Positions 1 through 26,510 of a stretch of DNA of 26,510 nucleotides are shown in pieces. Positions within the stretch are counted from its first letter, which is position 1. Each line of letters opens with the position of its first letter. The position numbers and the translations under genes were made by a program. The DNA lies in NCBI GenBank assembly GCA_026014495.1, contig JAOZIF010000158.1, forward strand, positions 1-26,510, given 5' to 3'. Under the pieces are notes generated by a model. The model did no database searches, was not told the origin of the DNA, and worked only from the letters and a program-made list of their open reading frames with translations. The stretch comes from Candidatus Bathyarchaeum sp. (lineage in GTDB: Archaea > Thermoproteota > Bathyarchaeia > Bathyarchaeales > Bathyarchaeaceae).

Positions 1-15
1 ATCAGTACGCTGAAT

Positions 16-1143
16 TCAGGACCGACTTCCTGCTCCTGAACCGTAAGTTGATCCAAATCCTGAGCCGTGAACAAAAACGATTCCAGTATGCTCCAAAAGG
101 TCACGAACAAACGCCATATCATTTACCCATTTTGAGCCAATCCCATCAACTCTAGGGAAGAAATAGAATGCTCCCTTAGGTTGGGCACAACTGATTCCAT
201 TAATCTGGTTGAGGCGCTTATGAGAGTAATCTCTTCTTTTCCGAAGCTTCTCTACCATTTGAGCTATGTGACCTTGTGGTCCCCTCAATGCTTCGACAGC
301 TGCTTTTTGAACAGGAGTATTCGCAGAAAGCCTTATTCTCGCCTCTTTTGTAAGATGCTCGCGCAATTCTCCCAACATTTCTTCATTGTATCCCGTAAGG
401 TACATGTAACCCAGCCTCCATCCGGTCATCAAATAGATTTTTGAGAAGCCATTAAGCCCAATAACAGGCACGTCCTTGGCTACATTGGCTGTGCTTACTG
501 GTTCGTCATACGCAATCTGGTCATAAATCTCGTCAGATATCAACGGGATGTCATGTTCTCCGGCGAGGTCACTCATTGCCTTAACAGTTTTCCTGTCGTA
601 AAGTGCTCCACATGGATTGTTAGGATTTATAATGACAATTGCCCTTGTTGAATCATTCACTTTAGCTCGAACATCATCCAAATCGGGCTGCCAGCCGTTT
701 TCTTCAGAAGTTTTGTACTGAACCGCTTTACCCCCAAAAAACTCGGTGTATGAAATATATGGCGGGTAAGCTGGACCCGGCACCAAAATCTCGTTTCCAT
801 TATCAACCAAGGCTCCCAGAACCATCTGAATAGCCTCAGAAACGCCGTTAGAAATTATCACATTCTCAGGCAGAACATCAATGCTGCCAACTTTCTTCTC
901 TTTCTCACAGATTGCATCTCTTAGTTCAGGAAGACCCTCTGATGGAGAATACGCATTAAATCCCTCTCGCACTGCCTGAATCAGCGCCTCTTTGATATTC
1001 TCAGGAGTATCAAAGTCAAAAAGTAAGGGGTCGCCAATGTTAAGATATATTACTTCTTTTCCTTTCTTTTCCAGTTGCTTGGCTTGAACTACCACATCGC
1101 GGATAGCATACTCAAGATTCTGGACTCTTTCTGTGAGATTCAA
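16..1143 (-). CDS. PLP-dependent aminotransferase class I/II (AlaAT-like); C-terminus appears truncated or replaced near the window edge
   Basis: Motifs LNIGDP, YSPSEG, INPNNPCG, DEIY and SKIYLMTGWRLGY (PLP lysine). Homology stops after VHGSGFGSTYGSG; the expected xFR/final helix is absent. TTG start. Confidence 0.9.
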   Translation of the reverse strand: MNLTERVQNLEYAIRDVVVQAKQLEKKGKEVIYLNIGDPLLFDFDTPENIKEALIQAVREGFNAYSPSEGLPELRDAICEKEKKVGSIDVLPENVIISNGVSEAIQMVLGALVDNGNEILVPGPAYPPYISYTEFFGGKAVQYKTSEENGWQPDLDDVRAKVNDSTRAIVIINPNNPCGALYDRKTVKAMSDLAGEHDIPLISDEIYDQIAYDEPVSTANVAKDVPVIGLNGFSKIYLMTGWRLGYMYLTGYNEEMLGELREHLTKEARIRLSANTPVQKAAVEALRGPQGHIAQMVEKLRKRRDYSHKRLNQINGISCAQPKGAFYFFPRVDGIGSKWVNDMAFVRDLLEHTGIVFVHGSGFGSTYGSGAGSRS

Positions 1144-1249
1144 CGCTTATGACCACAACACGATTGCTATTCTACAATAAAATCCTTTCACTTTTATTTA
1201 CTGCAAACACAGGACAACAACAATGATAACCGGAACTTCCTTATTACAC

Positions 1250-2506
1250 CTAGACTGTAAATGTTTCTCCTGCCTTTGGCGCCACAGCTTCAAGCCCTAC
1301 TTCCGTTTTTATCCACTCAGCAAACATTTCACAGGTCGCAGGTTCTCCATGCACCACATAGACTTTTGGATTTCCATTCAAGTCCTTAACTGCACCTTTA
1401 AGCTCGTTTGCTCCACTATGAGATGAAAAATCGAAGCGCTTAACCTGTGCCTTCACATTTTGGACCTTTCCATCAATGACACACTTTCCTTCATCAAGCA
1501 ATTCACGTCCAGGAGTTCCAGGAATCTGGTAACCCACAAGGAAAACTCCGTTCTTGCTCTTTTTTCCAACCTTTTGGATGTAAAACGCGGCTGGTCCACC
1601 CTTCAACATTCCTGCTGGAGAGATAATTGCCCCCGGTTTACCTGCTATTTTTCTACGGTCCTTCCAGCCATCCACCCAAACCGCAGAATGAAGAGCTTTC
1701 ATGAACAACTTAGGGTCCCTCATGTACGATGAGTGATTCATCATTATACGATTAGCCTCACGAGCCATACCATCCATTGCCACAGGGTACTCAAAATGGT
1801 TAGCTGCTAATACACATGCTATTTCCTGTGAGCGCCCTACACTAAAGGCAGGAATCAAGGCGGTTCCTCCTTTTTCAACAACTCCATTAACATGGTCCAT
1901 GAATTCTTTTTCTATCTCTTTTCGGTTAGGATGAACTTCGTTAGCGTATGTGCTTTCGATTATTATCGCATCAAGGTCACCGTAATCTCGATCTGCGCCC
2001 GAGAGAAGCTGCGTATCTGTAGCATTGTAGTCTCCCGTGTAAACAATTCTTTTTCCATCTGCTTCTATCAAAACTTGAGCTCCTCCAGGCAGATGACCAG
2101 AATTCAGAAGCTGAAACTTCATGTCTCCGATGGTTTGTTCTTTTCGGAAGTCAAGATGAACCGTGCTTCTCATCATGGTTTGCAATTCTAAAAACTCGAA
2201 CGACAAGTAGTAGCCTGACAGGCGTATAAAATCGGAGATTAGCGGCTTGGCTAAATCAAATGTTAGTTGTGTTCCGAAAACGGGTTTCTTGTCTTGTATG
2301 TGAAAGAGTGGAATACCGCCTGAGTGGTCTAAGTGACTGTGCGTCAAAACTATTGCGTCTACCTCTTTAGGTGGAATGTGCATGGGAAAACCTGGTTCGT
2401 CGTCTAGCATAACGCCATAGTCAAGGAGCATCTGATTTTTCTCAGATTTTACTGCTATGCCTGCTCTACCAACTTCTCTTGCACTTCCGAGAAATCTGAT
2501 GTTCAT
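1250..2506 (-). CDS. Metallo-beta-lactamase/beta-CASP ribonuclease (aCPSF2-like, no KH domains)
   Basis: HSHLDHSGG (HxHxDH), SGHLPGG, YTGDY, ESTY, AFSVGRSQE, FSSHSG and VHGE motifs; 418 aa. Confidence 0.9.
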   Translation of the reverse strand: MNIRFLGSAREVGRAGIAVKSEKNQMLLDYGVMLDDEPGFPMHIPPKEVDAIVLTHSHLDHSGGIPLFHIQDKKPVFGTQLTFDLAKPLISDFIRLSGYYLSFEFLELQTMMRSTVHLDFRKEQTIGDMKFQLLNSGHLPGGAQVLIEADGKRIVYTGDYNATDTQLLSGADRDYGDLDAIIIESTYANEVHPNRKEIEKEFMDHVNGVVEKGGTALIPAFSVGRSQEIACVLAANHFEYPVAMDGMAREANRIMMNHSSYMRDPKLFMKALHSAVWVDGWKDRRKIAGKPGAIISPAGMLKGGPAAFYIQKVGKKSKNGVFLVGYQIPGTPGRELLDEGKCVIDGKVQNVKAQVKRFDFSSHSGANELKGAVKDLNGNPKVYVVHGEPATCEMFAEWIKTEVGLEAVAPKAGETFTV

Positions 2507-2653
2507 CGGGTTAATTTCATCCTCCGTTATATATTGTTAAATGCGATGTTAAATTGTTTAACGATGAGGTATCATTTAAACAGTAACCTTTTACCCAGAA
2601 TTTTATTGTCACATATTGCTTTTAACATTCACGACCCTAAACATGGTTTTAGG

Positions 2654-4276
2654 CTAAATTACTGCCTCACATGTTAGTTTGGCAAGCTGTTCTAGGGTGC
2701 TTTTAGCCCATGGGTCTTGTTCTTGCAGTGCCTTGAATGGGACCTGTTTCTTTTTACAAGCACGCCTGCAGGCTGCCAAAACCCGTCTTTTCCAAACGTT
2801 TGGGTCACCAAGCATGATTACTTGTTCATAGCTTGTTTTTGTTATGTAGTCTGTCACCTGTTTTGCTACGTATGTTACGGTTCCATGGTCAAAGGGAGAC
2901 GCGATAATGTTTTGTGAAACTGGATAAACATCATCAAGTTCCGTGGGAACAACGCCAAAGGGAGCACCATAAGTGCAAACGTGAACTAAACGGATTTTGT
3001 CACCAAGAGTCTGTTCCAGCTCTTTTGTTGCTGCTTCGTGTTCTTTTGAGCTGTGAAATGGTTTCTTTCTGGGTTGCGGAAGCAACAACAGAACTCTAGC
3101 TTTTGCTGGCGGAGAGTATCTGTCAGCAAGTCTTTGCCTGTAGTGAACAACTTCTGGACGGGCTAGCCCTAATGAACTAAAAAAGAAGATGCCACTTTTT
3201 TTGGTGATTGGGCTGTGCTGTTCTATGTATTTGCTGTATTTTTTCACTTTTTTTAGGGCCTGAAGAAGTGATGGATGCGCATGAGCCCTCATTTCCATGT
3301 GCTCCCAAAGGCGCCCCTCTGTGATAGCCTGTTTAATTCGTCGCAACTCACAGAAACTAACATACAGGTTGTGTTCTGCAAGCAGTTTTTGTCTTTCTTC
3401 TTTTGGTAGTGCTCTTAACGTTTCTGGGTCTCTTTTATTGCACGCTGGACATGAGCAGGGCAAATAGTCCATTTCCTCAAGCCTTACGGTTCCCGACTCG
3501 GTCAAGTAACGGTCTTCACGAGCAAACAGGGCATATGCTGCGGAATCAAACAAGTCGCATCCTAGTGCTACTGCCAAAGAAAACATGAATGGGTGACCTG
3601 CCCCAAAAAGGTGAAGGGGACGCTCTGGAGGCAGATTCATTTTAGCAGTTATAATCATGTCAACAAGTACATCAAACTTGTATTGCTCCATCACTGGAGT
3701 TGGGCTACCTAAGGCGTGAACCTGAAAGGGTAGTTTGCCCATTGCTTTTGCTGATTTGGCAACAAGGTCAAGGTATTGTCCACCCTGAACTGGACCAACC
3801 CACGCCAAGTCGTCACGAGACTTCATTTTTTCTAGCGCTTTTGCGCGTTTGATTGTCTCTTTCACTGTGTATTGTGCATACTCTTTGGAGACGCCCCATC
3901 CTGTGGGAATATCAAGTATGGTAGCTATGTCGGCGTCTATTGCCTCTTGGAACTGAACAATCTCTAGGGGGTTGGTTTCTACGCCCTTGTAGATAAGAAG
4001 CTGATATGCGCCAGAGTCAGTCATGATTGACCCGTTGAAGTTCAAGAATTTGTGCAATCCCTTTTCGGTGGCAGTTTCTTTGAAGTTGTTGTTTATTATG
4101 TAAGCATTGGTTATGAGTGCCGTGCAACCAAATTCTTCTTCTAACTTTTTGGGAGAAATCGGCTGAATGCTTGGATTAATTACCGGAAAAAGCAATGGAG
4201 TTTCCATTACTCCACTCTTAGTTTCGAACCTGCCTATCCGCGCCAGCAAGTCTTTGTTTACAATCTCAAACGACAT
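2654..4276 (-). CDS. tgtA: Archaeosine tRNA-guanine(15) transglycosylase, PUA-less form
   Basis: ETPLLFPV, MTDSGAYQ (catalytic Asp), GPVQGG, HLFGAGHP, DLFDSAAY and the CSCPAC...EHN zinc site. ATG 4276 (MSFEIVNKD) is preferred over GTG 4297. Confidence 0.93.
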   Translation of the reverse strand: MSFEIVNKDLLARIGRFETKSGVMETPLLFPVINPSIQPISPKKLEEEFGCTALITNAYIINNNFKETATEKGLHKFLNFNGSIMTDSGAYQLLIYKGVETNPLEIVQFQEAIDADIATILDIPTGWGVSKEYAQYTVKETIKRAKALEKMKSRDDLAWVGPVQGGQYLDLVAKSAKAMGKLPFQVHALGSPTPVMEQYKFDVLVDMIITAKMNLPPERPLHLFGAGHPFMFSLAVALGCDLFDSAAYALFAREDRYLTESGTVRLEEMDYLPCSCPACNKRDPETLRALPKEERQKLLAEHNLYVSFCELRRIKQAITEGRLWEHMEMRAHAHPSLLQALKKVKKYSKYIEQHSPITKKSGIFFFSSLGLARPEVVHYRQRLADRYSPPAKARVLLLLPQPRKKPFHSSKEHEAATKELEQTLGDKIRLVHVCTYGAPFGVVPTELDDVYPVSQNIIASPFDHGTVTYVAKQVTDYITKTSYEQVIMLGDPNVWKRRVLAACRRACKKKQVPFKALQEQDPWAKSTLEQLAKLTCEAVI

Positions 4277-4351
4277 AACCAAACCGCCAAGACACACTTA
4301 TATTGAAAACCTGTTTCTTATTTGTGCTGGTTTGTTTGAGGGTTAACGTGA

Positions 4352-5098
4352 ATGGTGTGCAAGGTTCAAGTTTATGAGAAGCCCATCTTAAATGACCCCG
4401 TGTTAATAGAGGGCCTGCCGGGCATCGGTTTTGTTGCAAACATTGCGGCGCTACATCTCATCAAAGAATTGAATGCAACACTATTTGCAGAAATCAAATC
4501 CTCTGCATTCCAAGACCTTGCAATGACAACAGGCAATGGACAAACATATTTCCCAACAAACCAGTTCTACTACTATAAAGGAAAAGAGGGCGAACGTGAC
4601 CTCATTATTCTCTACGGTAACACGCAGGCCTTGACTACAATTGGGCAGTATGAGCTGTGTGGAAAAATTTTGGACATATCTGAGGAACTGGGCTGCAAAT
4701 ACATCCTGACTATTGGTGGACTAAAAAAAGAAGAAAAAATTGAAAAACCCGACCTTTACTGCACTGCTTCAGATAAAGAAACATTGCAGGATGCACTGGA
4801 TTTTGGTGCAAAGATAATGAAGGGACACATCTTTGGTGTTGCGGGGTTGCTTGTTGGGTTATGCAAATTAAGGGGCATTAAGGGTCTTTGTCTTTTGGCT
4901 GAAACATGTGGCTTTTACCCTGACGCAGTGGCTACTCGCGAAATTATGAATGTGTTAAATCCAATGCTGCATCTGAACGTAAACTTGGATAGGATAAATG
5001 AGGCTGCAAAAGAACGTGGTGAAGTCTTGAAATCATTTGGTGTTGGTTCTTTGGTAGAAAAAAAGGATCGGAAAGAGGATTTCCGATGGTTTATTTAG
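4352..5098 (+). CDS. PAC2-family proteasome assembly chaperone
   Basis: PVLIEGLPGIGFVANIAALHLI N-terminus, ILTIGG, GVAGLL and LLAET..YPD motifs; stop overlaps the convergent Lsm gene. Confidence 0.88.
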   Translation: MVCKVQVYEKPILNDPVLIEGLPGIGFVANIAALHLIKELNATLFAEIKSSAFQDLAMTTGNGQTYFPTNQFYYYKGKEGERDLIILYGNTQALTTIGQYELCGKILDISEELGCKYILTIGGLKKEEKIEKPDLYCTASDKETLQDALDFGAKIMKGHIFGVAGLLVGLCKLRGIKGLCLLAETCGFYPDAVATREIMNVLNPMLHLNVNLDRINEAAKERGEVLKSFGVGSLVEKKDRKEDFRWFI

Positions 5099-5513
5099 AT
5101 GCTTCTTTAGTGAATAAGCTGTAGACTCTTTGTACGCGCTCTGCTATTGGACCTGAGCCTTCTGTTACGCCTTTTTCTGTTACTTTGATTTTCTCCATGA
5201 CCCAAATGAAGCCTTGGTCCTCGTAGAGTTTTACCATTGTTGGAAAGACTTTTTCGAGGCGCTCGGATAGGGCTTTTAGGTCGAATGGTTTTTCGATTGT
5301 GAGTATTTGTCCAAGGATGCTTCCGTTCAAAAAGACCTTGTGTGTTGTTGCACCTTTTTCGTCTTTTGCGTCTGATAATGATAGGCTCAATGTATCAGGG
5401 TCTATTCCTGATAGGGTTCCACTATATTTTTTTCCGTCAACTGTTATTACCATGACTGTCTTGTCAATGAGTGCTCCTATTTCTCCAGCAAACTTTCTTT
5501 TAGCTAATGACAT
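5091..5513 (-). CDS. Lsm/Sm-like RNA-binding protein with C-terminal extension (SmAP3 type)
   Basis: Sm1/Sm2-like VMVITVDGKKYSGTLSGID...VFLNGS, followed by an Lsm_C-like domain (FDLKALSERLEKVFP...GSGPIAERV); 140 aa. Confidence 0.88.
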   Translation of the reverse strand: MSLAKRKFAGEIGALIDKTVMVITVDGKKYSGTLSGIDPDTLSLSLSDAKDEKGATTHKVFLNGSILGQILTIEKPFDLKALSERLEKVFPTMVKLYEDQGFIWVMEKIKVTEKGVTEGSGPIAERVQRVYSLFTKEASK

Positions 5514-5593
5514 CTTAACACCTAGCCACTAAAATACAAAGAGAACTTCTTATTTATTTCTACACCAAACACCCAATTTGGCTTCATACCATC

Positions 5594-5664
5594 AAAAAAA
5601 TAGTAGAGGGCACCAAAAAAGCGGTGCCAAACAAAACGGGAAAGGCGGAGACGTCAACTCCACC
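5594..5664 (-). terminator. Two tandem hairpins with T-rich tails downstream of the fibre-gene cassette
   Basis: Minus strand reads GGTGGAG-TTGACGT-CTCCGCC (5664-5644), TTTCCCGTTTTGTTT, GGCACC-GCTTTTTT-GGTGCC (5628-5609), then a T7 tract (5600-5594). Confidence 0.55.
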
Positions 5665-5675
5665 ACAATAGGTCC

Positions 5676-5891
5676 CTACGCCTTTTTCGGCTTTTTCGGA
5701 ACCGCCGTTTTAGCCTTCAACTCAGCATTCTCTTTCTGCAGCTCAACAATCGTTGCTGCCATCACAGTAAAAGATCTGTTGACTTCTTTGAGTAGGTCAC
5801 TGTATGCGAGATTTGTGTTACTAATTCGAGCGTTTAATGCATTCATTTGTCGCTGGACTTCAGGTGGAATCGGACCTGTTTTTGTAGTCAA
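5676..5891 (-). CDS. Small coiled-coil protein with a basic tail (possible fibre-assembly chaperone)
   Basis: 71 aa, TTG start with AGAGG SD 17 nt after the stop of the 1235-aa gene; heptad pattern IVELQKENAELKAK. Confidence 0.7.
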   Translation of the reverse strand: MTTKTGPIPPEVQRQMNALNARISNTNLAYSDLLKEVNRSFTVMAATIVELQKENAELKAKTAVPKKPKKA

Positions 5892-5908
5892 TGTTTGTTT
5901 TCCTCTAG

Positions 5909-8900
5909 TTATTGCACCCAGATGGTTGCAAGGTTTCCTGTTGTTGCTCCTACAAGGACTTTATATTCAACTTCACCTGTTGCAACATCTCCTGTGAAAC
6001 CGCTTGTTAACTCATGGGTATGAGATGATTCGTAACCGGTGGAACCTGACATTGATTCATCATGTGTACCATTTGCGGATGCGCCGCCAGTAAAGCCGTG
6101 ATAATGACTGCGTCCAGAAACTTGTCTTGCTATGCTGTTCGTATCATATACAGTATAGTATTGGTCATATCCTGTGCTTTGAGCAGCTGTTGTACCCCCC
6201 ACTGTATGTGCGTCATAGTCATCAGCGCCAGTTACAGTCACTGAAAGTGAGCCATCAGTGTGTTTATGCTGACTGCCAGAACCTATTTCAAGTGTGCCTT
6301 TGTCGTGGTTGTGTGCATTGTATTTGATTGCACAACCGTTTTGGTCTGTGGTTACTCGATCGCCTGCGGTGAGGTTTTCGCCCGCAACAACTTGCGCTCT
6401 ACCAAGTTTTATGACTTGTACAGATTCGCCTTGCGTCTTTGTTGCGACTGCTACTCCATGTAAACTTGTCGAGTTGTTCATGTCTGAGATGCCCACGGTA
6501 TTGTTGCCAGTTATACTACAGAAATGATTTGCCTCAACCCCTGATGCGTCAGCAACACAACCTGTGTCTATAAAACGGTCGATTCCAGTATTTAGTTTAG
6601 CGGGTGTTCCATCAAAGTTGGTTATGTAGAGTGTATCAAAGTATCCTGCAAAGTCTGACCTTGGACCCTTATCTTGCCATATCGCTCCATCATATTTGTA
6701 GAGACGATTCGGATATTCACCGGTAAAGATGAAGAGTTGCCCGTTTACAGGATCACCAGGATAACTTGAACCAGACGGAATAGGGGGGATATCTAATAAC
6801 CCGCCGCCGTCCAAGCGCGAGACATTTGAATTGGACAAGATAATTTTAGGAACATCAACTTGATCATCTCTTCCACTACCCAACCAAAGCTCACCTTGAT
6901 TTGCGCTAACAAAACCTCCAGCAGCAATGTCCTTTTGAACAACTAAACCTCTGTTTGTTGTGAGTATCGGCTCGTTATCCTGCTCATCTTCTATCACAAA
7001 CAGTTGTGTTTCAGCACCAGCTCCAATAGCACTCCAGAAAGTTATGTAACTATGACCAGGAGTGAATCCTTCTGGATTCCACATGCCATCTTCAAATCCA
7101 TATATTGCATTAACAATTTCTAGTTTACTGAGTTCTGGTACGTCGTAGTCAATTAATCTCAAATTACCATATTCATATAATGTTCCCTCAATTGCCAAAG
7201 AGCCATCAGTTTTCAAATAGTTTAAAGCCTCACGATACAGCTTTGTGTCTCCTTCAAAAGTTAATTCCATGTTTTCTAGGTTTAGTGTTCCGCCTGAAGA
7301 TATCGCGCTTATGTTGAGTTGTTTGTCTCCGTCGTTTTGTATTCTAACGTTGTAATCTTCGCTTCCGCTGTTTCCGTAATGGAAATCAATGTATGGTTTT
7401 GTGTTTGATTGTGAAGAATCACCAAGTTCTAAGGCGCCGCTTTCGTCTGTTGATAATACTGAAGTGCCGACTTGAATTTCGTTAGCCTCAAATTTGTCAT
7501 CAGTTTTCAATATGTTAGCGTCGCTACGGTAAAGGTTGGTGTCTTGTTCTGTTCCAAAATACAGTGTTGAGTCCACTTCTAGTTGGTCGGTAGTCAAGTT
7601 GTCGATGTGACCGTTGCTGCCGTAAATGTCTTGCCAAGCATGAGTCTCCGAGCCAAGATCGTAGGTGTCGTCATTAAGTGGAATGATAGATGATGGAACA
7701 GCTGTCCAATTTACTGAACCTGAACCTGCAGATGCCCAAACAGGTGGATTGCCTGTGCCCTGAGCGGTAAGAACGTAACCATTTGTTCCTTGGTTTGGCA
7801 TGTTAGCTAGGTCCCAAACATACGTGTTGCCCGCAGCGGTTTTGATTTCATCAGAGTTTACTTGCGTGGCAGTCAATGTACCAACATTCAGGTCTACAGG
7901 GCTTTCATCTGATTCTTTTACGTAGAGCACACTTTCATCTGTTGCTAAAATAGAAGTGCCTATTTGAATTTCGTTAGCCACAAAATTGTCATCAGTCTTC
8001 AATGTATCAGCGGCGCTACGGTAAAGGTTAGTGTCTTCTCCAACGGTTATCACATTGTTTACTGTTAAGTTGTTGACTTCCAAGTCACCTACTTCAGATT
8101 CTGGACCTACATACTCATCAGTGACAACTATGCAATCGATATAGATTTCTAGGGTGTCGTCTGCGTCTATGTCTGTGTTGCATGCTCCGATGTGGACTCT
8201 GTCTATGGTTTGATCTGACGCGTCAGTGTGCGATAGCAACTCATCGCCGTCTACCCAAAGCTTTGCCAAGTCTTCTCCGTGAGCAAACTCTACACACACC
8301 CAAGTGTCAACTTCTGGAATATTTGACGTTGAAGTCGAGTACTCTGTACTTCCAGTGTCTCTTCTCATCTTCCACTTCTTTGTTCCACCATCATCAATGA
8401 GTTGAATGTAACCCACTGTTGTTGACGTGTCAGCGTTTTCGAAGCAAATTATTGTGTAGTCTTTGTTTGTCTCTGGAAGCTGATTAAAACGGAAGTACCC
8501 CCTGCAATAAACTGGCTGCTGCTCAGCTACGTCAAAGTAGCCTTCCGCGTACGCGCTACCATCCCCGTTAACGTCACATTTACCTGAGTATGTACCATGG
8601 TGAGCAACAGAATCTGTAGCTGTAATAGTGCCACTGCTAGTTTCTGTATCATCGAACTCTGAAGTATCACCAGTCTCAAAACCAGCTTCAGCACCCGCAG
8701 GAGCCTCTTCTTCGGGTCCAATGTATGTGTCAGCAATTATAACGTTGTCGTAATAGTAGTAGTTTGGTCCCCATGTGGCATAAATGCACGCGCCAACTCG
8801 TATTGTGTCAACATAAGTATAGTCGCTGTCATAGTCTGTGTCGCTAAGAATAGATTCACCGTCTATCCATAACTCACATTCAGCATCCAAGTTGCCATCT

Positions 8901-9616
8901 GCCGTGCTGCACAATAGCTTAGCTTCAACACAATACCATGTGTCAGCAACTGGAGCGTTAGTGTAACTTGAAATGTTTTCGATACTTCCTGCTTTTCGAT
9001 AACTCAAAGTCCATTTGTGATCAGATTGTGCGGAATTATTCCACGACACATACAACAGTTCGATGTTATCTTTGAAAACACGAAAAACTCTGTGCCCCGA
9101 CCATCCACCCATAGTATTTTCTGCTTTAAAATAAGTCCTAACATAGACTTCACTCTGAGCTGATATTGTTTTTCTTAAATATGCGTTATCTGTGTTTTTG
9201 TCGTTGATGTAACAGCTTAAACCATACGTACCAGACTTTACTGCTTCAGATGCTGAAGAAACTGAAACTACTCCATCACCTGCTTCAGCTTCTGATGTCC
9301 ACTTTCCGTCATCTGTAGTATCAGAACCGCCAGAGTCTTCCCAACCAGAATTCAAAAATTCAGTGAAATACTCAAACAATAATACACGTTGCTTTTTCGT
9401 TAATTTAGGCGCTAGCACTTTGTGTGCATACTCACTCATAGTATCGTAGTTTTTGAGGAATCTTGGTGGAACCCGCCATTTTGACTCTTCATACGCTGTT
9501 CCACATTGCATACAAGCCTGCACTGTGTCGTCATACTGTTTTCCACATTTTGGGCATTGATAACTCCATTTAGGAAATAGATCAAGAACTTCTTTTGGCA
9601 AATTGTTAATATCCAT
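5909..9616 (-). CDS. Large virion fibre/spike-like modular protein (Zn ribbon, 2 ConA/LamG-like domains, fibre repeats, DUF2190-like domain with His-x-His insertion)
   Basis: 1235-aa ORF with AGGAGG SD. Motifs: CPKC..CMQC; two homologous DTWxCVE...LWxDG...DxIxxG...D-x-VIIxD-x-YxGPE domains; DTNLYRS repeats; PYIDFH...DYNVRI; IP..DDTYDLGS..AW; HNH/HKH/HYH/HTH. No signal peptide. Confidence 0.75.
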   Translation of the reverse strand: MDINNLPKEVLDLFPKWSYQCPKCGKQYDDTVQACMQCGTAYEESKWRVPPRFLKNYDTMSEYAHKVLAPKLTKKQRVLLFEYFTEFLNSGWEDSGGSDTTDDGKWTSEAEAGDGVVSVSSASEAVKSGTYGLSCYINDKNTDNAYLRKTISAQSEVYVRTYFKAENTMGGWSGHRVFRVFKDNIELLYVSWNNSAQSDHKWTLSYRKAGSIENISSYTNAPVADTWYCVEAKLLCSTADGNLDAECELWIDGESILSDTDYDSDYTYVDTIRVGACIYATWGPNYYYYDNVIIADTYIGPEEEAPAGAEAGFETGDTSEFDDTETSSGTITATDSVAHHGTYSGKCDVNGDGSAYAEGYFDVAEQQPVYCRGYFRFNQLPETNKDYTIICFENADTSTTVGYIQLIDDGGTKKWKMRRDTGSTEYSTSTSNIPEVDTWVCVEFAHGEDLAKLWVDGDELLSHTDASDQTIDRVHIGACNTDIDADDTLEIYIDCIVVTDEYVGPESEVGDLEVNNLTVNNVITVGEDTNLYRSAADTLKTDDNFVANEIQIGTSILATDESVLYVKESDESPVDLNVGTLTATQVNSDEIKTAAGNTYVWDLANMPNQGTNGYVLTAQGTGNPPVWASAGSGSVNWTAVPSSIIPLNDDTYDLGSETHAWQDIYGSNGHIDNLTTDQLEVDSTLYFGTEQDTNLYRSDANILKTDDKFEANEIQVGTSVLSTDESGALELGDSSQSNTKPYIDFHYGNSGSEDYNVRIQNDGDKQLNISAISSGGTLNLENMELTFEGDTKLYREALNYLKTDGSLAIEGTLYEYGNLRLIDYDVPELSKLEIVNAIYGFEDGMWNPEGFTPGHSYITFWSAIGAGAETQLFVIEDEQDNEPILTTNRGLVVQKDIAAGGFVSANQGELWLGSGRDDQVDVPKIILSNSNVSRLDGGGLLDIPPIPSGSSYPGDPVNGQLFIFTGEYPNRLYKYDGAIWQDKGPRSDFAGYFDTLYITNFDGTPAKLNTGIDRFIDTGCVADASGVEANHFCSITGNNTVGISDMNNSTSLHGVAVATKTQGESVQVIKLGRAQVVAGENLTAGDRVTTDQNGCAIKYNAHNHDKGTLEIGSGSQHKHTDGSLSVTVTGADDYDAHTVGGTTAAQSTGYDQYYTVYDTNSIARQVSGRSHYHGFTGGASANGTHDESMSGSTGYESSHTHELTSGFTGDVATGEVEYKVLVGATTGNLATIWVQ
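7441..7545. repeat. Intragenic 105-bp direct repeat, copy A (partner 7933-8037)
   Basis: Hand alignment gives 90/105 identity, in frame (offset 492 bp); encodes DTNLYRSDANILKTDDKFEANEIQVGTSVLSTDES. Confidence 0.9.
7933..8037. repeat. Intragenic 105-bp direct repeat, copy B (partner 7441-7545)
   Basis: Encodes DTNLYRSAADTLKTDDNFVANEIQIGTSILATDES. Confidence 0.9.
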
Positions 9617-9628
9617 GATTTTTTCCTC

Positions 9629-9796
9629 CTAACAGTCTATCAGATACGAGTGTGGGTTGGTCTCTTCAAACCTGCAAACGATTTCGACGTGTCCGTCATC
9701 AAAAAAGAGGGACTCCGTTTGCATACCGCTTTGGCTATTGCTGTTTCTTTGCGTGTTTGTTGAGACAGTTTTTGTTTGATTTTTTGTTTCTAACAT
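9629..9796 (-). CDS. Unannotated 55-aa ORF, first gene of the fibre cassette
   Basis: Hand translation MLETKNQTKTVSTNTQRNSNSQSGMQTESLFFDDGHVEIVCRFEETNPHSYLIDC*. Its TAG overlaps the AGGAGG SD of the next gene, and a TATA-like box lies about 30 nt upstream. Confidence 0.55.
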   Translation of the reverse strand: MLETKNQTKTVSTNTQRNSNSQSGMQTESLFFDDGHVEIVCRFEETNPHSYLIDC

Positions 9797-9826
9797 TTTC
9801 TATCAGAAAAACATGATGTCAAATCA

Positions 9827-9848
9827 CTTATATCGAAAGGTTAACCTT
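9827..9848 (-). promoter_or_regulatory. Putative TATA box plus an adjacent perfect 12-bp palindrome
   Basis: GATATAAG on the minus strand (9834-9827); AAGGTTAACCTT at 9837-9848. Confidence 0.5.
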
Positions 9849-9998
9849 AATGATATATCTGGCATTAATGACTATTAGATTCAAAAAACACAGTTATTAT
9901 GCTGCCAAATCTAACAAAACTATGAACGTAACATTAACTTGGAACAAAAACTATCCAAAACACTATTTTGAAGGATAACCGTATCAAAAGAAGAATCA

Positions 9999-11327
9999 TT
10001 ACTTTTTCAGTAATTTCTTCATTAGTTTCTGTTTACTCTCGGCTGAGACTGTTATTTTGTTCTCTTTTTTTGTGTAACTATTCCTGTTCACGAAAATGAT
10101 TGTTTCCGGTTCCAAGTCCTGTTGAAGATCCACATTTGGTCCAACCATGCTCTGCGGGCCTATCTTTACTCCCGGCTCAAGACAAGCATTTATGCCTGTT
10201 TTACAGTTGCTCCCGATTATTGCACCTAGCTTGTTTGTGCCTGAATCTATTCTGTTTTCGCCTATCTTGACTTTGATGTTGTTTTCGTCGAATCTGTAGT
10301 TGGCAGTTATTGTTCCTGCACCAAAAAGGCAGTTATCCGAGATTATGGAGTCGCCGATGTAGTTCATGTGGAACCAGCAGTCGTCTCCGATAAGTGAATG
10401 CTTGATTTCTGTTGCAAAACCTACAACACAGCCTTTGCCTAACGATGTGTAATCACGAACCAAGCTATTGCCTCCAACAACACAGTTCTCGCCTAAATAG
10501 CAAGGTCCTCTTACACAAGCGCCCTCAAACACTTTTGCGCCCTTTTCTATCCACACGTTTCCTTCAATTGTTGCACGCTCAGAAATCTGAGTGTCGTCTT
10601 TGATTGTTTGCTCTTTTATTTTGCTATCCATGAGATGTTTATTTATAGTGAACAGGTCCCACGGATACTTGTAGCCTGCAAAAAATTTGTCATAGCTTAC
10701 TGCTTTGACAACGTTTTTGTCTTTGATGAATTCAAGTATCGCGTCCTCATACTGGTGGTCTGAGAGTGGAATCTTTTTGTAGTAATCAAAAATCTGTTTA
10801 GTTAATATGTACACTCCAACTACAGCCAAGTTGCTTGGCTCTTTTCCTTTTGGAGGCTTCTCAACAAAATCTGTTACCTGCTCATCCTCTACCCTGATTA
10901 TGCCAAACTTCCACGTTTCCTCTACTGGCTTGCAGGAGAGAACTATCTCTGCTTTTCCCTCTTTGAATTGCATGTGCATCTGCTTTATTAATGAAGCCTC
11001 GAAAACGTCGTCAGCGTTGACCACAAAAAAGTTGTCTTCTGCTAACATCTCCACAGTTTGCAGGGCATTTGCCATCCCTAAAGATTGCTTTTGAACAGTA
11101 TATTTGATGTTGACTCCTAGGTTGCTGCCGTCTTTGAGGTATTCTTTGATTTGTTCTCCCTTGTGACCTACCACAACAACGTAGTCTTTTAGTCCAGCCT
11201 CTTTGAGGCGGTCTATGACATGATGAATCAGCGGTTTTCCTAAAAGCTTGAACATGGGTTTAGGACTACTTGCAGCAAGCGGAAAAACCCTTCTTCCTTC
11301 TCCCCCCGCAAGGATAATGGTCTGCAA
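9999..11327 (-). CDS. glmU: Bifunctional sugar-1-phosphate nucleotidylyltransferase/acetyltransferase (archaeal GlmU-like)
   Basis: IILAGGEGRR...PKPM, QKQSLGMANA, VNADD and VEKP motifs, then hexapeptide left-handed beta-helix repeats with HMNYIGDS and LGAIIG; TTG start abuts the stop of the upstream mutase gene. Confidence 0.85.
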   Translation of the reverse strand: MQTIILAGGEGRRVFPLAASSPKPMFKLLGKPLIHHVIDRLKEAGLKDYVVVVGHKGEQIKEYLKDGSNLGVNIKYTVQKQSLGMANALQTVEMLAEDNFFVVNADDVFEASLIKQMHMQFKEGKAEIVLSCKPVEETWKFGIIRVEDEQVTDFVEKPPKGKEPSNLAVVGVYILTKQIFDYYKKIPLSDHQYEDAILEFIKDKNVVKAVSYDKFFAGYKYPWDLFTINKHLMDSKIKEQTIKDDTQISERATIEGNVWIEKGAKVFEGACVRGPCYLGENCVVGGNSLVRDYTSLGKGCVVGFATEIKHSLIGDDCWFHMNYIGDSIISDNCLFGAGTITANYRFDENNIKVKIGENRIDSGTNKLGAIIGSNCKTGINACLEPGVKIGPQSMVGPNVDLQQDLEPETIIFVNRNSYTKKENKITVSAESKQKLMKKLLKK

Positions 11328-12713
11328 TCAATCACCTTTCATTGCTTTGTTTAGTTCTTTTACTGCAAAATCGTAAAGTTCATTTAGTTTCTCTTCTGTT
11401 CGAGCTTCTGCAGAGATTCGTATCACAGGTTCAGTGTTTGAAGCTCGCAAAATCACCCAGCCGTCTTTTTCTATCAGCTTTACTCCATCTATGTCCAATG
11501 TTTTGTGTCCAATTTCCTTGAACTGTCTTCGAACTTTTTCTACAACAGCAAATTTCTTTTTGTCTGGACACTCAAAGTTCTTTTCATAGACTGAGGGATA
11601 TTGTGGAAGCGCAGCAACCATTTCTGAAAGTTTTTCATCGGTTTTTGAGAGAATTTCTGCCAGTTTCATGCTTGCGTATGTGCCGTCGTCCATGCCGTAG
11701 ACGTCATCGAAATAGAAGTGGCTACTCTTTTCTCCTCCGAGTACTGCCTTCGCTCCAATCATTTTATCCATTATGAATGTGTGACCGACACGTTCAACAA
11801 TGGGGACTCCGCCTAGTTTCTTCACGTATTCTTCAACCGCCATGGAACAGCTTAATTCGTAAACAACTTTTCCTCCTGGATGTTCCTGTAAAATGTCTTT
11901 AGCAAAAATCAGCAAAGTCAGGTCTCCAGGAATCAATTTACCTTTCTCATCAATGAACACGGCTCTATCACCATCACCATCGTATCCTACTCCAAAATCT
12001 GCTTTGCGTTTCACTACTTCATTCATCAGTTCACCCAATGTTTCAGCCTTTGGTACGGGTAGATGCGCTGGGAACGTGCCATCTGGCTCCTTGTTTAGTG
12101 TTAAAATATTGCATCCCATTTTTTCGAATAGAGCAGGAGCCACCAATCCACAGGTGCCGTTTGCCGTGTCGGCTACAACATTTAGCTTTCTTTCAAAGTT
12201 TATTTTGCTTTGAACAAAATTTTGGTATTCTTTAATTACGCCTTCATAGTTGTCTGCCGTTCTCGTTCTTATACCCAACTCTTTAGGGTCAACCTGCTTT
12301 GCATAATGTTTGATGGTATCCATGGCACTACCGTAAATGCTTCCCTTTTGTCCCCAAAATGCCTTGAATCCATTCCATTTGGGTGGGTTATGGGAAGCAG
12401 TGACCATGATTCCCGCGTCCTTGTTGAGAATGTTTGCAGCAAAATAGAGCAGAGGCGTTGGAAGCACGCCCACGTCAGTTACGTTGCAACGGGAAGTGAG
12501 TCCAGAGACTAAGGCGTCACGGAGTTGTTCTCCGCTGACTCTGACATCTCTGCCTACTACTACAGTTTTGCCTTCTAGGAACTTGGCGAAGGCTGCTCCT
12601 ATTTTTGTTGCAACTTCCCGTGTTAGGTCTTCGCCAAAGATTCCTCTTATATCGTAGGCTCTAAAGATGTGCTCAAAGTCTGTTTTTGAAGTGGTCAATG
12701 ATTTTCCTCTCAA
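11328..12713 (-). CDS. Phosphohexomutase (phosphoglucosamine mutase / PMM-PGM family)
   Basis: FRAYDIRG, TASHNP (phosphoserine), DGDGDR (metal loop), GEKSSH and RASNTEP motifs. Confidence 0.93.
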   Translation of the reverse strand: MRGKSLTTSKTDFEHIFRAYDIRGIFGEDLTREVATKIGAAFAKFLEGKTVVVGRDVRVSGEQLRDALVSGLTSRCNVTDVGVLPTPLLYFAANILNKDAGIMVTASHNPPKWNGFKAFWGQKGSIYGSAMDTIKHYAKQVDPKELGIRTRTADNYEGVIKEYQNFVQSKINFERKLNVVADTANGTCGLVAPALFEKMGCNILTLNKEPDGTFPAHLPVPKAETLGELMNEVVKRKADFGVGYDGDGDRAVFIDEKGKLIPGDLTLLIFAKDILQEHPGGKVVYELSCSMAVEEYVKKLGGVPIVERVGHTFIMDKMIGAKAVLGGEKSSHFYFDDVYGMDDGTYASMKLAEILSKTDEKLSEMVAALPQYPSVYEKNFECPDKKKFAVVEKVRRQFKEIGHKTLDIDGVKLIEKDGWVILRASNTEPVIRISAEARTEEKLNELYDFAVKELNKAMKGD

Positions 12714-12780
12714 ACTAGTTTTTGGTCAACTCACTTAAATTATAATCGATGTTAAAATCAAGAACAAGAGCACATTTTTG

Positions 12781-13515
12781 TTACTTTGTATTTTCTTGTG
12801 TTTCTTCATAGGTGTTGTGGATGACTTCTTTCACTTTTTTTGTGATTTTTGGTCCTAAACCATTAACATCCTTTTGCCACCTGTCCACATTATTGAGGGC
12901 ATTTAATGGGCACTGATAAGAATTCAAAAGAGACACTGCTTTTTCGCGTCCAATATTTGGGAGACTAGCCATAAAGAAGATTTGAGCATCCGATAAGCTG
13001 TCATGCTTCTTTACAGGATGAACAACTGGAGACCTCTTTTCTACAATTTGTTCTTGTTTTGCTGCTGTGTACAAAAAATCTACAGTTTCTTTGTAGCTGT
13101 TTGTGTGCATCAGATTGATTCCCTGCTTGGCAAGGGCGAACATGGCGCCCCAAACTGACGCAGGCTGAATTTTGCTGTATTTATACACAATTGGCAAGTA
13201 TCCTTCAATTAGGATGAATGGTTTTTCGTAACATTCTTGGAGTGTGAATAACTGGTCAAACAGGTATCGTCGGGTAAGCGTGTAAACAAAATCGTTGACT
13301 GTTTTTCGTTCAAATGCACAAAGGTTCGAGATGACGTAGTCGCCTTTCTCTAGGTATCTTATGCTGATGTCGGCGCCCCGTTCTGTTAGTCCTTTGACTA
13401 TTTTTGGTGCTGTTTTCGCTTCGCGGCTATCTACTATAATTGTTGGTTGGTCTGATTTTCCTTTTTCTTTAAGAAACGGAATGAGTGATTCAGCTCCAGA
13501 CATGCTATTCTCCAT
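12781..13515 (-). CDS. xpf: XPF/ERCC4 structure-specific endonuclease, short form (nuclease + HhH2)
   Basis: IIVDSRE, GDYVIS..AFERKT (GDxnERK) and ILIEG, plus two HhH motifs (LPNIGREKA, VNGLGPK). Confidence 0.88.
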   Translation of the reverse strand: MENSMSGAESLIPFLKEKGKSDQPTIIVDSREAKTAPKIVKGLTERGADISIRYLEKGDYVISNLCAFERKTVNDFVYTLTRRYLFDQLFTLQECYEKPFILIEGYLPIVYKYSKIQPASVWGAMFALAKQGINLMHTNSYKETVDFLYTAAKQEQIVEKRSPVVHPVKKHDSLSDAQIFFMASLPNIGREKAVSLLNSYQCPLNALNNVDRWQKDVNGLGPKITKKVKEVIHNTYEETQENTK

Positions 13516-13568
13516 CCATCATTTAATTACAAGATAAATGTAATAAATAGTAGAGGGTTTATCGCACA

Positions 13569-14111
13569 TTGAGAGAACAAAACTATGCACTGTCTGGTCT
13601 CCTTGGACCTTTGATTGCAGTTATTTGTATTGCAGGGTCTATACTTTTGTCTCCGTGGTTCAGCTGGGAAATCAACGCTTTGAGTGACCTTGGGCACTCT
13701 GTTAATAGTGATGTGGCGCCGTTGTTCAATTTTGGATTGCTTTCCTGTGGTTTTTTAATGATTTTTTATTCAGTTACAAGTTTTAGGGGTCACGCAAAAT
13801 ACACGAGCTATTTTCTGATGTTTTCTGGGCTGGCTCTACAGCTGGTTGCTACTTTCAATGAGGTTTATAAACCGCTTCACTTTCAGGTTTCTGTGCTGTT
13901 CTTTTTGTCGTTATGCTTTGCATCAGTTAGCTACATCATAGAGAAAAGGTCGATTCTGGCAGTTGTTGCTTTAACTATTGGTCTTATTTCGTGGATACTG
14001 TATGGGCTGGATGTGTACAGTGCTGGTATTGCGGTGCCCGAGACCGTGTCATCAATGGCTACTGCCTCGTGGGTTGTGTTGGCTGCTCTAAAAGATTACT
14101 TTGCTAAATAA
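13569..14111 (+). CDS. DUF998-like integral membrane protein
   Basis: FSW..NALSDLG and APLFNFGL motifs, about 6 hydrophobic segments, LHF.VS, and a late PE motif. Confidence 0.75.
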   Translation: MREQNYALSGLLGPLIAVICIAGSILLSPWFSWEINALSDLGHSVNSDVAPLFNFGLLSCGFLMIFYSVTSFRGHAKYTSYFLMFSGLALQLVATFNEVYKPLHFQVSVLFFLSLCFASVSYIIEKRSILAVVALTIGLISWILYGLDVYSAGIAVPETVSSMATASWVVLAALKDYFAK

Positions 14112-14282
14112 GTGCATACAATCAATCTGCAATTTAGCCATTTGTTTATGTTAAAGCCGTGAGTATTGCTTGGGGTGTATGTATCGAAATTTGGAATATA
14201 TCTAAAAACGGAACAACAACTATGAAAAATTCTGAAGCAGGCAGAGAGGCGGTTATTGTTTGTGTTCAAGTTTTTGTGACAA

Positions 14283-14666
14283 TCAGGTTAGGGGTTGTGG
14301 TTGTTTTGGGACACAGTTGTTGTTAATTGGTATTCGGTTTAGCCCTATGCTTGTGAGTCTACGGCAGATGTGGTTGAGGGACTCTTCTGTGCCGTTTAAT
14401 AGGTTGGCTCCTTCGGGAGTTAATGAGTAAACTTTTCGTGGACGGTAGTTGTTTAGGTCCCATTGGCTTTTGATGTACCCTTTTTCTTCTAGGACGCCGA
14501 GCATAGGGTATATTGTGCTTGGACCGAAGTAAACGCCGAAGTTTCTGCGGATGCTTGTGATGATGTTGTATCCGTGTCTGGGTTTTACTTTTAGGAATTG
14601 TAGGATTACTAGGTCTAGTAGGCCTCTCATGAGCTTTATTTGTACTTCTCGAAGTTTTTCTCGCAT
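14283..14666 (-). CDS. PadR-family transcriptional regulator
   Basis: RGLLDLVILQFL...HGYNI...FGPSTIYPMLGVLEEKGYI...RKVYSLTPEG. Confidence 0.9.
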   Translation of the reverse strand: MREKLREVQIKLMRGLLDLVILQFLKVKPRHGYNIITSIRRNFGVYFGPSTIYPMLGVLEEKGYIKSQWDLNNYRPRKVYSLTPEGANLLNGTEESLNHICRRLTSIGLNRIPINNNCVPKQPQPLT

Positions 14667-14721
14667 TTTTGTTTCCTCTTTTGTGTTTTTGTTTTACAGT
14701 TCTTCAGTTTTACACATATAC

Positions 14722-14745
14722 AATATGTCCATTTTCTGACATATT
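14722..14745. promoter_or_regulatory. Inverted-repeat operator between divergent padR genes
   Basis: AATATGTC-CATTTTCT-GACATATT: perfect 8-bp arms with an 8-nt spacer. Confidence 0.6.
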
Positions 14746-14828
14746 ACAATATTCATATAACATAAAAACACGATATAAACGTTCGTGCGACCTGCAAACA
14801 TAAAAAAGCATACCTGAACATACAAAAA

Positions 14829-15278
14829 ATGTGGAAAAACCTAGGCAACTTAAATAAACACAAGCATCCAACTACAATAATACACAACAGGAAACCAAAA
14901 ACGTTGACAGAAAACGAAAAAAAACAACTTGTTCAACGCATAACCAGAAATTTCCTAGATGTACTAATTTTAAGGCTCATACAAACAGAACCAATGTGGG
15001 GCTACAAAATAATCAAAAAAACCGAAAAACTCTTCGAAATAAAACTTAGACACGGCGCACTATACCCTTTACTTAACACCTTGGAATACGAAGGATACGC
15101 CAAAAGCAAAAAAACAACCAAAAAAGGACGCGTAAGAAAAGTTTACACAATCACTCCAAAAGGAACACAACTCGTTGACGCATACTACTCTTTCCTGAAA
15201 GAACAACTAGAAAAAATGGACCTAAAAGAGGAGGCTCAAATTGAAGAAAATTGTGGCTTACCTGAAAGCTCCAGTTGA
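14829..15278 (+). CDS. PadR-family transcriptional regulator (true start possibly TTG 14904)
   Basis: FLDVLILRLI...MWGYKI...HGALYPLLNTLE.EGY...RKVYTITPKG; a TATA-like TTAAATAA near 14851 lies inside the longer ORF and favours the later start. Confidence 0.88.
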   Translation: MWKNLGNLNKHKHPTTIIHNRKPKTLTENEKKQLVQRITRNFLDVLILRLIQTEPMWGYKIIKKTEKLFEIKLRHGALYPLLNTLEYEGYAKSKKTTKKGRVRKVYTITPKGTQLVDAYYSFLKEQLEKMDLKEEAQIEENCGLPESSS

Positions 15279-15380
15279 AACTAAGCGTTATGGCAAGGAC
15301 TGGAACGCACATCCATTTGATTTGTCGGTAGATGTGAGTAAACAAAGAAATTACCGTTTAATAAAACTGGGGAACTTGAA

Positions 15381-16370
15381 ATGAAAAACAAGAAGTTAAT
15401 TGTACAAGTTAACAAGCTGCTGGTAGAGCGAAGCAAAGAAGCACTGAACCGTGCAAAAAAAGAGATTACGAACGAAAAACGGGCAAGCAAAACGATTAAT
15501 GATGCTTTCAAGTATTACGCAAAAACTTGGAACGATGTTGTGCATCCGGGATTGGTTTCAATTGGTTGTGAAGCGGTGGGCGGAGATGCTGACGATGTAA
15601 TTGCCATACAGGTTGCTACTTTGTTGCTTACTGCTGGGTTTGATGTACATGACGACATAATTGATGAATCAGAGACAAAATATGGCAAACCCACTGTTTA
15701 CGCCAAGTTTGGCAAAAATGTTGCTCTTCTTGTAGGTGACGCCTTTTTGATGAAGGCACTAATTCTTCTCCACAAATTAGAGAAGCAACTTTCTTCAGAA
15801 AAGATGGATGCGATCTGGAACATAATTGATGGTCTCTTCTTCGAGTTGGGAGATGCTGAAGCTCTAGAGGCTTCCTTGAAAAGCAATGTAGATGTTTCTG
15901 CGGAAGAATGCTTCAAGATTCTGAAAATGAAATCTTCAACTTTCGAAGCACACATGCGAATTGGTGCCATTGTAGGCGGGGCAAAACAGGGTGATGTTGA
16001 GTTGCTGGGCGATTTTGGTAGAACATTAGGCCTTTTGATCAATATTCGTGAGGATTTCATTGACGTATTCGAGGCCGAAGAACTCCAAAACCGATTCAAG
16101 AACGAGTGTTTACCCATTCCAATCCTGTATGCATTCAAGAACAAACAGACAAAAAAGACAATAATGAATTATTTTTCAAAACAAAAAATTACGGACAACG
16201 ATGCAGAAAAAATAGTTGATATTGTATTTGATGATAAGAATGTTGAACTATTAAGAAATGAAATTACTTACATTTCTAAAAGAGCATGTAACACTATCAG
16301 CCATATTTCAAACAGTGAATTAACCGCTCAACTAAAAATACTGATTAGTGGAATAATTGAAGACTTATGA
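15381..16370 (+). CDS. Divergent polyprenyl (isoprenyl diphosphate) synthase-family protein
   Basis: FARM VHDDIID (aa 89-95), TVYAKFG...ALLVGD, KMKSS and a degenerate SARM NIREDFID (aa 221-228); lacks GGKRxR and RRG. Confidence 0.85.
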   Translation: MKNKKLIVQVNKLLVERSKEALNRAKKEITNEKRASKTINDAFKYYAKTWNDVVHPGLVSIGCEAVGGDADDVIAIQVATLLLTAGFDVHDDIIDESETKYGKPTVYAKFGKNVALLVGDAFLMKALILLHKLEKQLSSEKMDAIWNIIDGLFFELGDAEALEASLKSNVDVSAEECFKILKMKSSTFEAHMRIGAIVGGAKQGDVELLGDFGRTLGLLINIREDFIDVFEAEELQNRFKNECLPIPILYAFKNKQTKKTIMNYFSKQKITDNDAEKIVDIVFDDKNVELLRNEITYISKRACNTISHISNSELTAQLKILISGIIEDL

Positions 16371-16526
16371 ATGGCGCCTAGCGGAATTAAACGCCATATA
16401 TTCTTGTTGGTTTTTGTTTTTTCTGTGCCATGTTTCATCACTAACTGTATTCATGTTCTACAAGTTAGATATAAGCTTTGTTCTACACAACTACAAATCG
16501 TTTACTTGACACTTAGTCTAGATTAG
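16371..16526 (+). CDS. Putative 51-aa small protein in the duplicated unit (copy 1)
   Basis: ATG immediately follows the synthase TGA; MAPSGIKRHIFLLVFVFSVPCFITNCIHVLQVRYKLCSTQLQIVYLTLSLD*; no SD or homology support. Confidence 0.3.
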   Translation: MAPSGIKRHIFLLVFVFSVPCFITNCIHVLQVRYKLCSTQLQIVYLTLSLD

Positions 16527-16600
16527 AATTCTATTTACAGAAATTTTGATCAATCATTCATCTAAAAATATTAACCAGCGAAATAATTGAAGACTTATGA

Positions 16601-16756
16601 ATGGCGCCTAGCGGAATTAAACGCCATATATTCTTGTTGGTTTTTGTTTTTTCTGTGCCATGTTTCATCACTAACTGTATTCATGTTCTACAAGTTAGAT
16701 ATAAGCTTTGTTCTACACAACTACAAATCGTTTACTTGACACTTAGTCTAGATTAG
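16601..16756 (+). CDS. Putative 51-aa small protein in the duplicated unit (copy 2)
   Basis: Identical copy of 16371-16526. Confidence 0.3.
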   Translation: MAPSGIKRHIFLLVFVFSVPCFITNCIHVLQVRYKLCSTQLQIVYLTLSLD

Positions 16757-16802
16757 AATTCTATTTACAGAAATTTTATCTCTGTAATGCCCCATTATTG
16801 GC

Positions 16803-18065
16803 GTGATGAGTTGTAACAGAATGGGAGAAAAAGCGGCTATAACCAAGTCCATCTTTCAGAGAGAGTTTCTTTCGGTACTAATTATAGTTGTAAACGCGTT
16901 CTCATGGTATTTTCCATTGTATATACTCTTCCAAAACGCCTTAGAACAATTTCAACTGGATTCCACTTTGTTGTTGACTGCGTTCGGAATTCAAGCTGTG
17001 GCAGCTATTGGTTTTGCAATAATTGGAACCACTTTGTTGAAAAAATTTCCGAGACGTGATCTATTTCTAACCGTTTGGATGTTCATTGGAATTATTGTTT
17101 CTGTACTATTGATTACGTTAGAGACATTTAATGTGGCATATCTGTTATCTGTTTCTTTTCTTTCTGGATTTTCGTTAGGATTAGGTTTTCCCTCTTGTCT
17201 CGCATATTTCGGAGATCACACTAAAGTTGAAAACAGGGGATTGTTGGCTGGAATCACATTCTTTGCGTCAGGCCTCGCTATTCTCTTAATTGGTTTGATC
17301 ATAAACTTTTCCACTCTGGTTACTGGAGCATTGATACTTGCTGCATGGAGAGGAATTGGTTTGCTCCTGTTTCTTCTTGTCAAATCAAAAAAGGATTACC
17401 CACAAGAAAAACAGTTCGAAGCACCCTATAAAGCAGTTTTATTCGACAAGTCTTTTCTATTATATTTCATTCCATGGACTTTGTTTTGTGCAGTAAACTT
17501 TCTTGGAGTGCCTATAGAAATTAATCTTTTTGGAGAAGAGTTGGGTTCTCTCATGCCTATTGGAGAATATGGAGTTGGCGGTTTTGTTGCATTAATAGGT
17601 GGTTGGTTCGCTGATACTGTTGGTCGAAAACGGATAATTATTGTCGGGTTCGTAATGTTAGGAATTGGATTTGCTGTGTTAGGGCTTTTTCCGGGTGATG
17701 TTCTTTCTTGGTATTTGTATATTATCGTAGACGGCATCGCATGGGGAATCTTTTCGCTGATGTTTTATCTTGTCATTTGGTCCGAACTGGCTGGAAATCG
17801 AACAAAAGAGAAATATTACATGCTAGGCGTATTACCGTTTCTCACTGCAAGCTACATACAAATATTATTCACACCTTTTGCTGGAAGTGTCGAGGCATCG
17901 TCAGCGTTTTCGTTAGCCAGCTTTTTCCTATTCATCGCAGTTTTGCCTTTACTGTACGCCCCGGAAACTATGCCTGAAAAGAAGATTGAACTTAAGCGGC
18001 TCCAGAAATTTGCTGAAGATGCGAAGAAGGCTAAAGAAAAGTACGAAAGAAAAATGGAAAAATAA
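16803..18065 (+). CDS. MFS transporter
   Basis: About 12 hydrophobic helices; YFGD..KVENRG, GWFADTVGRK (MFS motif A), WSELAG and APET motifs; start could be 16806 or 16821. Confidence 0.85.
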   Translation: MMSCNRMGEKAAITKSIFQREFLSVLIIVVNAFSWYFPLYILFQNALEQFQLDSTLLLTAFGIQAVAAIGFAIIGTTLLKKFPRRDLFLTVWMFIGIIVSVLLITLETFNVAYLLSVSFLSGFSLGLGFPSCLAYFGDHTKVENRGLLAGITFFASGLAILLIGLIINFSTLVTGALILAAWRGIGLLLFLLVKSKKDYPQEKQFEAPYKAVLFDKSFLLYFIPWTLFCAVNFLGVPIEINLFGEELGSLMPIGEYGVGGFVALIGGWFADTVGRKRIIIVGFVMLGIGFAVLGLFPGDVLSWYLYIIVDGIAWGIFSLMFYLVIWSELAGNRTKEKYYMLGVLPFLTASYIQILFTPFAGSVEASSAFSLASFFLFIAVLPLLYAPETMPEKKIELKRLQKFAEDAKKAKEKYERKMEK

Positions 18066-18070
18066 AAAAA

Positions 18071-18847
18071 TTAGAATTTTTCTACTTTTTCTGCCAAGTC
18101 TTCTAGGGTCTCTGTGAATGGGTGGTCGGGTCTTTCTTCGGTGAATATGAAGTTTCCTGCTGCGCGAAGCACTTCACAGAAGCATGGAATTGTGGCTAAT
18201 ATTGGAAGGTTGTGGATGTCTTTCATTTTTTTAGTGAACTTTTTCTGCTCTTCCTTGGATTTTAGATAGTCTACGATTACTTTGTTTATCAAAATTCCTG
18301 TTTTCTTTTCGAAGAGGTCGTAAAGTTCGCTGGTCATCCGTTGACTTCCGTTAATGTCTGAGGCGTCCAAGCTTGTGACCACCAAGACAATGTCTGCGGC
18401 AACAATCGCGTTTATGGAAGAATACTGCAGTCCAGGACTTGTGTCAAAAATAATGTAATCAAAATTGCCGTCGTTAAGAAGTGCAGATCTAAGTGCCAAA
18501 AGTCTGCCTAGTGCTTTCATTTCCCATTTTCGGTCTTTGGCTGTCATGTCTCTTATTGCTTCGGTGGATGGGTTAGCTAGTCCAACCAGTAGTTTGCCGC
18601 CGTTGCCGTTATTGTTTGTTGCATCGATTAAGACTTTGTTGATTTCACATACTCCGTTAAGGTAATCGTTTAGCCAGTAGTCTAGATTCTGTTTTTTGAA
18701 TATAGCGTGAAGGCTTGGTGCACGAAAATCCAAGTCCATAAGACAGACTTTTTTACCATTTCTAACGAATGTAGCGGCTAAGTTAGTTGAAAGTGAAGTT
18801 TTCCCTGTTCCACCCTTATATGAGTGAACTGCTATAATTTTTTTCAT
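18071..18847 (-). CDS. MinD/ParA-family ATPase
   Basis: Deviant Walker A HSYKGGTGKT, LMDLDFRAPSL, IIFDTSPG and ILINKV. Confidence 0.92.
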   Translation of the reverse strand: MKKIIAVHSYKGGTGKTSLSTNLAATFVRNGKKVCLMDLDFRAPSLHAIFKKQNLDYWLNDYLNGVCEINKVLIDATNNNGNGGKLLVGLANPSTEAIRDMTAKDRKWEMKALGRLLALRSALLNDGNFDYIIFDTSPGLQYSSINAIVAADIVLVVTSLDASDINGSQRMTSELYDLFEKKTGILINKVIVDYLKSKEEQKKFTKKMKDIHNLPILATIPCFCEVLRAAGNFIFTEERPDHPFTETLEDLAEKVEKF

Positions 18848-18852
18848 CTATT

Positions 18853-19269
18853 TCAAGTCTCCCTATCAACATAGAAGTATGCCTTGCGGCCTTCCCTTTC
18901 TTTTTTCATATATCCCATGACCACTAACTGATTTAGATAACCACTCTCTACTGCTCTGGCTCGTTTTGTTTGTTCCGAGACTTCGTCTGCTGTTGCTTTT
19001 TCTAGTTTGCAGAGGGTTACTGCGGTTTTTCTTAGGTGGTCGGGGAGTGATAGTAATGTCATTACGTCCAAAGCTTCGGGTAGATTTTCTGGAAGTTCTC
19101 TTTGGCCGTGTTTTTGTATTTCAATCATCACATCTATTTTTTCGTTTAGTTGTTCGAGGTTTTCTCTGATTTTTTCTAGGATTTGTGTTGATTTTCCCTC
19201 AATCTTTCGGTATGCTGCCATGGTTGTGGTCCTAGATGTGTTTTCCGTATCTACAGTATTGTAACTCAC
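18853..19269 (-). CDS. Coiled-coil + winged-HTH DNA-binding protein, co-oriented 5 nt upstream of the MinD/ParA gene
   Basis: LEKIRENLEQLNEKIDVM coiled coil; ATADEVSEQTKRARAVESGYLNQLV.MGY.KKEREGRKAYF wHTH. Confidence 0.8.
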   Translation of the reverse strand: MSYNTVDTENTSRTTTMAAYRKIEGKSTQILEKIRENLEQLNEKIDVMIEIQKHGQRELPENLPEALDVMTLLSLPDHLRKTAVTLCKLEKATADEVSEQTKRARAVESGYLNQLVVMGYMKKEREGRKAYFYVDRET

Positions 19270-19402
19270 AAGTTTATTAAATCTTACGATATATTAGTTC
19301 ATATTCTCAATGCGAACAAACATAACCAGAAAACGTACAACAAAAAAAATCAACTAAACAAAATAACAAGAAAACAAAATAGAAACTGAAGAAAAGGTGC
19401 CG

Positions 19403-19699
19403 CTAATAAAGTGAAGCGGGTATTCTAGCTTGCCCATCTTCAATGACGGGTAGCATGACCTTCAATTCTCTGAAATACTTCAGAACCTTCAGTCCTTTTT
19501 CAGAAACGACGTAAACTATCCTCTTCTTACCTACAGTCTTCTCTTCGACAAGTTCCTGCTCGATGAGAAAGTCCAAATACTCCTTGAGGACACTGCAGTT
19601 CACGTTAGCCTTATACATGATGTGCGTTAGCTTCAGTGGACCCCTTTGGGCCAGAACCTTGAGGATGTCAATATACATCTCGAGTTTTGATCTTCGCAT
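19403..19699 (-). CDS. Small winged-HTH transcriptional regulator (HTH_45-like)
   Basis: MRRSKLEMYIDILKVL...LKLTHIMYKANVNCSVLKEYLDFL...Y..SEKG; ATG 19699 with GAGG upstream is preferred over 19744. Confidence 0.85.
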   Translation of the reverse strand: MRRSKLEMYIDILKVLAQRGPLKLTHIMYKANVNCSVLKEYLDFLIEQELVEEKTVGKKRIVYVVSEKGLKVLKYFRELKVMLPVIEDGQARIPASLY

Positions 19700-19782
19700 G
19701 TTAACGCCTCTTGAGCTTATTTTTCTCCAATTTATATATATCATTTATGGATTCAAAGTAATGTTTTTGTGATTCATTTTTG

Positions 19783-19968
19783 TTAAATAGTTGTTTTCGC
19801 TTGAATTCTCTGGAACACTACAAGACGGTTCTGAAAAGCAGTAACCATATCATCAGCCAGTATAAATTGAAGTTCAGGTGTAAGAGTGTGTATTTCACTA
19901 TCGAATGCATCCATCATCATTTTTTGAAGCTTTTTACGGTTTTGGGGCGAGAACGATTTTTCCATCAC
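19783..19968 (-). CDS. Small helical hypothetical protein (61 aa)
   Basis: Protein-like composition (AFDSEIHTLTPELQFILADDMVTAFQNRL), co-oriented with neighbours, AT-rich flanks. Confidence 0.65.
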   Translation of the reverse strand: MMEKSFSPQNRKKLQKMMMDAFDSEIHTLTPELQFILADDMVTAFQNRLVVFQRIQAKTTI

Positions 19969-20064
19969 ATTTTTCTCCTAAACAGTATTTAGCTTACTGA
20001 TTGCAGTTAGTATTTAACTAACTTATGAAGTCGGGATATAGATTTAGAATAGCCTATTTGAGAA

Positions 20065-20505
20065 CTATTGCTTTTCTAGTTTGCTTCTGTGTTTTTTGAA
20101 GAATGAACGAACTGACTCTGCCAAGTCATATTTTTCTACTTCTTGTAATGGAACCCATCTGGCGTCTGTCACGTCGCTGCTAGGCTTTAATATTCCATTT
20201 TTTGGTCGAACAAGAAACTGCAACAAAACATAATGATAACTAAGACAACCCGCTTCATCCTTGGTCAAAATGTCATACGCATCTATTGGAACATCTTCAA
20301 CAAGCTCCACATCCAAGCCACACTCCTCCAATGTCTCCCGTACAACTGCATCTCTAACTGTCTCCCCTAACTCCACGGCTCCACCCGGAAAACTCCACTT
20401 ACCCAACGAAGGCTCAGCCCCCCTCTGCACAAGAACAATTCTGCCGCCCTCAACAATAACTGCCCCAACCCCAACAACAGGCTGACTTGGATACTTGCGC
20501 CTCAA
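20065..20505 (-). CDS. NUDIX hydrolase (ADP-ribose pyrophosphatase-like)
   Basis: Nudix box GAVELGETVRDAVVRETLEECGL and YPSQPVVGVGAVI; TTG 20505 with GGTGG SD is preferred over 20526. Confidence 0.92.
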   Translation of the reverse strand: MRRKYPSQPVVGVGAVIVEGGRIVLVQRGAEPSLGKWSFPGGAVELGETVRDAVVRETLEECGLDVELVEDVPIDAYDILTKDEAGCLSYHYVLLQFLVRPKNGILKPSSDVTDARWVPLQEVEKYDLAESVRSFFKKHRSKLEKQ

Positions 20506-20532
20506 CAACAAACCACCAAACAACAAACAAAA

Positions 20533-20763
20533 TCTATTAGGAGACTAATATTACTTCATTGTTGAAAACAACCTTTTTCTGAAAAACCAAAGCAGCCCTT
20601 AACTGATTCACACGTCTGTGCGGCATATTAGGATACAAATAGAGGTACATTGTTGAAAACTAACTTTTTTTCTGAAAAATTCTGCACAACACACAATTAA
20701 CTCAAAAAGTTCACACTAACAACAGCATAAAATAATAAAAGAATGGTTGAACAGAATTTTTTC
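20533..20763. repeat. Noncoding multi-palindrome module, two tandem copies (20535-20586, 20626-20679; period 91) within a ~155-bp element repeated in inverted orientation at the window end
   Basis: TATTAG-N4-C(T/A)AATA-N6-CATTGTTGAAAAC-N4-T5-7-CTGAAAAA occurs twice; 20606-20763 aligns with the reverse complement of 26367-26510. Confidence 0.9.
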
Positions 20764-20776
20764 CATCAGTGGTTTG

Positions 20777-21433
20777 TTATTCTTTGCTTTTTAGCAGTTG
20801 GATGGCCGCCATTTTTGCTCCAATTTCTGCGATGTCTTTGTTTTCTCCACATCCAACAATGATAACATCGTTTTCTTTTGGATTGAATCTGCTCACTAAC
20901 TTTTTGTGCAACTCGGGCATACTTTCACAAAGATTCTCTTCTTGAGCAGGCAAAGATAACTTGTTGTCCGAAAAAACCAGAGTTGTTGCCCCTGATGCAC
21001 CACTCTTTATCGCTATATCCCGTTGTTCCATGCCGCTACCTACTGCCTTAGCTGAGTCTCTAACAAGAACTGCAATGTTGAAGGGTCCAAAAGTTAAAGA
21101 GCTGCGGGCAACCTCTGCGCCTTCACTGAGTTTACTTCGCAGGTCAGAGAAAAGTTGCTGGCCCTCTTCAGAAAAAGAAATTCCACTTCTTGAACTTTGT
21201 GTTATTCCCTCTGTTCTCAGGTGTTTTAGGAGTGTTCGTGTTGCGCCTTCTCCTAACCCGAGCTCTTTAGAAAGCCGTATTCTGCCAATCTTTCCGTGGT
21301 CACCAATTAGTTCTAGCGCCTTAACTACATGAGCTTCATTAAATGATGGAGCGGGTCCTGGTGCGATTTTTCGCGTAACACTTTCAATAATCTCCAGCAG
21401 ATTCAATGTTGAAACCCCATCGTATATTAGCAT
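20777..21433 (-). CDS. wHTH + DUF4443-like (PH0730-like) transcriptional regulator; start possibly TTG 21406
   Basis: IGRIRLSKELGLGEGATRTLLKHL HTH; SGMEQRDIAIKSGASGATTLVF C-terminal domain. Confidence 0.75.
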   Translation of the reverse strand: MLIYDGVSTLNLLEIIESVTRKIAPGPAPSFNEAHVVKALELIGDHGKIGRIRLSKELGLGEGATRTLLKHLRTEGITQSSRSGISFSEEGQQLFSDLRSKLSEGAEVARSSLTFGPFNIAVLVRDSAKAVGSGMEQRDIAIKSGASGATTLVFSDNKLSLPAQEENLCESMPELHKKLVSRFNPKENDVIIVGCGENKDIAEIGAKMAAIQLLKSKE

Positions 21434-21574
21434 ACTACAAGGAATATAACAATATAACTTAACTCTTTAAAATATTAACCGAAAAAGTTTCAACAAAAAA
21501 ATAAGAGCCAGCAACAAAGAGAATATACGTACGAATATGGCCGCCAATTACGTAAAAGCACAAAAACAAAGAGA

Positions 21575-22171
21575 GTGAATAAAATCAAAACTGCAATTTT
21601 GGTAACGGGCACTCCAGGCGTGGGAAAAACCACGGTTGCAAACAAGTTAGCTTCTAGATTAGATGCTGCTTGCATTTGTATAACAGAGATGGTTAAGAAC
21701 GAAAAATTGATCACAGCCACAGATGAGCAACGGCAAACATTAGTTGCAGACACAAAAAAGCTAACAAAAAGGGTACAGGATATGTTAATGGAGTTAGAGG
21801 GAAACATCATACTTGAGGGGCATTATGTTGTTGATGTTGTACCAAAAGAGCATGTAAACACAGTTGTTGTCCTCAGACGCGATCCACATGAACTAAAAGA
21901 GGTACTTGAGAAACGTGGATACTCTGAAAAGAAAGTCTGGGAGAACATAGCCGCCGAAGTGTTGGATGTTTGCCTCTGGGATGCGATATCTACATGTGGA
22001 GTTGAAAACGTCTGCGAAATCGACGTTAGCAACAAGACGGTAGAGACAGTAATAGAAGAGATTGTTTTAGTGCTTGAAAGAAAACAAGAATGTACATCAG
22101 GAACAATTGATTGGCTAGGCAAGCTCGAGATTACAGGAGAACTCGACGAGTTCTTGAAAAAAATAGGCTAA
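21575..22171 (+). CDS. Adenylate kinase 6 / Fap7-hCINAP-like P-loop kinase
   Basis: ILVTGTPGVGKTT, ILEGH, LRRDP..L...LEKRGYSEKKV.EN..AE, EID and IDWL. Confidence 0.88.
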   Translation: MNKIKTAILVTGTPGVGKTTVANKLASRLDAACICITEMVKNEKLITATDEQRQTLVADTKKLTKRVQDMLMELEGNIILEGHYVVDVVPKEHVNTVVVLRRDPHELKEVLEKRGYSEKKVWENIAAEVLDVCLWDAISTCGVENVCEIDVSNKTVETVIEEIVLVLERKQECTSGTIDWLGKLEITGELDEFLKKIG

Positions 22172-22506
22172 CCCAGCAGCCTCAAAATCTGCTGCTTAGA
22201 CAGCAAAGTAATACCGCGACGATTAGCATACGCCTTAGCGTGACCACTAAACTTTTCAGCAATTATTATAGGCTTAGGAAAACCCACATCCTCCGCAGCA
22301 TTATCGATGTTTATAACCATATTAACGCCAACTGTCCGATTCCAGTCCTTAATCCAAACAGACCTCTTCTCTCTACCTCTACGAATAATCAAATCAAACT
22401 TACGAGAAAGCCCAGACACACCTTCCAAAACAGCATCCTTCTCGGTCTCATAACCGTTCTGCCTAAAATATTTAGCAGCAAGATTCCCAAGTGACAGCCG
22501 ACTCAT
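22168..22506 (-). CDS. Solo Mrr/restriction-endonuclease-like PD-(D/E)xK-fold protein, probably with a degenerate active site
   Basis: YFRQNGY...GVSG..RKFDLII...VWIKDW...VGVNMV...F S.HAK.YA..GITL. Confidence 0.65.
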   Translation of the reverse strand: MSRLSLGNLAAKYFRQNGYETEKDAVLEGVSGLSRKFDLIIRRGREKRSVWIKDWNRTVGVNMVINIDNAAEDVGFPKPIIIAEKFSGHAKAYANRRGITLLSKQQILRLLG

Positions 22507-22572
22507 TTATCTGCATCCTAATACAGCATTGAAACGTTCGAAGAAAAAGGTTTCCTTCAAAAGGTGCTTCAC

Positions 22573-22761
22573 ATGTACGATATAATTGTCTGCTACAATT
22601 GTGGAAGATTTCTGTTAGCCAAAAGTGGTCAGAAAACTAAAAACTGTTCTTACTGTGCAGCTCGGCTAACTTTGATTAAAACAAAAAAGGTGGCGCATGC
22701 AAGAACTGCACAGGAAGCGTCAGAGTATGTCCGTGTCTTGAAGGAAAAAAAGAGTCGTTGA
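22573..22761 (+). CDS. DUF1922-like Zn-ribbon protein
   Basis: CYNC...KTKNCSYC; ATG 22573 follows AAGGTG. Confidence 0.75.
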   Translation: MYDIIVCYNCGRFLLAKSGQKTKNCSYCAARLTLIKTKKVAHARTAQEASEYVRVLKEKKSR

Positions 22762-22820
22762 ACTTTTAGACAAAAGAAGTTGTTGTGGTTGATGCTTTTT
22801 TGGGTTGCACTTTTGTTATG

Positions 22821-22905
22821 TAGGTGTGATACCTAAAACAAATATTGTTTAGTGTGACAGAAGACTTAATATTCTAGCGAAGTATCTGTTCCTGTATCGA
22901 GGAGG
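22821..22905 (+). promoter_or_regulatory. Promoter region of the membrane-protein operon: two adjacent palindromes, TATA-like box and SD
   Basis: TAGGT-GTGAT-ACCTA (22821-22835), AAACAA-ATA-TTGTTT (22836-22850), TTAATA near 22866 and AGGAGG at 22900-22905. Confidence 0.5.
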
Positions 22906-22913
22906 CACACATT

Positions 22914-23270
22914 ATGGAAGACAAAACAATGATGATAGCATACATCATGCTCTTCACAGGAATCGGATTACTAGCATTCACATTCATAAGTGCATACATA
23001 TTTCTCGCCAACAACCCAACAATAGATGCATCATCCGATTTAGTGGATGTTTTTGGGAGTGCCTTGGCTCCTTTAATTGGGGCATCGATTAGGATAATGT
23101 ATCTTGGTGTTATGGGCTGGATAGGTGCAGGGCTAACTTCTAGGGGCGTGCAACTTGTTACTCAGCTTAAGCGTTTATCTCAGCCACAAATCGGTTCAGG
23201 GACTGGTTCAATGAACAAGTCTGTCGTGTCTGTAAGTGCCAAAGAGGCTGAAAAGTCGAGTAAAGCGTAG
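22914..23270 (+). CDS. Hypothetical membrane protein (2 TM)
   Basis: AGGAGG SD; two long hydrophobic segments. Confidence 0.8.
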   Translation: MEDKTMMIAYIMLFTGIGLLAFTFISAYIFLANNPTIDASSDLVDVFGSALAPLIGASIRIMYLGVMGWIGAGLTSRGVQLVTQLKRLSQPQIGSGTGSMNKSVVSVSAKEAEKSSKA

Positions 23271-23311
23271 TTTCTGTAAATAGTTATAGGTCAAGTGAAG
23301 GAAAACGATAG

Positions 23312-24097
23312 ATGAATATTGCTATACGGATGCTTAAAGTATCGACGTTCATTCTTTGGGCAGTAATAATCTTCTTTTCGGTCACATCGGTTTATTCGGT
23401 TATGAATCTAGGCGTAAATGTTGGAGAGGTTCAAATGCATCCCTCCAGCAACGGCGTTACTTTGGCTTTGCCGTTTTCAATAGATAACAGTGGCTACTAT
23501 GAGATAGCTGATTTGAACTTGACAACCCGTGCTACCGATCCGTCTGGAACGGTTTTGGATTTAACTGAAACATTTGTCTCTTCGATACCACAGGGCACCA
23601 TTATTAATGCGTCGCACAAAATTGAGATAGGTCTAGACGACATCATGGCACTGGATTATACTTCTTTGTTGCTGGAAGATAGCGAGTTCAATGTTGAAAT
23701 CTTTGCAGCCCTCAATTTTGCTCGTGCTGTTCCTGTGCAACTTTCGACAAGTACAACAATACCCTGGGGAGCGCCCTTAGCGAATTTCTTTGTTGGAGAT
23801 ATTTCAGTAGATAACATTGCTAATGGGGAAGCGTCAATGCGTTTAAGCTTTGAGAATCATGCTATTCTTGATTTGGAAGGAACCTTGAAACTGGAGGTGT
23901 ATGCTGCGGGTAGTTCGCAAGATTTGGTTGCTTCTTCAGTTACGGGCATTAGTGTAAGGTCTGGGCAAAGTTTTGATCAAAGAATTTACGTTAATGTGAA
24001 TCCGCAAGATGCCTTGAAATTAACAAGTGGGGCAAGGGTTCACGTGGTTTTTGAGACTCCAATGTTTACTGTGGAGTGGGATGAGCAGTATGGTTGA
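23312..24097 (+). CDS. Membrane-anchored protein with beta-sandwich (LEA_2-like) domains
   Basis: N-terminal TM followed by F.IDNSG.YEI.DLNL and L.FENHA.LDLEG.L beta-rich repeats. Confidence 0.65.
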   Translation: MNIAIRMLKVSTFILWAVIIFFSVTSVYSVMNLGVNVGEVQMHPSSNGVTLALPFSIDNSGYYEIADLNLTTRATDPSGTVLDLTETFVSSIPQGTIINASHKIEIGLDDIMALDYTSLLLEDSEFNVEIFAALNFARAVPVQLSTSTTIPWGAPLANFFVGDISVDNIANGEASMRLSFENHAILDLEGTLKLEVYAAGSSQDLVASSVTGISVRSGQSFDQRIYVNVNPQDALKLTSGARVHVVFETPMFTVEWDEQYG

Positions 24098-24548
24098 GTT
24101 AACCGAGAAAATGATTATGAAAACTGTGTTTCCCAGAGTTCTTAAGGCAACTATATGGGGTTCAATAACTTTTCTTATTGTCTATTATTTGCCAATGCAG
24201 TTCTTGTCCACGGGTATTCTTCCCCTTGATTACAGTGTTGCTCTGTTGGACTTTGCGATGATATCTGTCTTTTTTGTTGTTGTTGGTCAGCTTTTGTCAG
24301 GAACAATTATAGGATGTGGATTTGGCATAGCAAGGGCACTTGTCATAATGTTCTTCTTTTTTTCTGTCGCTGATGGCGGCATTTTCAGCCTGATGTTACC
24401 GATTACAGAGGTTACAATAGAATTCACAGTTGACCTTAGCATCGTTCTTTTGATGATTGTTTCTGTGAATCTGTTTGACATAGCAAAAAATCTTCTTGAA
24501 GCCATAACACTGCTTACCGACAAAACAACTGAAATTGAGATTGATTAA
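24090..24548 (+). CDS. Hypothetical multi-pass membrane protein
   Basis: ATG 24090 overlaps the upstream stop (ATGGTTGA); about 4 hydrophobic segments. Confidence 0.75.
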   Translation: MVELTEKMIMKTVFPRVLKATIWGSITFLIVYYLPMQFLSTGILPLDYSVALLDFAMISVFFVVVGQLLSGTIIGCGFGIARALVIMFFFFSVADGGIFSLMLPITEVTIEFTVDLSIVLLMIVSVNLFDIAKNLLEAITLLTDKTTEIEID

Positions 24549-24571
24549 ATCATGTCCTGCAGGGGATAACA

Positions 24572-26311
24572 TTGGTTAGATTAAACAAATCATCACTAAT
24601 CCTTTTGTTAACACTCCTACTGGCGTTAGAATTACTTGCTTGCCCTGTGTTTTCTGCCTCTTTAAACAAAACAGACACTAAAGCTATCAAAATTGAATTC
24701 CCAGAAGCTGAAGCGCCTAATGAAGCAGCTATTTTCCAGAAGGGCATGTCATACACGGCTTGGTCCAGTGATGCCTTTAGCTATTCTGAAGCTGATGAGT
24801 CTTTGGAGCTTCTAATGCAAACAAACACTGAGTGGGTAGCAATATGTTTTTCTTGGTTTCAATCTAGCACGACATCATATGATATACATCTTGATGCTAG
24901 CAGTTCGCCAACCACAGAATCGGTTAAACATGCTATAACAGCAGCTCACAGCTTAGGCTTGAAAGTTATGTTAAAACCCATGGTTGAAGCAACAGAACGC
25001 AAAGAATCACTGTCATATCCAGTGTGGAGAGGCGAAATTCAGCCTTCTGATGAGTGGTTTGAAAGTTATTCAAGTTTCATCAATTTCTTTGCCGAGTTTG
25101 CTGAAGAAAACAATGTGGAGCTTTTCTGTGTTGGCTGTGAATACAAACAAACAACTGGAGAAACAGAACAATGGGAAAACGTAATCCAAGGAGTACGCGA
25201 GCACTACCCTGGTCCAATAACTTATGCTGCGGACTGGACAAACTACCAAAACATCGAATGGTGGGACTCTTTAGACTATGTGGGAATAGATGCCTACTTT
25301 CCGTTGACGCTCTTAGATAGCGACCCAACCTTTGAGGAACTAAAGACCGTTTGGATAAACCACGCAGACGAGATTGAAGCATGGTTAGCCACAGTAAACA
25401 AGCCCGTAATATTCACAGAAATTGGTTATAGAAGTGGCGATGGAACGAGCATGGCTCCATCAAACTACTGGACAGACATGGCGGTTGATGTTCAAGAGCA
25501 AAATGACTGTTACGAAGCCGCCTTTCAGACATTATGGACTAGGAGCTGGTTCTCTGGATTTTATTGGTGGACGTGGACAACTAAACCCGCAGAAGGTGGA
25601 CTTGACGATTCTGGTCATGTGCCACAAAACAAGCCCACACAAGATGTCATAGCTTCGTGGTATTCTTTGGATAGAAAAGTTGCAGTTGTAGACCAAACAT
25701 TCACAAGCGCCCAGAAATGTGGTATCAATGAAGCACAGTTAGTAGGTTTTCATGTAAGTTGGGAGCACGACGGCGCTGATGTGGTTGGTACAAGTGTGTA
25801 CGTTAATGGAACCGAGCATGTGACAAATGGAACCGGGTGGATAACTTTTAGTGCAGTGTATTCAACTGTAGGTGAGCGCTCATGGGTTGTCACAAGTTTT
25901 GAGCATCACGAATCAAGCGGATACACGCTAGCCGTTGAAAGTCCCCGTATAGTTTGGGACCAAATTATCATTAATATAAAAGTTGACTTATCGTTTGGTA
26001 CAACAAAAGTAACAGTAAAACCAATCCACGTTTACGACCAATCCGCAGTAACGGGCGCAACGATTTTTGTAAACGACAAAACATGTGCAGAAACAGAGCT
26101 CGGAATCTACGAACTGATAATAAACTCTTGGAATCCAATCCAGTCGTTAACTGTTAAAACTGACGCAACAGAACTGCCCACGGAAACTTTGACAACATCA
26201 ACAGTTCATACCCTGAACATCATCTTATATGCTGTACTTGCCGCGGCAATTATTATTGTACCATTGGTTGTGTTCTTAAAACGGCGTCACAAATCCCAGC
26301 TAACCCCATGA
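24572..26311 (+). CDS. Secreted, C-terminally membrane-anchored GH113-like glycoside hydrolase (beta-mannanase-type TIM barrel)
   Basis: Signal peptide; KGMSY, GLKVMLKPMV, WRGEI, FCVGCEY (acid/base), ITYAADW, WWDSLDYVGIDAYFPL, VIFTEIGY (nucleophile) and GFYWW; C-terminal TM + KRR. Confidence 0.85.
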   Translation: MVRLNKSSLILLLTLLLALELLACPVFSASLNKTDTKAIKIEFPEAEAPNEAAIFQKGMSYTAWSSDAFSYSEADESLELLMQTNTEWVAICFSWFQSSTTSYDIHLDASSSPTTESVKHAITAAHSLGLKVMLKPMVEATERKESLSYPVWRGEIQPSDEWFESYSSFINFFAEFAEENNVELFCVGCEYKQTTGETEQWENVIQGVREHYPGPITYAADWTNYQNIEWWDSLDYVGIDAYFPLTLLDSDPTFEELKTVWINHADEIEAWLATVNKPVIFTEIGYRSGDGTSMAPSNYWTDMAVDVQEQNDCYEAAFQTLWTRSWFSGFYWWTWTTKPAEGGLDDSGHVPQNKPTQDVIASWYSLDRKVAVVDQTFTSAQKCGINEAQLVGFHVSWEHDGADVVGTSVYVNGTEHVTNGTGWITFSAVYSTVGERSWVVTSFEHHESSGYTLAVESPRIVWDQIIINIKVDLSFGTTKVTVKPIHVYDQSAVTGATIFVNDKTCAETELGIYELIINSWNPIQSLTVKTDATELPTETLTTSTVHTLNIILYAVLAAAIIIVPLVVFLKRRHKSQLTP

Positions 26312-26366
26312 ATGCATGTATAACAAGTACACCAAAGTATCTTGTTGACAACACTCTTTTTTCCAA

Positions 26367-26510
26367 GAAAAATTAGTTCAACCGTTTTCTTAGTAATGTA
26401 TTTGTGAACTTTTTTAGTAAATGTGTGCTGTGCAGAATTTTTCAGAAAAAAGCTAGTTTTCAACAATGTACCTCTATTAGGAGACTAATATGCCGCACAG
26501 AAATGTGAAT
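26367..26510. repeat. Third, inverted copy of the noncoding module at 20606-20763; runs off the window end
   Basis: Reverse complement ATTCACATTTCTGTGCGGCATATTAGTCTCCTAATAGAGGTACATTGTTGAAAACTAGCTTTTTTCTGAAAAATTCTGCACAGCACACA matches 20606 onward with few substitutions. Confidence 0.92.

Follow-up and report, generated by a model that had tools for sequence, protein, structure and literature searches.

The long and short tail fibers of phage T4 carry HxH metal sites and are served by gp57A, a small coiled-coil chaperone. Phage head fibers and decoration proteins, such as phi29 gp8.5, phage L Dec and the lambda gpD class, have a capsid-binding trimeric base, and decoration proteins can act in target-cell recognition (PMC7602432). 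The RcGTA 'genome' is multilocus, with the tail-fiber/tailspike gene rcc00171 and the head-spike genes rcc01079/rcc01080 at a long distance from the main structural cluster (Hynes et al. 2016, PMC5026251). Evolution is faster in its host-recognition genes than in the core, and these genes are exchanged with viruses; rcc00171 adjoins EPS genes (PMC5026251).

Here we describe a fiber cassette in a window from a sediment bathyarchaeon (the whole stretch of DNA that was analyzed, 26,510 nucleotides). It resembles RcGTA in the combination of a vertically inherited head–tail cluster without integrase or replication genes, here on another contig (C113) of the genome, with separate recognition loci, and in the proximity of fast-evolving recognition genes to cell-surface or sugar-metabolism genes, here glmU/glmM. 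It differs from RcGTA in its archaeal host (Bathyarchaeia), in showing no sequence homology to RcGTA proteins and in that gene transfer, particle production and co-regulation are putative here; moreover, not every species that carries the element has the cassette. As in head fibers and decoration proteins, the fiber has a predicted trimeric domain akin to the cement (decoration) protein that the element itself encodes, although this domain lies at the C terminus of a 1,235-residue protein, contains a His-rich insert and may equally be the distal tip. The likeness to T4, namely a long, modular, predicted-trimeric fiber with His-x-His near its tip and a ~70–80-residue helical protein encoded beside it, is one of architecture, and metal binding and chaperone activity are putative for the cassette.

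A three-gene cassette between glmU and lsm

The cassette comprises three co-oriented open reading frames (55, 1,235 and 71 amino acids) on the minus strand, arranged as follows.

5091–5513: neighboring gene, Lsm
5590–5675, minus strand: terminator region with two GC hairpins and T-tracts; right insertion border
5676–5891, minus strand: 71-aa coiled-coil gene (P0003) with a basic tail; TTG start
5909–9616, minus strand: 1,235-aa fiber gene; ATG start
9629–9796, minus strand: 55-aa upstream gene (P0002), conserved core FDDGHVE(I/V)VCRF; ATG start
9797–9998, minus strand: intergenic region between the glmU stop and the 55-aa gene, with TATA-like boxes and the palindrome AAGGTTAACCTT at 9837–9848; left insertion border
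9999–11327: neighboring gene, GlmU-type sugar-1-phosphate nucleotidyltransferase/acetyltransferase

The 12-nt gap upstream of the 1,235-aa gene contains GGAGG and the 17-nt gap upstream of the 71-aa gene contains GAGG. The region at 9797–9998 is the presumed cassette promoter; its palindrome is unique in the genome and was not found at the C113 operons. A conserved lsm promoter, recognizable by alignment with the glmU–lsm spacers of five relatives, lies past the terminator region at about 5520–5590. These elements match the preliminary description, which had proposed an SD-linked three-gene cassette with a TATA/palindrome region and a terminator of its own; the terminators are T-rich. Its further observation that integrase, terminase, capsid and portal genes and flanking direct repeats are missing held for the window, where no such gene was found and no direct repeats flank the cassette above chance level. 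The label 'orphan' applies to the window but not to the genome, in which particle genes are present on C113. The remaining window genes are housekeeping genes, with no tRNA and no Rfam match found in the window, and the composition and codon usage of the cassette are like those of its neighbors and host.

Conservation indicates that all three cassette genes are real. The 55-aa P0002 is 53% identical over 34 residues (E 7e-14) to a 63-aa ORF upstream of the homologous fiber P0004; it has no Pfam or PHROG match, and a word-based search was also empty. The family of the 71-aa protein is tight, with 70% mean column identity, and the dN/dS of its gene against L007 is 0.07 (0.073). The 71-aa gene lies directly 3' of fibers with differing N and C termini (L007, L040, L010, L011, L045, L047 and G006) and also occurs within the virus-like clusters L082 and L083. 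The 71-aa protein is a candidate fiber-assembly helper.

Domain architecture of the fiber

The 1,235-aa protein is modular. Its N-terminal Zn-ribbon domain is followed by two ConA-like jelly rolls, then by a shaft with repeats and a conserved shaft module, and the protein closes with a cement-like domain; all parts are encoded on the minus strand.

Residues 1–95, 9332–9616, minus strand: N-domain, CxxC...CxxC zinc ribbon and two helices (Pfam Zn_Ribbon_1 at cutoff)
Residues 100–305, 8702–9319, minus strand: first ConA-like (LamG) jelly roll, lectin- or polysaccharide-lyase-like (AF2 and Foldseek)
Residues 306–508, 8093–8701, minus strand: second LamG-like domain (internal paralogy with the first)
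Residues 509–818, 7163–8092, minus strand: shaft, with three DTxLYRSxxxxLKTDD-type repeats
Residues 819–1011, 6584–7162, minus strand: conserved shaft module (homologous protein N termini)
Residues 1012–1235, 5912–6583, minus strand: cement-like (DUF2190-type) beta domain with a His-rich (HxH) insert and the conserved C-terminal strand ...KVLVGATTGNLATIWV

In the N-domain (AF2 pLDDT 77–93), C21, C24, C35 and C38 are invariant among 40 homologues, and the domain is 61% identical to the N terminus of a 435-aa protein of the C113 head block. The AF2 model of residues 1–310 has a pLDDT of 88. The best Foldseek matches of the first jelly roll are the PL20 glucuronan lyase 2zzj (E 1.6e-11), alginate lyases and the calreticulin lectin domain, and many Caudovirales ConA-like proteins in BFVD match it as well. 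The second LamG domain is 77% identical in amino acid sequence to that of the syntenic fiber P0012 (dN/dS 0.106, dS 1.19). The protein shares with a family that we term ZnLamG, the type whose gene adjoins the capsid gene in the element, the Zn-ribbon N-domain with its four invariant cysteines and the first jelly roll (30–60% identity), and it differs by the addition of a second jelly roll and a full 730-residue fiber, as well as by the position of its gene outside any structural cluster.

The shaft DNA contains a 106-nt direct repeat (7440–7545 and 7932–8037, 86% identical), and the shaft makes multi-stretch matches to many repeat proteins. At its start, residues 511–547 are 54% identical to residues 3–39 of the stand-alone fiber P0038. 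Because this segment corresponds to the N terminus of stand-alone fibers, the 1,235-aa protein is a ZnLamG-type part joined to a complete fiber consisting of repeat shaft, shaft module and cement-like tip. The 819–1011 module forms the N terminus of many 220–900-aa proteins, some of which end in Peptidase_S74. The motifs had been called typical of tailed-virus fibers; this is supported only indirectly, by homologous modules in virus-like structural clusters and by the Peptidase_S74 endings, but not by direct matches to GenBank phages, and the distal modules (residues 505–1235) have no match in GenBank phages or IMG/VR. Neither the fiber nor its stand-alone relatives have a visible signal peptide or membrane segment.

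The C-domain matches Pfam Phage_cement_2 below the cutoff (E 0.002), phrog_673 (E 7.6e-7) and the C113 cement protein by BLASTP (37% over 46 residues, E 2e-5); hhalign compares it to cement with a probability of only 61% (E 8e-5). A C-domain family HMM recovers only the fiber itself and the cement gene (E 4.8e-6) from its own genome and also picks up the cement genes of relatives. In the PDB, the phi29 'capsid fiber protein' 6qyy_A is a weak sequence match (E 0.12). The C-domain is predicted to trimerize: the homotrimer model scored 0.76 against 0.00 for the best control, with at least 77% of contacts agreeing between runs and a partner pLDDT of at least 68. In calibration, 20 of 30 solved pairs and one of 23 single chains reached the mark, counts that apply only roughly to this trimer because three copies and a custom alignment were used.

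The cassette in related genomes

The spacing between glmU and lsm is 88–175 bp in all five same-genus genomes checked, so the cassette is an insertion of roughly 4.3 kb. The synteny comparison called for at the outset showed no cassette at this site in these five genomes and a small gene/fiber/small gene cassette there in at least four other populations. The order glmU–small gene–fiber–small gene–lsm recurs in L007 and G006 and in the P0008 and P0011 contigs, with a different fiber in each. Distal fiber parts differ strongly between populations, whereas the shared cassette parts have a dN/dS of about 0.1 (0.07–0.11) and a dS like that of the neighboring genes, whose dN/dS is 0.065–0.15. The fiber gene is intact, passed on vertically and subject to purifying selection, and the cassette occupies a fixed chromosomal position at which distal modules are exchanged among populations. 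Recurrence at one site, a dN/dS of ~0.1 and a neighbor-like dS together argue against both an assembly chimera, which is ruled out, and a decaying remnant.

Related small gene/fiber/coil cassettes lie among housekeeping genes in L010, L011, L045 and L047. Such cassettes often adjoin genes for NosD-like surface proteins with a signal peptide and a C-terminal anchor.

A particle gene cluster on contig C113

A genome-wide search for capsid and tail genes, as the preliminary description had suggested, located a head–tail set on C113. It encodes TerL (PF03237, 1.5e-19), a tail tube (PF18906, 4e-24), cement (PF09956, 3e-10), a gp10-like protein, a tail protein (phrog_400), an HK97-type capsid and a portal-like protein (phrog_2662, 4e-5). 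The set is syntenic in G001, G018 and G005, which share its host flanks, and its capsid is 91–95% identical in nine of 24 genus genomes. Between G000 and G001, dN/dS is 0.04–0.10 and dS 0.8–2.2, like host pyrF; the set is under purifying selection across the genus. The encoded particle resembles a GTA or a domesticated provirus.

Both terminal domains of the fiber have their sole in-genome paralogues in two proteins of the C113 head block, the 435-aa ZnLamG protein being the only strong in-genome match to the N-domain. ZnLamG proteins of other species resemble the N-domain about as closely (62% for that of G013), so there is no genome-specific co-variation. The five same-genus genomes without the glmU–lsm cassette carry the element, and a search of four of them for the coil gene was empty, which makes the fiber at most accessory. 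In G006, the element is a deletion remnant that has lost its capsid, terminase and tail genes, and the fiber ORF is split by a frameshift, which is consistent with dependence of the fiber on the particle; the retention there of the cassette with an intact coil gene counts against it.

Sister elements of another family contain fiber and coil genes within the tail block. In L082, three fiber–coil pairs adjoin genes for TerL, cement and a portal-like protein; in L083 and L084, a 552-type tail protein carries the 819–1011 module at its C terminus, and its gene is followed by the coil gene, 127, 89 and TerL. These arrangements indicate that the fiber module is native to the C113-type virus lineage. 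ZnLamG proteins occur within the structural modules of 23 IMG/VR contigs, including L053 (portal and capsid); within 10 kb, IMG/VR contigs with ZnLamG genes have neither the coil gene nor the 819–1011 module. The ZnLamG proteins of Bathyarchaeia head–tail viruses and elements (300–800 residues) constitute an undescribed family.

Discussion

We put at about an even chance that the cassette supplies, in trans, an accessory host-recognition fiber for the GTA-like particle encoded on C113, by analogy with the remote fiber and spike loci of RcGTA. It is unlikely, in our estimate, that the fiber instead belongs to the cell independently of the resident particle, either as an intracellular or lysis-released lectin or lyase fiber or by arming exogenous viruses or vesicles. 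Such a role would suit the retention of the same-locus cassette in G006 despite its particle-cluster remnant, the cassettes amid housekeeping genes in L010, L011, L045 and L047, the five genomes with intact elements and no cassette at glmU–lsm, and the frequent proximity to anchored NosD-like surface proteins. It would also suit G416, which has a related cassette and no PF03237 terminase match, but this point is weaker since PF03237 need not detect every terminase. It fits poorly with the capsid-block paralogues of both terminal domains, the fiber–coil modules embedded in the tail blocks of sister elements and the split G006 fiber. The invisibility of a signal peptide or membrane segment counts against it too, and it disfavors the adhesin and decoy roles that had been proposed. 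A receptor decoy or superinfection-exclusion factor against incoming viruses, to which receptor-binding architecture and hypervariable distal modules would be suited, is a very remote prospect: there is no visible route to the cell surface, no defense genes lie nearby in the window, and a 1,235-aa trimeric fiber with a dedicated helper gene makes an unlikely decoy.

The proposal of a stranded proviral gene, here a functionless remnant of a former provirus, draws on the lack of other viral genes in the window and on the strong divergence of distal parts among populations. We regard it as highly improbable given three intact ORFs, a dN/dS of 0.07–0.11 with a dS matching that of the neighbors, the same site filled in at least five populations, the 70% mean column identity of the coil family, and host-like composition and codon usage. 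It is also quite improbable that the fiber serves, in place of the C113 element, a second, type-2 element in this genome. That element is seen as fragments: C67 carries a second capsid fragment (75% identity) with Zn104 and wHTH homologues after it, and C160 carries a second TerL (43%). The type-2 head block has no ZnLamG gene of its own, as in G005. Yet G005, which has only the type-2 element, has neither an N-domain protein nor the coil gene, and C67 and C160 are tiny contigs that may stem from another strain in the bin.

The favored reading, a swappable fiber for a GTA-like particle encoded elsewhere, was one branch of the preliminary description, and the C113 genes and the head-block paralogy of the N- and C-domains speak for it. 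Against it count the promoter palindrome missing from the C113 operons, the five element-bearing genomes with no cassette at glmU–lsm, the cassette kept in G006, the lack of a PF03237 match in G416, the distal modules without GenBank phage or IMG/VR matches, the IMG/VR ZnLamG contigs without coil gene or 819–1011 module, the low scores of the cement match and the N-domain's equal likeness to ZnLamG proteins of other species. Since the fiber is kept intact and its only in-genome relatives are in the particle cluster, it is probably an extra, swappable target-recognition fiber. It would trimerize, perhaps aided by the 71-aa coiled-coil protein as gp57A aids T4 fibers, and could dock on the particle through its N-domain at the site of the element's own 435-aa ZnLamG protein; alternatively, the cement-like C-domain might dock on the capsid in head-fiber fashion. 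The lectin- or lyase-like domains and the variable tip would then bind glycans or proteins on the target-cell surface, in which case the exchange of distal modules would change the target range.

The glmU–lsm cassette and its conservation

The three open reading frames between glmU and lsm lie at the positions given in the preliminary description (G, L, C and P numbers below denote genomes, loci, contigs and proteins, respectively).

Genes of the cassette, from open-reading-frame analysis
9629–9796, minus strand: 55-aa gene
5909–9616, minus strand: 1235-aa fibre gene
5676–5891, minus strand: 71-aa coil gene, TTG start

The intergenic gaps measure 12 and 17 nt, and GGAGG or GAGG precedes each downstream gene. 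5′ of the 55-aa gene lie TATA-like boxes along with a palindrome, AAGGTTAACCTT, that occurs nowhere else in the genome. The 71-aa gene is followed by two GC hairpins with T-tracts and then by the lsm promoter; this promoter is conserved in all relatives. Both flanks consist of housekeeping genes (aminotransferase, beta-CASP RNase, archaeosine TGT, PAC2 and Lsm on one side; a GlmU-type enzyme, GlmM and ERCC4 nuclease on the other). The window contains no tRNA, Rfam element, capsid, terminase or integrase gene, and within it only short, chance-level matches resemble att-like repeats flanking the cassette. GC content and codon usage of the cassette are the same as those of its neighbours, and we rejected the reading of the cassette as foreign in composition.

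Because glmU and lsm are adjacent and only 88–175 bp apart in five genomes of the same genus (G001, G005, G011, G013 and G014), the cassette is an insertion of about 4.3 kb, spanning roughly 5600–9990. The same comparison of lsm–glmU synteny across related MAGs, proposed in the preliminary description, revealed that the site is occupied in other populations.

Other occupants of the glmU–lsm site
L007 (Ca. Bathyarchaeum MAG): fibre, 75-aa protein, then Lsm, PAC2 ... TGT
JGI sample, contig 1: GlmM–GlmU–63 aa–1097 aa–96 aa–73 aa–...
Same JGI sample, contig 2: GlmU–90 aa–1195 aa–69 aa–...
G006 (species representative): GlmM–GlmU–(117 aa/885 aa)–74 aa–Lsm

The housekeeping DNA of L007 is 76–79% identical to the window; L007 also carries three extra genes (DUF454, 71 aa and 298 aa; 4501–6177) between PAC2 and TGT. 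A chimeric contig, which the preliminary description had allowed for at the cassette borders, is ruled out by the same junctions in four independent assemblies.

Fibres at this site have some parts in common and differ in others between populations. Between the window and L007, the segment encoding the second jelly roll (LamG2) has a dN/dS of 0.106 (dS of 1.19) and the small downstream gene a dN/dS of 0.073, compared with 0.065–0.15 for Lsm, PAC2 and TGT, at dS values similar to those of the cassette. The cassette has thus been inherited vertically and kept by purifying selection while modules were replaced, and it does not show the decay that the preliminary description had considered. In G006, the fibre (L085, 6417–9379 on G006:C1) is broken into two ORFs, of 117 and 885 aa, that overlap in different frames; it starts with the N-terminus of stand-alone fibres, MADGEFDNLTVNN, and has no Zn-ribbon domain. 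Behind the split may lie a frameshift, pseudogene formation or a mistake in assembly.

The 71-aa protein is predicted to be helical and coiled-coil-like, and its tail is basic. It belongs to a small family of very high conservation (mean column identity of 70%), and in every case its gene comes immediately after a fibre gene, irrespective of how that fibre begins and ends. A fibre chaperone like T4 gp57A is a candidate role for this protein, given its size, predicted helical coiled coil and strict adjacency to fibre genes. The 55-aa protein, which had no match in a word-based search, is similar to the ORF that precedes the homologous fibre P0004 (E = 7e-14), and the three-gene unit is therefore conserved, at least among Zn-ribbon-type fibres.

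Sites of the coil gene
glmU–lsm: window, L007, G006
Beside NosD-like genes: L040, L010, L011
Beside a thermosome gene: L045
CN-hydrolase/CbiZ site: L047, L010

NosD/beta-helix proteins with an N-terminal signal peptide adjoin fibre cassettes or the head block of the particle cluster described below in several genomes (L008 12057–13361, L040 269–1435, L010 8454–9602, L011 8423–9622 and L004 12619–14136). Most of them, L004 being the exception, end in a hydrophobic C-terminal anchor, which is PEF-like in the C113 and L006 proteins. All of these NosD-like proteins are possibly envelope proteins and candidate receptors.

Domain architecture of the 1235-aa protein

The large protein is a fusion of a ZnLamG protein, that is, a Zn-ribbon N-domain followed by ConA-like (LamG) jelly roll, with a complete fibre.

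Segments of the 1235-aa protein
Residues 1–95: CxxC...CxxC zinc ribbon and two helices; four Cys invariant in 40 homologues
Residues 100–305 and 306–508: two ConA-like jelly rolls (AF2 and Foldseek for residues 1–310; Pfam matches of homologues)
Residues 509–818: shaft with three DTxLYRS...LKTDD-type repeats
Residues 819–1011: conserved module, which forms the N-terminus in dozens of other proteins
Residues 1012–1235: C-domain; conserved flanks around a His-x-His-rich insert whose length varies; DUF2190 cement relation

Residues 100–508 are predicted to adopt a beta-jelly-roll fold of the ConA-like lectin/glucanase (Laminin_G_3 or polysaccharide-lyase) kind. An AF2 model of residues 1–310 (pLDDT of 88) gave PL20 (2zzj) as its best Foldseek match (E = 1.6e-11, TM of 0.54/0.69), with further matches to alginate lyases and the calreticulin lectin domain; many ConA-like proteins of Caudovirales in BFVD match the jelly-roll model, and homologues of this part carry PF13385 and PF14099. 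The shaft opens with the N-terminal motif of stand-alone fibres (54% identity to residues 3–39 of P0038), and some proteins that start with the 819–1011 module end in a Peptidase_S74 intramolecular chaperone. No signal peptide or membrane segment is visible in the 1235-aa protein or its stand-alone relatives.

Several profile comparisons connect the C-domain with phage cement proteins. Its match to PF09956 (Phage_cement_2, DUF2190) stays below threshold (18.9 bits against a gathering cutoff of 24, E = 0.002), its match to phrog_673 (E = 7.6e-7) is the sole PHROG match of the fibre, hhalign pairs it with the cement proteins of the particle element described below (probability of 61%, E = 8e-5), and an HMM of the C-domain family reaches cement genes at E values of 2e-8 to 5e-6. 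Homotrimeric binding of this domain is supported by a model of three copies of residues 1012–1235, which scored 0.76 against 0.00 for the best control, with contacts agreeing to at least 77% between runs and a partner pLDDT of at least 68. When the method was calibrated, 20 of 30 solved pairs and 1 of 23 single chains came up to this mark; for three copies and a custom alignment, as used here, those counts are only a rough guide. The AF2 monomer model of residues 815–1235 was too poor for a structure search (pLDDT of 55). Searches of residues 505–830 and 815–1235 by tblastn against 50,697 GenBank phage records, of the C-terminal alignment against IMG/VR and of the N-domain in the ESM Atlas returned no match, or in the last case no usable one.

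A head–tail particle gene set on a second contig

The preliminary description had called the cassette an orphan that is accompanied by no capsid, portal or terminase gene. This holds within the window and fails genome-wide: the search for capsid and tail genes in the rest of the genome, which it had proposed, found a head–tail gene set at 27–53 kb of contig C113 (G000:C113:27300-53500; L008 and L009). Its three blocks are separated by host genes, namely NosD-like genes with pyrF, and a nitroreductase/MarR/MFS/oxidoreductase/cation-efflux set.

Particle genes of C113
Capsid block: 416-aa protein, cement (PF09956, 3e-10), HK97-type capsid, 202-aa and 131-aa proteins, 435-aa Zn-ribbon and LamG protein (ZnLamG), 104-aa Zn protein, 80-aa wHTH protein
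Tail-tube block: 122-, 469- and 345-aa proteins, tail tube (PF18906, 4e-24), 188-aa protein, gp10-like protein, 181-aa protein, 552-aa tail protein (phrog_400), 127-, 89- and 111-aa proteins, TerL (PF03237, 1.5e-19)
Last block: portal-like 405-aa protein (phrog_2662, 4e-5)

Gene order and host flanks of the set are shared by G001 and G018 and, in more diverged form, by G005. In 9 of the 24 genomes of the genus the capsid is 91–95% identical, above the identities of Lsm (81–85%) and GlmU (77–82%). Between G000, the window's own genome, and G001, dN/dS of the C113 genes is 0.04–0.10 at a dS of 0.8–2.2, like pyrF, and the fast evolver of the set is the ZnLamG protein (dN/dS of 0.31). By Pfam, no integrase or replication gene was found among the C113 ORFs scanned, of which several are without annotation. 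As a vertically inherited head–tail set under purifying selection and without recognizable integrase or replication genes, the C113 set looks like a domesticated, GTA-like element and is a candidate for such an element in archaea. No gene transfer agent of Bathyarchaeia has been described in the literature that we searched.

The element is not universal: G013 (L042, G013:C9) is without the whole tail/TerL block, and G006 has deletion remnants only; in some species, the element decays by large deletions. The G006 remnant (L087, G006:C6:72000-91999) comprises the 122-aa gene, a 469-aa stub, the wHTH gene, a 416-aa stub and the portal-like gene, and keeps the C-terminal third of ZnLamG. In one copy from IMG/VR (L057, 14484–16562), the 89-aa gene is followed directly by a host 478-aa ABC/GNAT gene, and the 111-aa gene and TerL are missing. 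Two further fragments in G000, one with a capsid 75% identical followed by homologues of the 104-aa Zn and wHTH genes (G000:C67:5-1155) and one with a TerL 43% identical (G000:C160:1-1020), resemble the G005-type element, which is without the 202-aa, 131-aa and ZnLamG genes; they could represent a second, diverged element or strain contamination of the bin.

Homology between the cassette and particle genes

Both ends of the fibre have relatives in the C113 set. The N-domain shares 61% identity with its counterpart in the 435-aa head-block protein and has no other strong match in the genome. In six-frame searches of whole genomes, the C-domain family HMM found only the fibre and the cement gene (E = 4.8e-6) in G000, and it also matched cement genes of G001, G012, G015, G023 and others; pairwise comparison of the C-domain with the C113 cement gave E = 2e-5. 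The N-domain and LamG module adjoins capsid genes in C113, L006, G001, G013 and 23 IMG/VR loci, some of which are the same chromosomal element, and L053 has its own portal and capsid. On the L053 contig, two 202-aa paralogues (8851–9429 and 12864–13454) flank an 812-aa ZnLamG gene. When a conserved partner was sought for the N-domain, the 131-aa protein, encoded upstream of ZnLamG, turned up only in close relatives, and the 202-aa protein was slightly more widespread.

Sister elements in genus g21, from another family, carry fibre modules in cis. At L083, a 552-type tail protein is fused C-terminally to the 819–1011 module and is followed by a coil gene and then by homologues of the 127-aa, 89-aa and TerL genes; L084 is similar; and in L082 (G364:C2:56000-75999) three pairs of fibre and coil genes, all inside 20 kb, adjoin TerL, a portal-like gene and cement. 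Because the fibre or its module occurs with the coil gene in these tail blocks, the pair is a native tail module of this virus lineage. Homologues of the modules of the cassette protein, like those of Caudoviricetes-type receptor-binding fibres, are encoded within virion structural clusters. The elements of the window's own genus are without fibre and coil genes in cis. A second g21 genome has three coil genes within 8 kb (G181:C2:28590-36299), and together with G364 this suggests arrays of alternative fibres in the genus. In the manner of a Rosetta stone, the fusion of a ZnLamG protein to a complete fibre in the 1235-aa protein also hints at contact between the two kinds of protein where they are encoded separately.

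Candidate functions of the cassette

The cassette is real, selected and modular. Our best explanation, to which we give an even chance, is that it supplies an additional, trimeric fibre in trans to the C113 particle. The coil protein would help the fibre to fold or trimerize, by analogy with T4 gp57A. The fibre might dock through its N-domain, in the place that the 435-aa protein occupies, or through its cement-like C-domain on the capsid, as in head fibres; the latter is conceivable because of a weak PDB match to the phi29 capsid fibre base (E = 0.12) and a review of such proteins (PMC7602432). Either terminal domain could form the proximal end. The jelly rolls and variable distal modules would bind or cleave envelope glycans, and the range of targets would change as distal modules are swapped at their fixed site.

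Several observations speak against a fibre supplied in trans. No operator shared with the C113 operons was seen. At glmU–lsm, five genomes with the element have no cassette, and the coil search, which covered four of these five, detected no coil gene in them; the fibre is therefore at most accessory. G006 keeps a cassette without a working element, although its fibre ORF is split by a frameshift, in which relaxed selection could equally be reflected. G416, which has a related cassette, gave no PF03237 match. Neither isolated phages nor IMG/VR offered a match to the distal modules, and no genome-specific co-variation of the N-domain was seen. What would tie the cassette, a separate locus on C73, to the particle on C113 is the paralogy of both terminal domains together with the cis-encoded module in sister elements. 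A particle-independent role of the fibre, or one connected with an exogenous virus, we think unlikely, and we regard a stranded remnant, a fibre of a second element and a decoy as highly improbable, each of them.

Co-occurrence of the coil gene with terminases across 401 genomes of the class is uninformative here, terminases being so common (177 of 401 genomes, and 34 of the 40 genomes of the main coil-gene genus) and relatives not being independent. In the same count, 177 of the 401 Bathyarchaeia genomes have PF03237 (T4-type terminase N-domains), and many of them have more than one copy; head–tail elements are therefore very common in the class.

Discussion

The closest known system to a fibre supplied in trans is RcGTA, whose tail-fibre/tailspike and head-spike genes lie hundreds of kilobases from its structural cluster, are the fastest to evolve and undergo exchange with phages (PMC5026251). 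On present evidence the cassette may work like these remote RcGTA loci, and we do not claim that it belongs to a GTA. The cassette is best described as a putative remote recognition locus of a virus-derived particle, of which none has been described before in this lineage; a survey of Bathyarchaeia viruses (PMC10848311) makes no mention of fibres, receptors or domestication.

A wider proposal, which we advance only tentatively, is that the genus maintains a domesticated, GTA-like head–tail particle with a multilocus 'genome', whose target range is set by the hypervariable glmU–lsm fibre cassette, made up of a ZnLamG adaptor joined to a fibre and of a coiled-coil helper of its own. If true, this would be the first archaeal counterpart of the remote fibre and spike loci of RcGTA, and glmU–lsm would be a hotspot at which specificity modules common to the cassette and free viruses recombine.

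Of the archaea in sediments, Bathyarchaeia count among the most abundant; to our knowledge, their viruses have come to light through metagenomes only. Three undescribed families, the ZnLamG N-domain, the 819–1011 shaft module and the 70-aa coil protein, offer a means of annotating archaeal viruses, and the fusion of ZnLamG and fibre predicts which virion proteins may touch. A fibre gene that is chromosomally fixed, selected, modularly exchanged and apparently tied by paralogy to a conserved particle cluster offers a handle on whether these archaea use virus-derived particles, and on what decides their target range.

Follow-up and report, generated by a model that had tools for sequence, protein, structure and literature searches.

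A putative non-elongating prenyl enzyme, its paired MFS protein and two PadR-family regulators form a conserved gene module in Bathyarchaeia

We detected a module of two PadR regulator genes, a PF00348 enzyme gene and an MFS gene, in which the linkage of the enzyme with the MFS protein and PadR goes far beyond chance. The enzyme has most likely lost chain elongation, and we propose, giving the whole reading somewhat less than an even chance, that it acts as a prenyl enzyme without elongating chains and that its hydrophobic product would be handled by the paired MFS protein under PadR control. The window (the whole stretch of DNA analysed, 26,510 nucleotides) comes from Candidatus Bathyarchaeum sp. 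(GTDB lineage Archaea; Thermoproteota; Bathyarchaeia; Bathyarchaeales; Bathyarchaeaceae), assembly GCA_026014495.1, contig JAOZIF010000158.1, positions 1 to 26,510 of the forward strand. The host archaeon belongs to the sediment Bathyarchaeia. Each of the four genes scored above its cut-off in a Pfam profile search, and this gene set is real at the coordinates given below together with the neighbouring genes.

14283-14666, minus strand: PadR1, short PadR-family winged-helix regulator, 127 aa (PF03551, 57.5 bits, cut-off 27)
14829-15278, plus strand: PadR2, second PadR-family regulator, 149 aa (PF03551, 63.2 bits, cut-off 27)
15381-16370, plus strand: IDS-like enzyme, 329 aa (PF00348, 97 bits, cut-off 27)
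16803-18065, plus strand: MFS membrane protein, 420 aa (PF07690, MFS_1, 66.8 bits, cut-off 33.4)
18071-18847, minus strand: MinD/ParA-type deviant Walker-A ATPase, 258 aa (AAA_31, ParA and CbiA matches)
18853-19269, minus strand: TrmB-like winged-helix protein of 138 aa with a coiled coil at its N-terminus (TrmB match at E = 1.5e-5, marginally below the Pfam cut-off)
19403-19744, minus strand: HTH_45/Sso10a-like protein

The sequence-only reading had described co-oriented padR, synthase and MFS genes; this is correct for PadR2, which precedes the enzyme gene by 102 nt, for the enzyme and for the MFS gene, while PadR1 is divergent. The ATPase gene is convergent with the MFS gene and forms an operon with the TrmB-like gene. 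In the 420-aa MFS protein, the MFS_1 match spans residues 26-323 and the sequence contains a motif-A-like GWFADTVGRKR; a search by sequence for a PDB relative of this protein found none.

The enzyme has the trans-isoprenyl diphosphate synthase type of fold (AlphaFold2 model, pLDDT 93.7; top Foldseek match 1wy0, TM 0.81). Its diagnostic motifs, all encoded on the plus strand, are the following.

15528-15548, plus strand: W50-N51-D52...H55-P56 in place of G-K-R..R-P
15651-15665, plus strand: FARM, D91-D92-I-I-D95
15678-15686, plus strand: K100-Y101-G102 in place of RRG
16050-16064, plus strand: SARM-like motif E224-D225-F-I-D228, where DDxxD is expected

The last two agree with the earlier description of the synthase as atypical, and E-C-L-P is found where GK is expected after the SARM. 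The enzyme belongs to a subfamily found in Bathyarchaeia, Methanomethylicia and Methanomassiliicoccales and sharply set apart by its profile scores: its members reach 235 bits or more, canonical synthases no more than 160 bits. Among its 107 members, on which all motif statistics are based, the three FARM aspartates are kept in 106, 106 and 107, and the SARM-like [DE][DE]xxD in 100, 107 and 104 (D 61, E 39 and N 5 at position 1; D 75 and E 32 at position 2; last D 104). The IPP-binding G-K-R is changed to W-x-D/E, with W in 101/107 and D/E for K in 102/107 members; the lysine of GK that should follow the SARM is gone, and RRG varies at its second Arg. The KT lysine is retained, one basic residue (the K100 equivalent) is still present at the RRG position in 84/107 members, and the R81-equivalent residue, the Arg of the KKxR motif, is Arg in 47/107 and His in 56/107, including the A-type of the window. 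Small residues lie upstream of the FARM in the enzyme (G at -5).

The retained fold and two acidic metal-binding motifs suggest that an allylic prenyl diphosphate is probably bound and ionised. The IPP site is rebuilt by the G-K-R to W-x-D/E change and the loss of RRG and GK, so the enzyme most likely does not elongate chains; given the basic residue left at the K100 position, some IPP binding may persist. Mutation of the equivalent KKxR Arg abolished elongation with a gain of terpene-synthase activity (PMC7484799). Against a non-elongating enzyme, about half of the subfamily keeps the R81-equivalent Arg, and the second motif has the acidic character seen in elongating synthases, not the NSD triad of classical terpene synthases. 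In the proposed mechanism the enzyme, instead of elongating chains, would either pass the prenyl group to an acceptor, which may be water or a neutral or cationic molecule, or release a terpene, and the paired MFS protein would then take over the hydrophobic product by export or membrane insertion, a direction that we infer.

Of the 17 loci sampled across Bathyarchaeia, 16 have the enzyme gene next to an MFS gene of the type that belongs to it, and the two genes are also neighbours on all metagenome contigs of sufficient length to reveal the pairing. Both genes are present in 24 and neither in five of the 31 genomes of the window's family, and of the two cases with a single gene, one is explained by the end of a contig and the other is a genome of 63% completeness; because of the relatedness of the genomes compared, the counts overstate independence. 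The MFS type always switches with the enzyme type: in the family genomes, enzymes of 56-70% identity go with MFS proteins of 57-65%, and enzymes of 35-43% with MFS proteins of 34-43%. The cytoplasmic tail motif of the MFS protein, APETMPEKKIELKRL..FAEDAKKAKEKY, is family-wide and conserved from Bathyarchaeia to Methanomethylicia.

The enzyme-transporter pair has been swapped as one unit between species of one genus. The same-genus genome G090 shares 74-77% nucleotide identity (77-89% protein) in the flanks of the locus, with 43% for the enzyme and 35% for the MFS protein (blastn, tblastn).

15233-17906, strand not applicable: exchanged enzyme+MFS cassette, no detectable nucleotide similarity to the syntenic G090 locus (blastn); its right-hand edge lies within the conserved MFS tail, so that exact placement is impossible

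In the tree, the A-type clade of the window is nested in the clade of another family, f2, and is not sister to the B-type of its own family.

PadR1 orthologues are 60-89% identical across the order. Among 61 genomes of the order, enzyme and PadR1 occur together in 29, the enzyme only in 2, PadR1 only in 6 and neither in 24; in 20 of the 29 genomes with both, the distance between the two genes is within 2 kb. PadR2 is found beside PadR1 and the enzyme gene in loci L003, L005, L011, L015, L021-L032, L041, L052 and L065. The neighbourhood check proposed by the sequence-only reading thus found MFS and PadR to be conserved partners and the small ORF to be unconserved; its "no conserved linkage" outcome does not apply to the first two, and the proposed synthase-PadR-MFS module is real as a conserved linkage, without its peptide part. 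Candidate control elements were detected in the PadR1/PadR2 region and before the MFS gene.

14667-14828, strand not applicable: divergent PadR1/PadR2 control region, with invariant blocks in an order-wide 16-locus alignment
14723-14744, in the same region: palindrome ATATGTC-N8-GACATAT
16770-16802, plus strand: predicted proximal MFS promoter GAAA-TTTTATCT, BRE/TATA-like (TATA 16774-16781)

The divergent region also holds GCATA repeats, a TATA-like box (ATATAAA) and, from 14690 on, boxes of the TGTTTTACA type. The palindrome is conserved in this region and has just 3 occurrences in the 2.19-Mb genome, two of them directly upstream of PadR1-type genes, one of these a PadR1 paralogue. A double TGTWSWACA box is, within the genome, confined to the enzyme-MFS intergenic region. 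The sequence AGA(A/G)(A/T)TTTTATCT is kept in A-type and B-type loci at equal distance to the MFS start, and from the TATA position, some 26 nt ahead of the start codon, the mRNA is predicted to be leaderless or nearly so. The module consists of divergent PadR1, PadR2 followed by the enzyme, and the MFS gene, for which these elements suggest a separate promoter and operator; the PadR proteins would regulate the module through the palindromic operators, and the pairing of regulator with operator we infer from motif positions. LmrR of Lactococcus is a small PadR repressor encoded beside the exporter LmrCD, with ATGT...ACAT-type palindromes and an expected hydrophobic ligand. The archaeal locus likewise has a small PadR gene beside a putative exporter and a candidate operator palindrome of the ATGT...ACAT type, but it has two paralogous divergent PadR genes, a spacer of 10 nt, an MFS transporter tied to a biosynthetic-type enzyme and, at the transporter promoter, the double TGTWSWACA box as another putative operator of a different type.

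The region between the enzyme and MFS genes contains a tandem duplication and the short ORFs within it.

16319-16548, plus strand: duplication copy 1, with the real enzyme 3' end, an oligo-T/C stretch at 16402-16424 and, around TATA-like GATATAAG (16468-16475), a dyad operator of two TGTTCTACA boxes (16454-16462, 16479-16487)
16549-16778, plus strand: duplication copy 2, in which the enzyme's last 13 codons persist in diverged form (HLKILTSEIIEDL and stop), with a T/C tract (16632-16654) and boxes (16684-16692, 16709-16717) around a TATA-like sequence (16698-16705)
16371-16526, repeated at 16601-16756, plus strand: 51-codon "micro-ORF", a chance ORF
16357-16509 and 16587-16739, plus strand: overlapping 50-codon ORF, a chance ORF

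The 230-nt unit starts in the enzyme's last 13 codons and is exact over 196 nt (16352-16547 = 16582-16777). Copy 1 ends abruptly inside the proximal MFS promoter and copy 2 continues into the intact one. The 51-codon ORF, previously taken as a duplicated gene, was rejected as such: in 20 related loci the starts, stops and frames of the 51- and 50-codon ORFs differ and the indels are not multiples of three, although the nucleotides of the region are conserved, and the hydrophobic run of the 51-codon ORF derives from the T-rich tract of the duplicated regulatory DNA. A Pfam match was sought for both ORFs, and an RNA family or conserved RNA structure for the region, with none found. An assembly artefact of strain mixtures would fit the 196-contig metagenome-assembled genome and a repeat 100% identical over 196 nt, yet we consider it improbable, as the novel junction sequence must stem from reads and in two other assemblies this region has been duplicated independently, with different unit lengths; in one of them (L128, on a 1.0-Mb contig) the unit is perfect, measures 367 nt and shows ACCTG microhomology.

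Other functions of the module have been considered. The enzyme could still elongate chains with an unusual IPP site, producing a membrane lipid or lipid carrier of special length that the MFS protein receives or flips; the retained acidic motifs and KT lysine, the G at -5 of the FARM, fold matches closest to GGPP and long-chain synthases, and the remaining K100 with Arg or His at the R81-equivalent position are all consistent with this. We regard it as unlikely, since G-K-R is replaced in about 95% of members with the GK lysine gone, single changes at this motif end elongation in characterised enzymes (PMC7484799), and the same genome already encodes a canonical synthase (262 bits) and one more. 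Entire families of the order also lack the enzyme gene (f3 0/9, f4 0/3), which argues against a core lipid function. A membrane-associated sensing or regulatory device, in which the IDS-like protein would bind or make an isoprenoid ligand for the MFS or a 7TM-iKaiC protein and the P-loop/winged-helix or PadR proteins would relay the state to transcription, is suggested by the regulator-dense locus and by other loci. The enzyme's partner in Methanomassiliicoccales is a 7TM + DUF835 (7TM-iKaiC, signalling domain) gene and not a transporter in 8/8 loci, so that a sensory role fits there as well as transport, and in one locus, L080, a gene for a TackOD1 output domain adjoins the enzyme gene. Methanomethylicia have a related four-gene module of enzyme, MFS, MinD-like ATPase and winged-helix protein. 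The window's own ATPase, which has MinD, Soj and FleN as its nearest solved structures, has paralogues beside the enzyme+MFS pair there and on contig C123, in both cases with a winged-helix gene. The TrmB-like protein has two genome copies only, each next to an enzyme+MFS pair; its orthologue sits elsewhere in families f2 and f5 and also occurs in genomes where the enzyme gene was not found. A sensing device is nevertheless quite unlikely in our view: the strong conservation of the catalytic acidic motifs suggests chemistry and not binding alone, the MFS protein carries ordinary transporter motifs, and neither protein of the window has a fused known signalling domain.

In Bacillus ComQ-ComX, enzyme, peptide and sensor membrane domain vary together in a conserved frame, which resembles the enzyme+MFS cassette of the archaeal locus. 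ComQ-ComX(-ComP-ComA) of Bacillus and StheQ-StheX of Sphaerobacter likewise have an IDS-fold enzyme, a prenyl diphosphate used without elongation and an adjacent membrane-protein gene (bioRxiv 10.64898/2026.08.29.745113). Prenylation of the adjacent ~51-aa peptide, then exported as a quorum signal, would match this architecture of enzyme, short ORF and membrane protein, with a polymorphic cassette inside a conserved frame, and it is extremely unlikely. Membership in the ComQ/ComX group fails on every feature tested: the ORF is unconserved and, as was noticed earlier, lacks Trp, and a search of the window's contig for a histidine-kinase ATPase domain (HATPase_c) gave no match, in agreement with the kinase reported as missing. 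ComQ-family enzymes are defined by an ND-type pseudo-SARM (NDxxx), whereas the window enzyme has R-E-D-F-I-D and the family the acidic [DE][DE]xxD, with N at the first position in only 5/107. The archaeal locus is without a conserved Trp-containing peptide gene, kinase or response regulator, the enzyme's partner is an MFS protein, and the peptide-precursor proposal is refuted.

The preferred reading of a non-elongating prenyl enzyme has enzymatic parallels. In rust fungi and insects, IDS-like terpene synthases derived from trans-IDS by KKxR/GKxxR changes with the FARM retained (PMC7484799; PMC6140472), and they share with the archaeal enzyme an altered IPP-diphosphate motif and a kept FARM. 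The archaeal family differs by replacing the whole motif with W-x-D/E, about half of its members keeping the last Arg, and by being prokaryotic, transporter-tied and without the NSD triad. Ord1, an all-alpha-helical indole prenyltransferase of the IDS superfamily with a non-IPP acceptor (PDB 9v4g-j; PMC12510300), is among the sequence and fold matches of the archaeal enzyme at only 18% identity; its pseudo-SARM, in which Asn/Gln is catalytic, has no counterpart in the archaeal family.

More speculatively, and with low probability, the enzyme+MFS pair might be a diversifying archaeal system that makes and exports, or senses, a small prenylated or terpenoid cell-to-cell molecule, with enzyme and membrane domain swapped as specificity cassettes within a conserved regulatory frame, like Bacillus pherotypes without the peptide, and with an older four-gene form common with Methanomethylicia.

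Bathyarchaeia, Methanomethylicia and Methanomassiliicoccales are abundant, mostly uncultured archaea of sediments and digesters. The isoprenoid chemistry of archaea beyond membrane lipids is almost unexplored, and the archaeal terpene synthases that a 2024-2026 preprint reports as the first belong to a different family. The analysis removes the tempting false lead of a peptide precursor and adds a large, sharply bounded synthase-like subfamily with a charge-inverted acceptor site, each enzyme locked to its own transporter type. Candidate operators and regulators are provided for the study of module control, and the enzyme and MFS genes are a clonable target pair for seeking a new archaeal isoprenoid product.

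The window is a single contig from the metagenome-assembled genome of a member of Bathyarchaeia; this genome has 2.19 Mb in 196 contigs and is 93% complete. The genes across 14283-19744 were called from the ORF list and Pfam/NCBIfam scans:

14283-14666, minus strand: PadR1
14829-15278, plus strand: PadR2
15381-16370, plus strand: PF00348 protein of 329 aa (the enzyme)
16803-18065, plus strand: MFS_1 protein of 420 aa (the MFS transporter)
18071-18847, minus strand: MinD/ParA-type ATPase
18853-19269, minus strand: TrmB-like winged-helix protein
19403-19744, minus strand: HTH_45/Sso10a-like protein

The sequence-only reading was for the most part right in what it observed and had listed the correct genes, but it took PadR1 as co-oriented, and PadR1 is divergent (minus strand). 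It had also reported the absence of a histidine kinase, and we detected no histidine-kinase ATPase domain on the contig. PADLOC gave no match to a defence system. The gene upstream of PadR1 (13569-14111) encodes a DUF998 membrane protein; its synteny extends across the genus and to the metagenome contigs with the enzyme/MFS class of the window (A-type), and a homologue is located near the module in genome G102 (L016).

The 51-codon ORF at 16371-16526, repeated at 16601-16756, had been proposed as the gene of a ComX-like peptide precursor. We found that both ORFs are part of a tandem duplication of 230 nt (16319-16547 and 16549-16777), exact over 196 nt (16352-16547 equals 16582-16777), with no third copy of the unit in the genome. 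For ORF conservation we compared 20 related loci, in each of which the enzyme-MFS intergenic region is single-copy. The nucleotides are well conserved in these loci (74% mean column identity, long invariant blocks), but the ORFs are not: the start codons are missing or shifted, the stop positions differ, and the length of the T/C-rich tract differs between loci by non-multiples of three. Two overlapping frames of the region were matched about equally by tblastn, and the hydrophobic "peptide" is the translated T-rich tract, with no Pfam match and no Trp. Judged by this lack of conserved start, stop and frame and by the composition of its product, the micro-ORF is not a gene, and the peptide-signal interpretation is wrong in this key element.

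The duplication unit begins within the last 13 codons of the enzyme gene, and copy 2 therefore retains a diverged remnant of the enzyme 3' end, HLKILTSEIIEDL*; where this copy begins at its 5' side, there is an abrupt step in identity from 100% to about 70%. The duplication doubles the operator part of the region, and its end falls inside the proximal TATA box. It could be explained as an assembly artefact, but this is unlikely, because the same stretch, covering the enzyme 3' end and the operator, was found independently duplicated in tandem in two other Bathyarchaeia assemblies: a metagenome contig with a 202-nt period, 100% identical (L022:3287-3615), and a 1.0-Mb Bathyarchaeota contig with a perfect 367-nt unit and ACCTG microhomology, 100% identical (L128:4783-5516). 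The intergenic site seems to be prone to duplication, or duplication there seems to be selected. The L128 duplication yields an in-frame 60-aa ORF, in which the MFS N-terminus is fused to the enzyme C-terminus.

The enzyme-MFS intergenic region has a conserved order, 5' to 3'. The stop codon of the enzyme gene is followed by about 35 nt of variable sequence and by an oligo-T/C tract, a putative archaeal terminator for the transcript of the enzyme. Next come a dyad of about 55 bp (ACTGTATT..TGTTCTACA.GTT.CTTATAAG.TTTGTTCAACA...ACAGTT), a second conserved block and AGAAATTTTATCT. The last element, about 26 nt upstream of the MFS start, looks like a BRE/TATA promoter that would give a near-leaderless mRNA. 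At this position almost every locus of the order has two TGTWSWACA boxes, spaced 25-30 nt apart, and the double box is not present in the Methanomethylicia loci. The single box has four matches in the window (1.7 expected), all in this intergenic region, and the whole-genome search gave no double box outside it. A structured RNA was ruled out, since Rfam gave no relevant family in the region (one chance match elsewhere, E = 0.38) and RNAalifold gave a consensus of -2.1 kcal/mol without covariation, the sole "structure" mirroring the DNA dyad. The sigma-70 and terminator scan, which uses a bacterial model, was uninformative. The region is best read as a putative terminator followed by an operator/promoter for the MFS gene, and PadR2 is the obvious candidate for binding the double box at the MFS promoter.

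Throughout the order the PadR1/PadR2 intergenic region shows strong conservation, with an invariant palindrome ATATGTC-N8-GACATAT, TGTT..ACAGTT boxes, a TATA-like box and GCATA repeats. We read the palindrome as a putative PadR1-type operator. The genome has three copies of it. One is in this region, a second precedes a PadR1 paralogue by 72 nt (contig C186, C186:1688), and the third, on contig C123 (L020:8656-8677), lies about 55 nt before a glutamine cyclotransferase gene, possibly another member of the regulon. Counted as ATATGTC-N8-(G/A)ACATAT, the palindrome has only these two copies outside the PadR1/PadR2 region. The pattern ATATGT-N8-12-ACATAT is not over-represented genome-wide (three found, about 2.6 expected by a rough estimate), and the positions alone of its matches are informative. 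With 8 matches against 10.9 expected, the pattern TGTNNNACAGTT shows no enrichment in the window, and one motif common to the PadR region and the MFS operator is therefore not claimed.

The proposed linkage of the enzyme with the MFS and PadR genes held in linkage counts that are descriptive and not a statistical test, the genomes being mutual relatives: at the class level an MFS homologue adjoins the enzyme gene in 16 of 17 loci, and the two are adjacent in all metagenome contigs reaching far enough. Among the 31 genomes of the family, 24 have both genes, 5 have neither and 2 have one, these two being a contig end and a 63%-complete genome. The identity classes of enzyme and MFS co-vary perfectly among the family genomes, an A-type enzyme (56-70% identity to that of the window) going with an A-type MFS (57-65%) and an enzyme of the other class, B-type (35-43%), with a B-type MFS (34-43%). 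At the order level (61 genomes), the enzyme occurs together with a PadR1 orthologue in 29 genomes and without it in 2, PadR1 alone in 6 and neither in 24; the PadR1-enzyme distance is 2 kb or less in 20 of the 29.

In the same-genus B-type genome G090 both flanks align with the window at 74-77% nucleotide identity, and no nucleotide similarity was found across 15233-17906; the G090 enzyme and MFS are 43% and 35% identical to those of the window. The A-type clade of the window nests in the tree within sequences of another family, f2, and the B-type of its own family is not its sister. The sister genera carry B and A enzyme genes in tandem, followed by an A-type MFS. From the exchanged segment, the tree nesting and the tandem genes we infer that enzyme and transporter move and are replaced as a unit. 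The f2 genome G364 (L088, L089) has four IDS-like genes and tandem arrays of two to four family-type MFS genes. We found no paper describing the enzyme subfamily or the module.

The predicted structure of the enzyme (pLDDT 93.7) has the trans-IDS fold, with Pyrococcus GGPP synthase 1wy0 as the best structural match (TM 0.81, 23% identity). Subfamily members score at least 235 bits with the subfamily profile and ordinary synthases at most 160 bits, with none between; alongside the enzyme, the same genome has a canonical synthase (262 bits to Pfam), another synthase and, on C123, a further subfamily member. Among 107 distinct members the first aspartate-rich motif (FARM) hardly varies, the second motif reads R-[DE]-[DE]-x-x-D, and the KT lysine is retained in 99. 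W(101)-x-[DE](102)-x-x-[H56/R47]-P stands for G-G-K-R-x-R-P and K(84)-variable for RRG (counts of 107 in brackets), and the G-x-D-x-x-x-G-K segment past the second motif is shorter and has lost its lysine.

The altered basic motif is the site binding the IPP diphosphate. A single Arg-to-Pro change in this motif abolishes elongation and creates terpene-synthase activity, and the KKxR to SDAW swap in an insect enzyme abolishes elongation (PMC7484799). Judging from the altered motif and these mutants, members of the subfamily would bind an allylic diphosphate, and its condensation with IPP is improbable. The inversion of the site from basic to aromatic/acidic suggests water, or a neutral or cationic molecule, as the acceptor. 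An unusual elongating enzyme would also be compatible with the Arg that half of the members keep and with K100, which is retained. The ComQ family has a FARM, an ND-type pseudo-SARM (second aspartate-rich motif) without metal and an adjacent short Trp-containing peptide gene (2026 preprint). In contrast, the window has no pseudo-SARM, no peptide gene and no histidine kinase. Its system is not ComQ/ComX, and the two are alike only in having an IDS-fold enzyme beside a membrane partner and in their cassette-like polymorphism.

The subfamily was also found in Methanomethylicia (Methanosuratincola, Methanomethylicus), where loci sought with a single Methanosuratincola protein as query keep the order enzyme > MFS < MinD-like ATPase < TrmB-like protein in every sufficiently long locus. 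In one lineage without the MFS partner, an IDS-like gene (L080:8074-9051) is divergent from the gene of a TackOD1 (archaeal signalling output domain) protein. Methanomassiliicoccales sequences nest within the Methanomethylicia clade, and in 8 of 8 loci (L110:2304-3485, L113:2307-3488, L116:2329-3510 and five more) a 393-aa 7TM protein with DUF835, classed as an inactivated KaiC-type signalling domain (PMC5847659), is encoded upstream of the IDS-like gene, replacing the MFS. The constant theme across taxa is an enzyme, a polytopic membrane protein and a P-loop-type domain, which keeps a sensory reading of the module alive as a rival.

The genome of the window has two copies of the TrmB-like protein, each beside an enzyme and MFS pair; the second module copy, on C123 (L020:475-4713), is a diverged one and comprises PadR, MinD-like ATPase, TrmB-like protein, IDS-like enzyme (27% identical to that of the window) and MFS (about 25%). 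An Atlas search with the TrmB-like protein gave hypothetical Bathyarchaeota winged-helix clusters only. The orthologue of the window's ATPase/winged-helix pair is located elsewhere in f2 and a further family, f5, and occurs in G008, G062, G094 and G110, where the threshold used found no enzyme gene. We therefore rejected this pair as a core module member, and its adjacency in the window is weaker evidence than the MFS and PadR links; the robust MinD/TrmB-like linkage is that of the C123-type paralogues and Methanomethylicia. In the sister genus (G077, L003:12107-14855) about 2.7 kb is inserted between the MFS and MinD-like ATPase genes.

The MFS has a cytoplasmic C-terminal tail (17900-18065 in the window, present in all family MFS genes) with the motif APETLPEK-I-x-[DE]REL-x-Y-x-EKAKK-x-KEKY, conserved family-wide from Bathyarchaeia to Methanomethylicia. 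On its right the replaced segment ends at this motif, and this edge is therefore not called a recombination point, the 3' end of the gene encoding a tail conserved even in Methanomethylicia. In some members the protein is extended by a long acidic stretch with ARKLAEKYY at its end. A PDB sequence search with the MFS gave no match. The tail may serve as a docking site for a partner in the cytoplasm. At the level of sequence, there is good support for the idea of a conserved and coherent "prenyl enzyme plus exporter" module under the control of regulators.

Follow-up and report, generated by a model that had tools for sequence, protein, structure and literature searches.

A remodelled relative of GGPP synthase linked to an MFS transporter and an antisense micro-ORF in Bathyarchaeia: a candidate peptide prenyltransferase

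To our knowledge, IDS-fold enzymes that prenylate peptides have been described only from a few Firmicutes (ComQ and PalQ), and we know of almost nothing on the secondary metabolism and cell-to-cell chemistry of Bathyarchaeia, which are among the most abundant uncultured sediment archaea. ComQ and PalQ are IDS-superfamily enzymes that prenylate the Trp of an adjoining small peptide (PMC5331326, PMC10853753). ComQ needs an NDxxx or GDxxx pseudo-form of the second Asp-rich motif (SARM), and changing its Asn to Asp abolishes activity (PMC5331326); PalQ accepts a leaderless substrate, the bare core octapeptide (PMC10853753). Prenylation goes unmentioned in a large 2025 survey of RiPPs from archaea, and the first archaeal terpene synthases (2024-2026 preprint) belong to a different family from the protein described here. 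The window, that is, the whole stretch of DNA analysed, comprises 26,510 nucleotides of Candidatus Bathyarchaeum sp. (contig JAOZIF010000158.1), in which a first-pass annotation had pointed to a polyprenyl-synthase homologue with an intact first Asp-rich motif (FARM).

An IDS-like protein with a remodelled IPP site

The gene and its motifs lie at the following positions, with IPP-binding motif definitions taken from PMC10108439.

15381..16370, plus strand: IDS-like gene, an open frame with an ATG start encoding 329 amino acids (PF00348, 97 bits)
15528..15548, plus strand: remodelled IPP-binding motif 1, W50-N-D-V-V-H-P56 replacing GGKRxRP (alignments, family composition)
15651..15665, plus strand: FARM DDIID, intact (invariant in 108/108 relatives)
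15678..15686, plus strand: K100-Y101-G102 replacing RRG (alignments, family composition; motif definition PMC10108439)
16050..16064, plus strand: SARM EDFID, E224-D-F-I-D228, a conservatively changed form of the family motif [DE][DE]xxD

With a PF00348 score of 97 bits against a gathering cutoff of 27, the protein belongs to the trans-IDS/polyprenyl synthetase superfamily. Its AF2 model (pLDDT 96.5) has the all-helical IDS fold and was aligned to 1wy0 by Foldseek with a TM of 0.84; the matches of the Foldseek search were ordinary IDS structures only. Residue equivalences were taken from HMMER against P. horikoshii GGPPS (1wy0), BLASTP against the genome's own IdsA and MAFFT with 100 relatives, all of which agreed, and they bore out both the intact FARM and every substitution that the first-pass annotation had listed (GGKRxRP, RRG, GQxxD, KT and the SARM). 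In motif 1, Lys is replaced by Asp52 and Arg by His55; in the RRG-equivalent, the allylic-diphosphate Arg is retained as Lys (K100) and the IPP Arg is gone; GQxxD has become A-E160-A-L-E163, and KT has become K184-S185. The lid loop after the SARM (GKxxGxDxxxGKxT) is 5-6 residues shorter and now reads E-L-x-N-R238 ... N-E242-x-L-P245-x-P247.

Family composition was counted over 108 IDS-like sequences. Beside the invariant FARM Asp, the first SARM position is Asp in 51 and Glu in 45 (Asn in 6 and Gly in 1), the next acidic position is Glu in 65 and Asp in 43, and the last Asp is kept in 106; at least 96 members have an acidic residue at each of the three positions, and many have a plain DDxxD. 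Position 100 is basic in 105 sequences (K100/R5) and position 184 in 94. Position 52, the K71-equivalent, is D, N or E in 82 (D64/N13/E5), position 101, the R127-equivalent, is variable, and R238, E242, P245 and P247 are new invariant residues. Judged by this composition, the motif changes are family-wide and not chance drift, and the proposed loss of IPP-binding residues held across the family of 108 sequences when set against the literature-defined residues (PMC10108439). Both Asp-rich motifs are kept and the IPP motifs disrupted, as in IDS-type terpene synthases (PMC10108439); the loss of Asp-rich motifs that marks the SSU type (non-catalytic GPPS/GGPPS small subunits) was not seen, the FARM being invariant and the SARM acidic family-wide.

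A canonical IdsA/GGPP synthase is encoded on a separate contig of the same genome (369 bits to IdsA_Meth, its own score also lying below the cutoff of 468). IdsA_Meth was also the top NCBIfam synthase match of the IDS-like protein, at 118 bits against the same cutoff, with all 16 synthase models far under cutoff; the two proteins share 23% identity (BLASTP). In the tree, which took in no experimentally characterised synthase, no ComQ and no PalQ, the IDS-like proteins form a long-branched, Bathyarchaeia-only clade, separate from canonical IdsA (branch 0.95, SH-aLRT 99) and outside all canonical forms sampled. HMM scores in a 201-genome sample of the class were bimodal, canonical proteins scoring at least 280 bits and IDS-like ones at most 176, and the IDS-like gene is supernumerary and patchy, occurring in 43 of the 201 genomes. 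Because a canonical IdsA lies elsewhere in the genome, the score is 118 against 468 bits, the clade is separate and the IPP-binding residues are lost, the IDS-like protein is, on the sequence evidence, not the housekeeping GGPP synthase. The first-pass view that it is no GGPP synthase therefore stands, also in the phylogenetic comparison with IdsA. Homologues of greater length, in which fusions were examined as a clue to a partner, were IDS-IDS remnants only.

The transporter and the micro-ORF in the gap

The IDS-like gene stands in a cassette whose other features are as follows.

14283..14666, minus strand: PadR_a, a PadR-family regulator divergent from the cassette (Pfam PadR, 57.5 bits; seen at this place in about 40 of the 79 related loci)
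14829..15278, plus strand: PadR_b, a PadR-family regulator (Pfam PadR, 63.2 bits; ends 102 nt before the IDS-like gene)
16352..16777, no strand assigned: perfect tandem duplication, 230 bp, 1.9 copies (Tandem Repeats Finder, 100% matches)
16387..16431, minus strand: micro-ORF copy 1, convergent with the IDS-like gene and encoding MAQKKQKPTRIYGV, a polycationic peptide of 14 aa
16454..16487, no strand assigned: two TGTTCTACA boxes around a TATA-like element (exact copies; region conserved in an alignment of 14 gaps)
16550..16600, plus strand: remnant of the 3′ end of another IDS-like gene (16 codons and a stop, diverged from the end of the live gene)
16617..16661, minus strand: micro-ORF copy 2, an exact duplicate of copy 1
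16803..18065, plus strand: MFS transporter, 420 aa (Pfam MFS_1, 66.8 bits; translation may in fact begin with the ATG at 16806)

The MFS gene lies directly downstream of the IDS-like gene and on the same strand in 77 of the 79 loci, both exceptions being contig ends, and downstream in 26 of 35 deep-clade loci, where five of those without it are cut by the contig. In the 201-genome class sample, it was present in 42 of the 43 genomes with the IDS-like gene; additional IDS-like copies each have an MFS gene of their own, and the phyletic patterns and copy numbers of the two match. The transporter is dedicated to the IDS-like gene and the linkage is obligate. PadR_b is found directly upstream of the IDS-like gene in about 40 of the 79 loci, and in two relatives (G114 and G066) two tandem IDS-like genes precede the MFS gene.

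Other neighbours of the cassette include a ParA-like/wHTH pair, and a geranylgeranyl-reductase-like gene is found near it in 10 loci. No histidine kinase of a ComP/ComA-type two-component system was found among the cassette neighbours, and no other tailoring enzyme was seen to be consistently linked. A TIGR04084 radical SAM/SPASM gene, which follows the MFS gene in 53 of the 79 loci, was ruled out as an obligatory partner; it occurs in 107 of 201 genomes, mostly cassette-free, and is absent from 6 cassette genomes, and the source genome's own copy lies on another contig among SPFH genes.

The gap of about 200 nt between the IDS-like gene and the MFS gene contains a conserved minus-strand micro-ORF, with orthologues in 67 of 73 loci; a conserved plus-strand small ORF was looked for in the gap and none was found. 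The encoded peptides are 12-20 residues long, run from Met through a Lys-rich stretch and P-x-R to a short tail rich in Trp and Tyr, have a median net charge of +5 and resemble Trp/Arg-rich antimicrobial peptides. Across loci, the P-x-R motif uses all four Pro and all six Arg codons, the Lys tracts vary from 4 to 20 residues and always stay in frame, and an SD-like site precedes the micro-ORF in 56 of 67 cases (background, 16%); of the ATG-started ORFs across the motif, frame 0 had 58, frame 1 had 1 and frame 2 had 5. This synonymous codon turnover, together with the frame-preserving indels and the ribosome-binding site, is evidence for translation at the level of sequence, and the micro-ORF is a clear case of a conserved gene below the length of standard gene callers. 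Through the 230-bp duplication, the window has a second copy of the micro-ORF together with its promoter region, and the TGTTCTACA boxes, which lie in the stretch from the micro-ORF start to the MFS gene, are likely a shared operator and divergent promoter region. A palindrome is present at 14714-14728.

Trp is the commonest residue of the tails (penultimate in 30 of 66) and is missing from 27 of 67; the window's peptide has Tyr12 and no Trp, and ends Y-G-V. Deep and sister clades have at this place, on the same strand, an ORF of 50-107 aa, which ends in Trp in 11 of 15 cases. A Nif11 or NHLP identity of the small proteins was ruled out, as neither these nor any other Pfam or NCBIfam family model matched them. 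An association of active-site residue 160 with tail type tracks a single clade split and carries little weight. Among the non-IPP acceptors put forward in the first pass, the peptide gains support from the conserved micro-peptide gene in the adjoining gap and from the Trp-ending small genes of deeper clades.

Candidate functions of the cassette

Our best explanation, which we would give close to an even chance, is that the IDS-like enzyme is a peptide prenyltransferase acting on the micro-peptide, with the MFS protein as its exporter. It builds on the observed residue pattern, fold, separate clade, obligate gene linkage and micro-ORF coding signatures. The protein would be a soluble Mg2+-dependent enzyme that uses a prenyl diphosphate and descends from an archaeal GGPP synthase with loss of IPP condensation; its gene, the antisense gene for a polycationic micro-peptide of 12-20 residues and the MFS gene form a fixed three-part module, often under the PadR pair. 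Both Asp-rich motifs, Lys100 and Lys184 would bind and ionise the allylic donor, for which GGPP is the obvious candidate, the host being an archaeon. The former IPP site, with its basic residues gone, acidic residues gained (Asp52, Asp88, Glu160, Glu163) and a shorter lid loop, may present an acidic pocket that holds the Lys/Arg-rich stretch of the peptide. The enzyme would then transfer the prenyl group to the micro-peptide, probably to an aromatic residue of the short C-terminal tail (Tyr12 here, Trp in most relatives), and the MFS protein would carry the resulting cationic lipopeptide out of the cell or handle it in some other way.

Since about 12 of 67 tails have no Trp, Tyr or Phe and only Pro and Arg are invariant, the acceptor cannot be aromatic in every case. 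MFS proteins are unusual as peptide exporters, and this one is closest, weakly, to solute:H+ symporters, which also counts against peptide prenylation, as do the antisense orientation of the micro-ORF, unlike comQX or palXQ, the Tyr in place of Trp in the window's peptide, the lack of any family match for the small proteins, and the acidic SARM. An acidic SARM is reported to be incompatible with Trp prenylation by ComQ (PMC5331326).

In a broader and more tentative form, Bathyarchaeia may make ribosomal lipopeptides, namely leaderless Trp/Tyr-tailed polycationic 12-20-mers, prenylated by an enzyme derived independently from GGPPS and exported by a co-evolving MFS protein under PadR control. 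If true, this would be the first archaeal peptide prenylation system and a new minimal RiPP-like class, its product an antibiotic, signal or membrane anchor, and a GGPP synthase of primary metabolism would independently have given rise to enzymes that prenylate peptides. Hundreds of database genes labelled 'geranylgeranyl/heptaprenyl diphosphate synthase' would then be misannotated, and the substrate would be very small and easily synthesised, so that function would be directly testable.

PadR regulators frequently respond to phenolic or lipophilic compounds, which would also suit an IDS-derived terpene synthase or small-molecule prenyltransferase, an unlikely reading in which the cation is quenched by water, elimination, cyclisation or an imported acceptor, the MFS protein takes the acceptor in or the product out, and the micro-peptide does something else, for instance as a small regulator of the transporter. 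The MFS protein is closest, weakly, to solute:H+ symporters (metabolite:H+ type such as MhpT) and bears a PET-type C-terminal motif, the geranylgeranyl-reductase-like gene near some cassettes points the same way, and kept Asp-rich motifs with disrupted IPP motifs are the signature of insect IDS-type terpene synthases, with the same K71D and R127Y (PMC10108439). This reading, however, leaves unexplained an apparently translated micro-ORF, or a Trp-ending small gene, at the exact position in three clades; volatile or neutral terpenes would need no dedicated transporter, and a further, consistently linked tailoring enzyme is missing.

Quite improbable is a non-catalytic prenyl-diphosphate binder that serves as a sensor, as a lipid chaperone from which the MFS protein receives a polyprenyl compound, or as a regulatory partner of IdsA in the manner of the small subunits of plant GGPPS. 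The FARM, the SARM, K100 and K184 would be as necessary for binding as for catalysis, the IDS fold dimerises, so that a heterodimer with IdsA is conceivable, and pairs of a soluble lipid binder and an MFS protein exist in bacteria (LprG-Rv1410c). Known non-catalytic IDS subunits, however, lack the Asp-rich motifs, whereas all three FARM Asp are present here in 108 of 108, and the IPP site, rather than drifting, has been rebuilt around the newly conserved D52, D88, R238 and E242. A fixed heteromer with a second degenerate paralogue in the genome (on contig C123) is excluded, since the two are not co-conserved: of 201 genomes, 43 have the IDS-like type and only 2 have a protein that reaches the C123 score range.

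That the protein is still a chain-elongating synthase, using IPP or isopentenyl phosphate (archaeal mevalonate route) through other residues to make a prenyl chain of special length, has very little probability: the R74-equivalent is Arg or His in 76 of 108 members, Arg238 after the SARM is newly invariant and the residue at -5 from the FARM is small (A60/G39 of 108) and would permit a long chain, but an acidic residue stands in for the key Lys in most members, the IPP-contacting Arg, the Gln and the lid Lys have been lost, the scores fall far short of every NCBIfam synthase cutoff and the clade lies outside all sampled canonical forms.

Comparison with known systems

With the archaeal short-chain IDS (IdsA/GGPP synthase, 1wy0), which we regard as its probable evolutionary source, the IDS-like protein has in common the fold (TM 0.84), the FARM and the dimer-type helical bundle; it differs in its remodelled IPP site, separate clade and supernumerary, patchy gene. 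The insect and fungal IDS-type terpene synthases are likewise FPPS/GGPPS-derived, with both DDxxD motifs kept and the IPP motifs lost, and share with it the changes of Lys to Asp in motif 1 and of Arg to Tyr in motif 3 (PMC10108439). Unlike it, they are eukaryotic, with proven products and no peptide or transporter partner.

The cassette was compared with ComQ/ComX of Bacillus subtilis (ComQXPA quorum sensing), whose enzyme has, like the IDS-like protein, an intact FARM; ComQ uses a prenyl diphosphate but not IPP and adjoins a small peptide gene with an aromatic acceptor (PMC5331326). The label of a ComQ-like pseudo-SARM is inapt, because the SARM here departs only conservatively from an acidic motif that has been retained: the family keeps [DE][DE]xxD, whereas ComQ needs NDxxx or GDxxx (PMC5331326). 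The cassette also has an MFS partner in place of the ComP/ComA kinase-regulator pair, its micro-peptide gene is antisense and encodes 12-20 residues with no leader, unlike ComX, and its enzyme lineage comes from archaeal GGPPS, unlike ComQ.

PalQ/PalX/PalP of Paenibacillus alvei comprises an isoprenoid-synthase-fold enzyme with FARM and SARM that prenylates Trp at the C-terminal end of a small protein (PMC10853753). PalQ lies outside PF00348 and the IDS-like protein inside it, PalX has an NHLP leader, whereas no NHLP model matches the small proteins here, PalP is a histidine kinase where the partner here is an MFS protein, and PalX ends in W where the window's 14-aa peptide ends in Y-G-V. The likeness to PalX lies in the deep-clade small genes of 50-107 aa, 11 of 15 of which end in Trp.

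Fold, motifs and relatives of the IDS-like protein

The isoprenyl-diphosphate synthase (IDS)-like protein matched Pfam PF00348 at 97 bits, indicating a polyprenyl-synthetase fold; its AlphaFold2 model had a mean pLDDT of 96.5, and the top structural match was the Pyrococcus horikoshii GGPP synthase 1wy0 (TM 0.84). The gene and its first and second Asp-rich motifs (FARM and SARM) are as follows.

15381-16370, + strand: IDS-like ORF, open, ATG start, 329 residues
15651-15665, + strand: FARM, DDIID, within the IDS-like ORF
16050-16064, + strand: SARM, EDFID, within the IDS-like ORF

GGKRxRP is replaced by WNDVVHP, RRG by KYG, GQxxD by AEALE, KT by KS and DDxxD by EDFID. These substitutions, listed in the first-pass annotation, were recovered concordantly in three independent alignments (HMMER against 1wy0, BLASTP against the genome's own IdsA, the canonical archaeal short-chain synthase, and MAFFT with 100 relatives). 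In true synthases a GKxxGxDxxxGKxT loop 3′ of the SARM closes over IPP, the usual acceptor; the corresponding loop here is shorter by 5–6 residues, and a new motif, ELxNR...NExLPxP, stands in its place.

An exhaustive search with the protein gave 129 clusters (50% identity) at E below 1e-30, and when 185,579 species genomes were scanned 265 relatives were recovered, of which the best 79, like 35 further relatives from a deeper branch, were nearly all from Bathyarchaeia MAGs. In a 201-genome sample of the class, scores against the profile were bimodal (43 genomes reached 280 bits or more, canonical IdsA 176 at most), with matches concentrated in the window's own order. The family is coherent, under selection and confined to Bathyarchaeia. 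Residue counts for 108 members are given below, numbered by the 329-residue protein.

Residues kept and changed in 108 members of the IDS-like family
Kept: three FARM Asp, 108/108
Kept: His preceding the FARM, 106
Kept: Lys100, equivalent of the Arg contacting the allylic diphosphate, K100/R5
Kept: Lys184 of the KT motif, K88/R6
Kept: SARM position 1, D51/E45
Kept: SARM position 2, E65/D43
Kept: SARM position 5, D106
Changed: IPP Lys (position 52), D64/N13/E5
Changed: second Arg of RRG, variable
Changed: Gln of GQ, E84/H11
Changed: residue three before the FARM, Asp in 82

Arg238, Glu242, Pro245 and Pro247 are newly invariant. Read against the six IPP-binding motifs defined by Rebholz et al. 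(PMC10108439), these counts indicate that the donor-ionising machinery is strongly selected and, by equivalence with solved synthases, that the former IPP site has exchanged its basic character for an acidic one and opened up.

The window's genome, a 2.19-Mb Bathyarchaeia MAG, carries four PF00348 genes. One has all canonical motifs, adjoins a type-2 IPP isomerase gene and scored 369 bits with IdsA_Meth and 348 bits with GGPP_syn; another is a complete, more divergent synthase, and the fourth, from contig C123, is related to the IDS-like protein and has degenerated further. The SARM of the housekeeping IdsA (locus L001 1414-2415, contig C175) reads DDVLA, with the fifth Asp replaced by Ala, and its IPP-binding motifs are all canonical. 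The IDS-like protein is 23% identical to this IdsA (BLASTP). A maximum-likelihood tree built from 63 sequences grouped it in one clade with 35 relatives and the C123 type, separated from the IdsA clade, a label that rests on NCBIfam scores in a set that excludes experimentally characterised enzymes, by a branch of 0.95 substitutions per site (SH-aLRT 99). The earlier proposal that the protein is not a GGPP synthase holds with respect to IdsA, given the separate clade, a best synthase-model score of 118 bits versus a cutoff of 468, and the canonical IdsA elsewhere in the genome. Judged from sequence, it is not the genome's housekeeping synthase.

A dedicated transporter and neighbouring genes

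16803-18065, + strand: MFS gene, directly 3′ of the IDS-like gene

Immediately downstream of the IDS-like gene, and co-oriented with it, an MFS gene was present in 77 of 79 related loci, the remaining 2 being cut by contig ends; these loci, like those counted below, come from interrelated genomes and are not independent events. The linkage persists as identity of the IDS-like protein falls to 36%. Of the 35 deeper-branch loci, 26 had the MFS gene downstream and 2 had it upstream-divergent; 5 others were contig-cut, 1 was a true exception and 1 had both genes fragmentary. Among the 201 genomes, MFS was found in 47, the IDS-like gene in 43 and both in 42. In the sole IDS-like genome without MFS, the IDS-like gene abuts a contig end, and the five MFS genomes outside the 42 comprise one with a contig-truncated IDS-like gene, two with MFS fragments only, one with a weak 57-bit match and one with an intact MFS alone. 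The MFS is thus an obligate, dedicated partner. Where a genome carries two to four IDS-like copies, each has an adjoining MFS, and the C123 cassette of the window's genome has its own, 23% identical to the window's, so the pair has duplicated and diverged together. The MFS C-terminus carries a conserved PET-type motif; a search for a close characterised relative of this transporter found none. At locus L131 both genes are fragmentary, consistent with joint decay. At L112 the MFS is split across three frames beside an intact IDS-like gene; the assembly is from a long-read project, so sequencing errors may account for the frameshifts.

Roughly half of the 79 loci have a divergent PadR pair ahead of the cassette. 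The 162-nt spacer of the window's divergent PadR genes contains a perfect palindrome, ACATAT-ACA-ATATGT (14714-14728). Operators of the ATGT/ACAT type are known for PadR proteins, and this one is likely an autoregulatory operator.

Other neighbours were also recorded. In 53/79 loci (L020-L082) the next gene after the MFS, in the same orientation, is a TIGR04084 (AF0577-family) radical SAM/SPASM gene, which occurs in 107/201 genomes of the class, most without the cassette; the window's genome has its copy at G000:C190:881-1996. Convergent to the MFS at 18071-19744 (−) are a ParA/MinD-like ATPase, a TrmB-like wHTH and an HTH_45 gene, a trio recurring in 15–17 of the 79 loci. A geranylgeranyl-reductase-like flavoprotein gene near the cassette in 10/79 (e.g. 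L012 11064-12128, +) was the only other isoprenoid-related neighbour seen.

Small genes between enzyme and transporter

In almost all loci about 200 nt separate the two genes, and this gap holds a minus-strand micro-ORF in 67 of 73 loci, present twice in the window.

16387-16431, − strand: micro-ORF copy 1, MAQKKQKPTRIYGV
16617-16661, − strand: micro-ORF copy 2, identical to copy 1

Main-clade peptides have 12–20 residues, in the order Met, a variable-length Lys-rich stretch, Pro-[I/V/M/L/T]-Arg and a tail of 3–9 residues (mode 4). Every possible codon is used at the two invariant residues, four for Pro (36/16/9/6) and six for Arg (24/20/10/6/4/3); ATG-started ORFs across the motif number 58 in frame 0 versus 1 in frame 1 and 5 in frame 2, and the Lys stretch, 4 to 20 residues long, stays in frame throughout. 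The start is ATG in 60/67, with a Shine-Dalgarno-like site 4–18 nt upstream in 56/67 versus 16% at random positions. These features are strong signatures of a putative coding sequence. Trp is the commonest tail residue (40/67 tails; penultimate in 30/66 distinct peptides), and Trp or Tyr occurs in 51/67; net charge has a median of +5. Two TGTTCTACA boxes and a conserved TATA-like element, located in the interval from the micro-ORF start to the MFS, probably form a promoter region that is divergent and co-regulated.

A perfect 230-bp tandem duplication (16352-16777, 1.9 copies) doubles the micro-ORF and promoter region in the window, and at its junction (16550-16600) lie 16 diverged codons left over from the 3′ end of a second IDS-like gene. 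In two relatives' genomes, G114 and G066, the MFS is preceded by a tandem pair of IDS-like genes, so the duplication resembles what the loss of a tandem copy would leave behind; its 100%-identical part may be an assembly artefact.

In the deep clade an ORF of 50–107 residues with a helical-looking body occupies the same position and strand, and 11 of 15 end in a C-terminal Trp, often Gly-Trp. The window's genome has a second, older cassette on contig C123 (locus L004).

L004 1327-2349, + strand: more degenerate IDS-like gene that retains the FARM and has lost the SARM
L004 2353-2586, − strand: small ORF, 77 residues, same slot
L004 2673-3674, + strand: the cassette's own MFS, open
L004 783-1220, − strand: TrmB-like wHTH upstream of the cassette, paralogue of window 18853-19269

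Neither the deep-clade nor the C123 small proteins matched Nif11, NHLP or other family models. A small gene at the same slot in older branches implies that the enzyme/small gene/transporter arrangement predates the split of the three clades, and the main clade appears to have retained just a leaderless core.

Candidate functions and known systems

Taken by itself, the enzyme pattern is compatible with any enzyme that ionises a prenyl diphosphate and uses an acceptor other than IPP; genomic context narrows the choice. Known IDS-superfamily enzymes encoded beside a gene for a small peptide with Trp prenylate peptides (PMC5331326, PMC10853753): ComQ acts on ComX (PMC5331326), and PalQ modifies the C-terminal Trp of PalX and accepts a bare octapeptide (PMC10853753). 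An acidic, opened former IPP pocket would be expected for a +5 peptide. By this precedent and the pocket, we tentatively favour a reading, at somewhat under even odds, in which the IDS-like enzyme would prenylate the micro-peptide and the MFS would export the product. Weak points are the antisense orientation of the micro-ORF, about 12/67 tails without an aromatic residue, an acidic SARM unlike that of ComQ, and an MFS, unusual as a peptide exporter. Only Pro and Arg are invariant in the micro-peptide, so Arg or another group is a possible acceptor. His160 enzymes pair with Pro-containing, Trp-less tails and Glu160 enzymes with Trp/Tyr tails, a covariation of little weight because it tracks one clade split.

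An IDS-type terpene synthase or small-molecule prenyltransferase would share the same enzyme pattern, and IDS-derived insect terpene synthases retain both Asp-rich motifs (PMC10108439); with the peptide gene adjoining we consider this assignment unlikely. A non-catalytic prenyl-diphosphate binder would also need the FARM, SARM, Lys100 and Lys184, and is improbable given the invariant FARM Asp. An unusual elongating synthase, with the altered IPP site against it, is very improbable.

Within the searched literature, no description was found of the IDS-like family, the IDS-MFS pair or archaeal peptide prenylation. The first archaeal terpene synthases, described in a preprint, lack PF00348. ComQ requires NDxxx or GDxxx as pseudo-SARM, and Asn-to-Asp inactivates it (PMC5331326), whereas the IDS-like family keeps an acidic SARM; the pattern is thus not that of ComQ, contrary to the first-pass annotation. 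Insect IDS-type terpene synthases carry Lys-to-Asp and Arg-to-Tyr changes at the same positions as the IDS-like family (PMC10108439).
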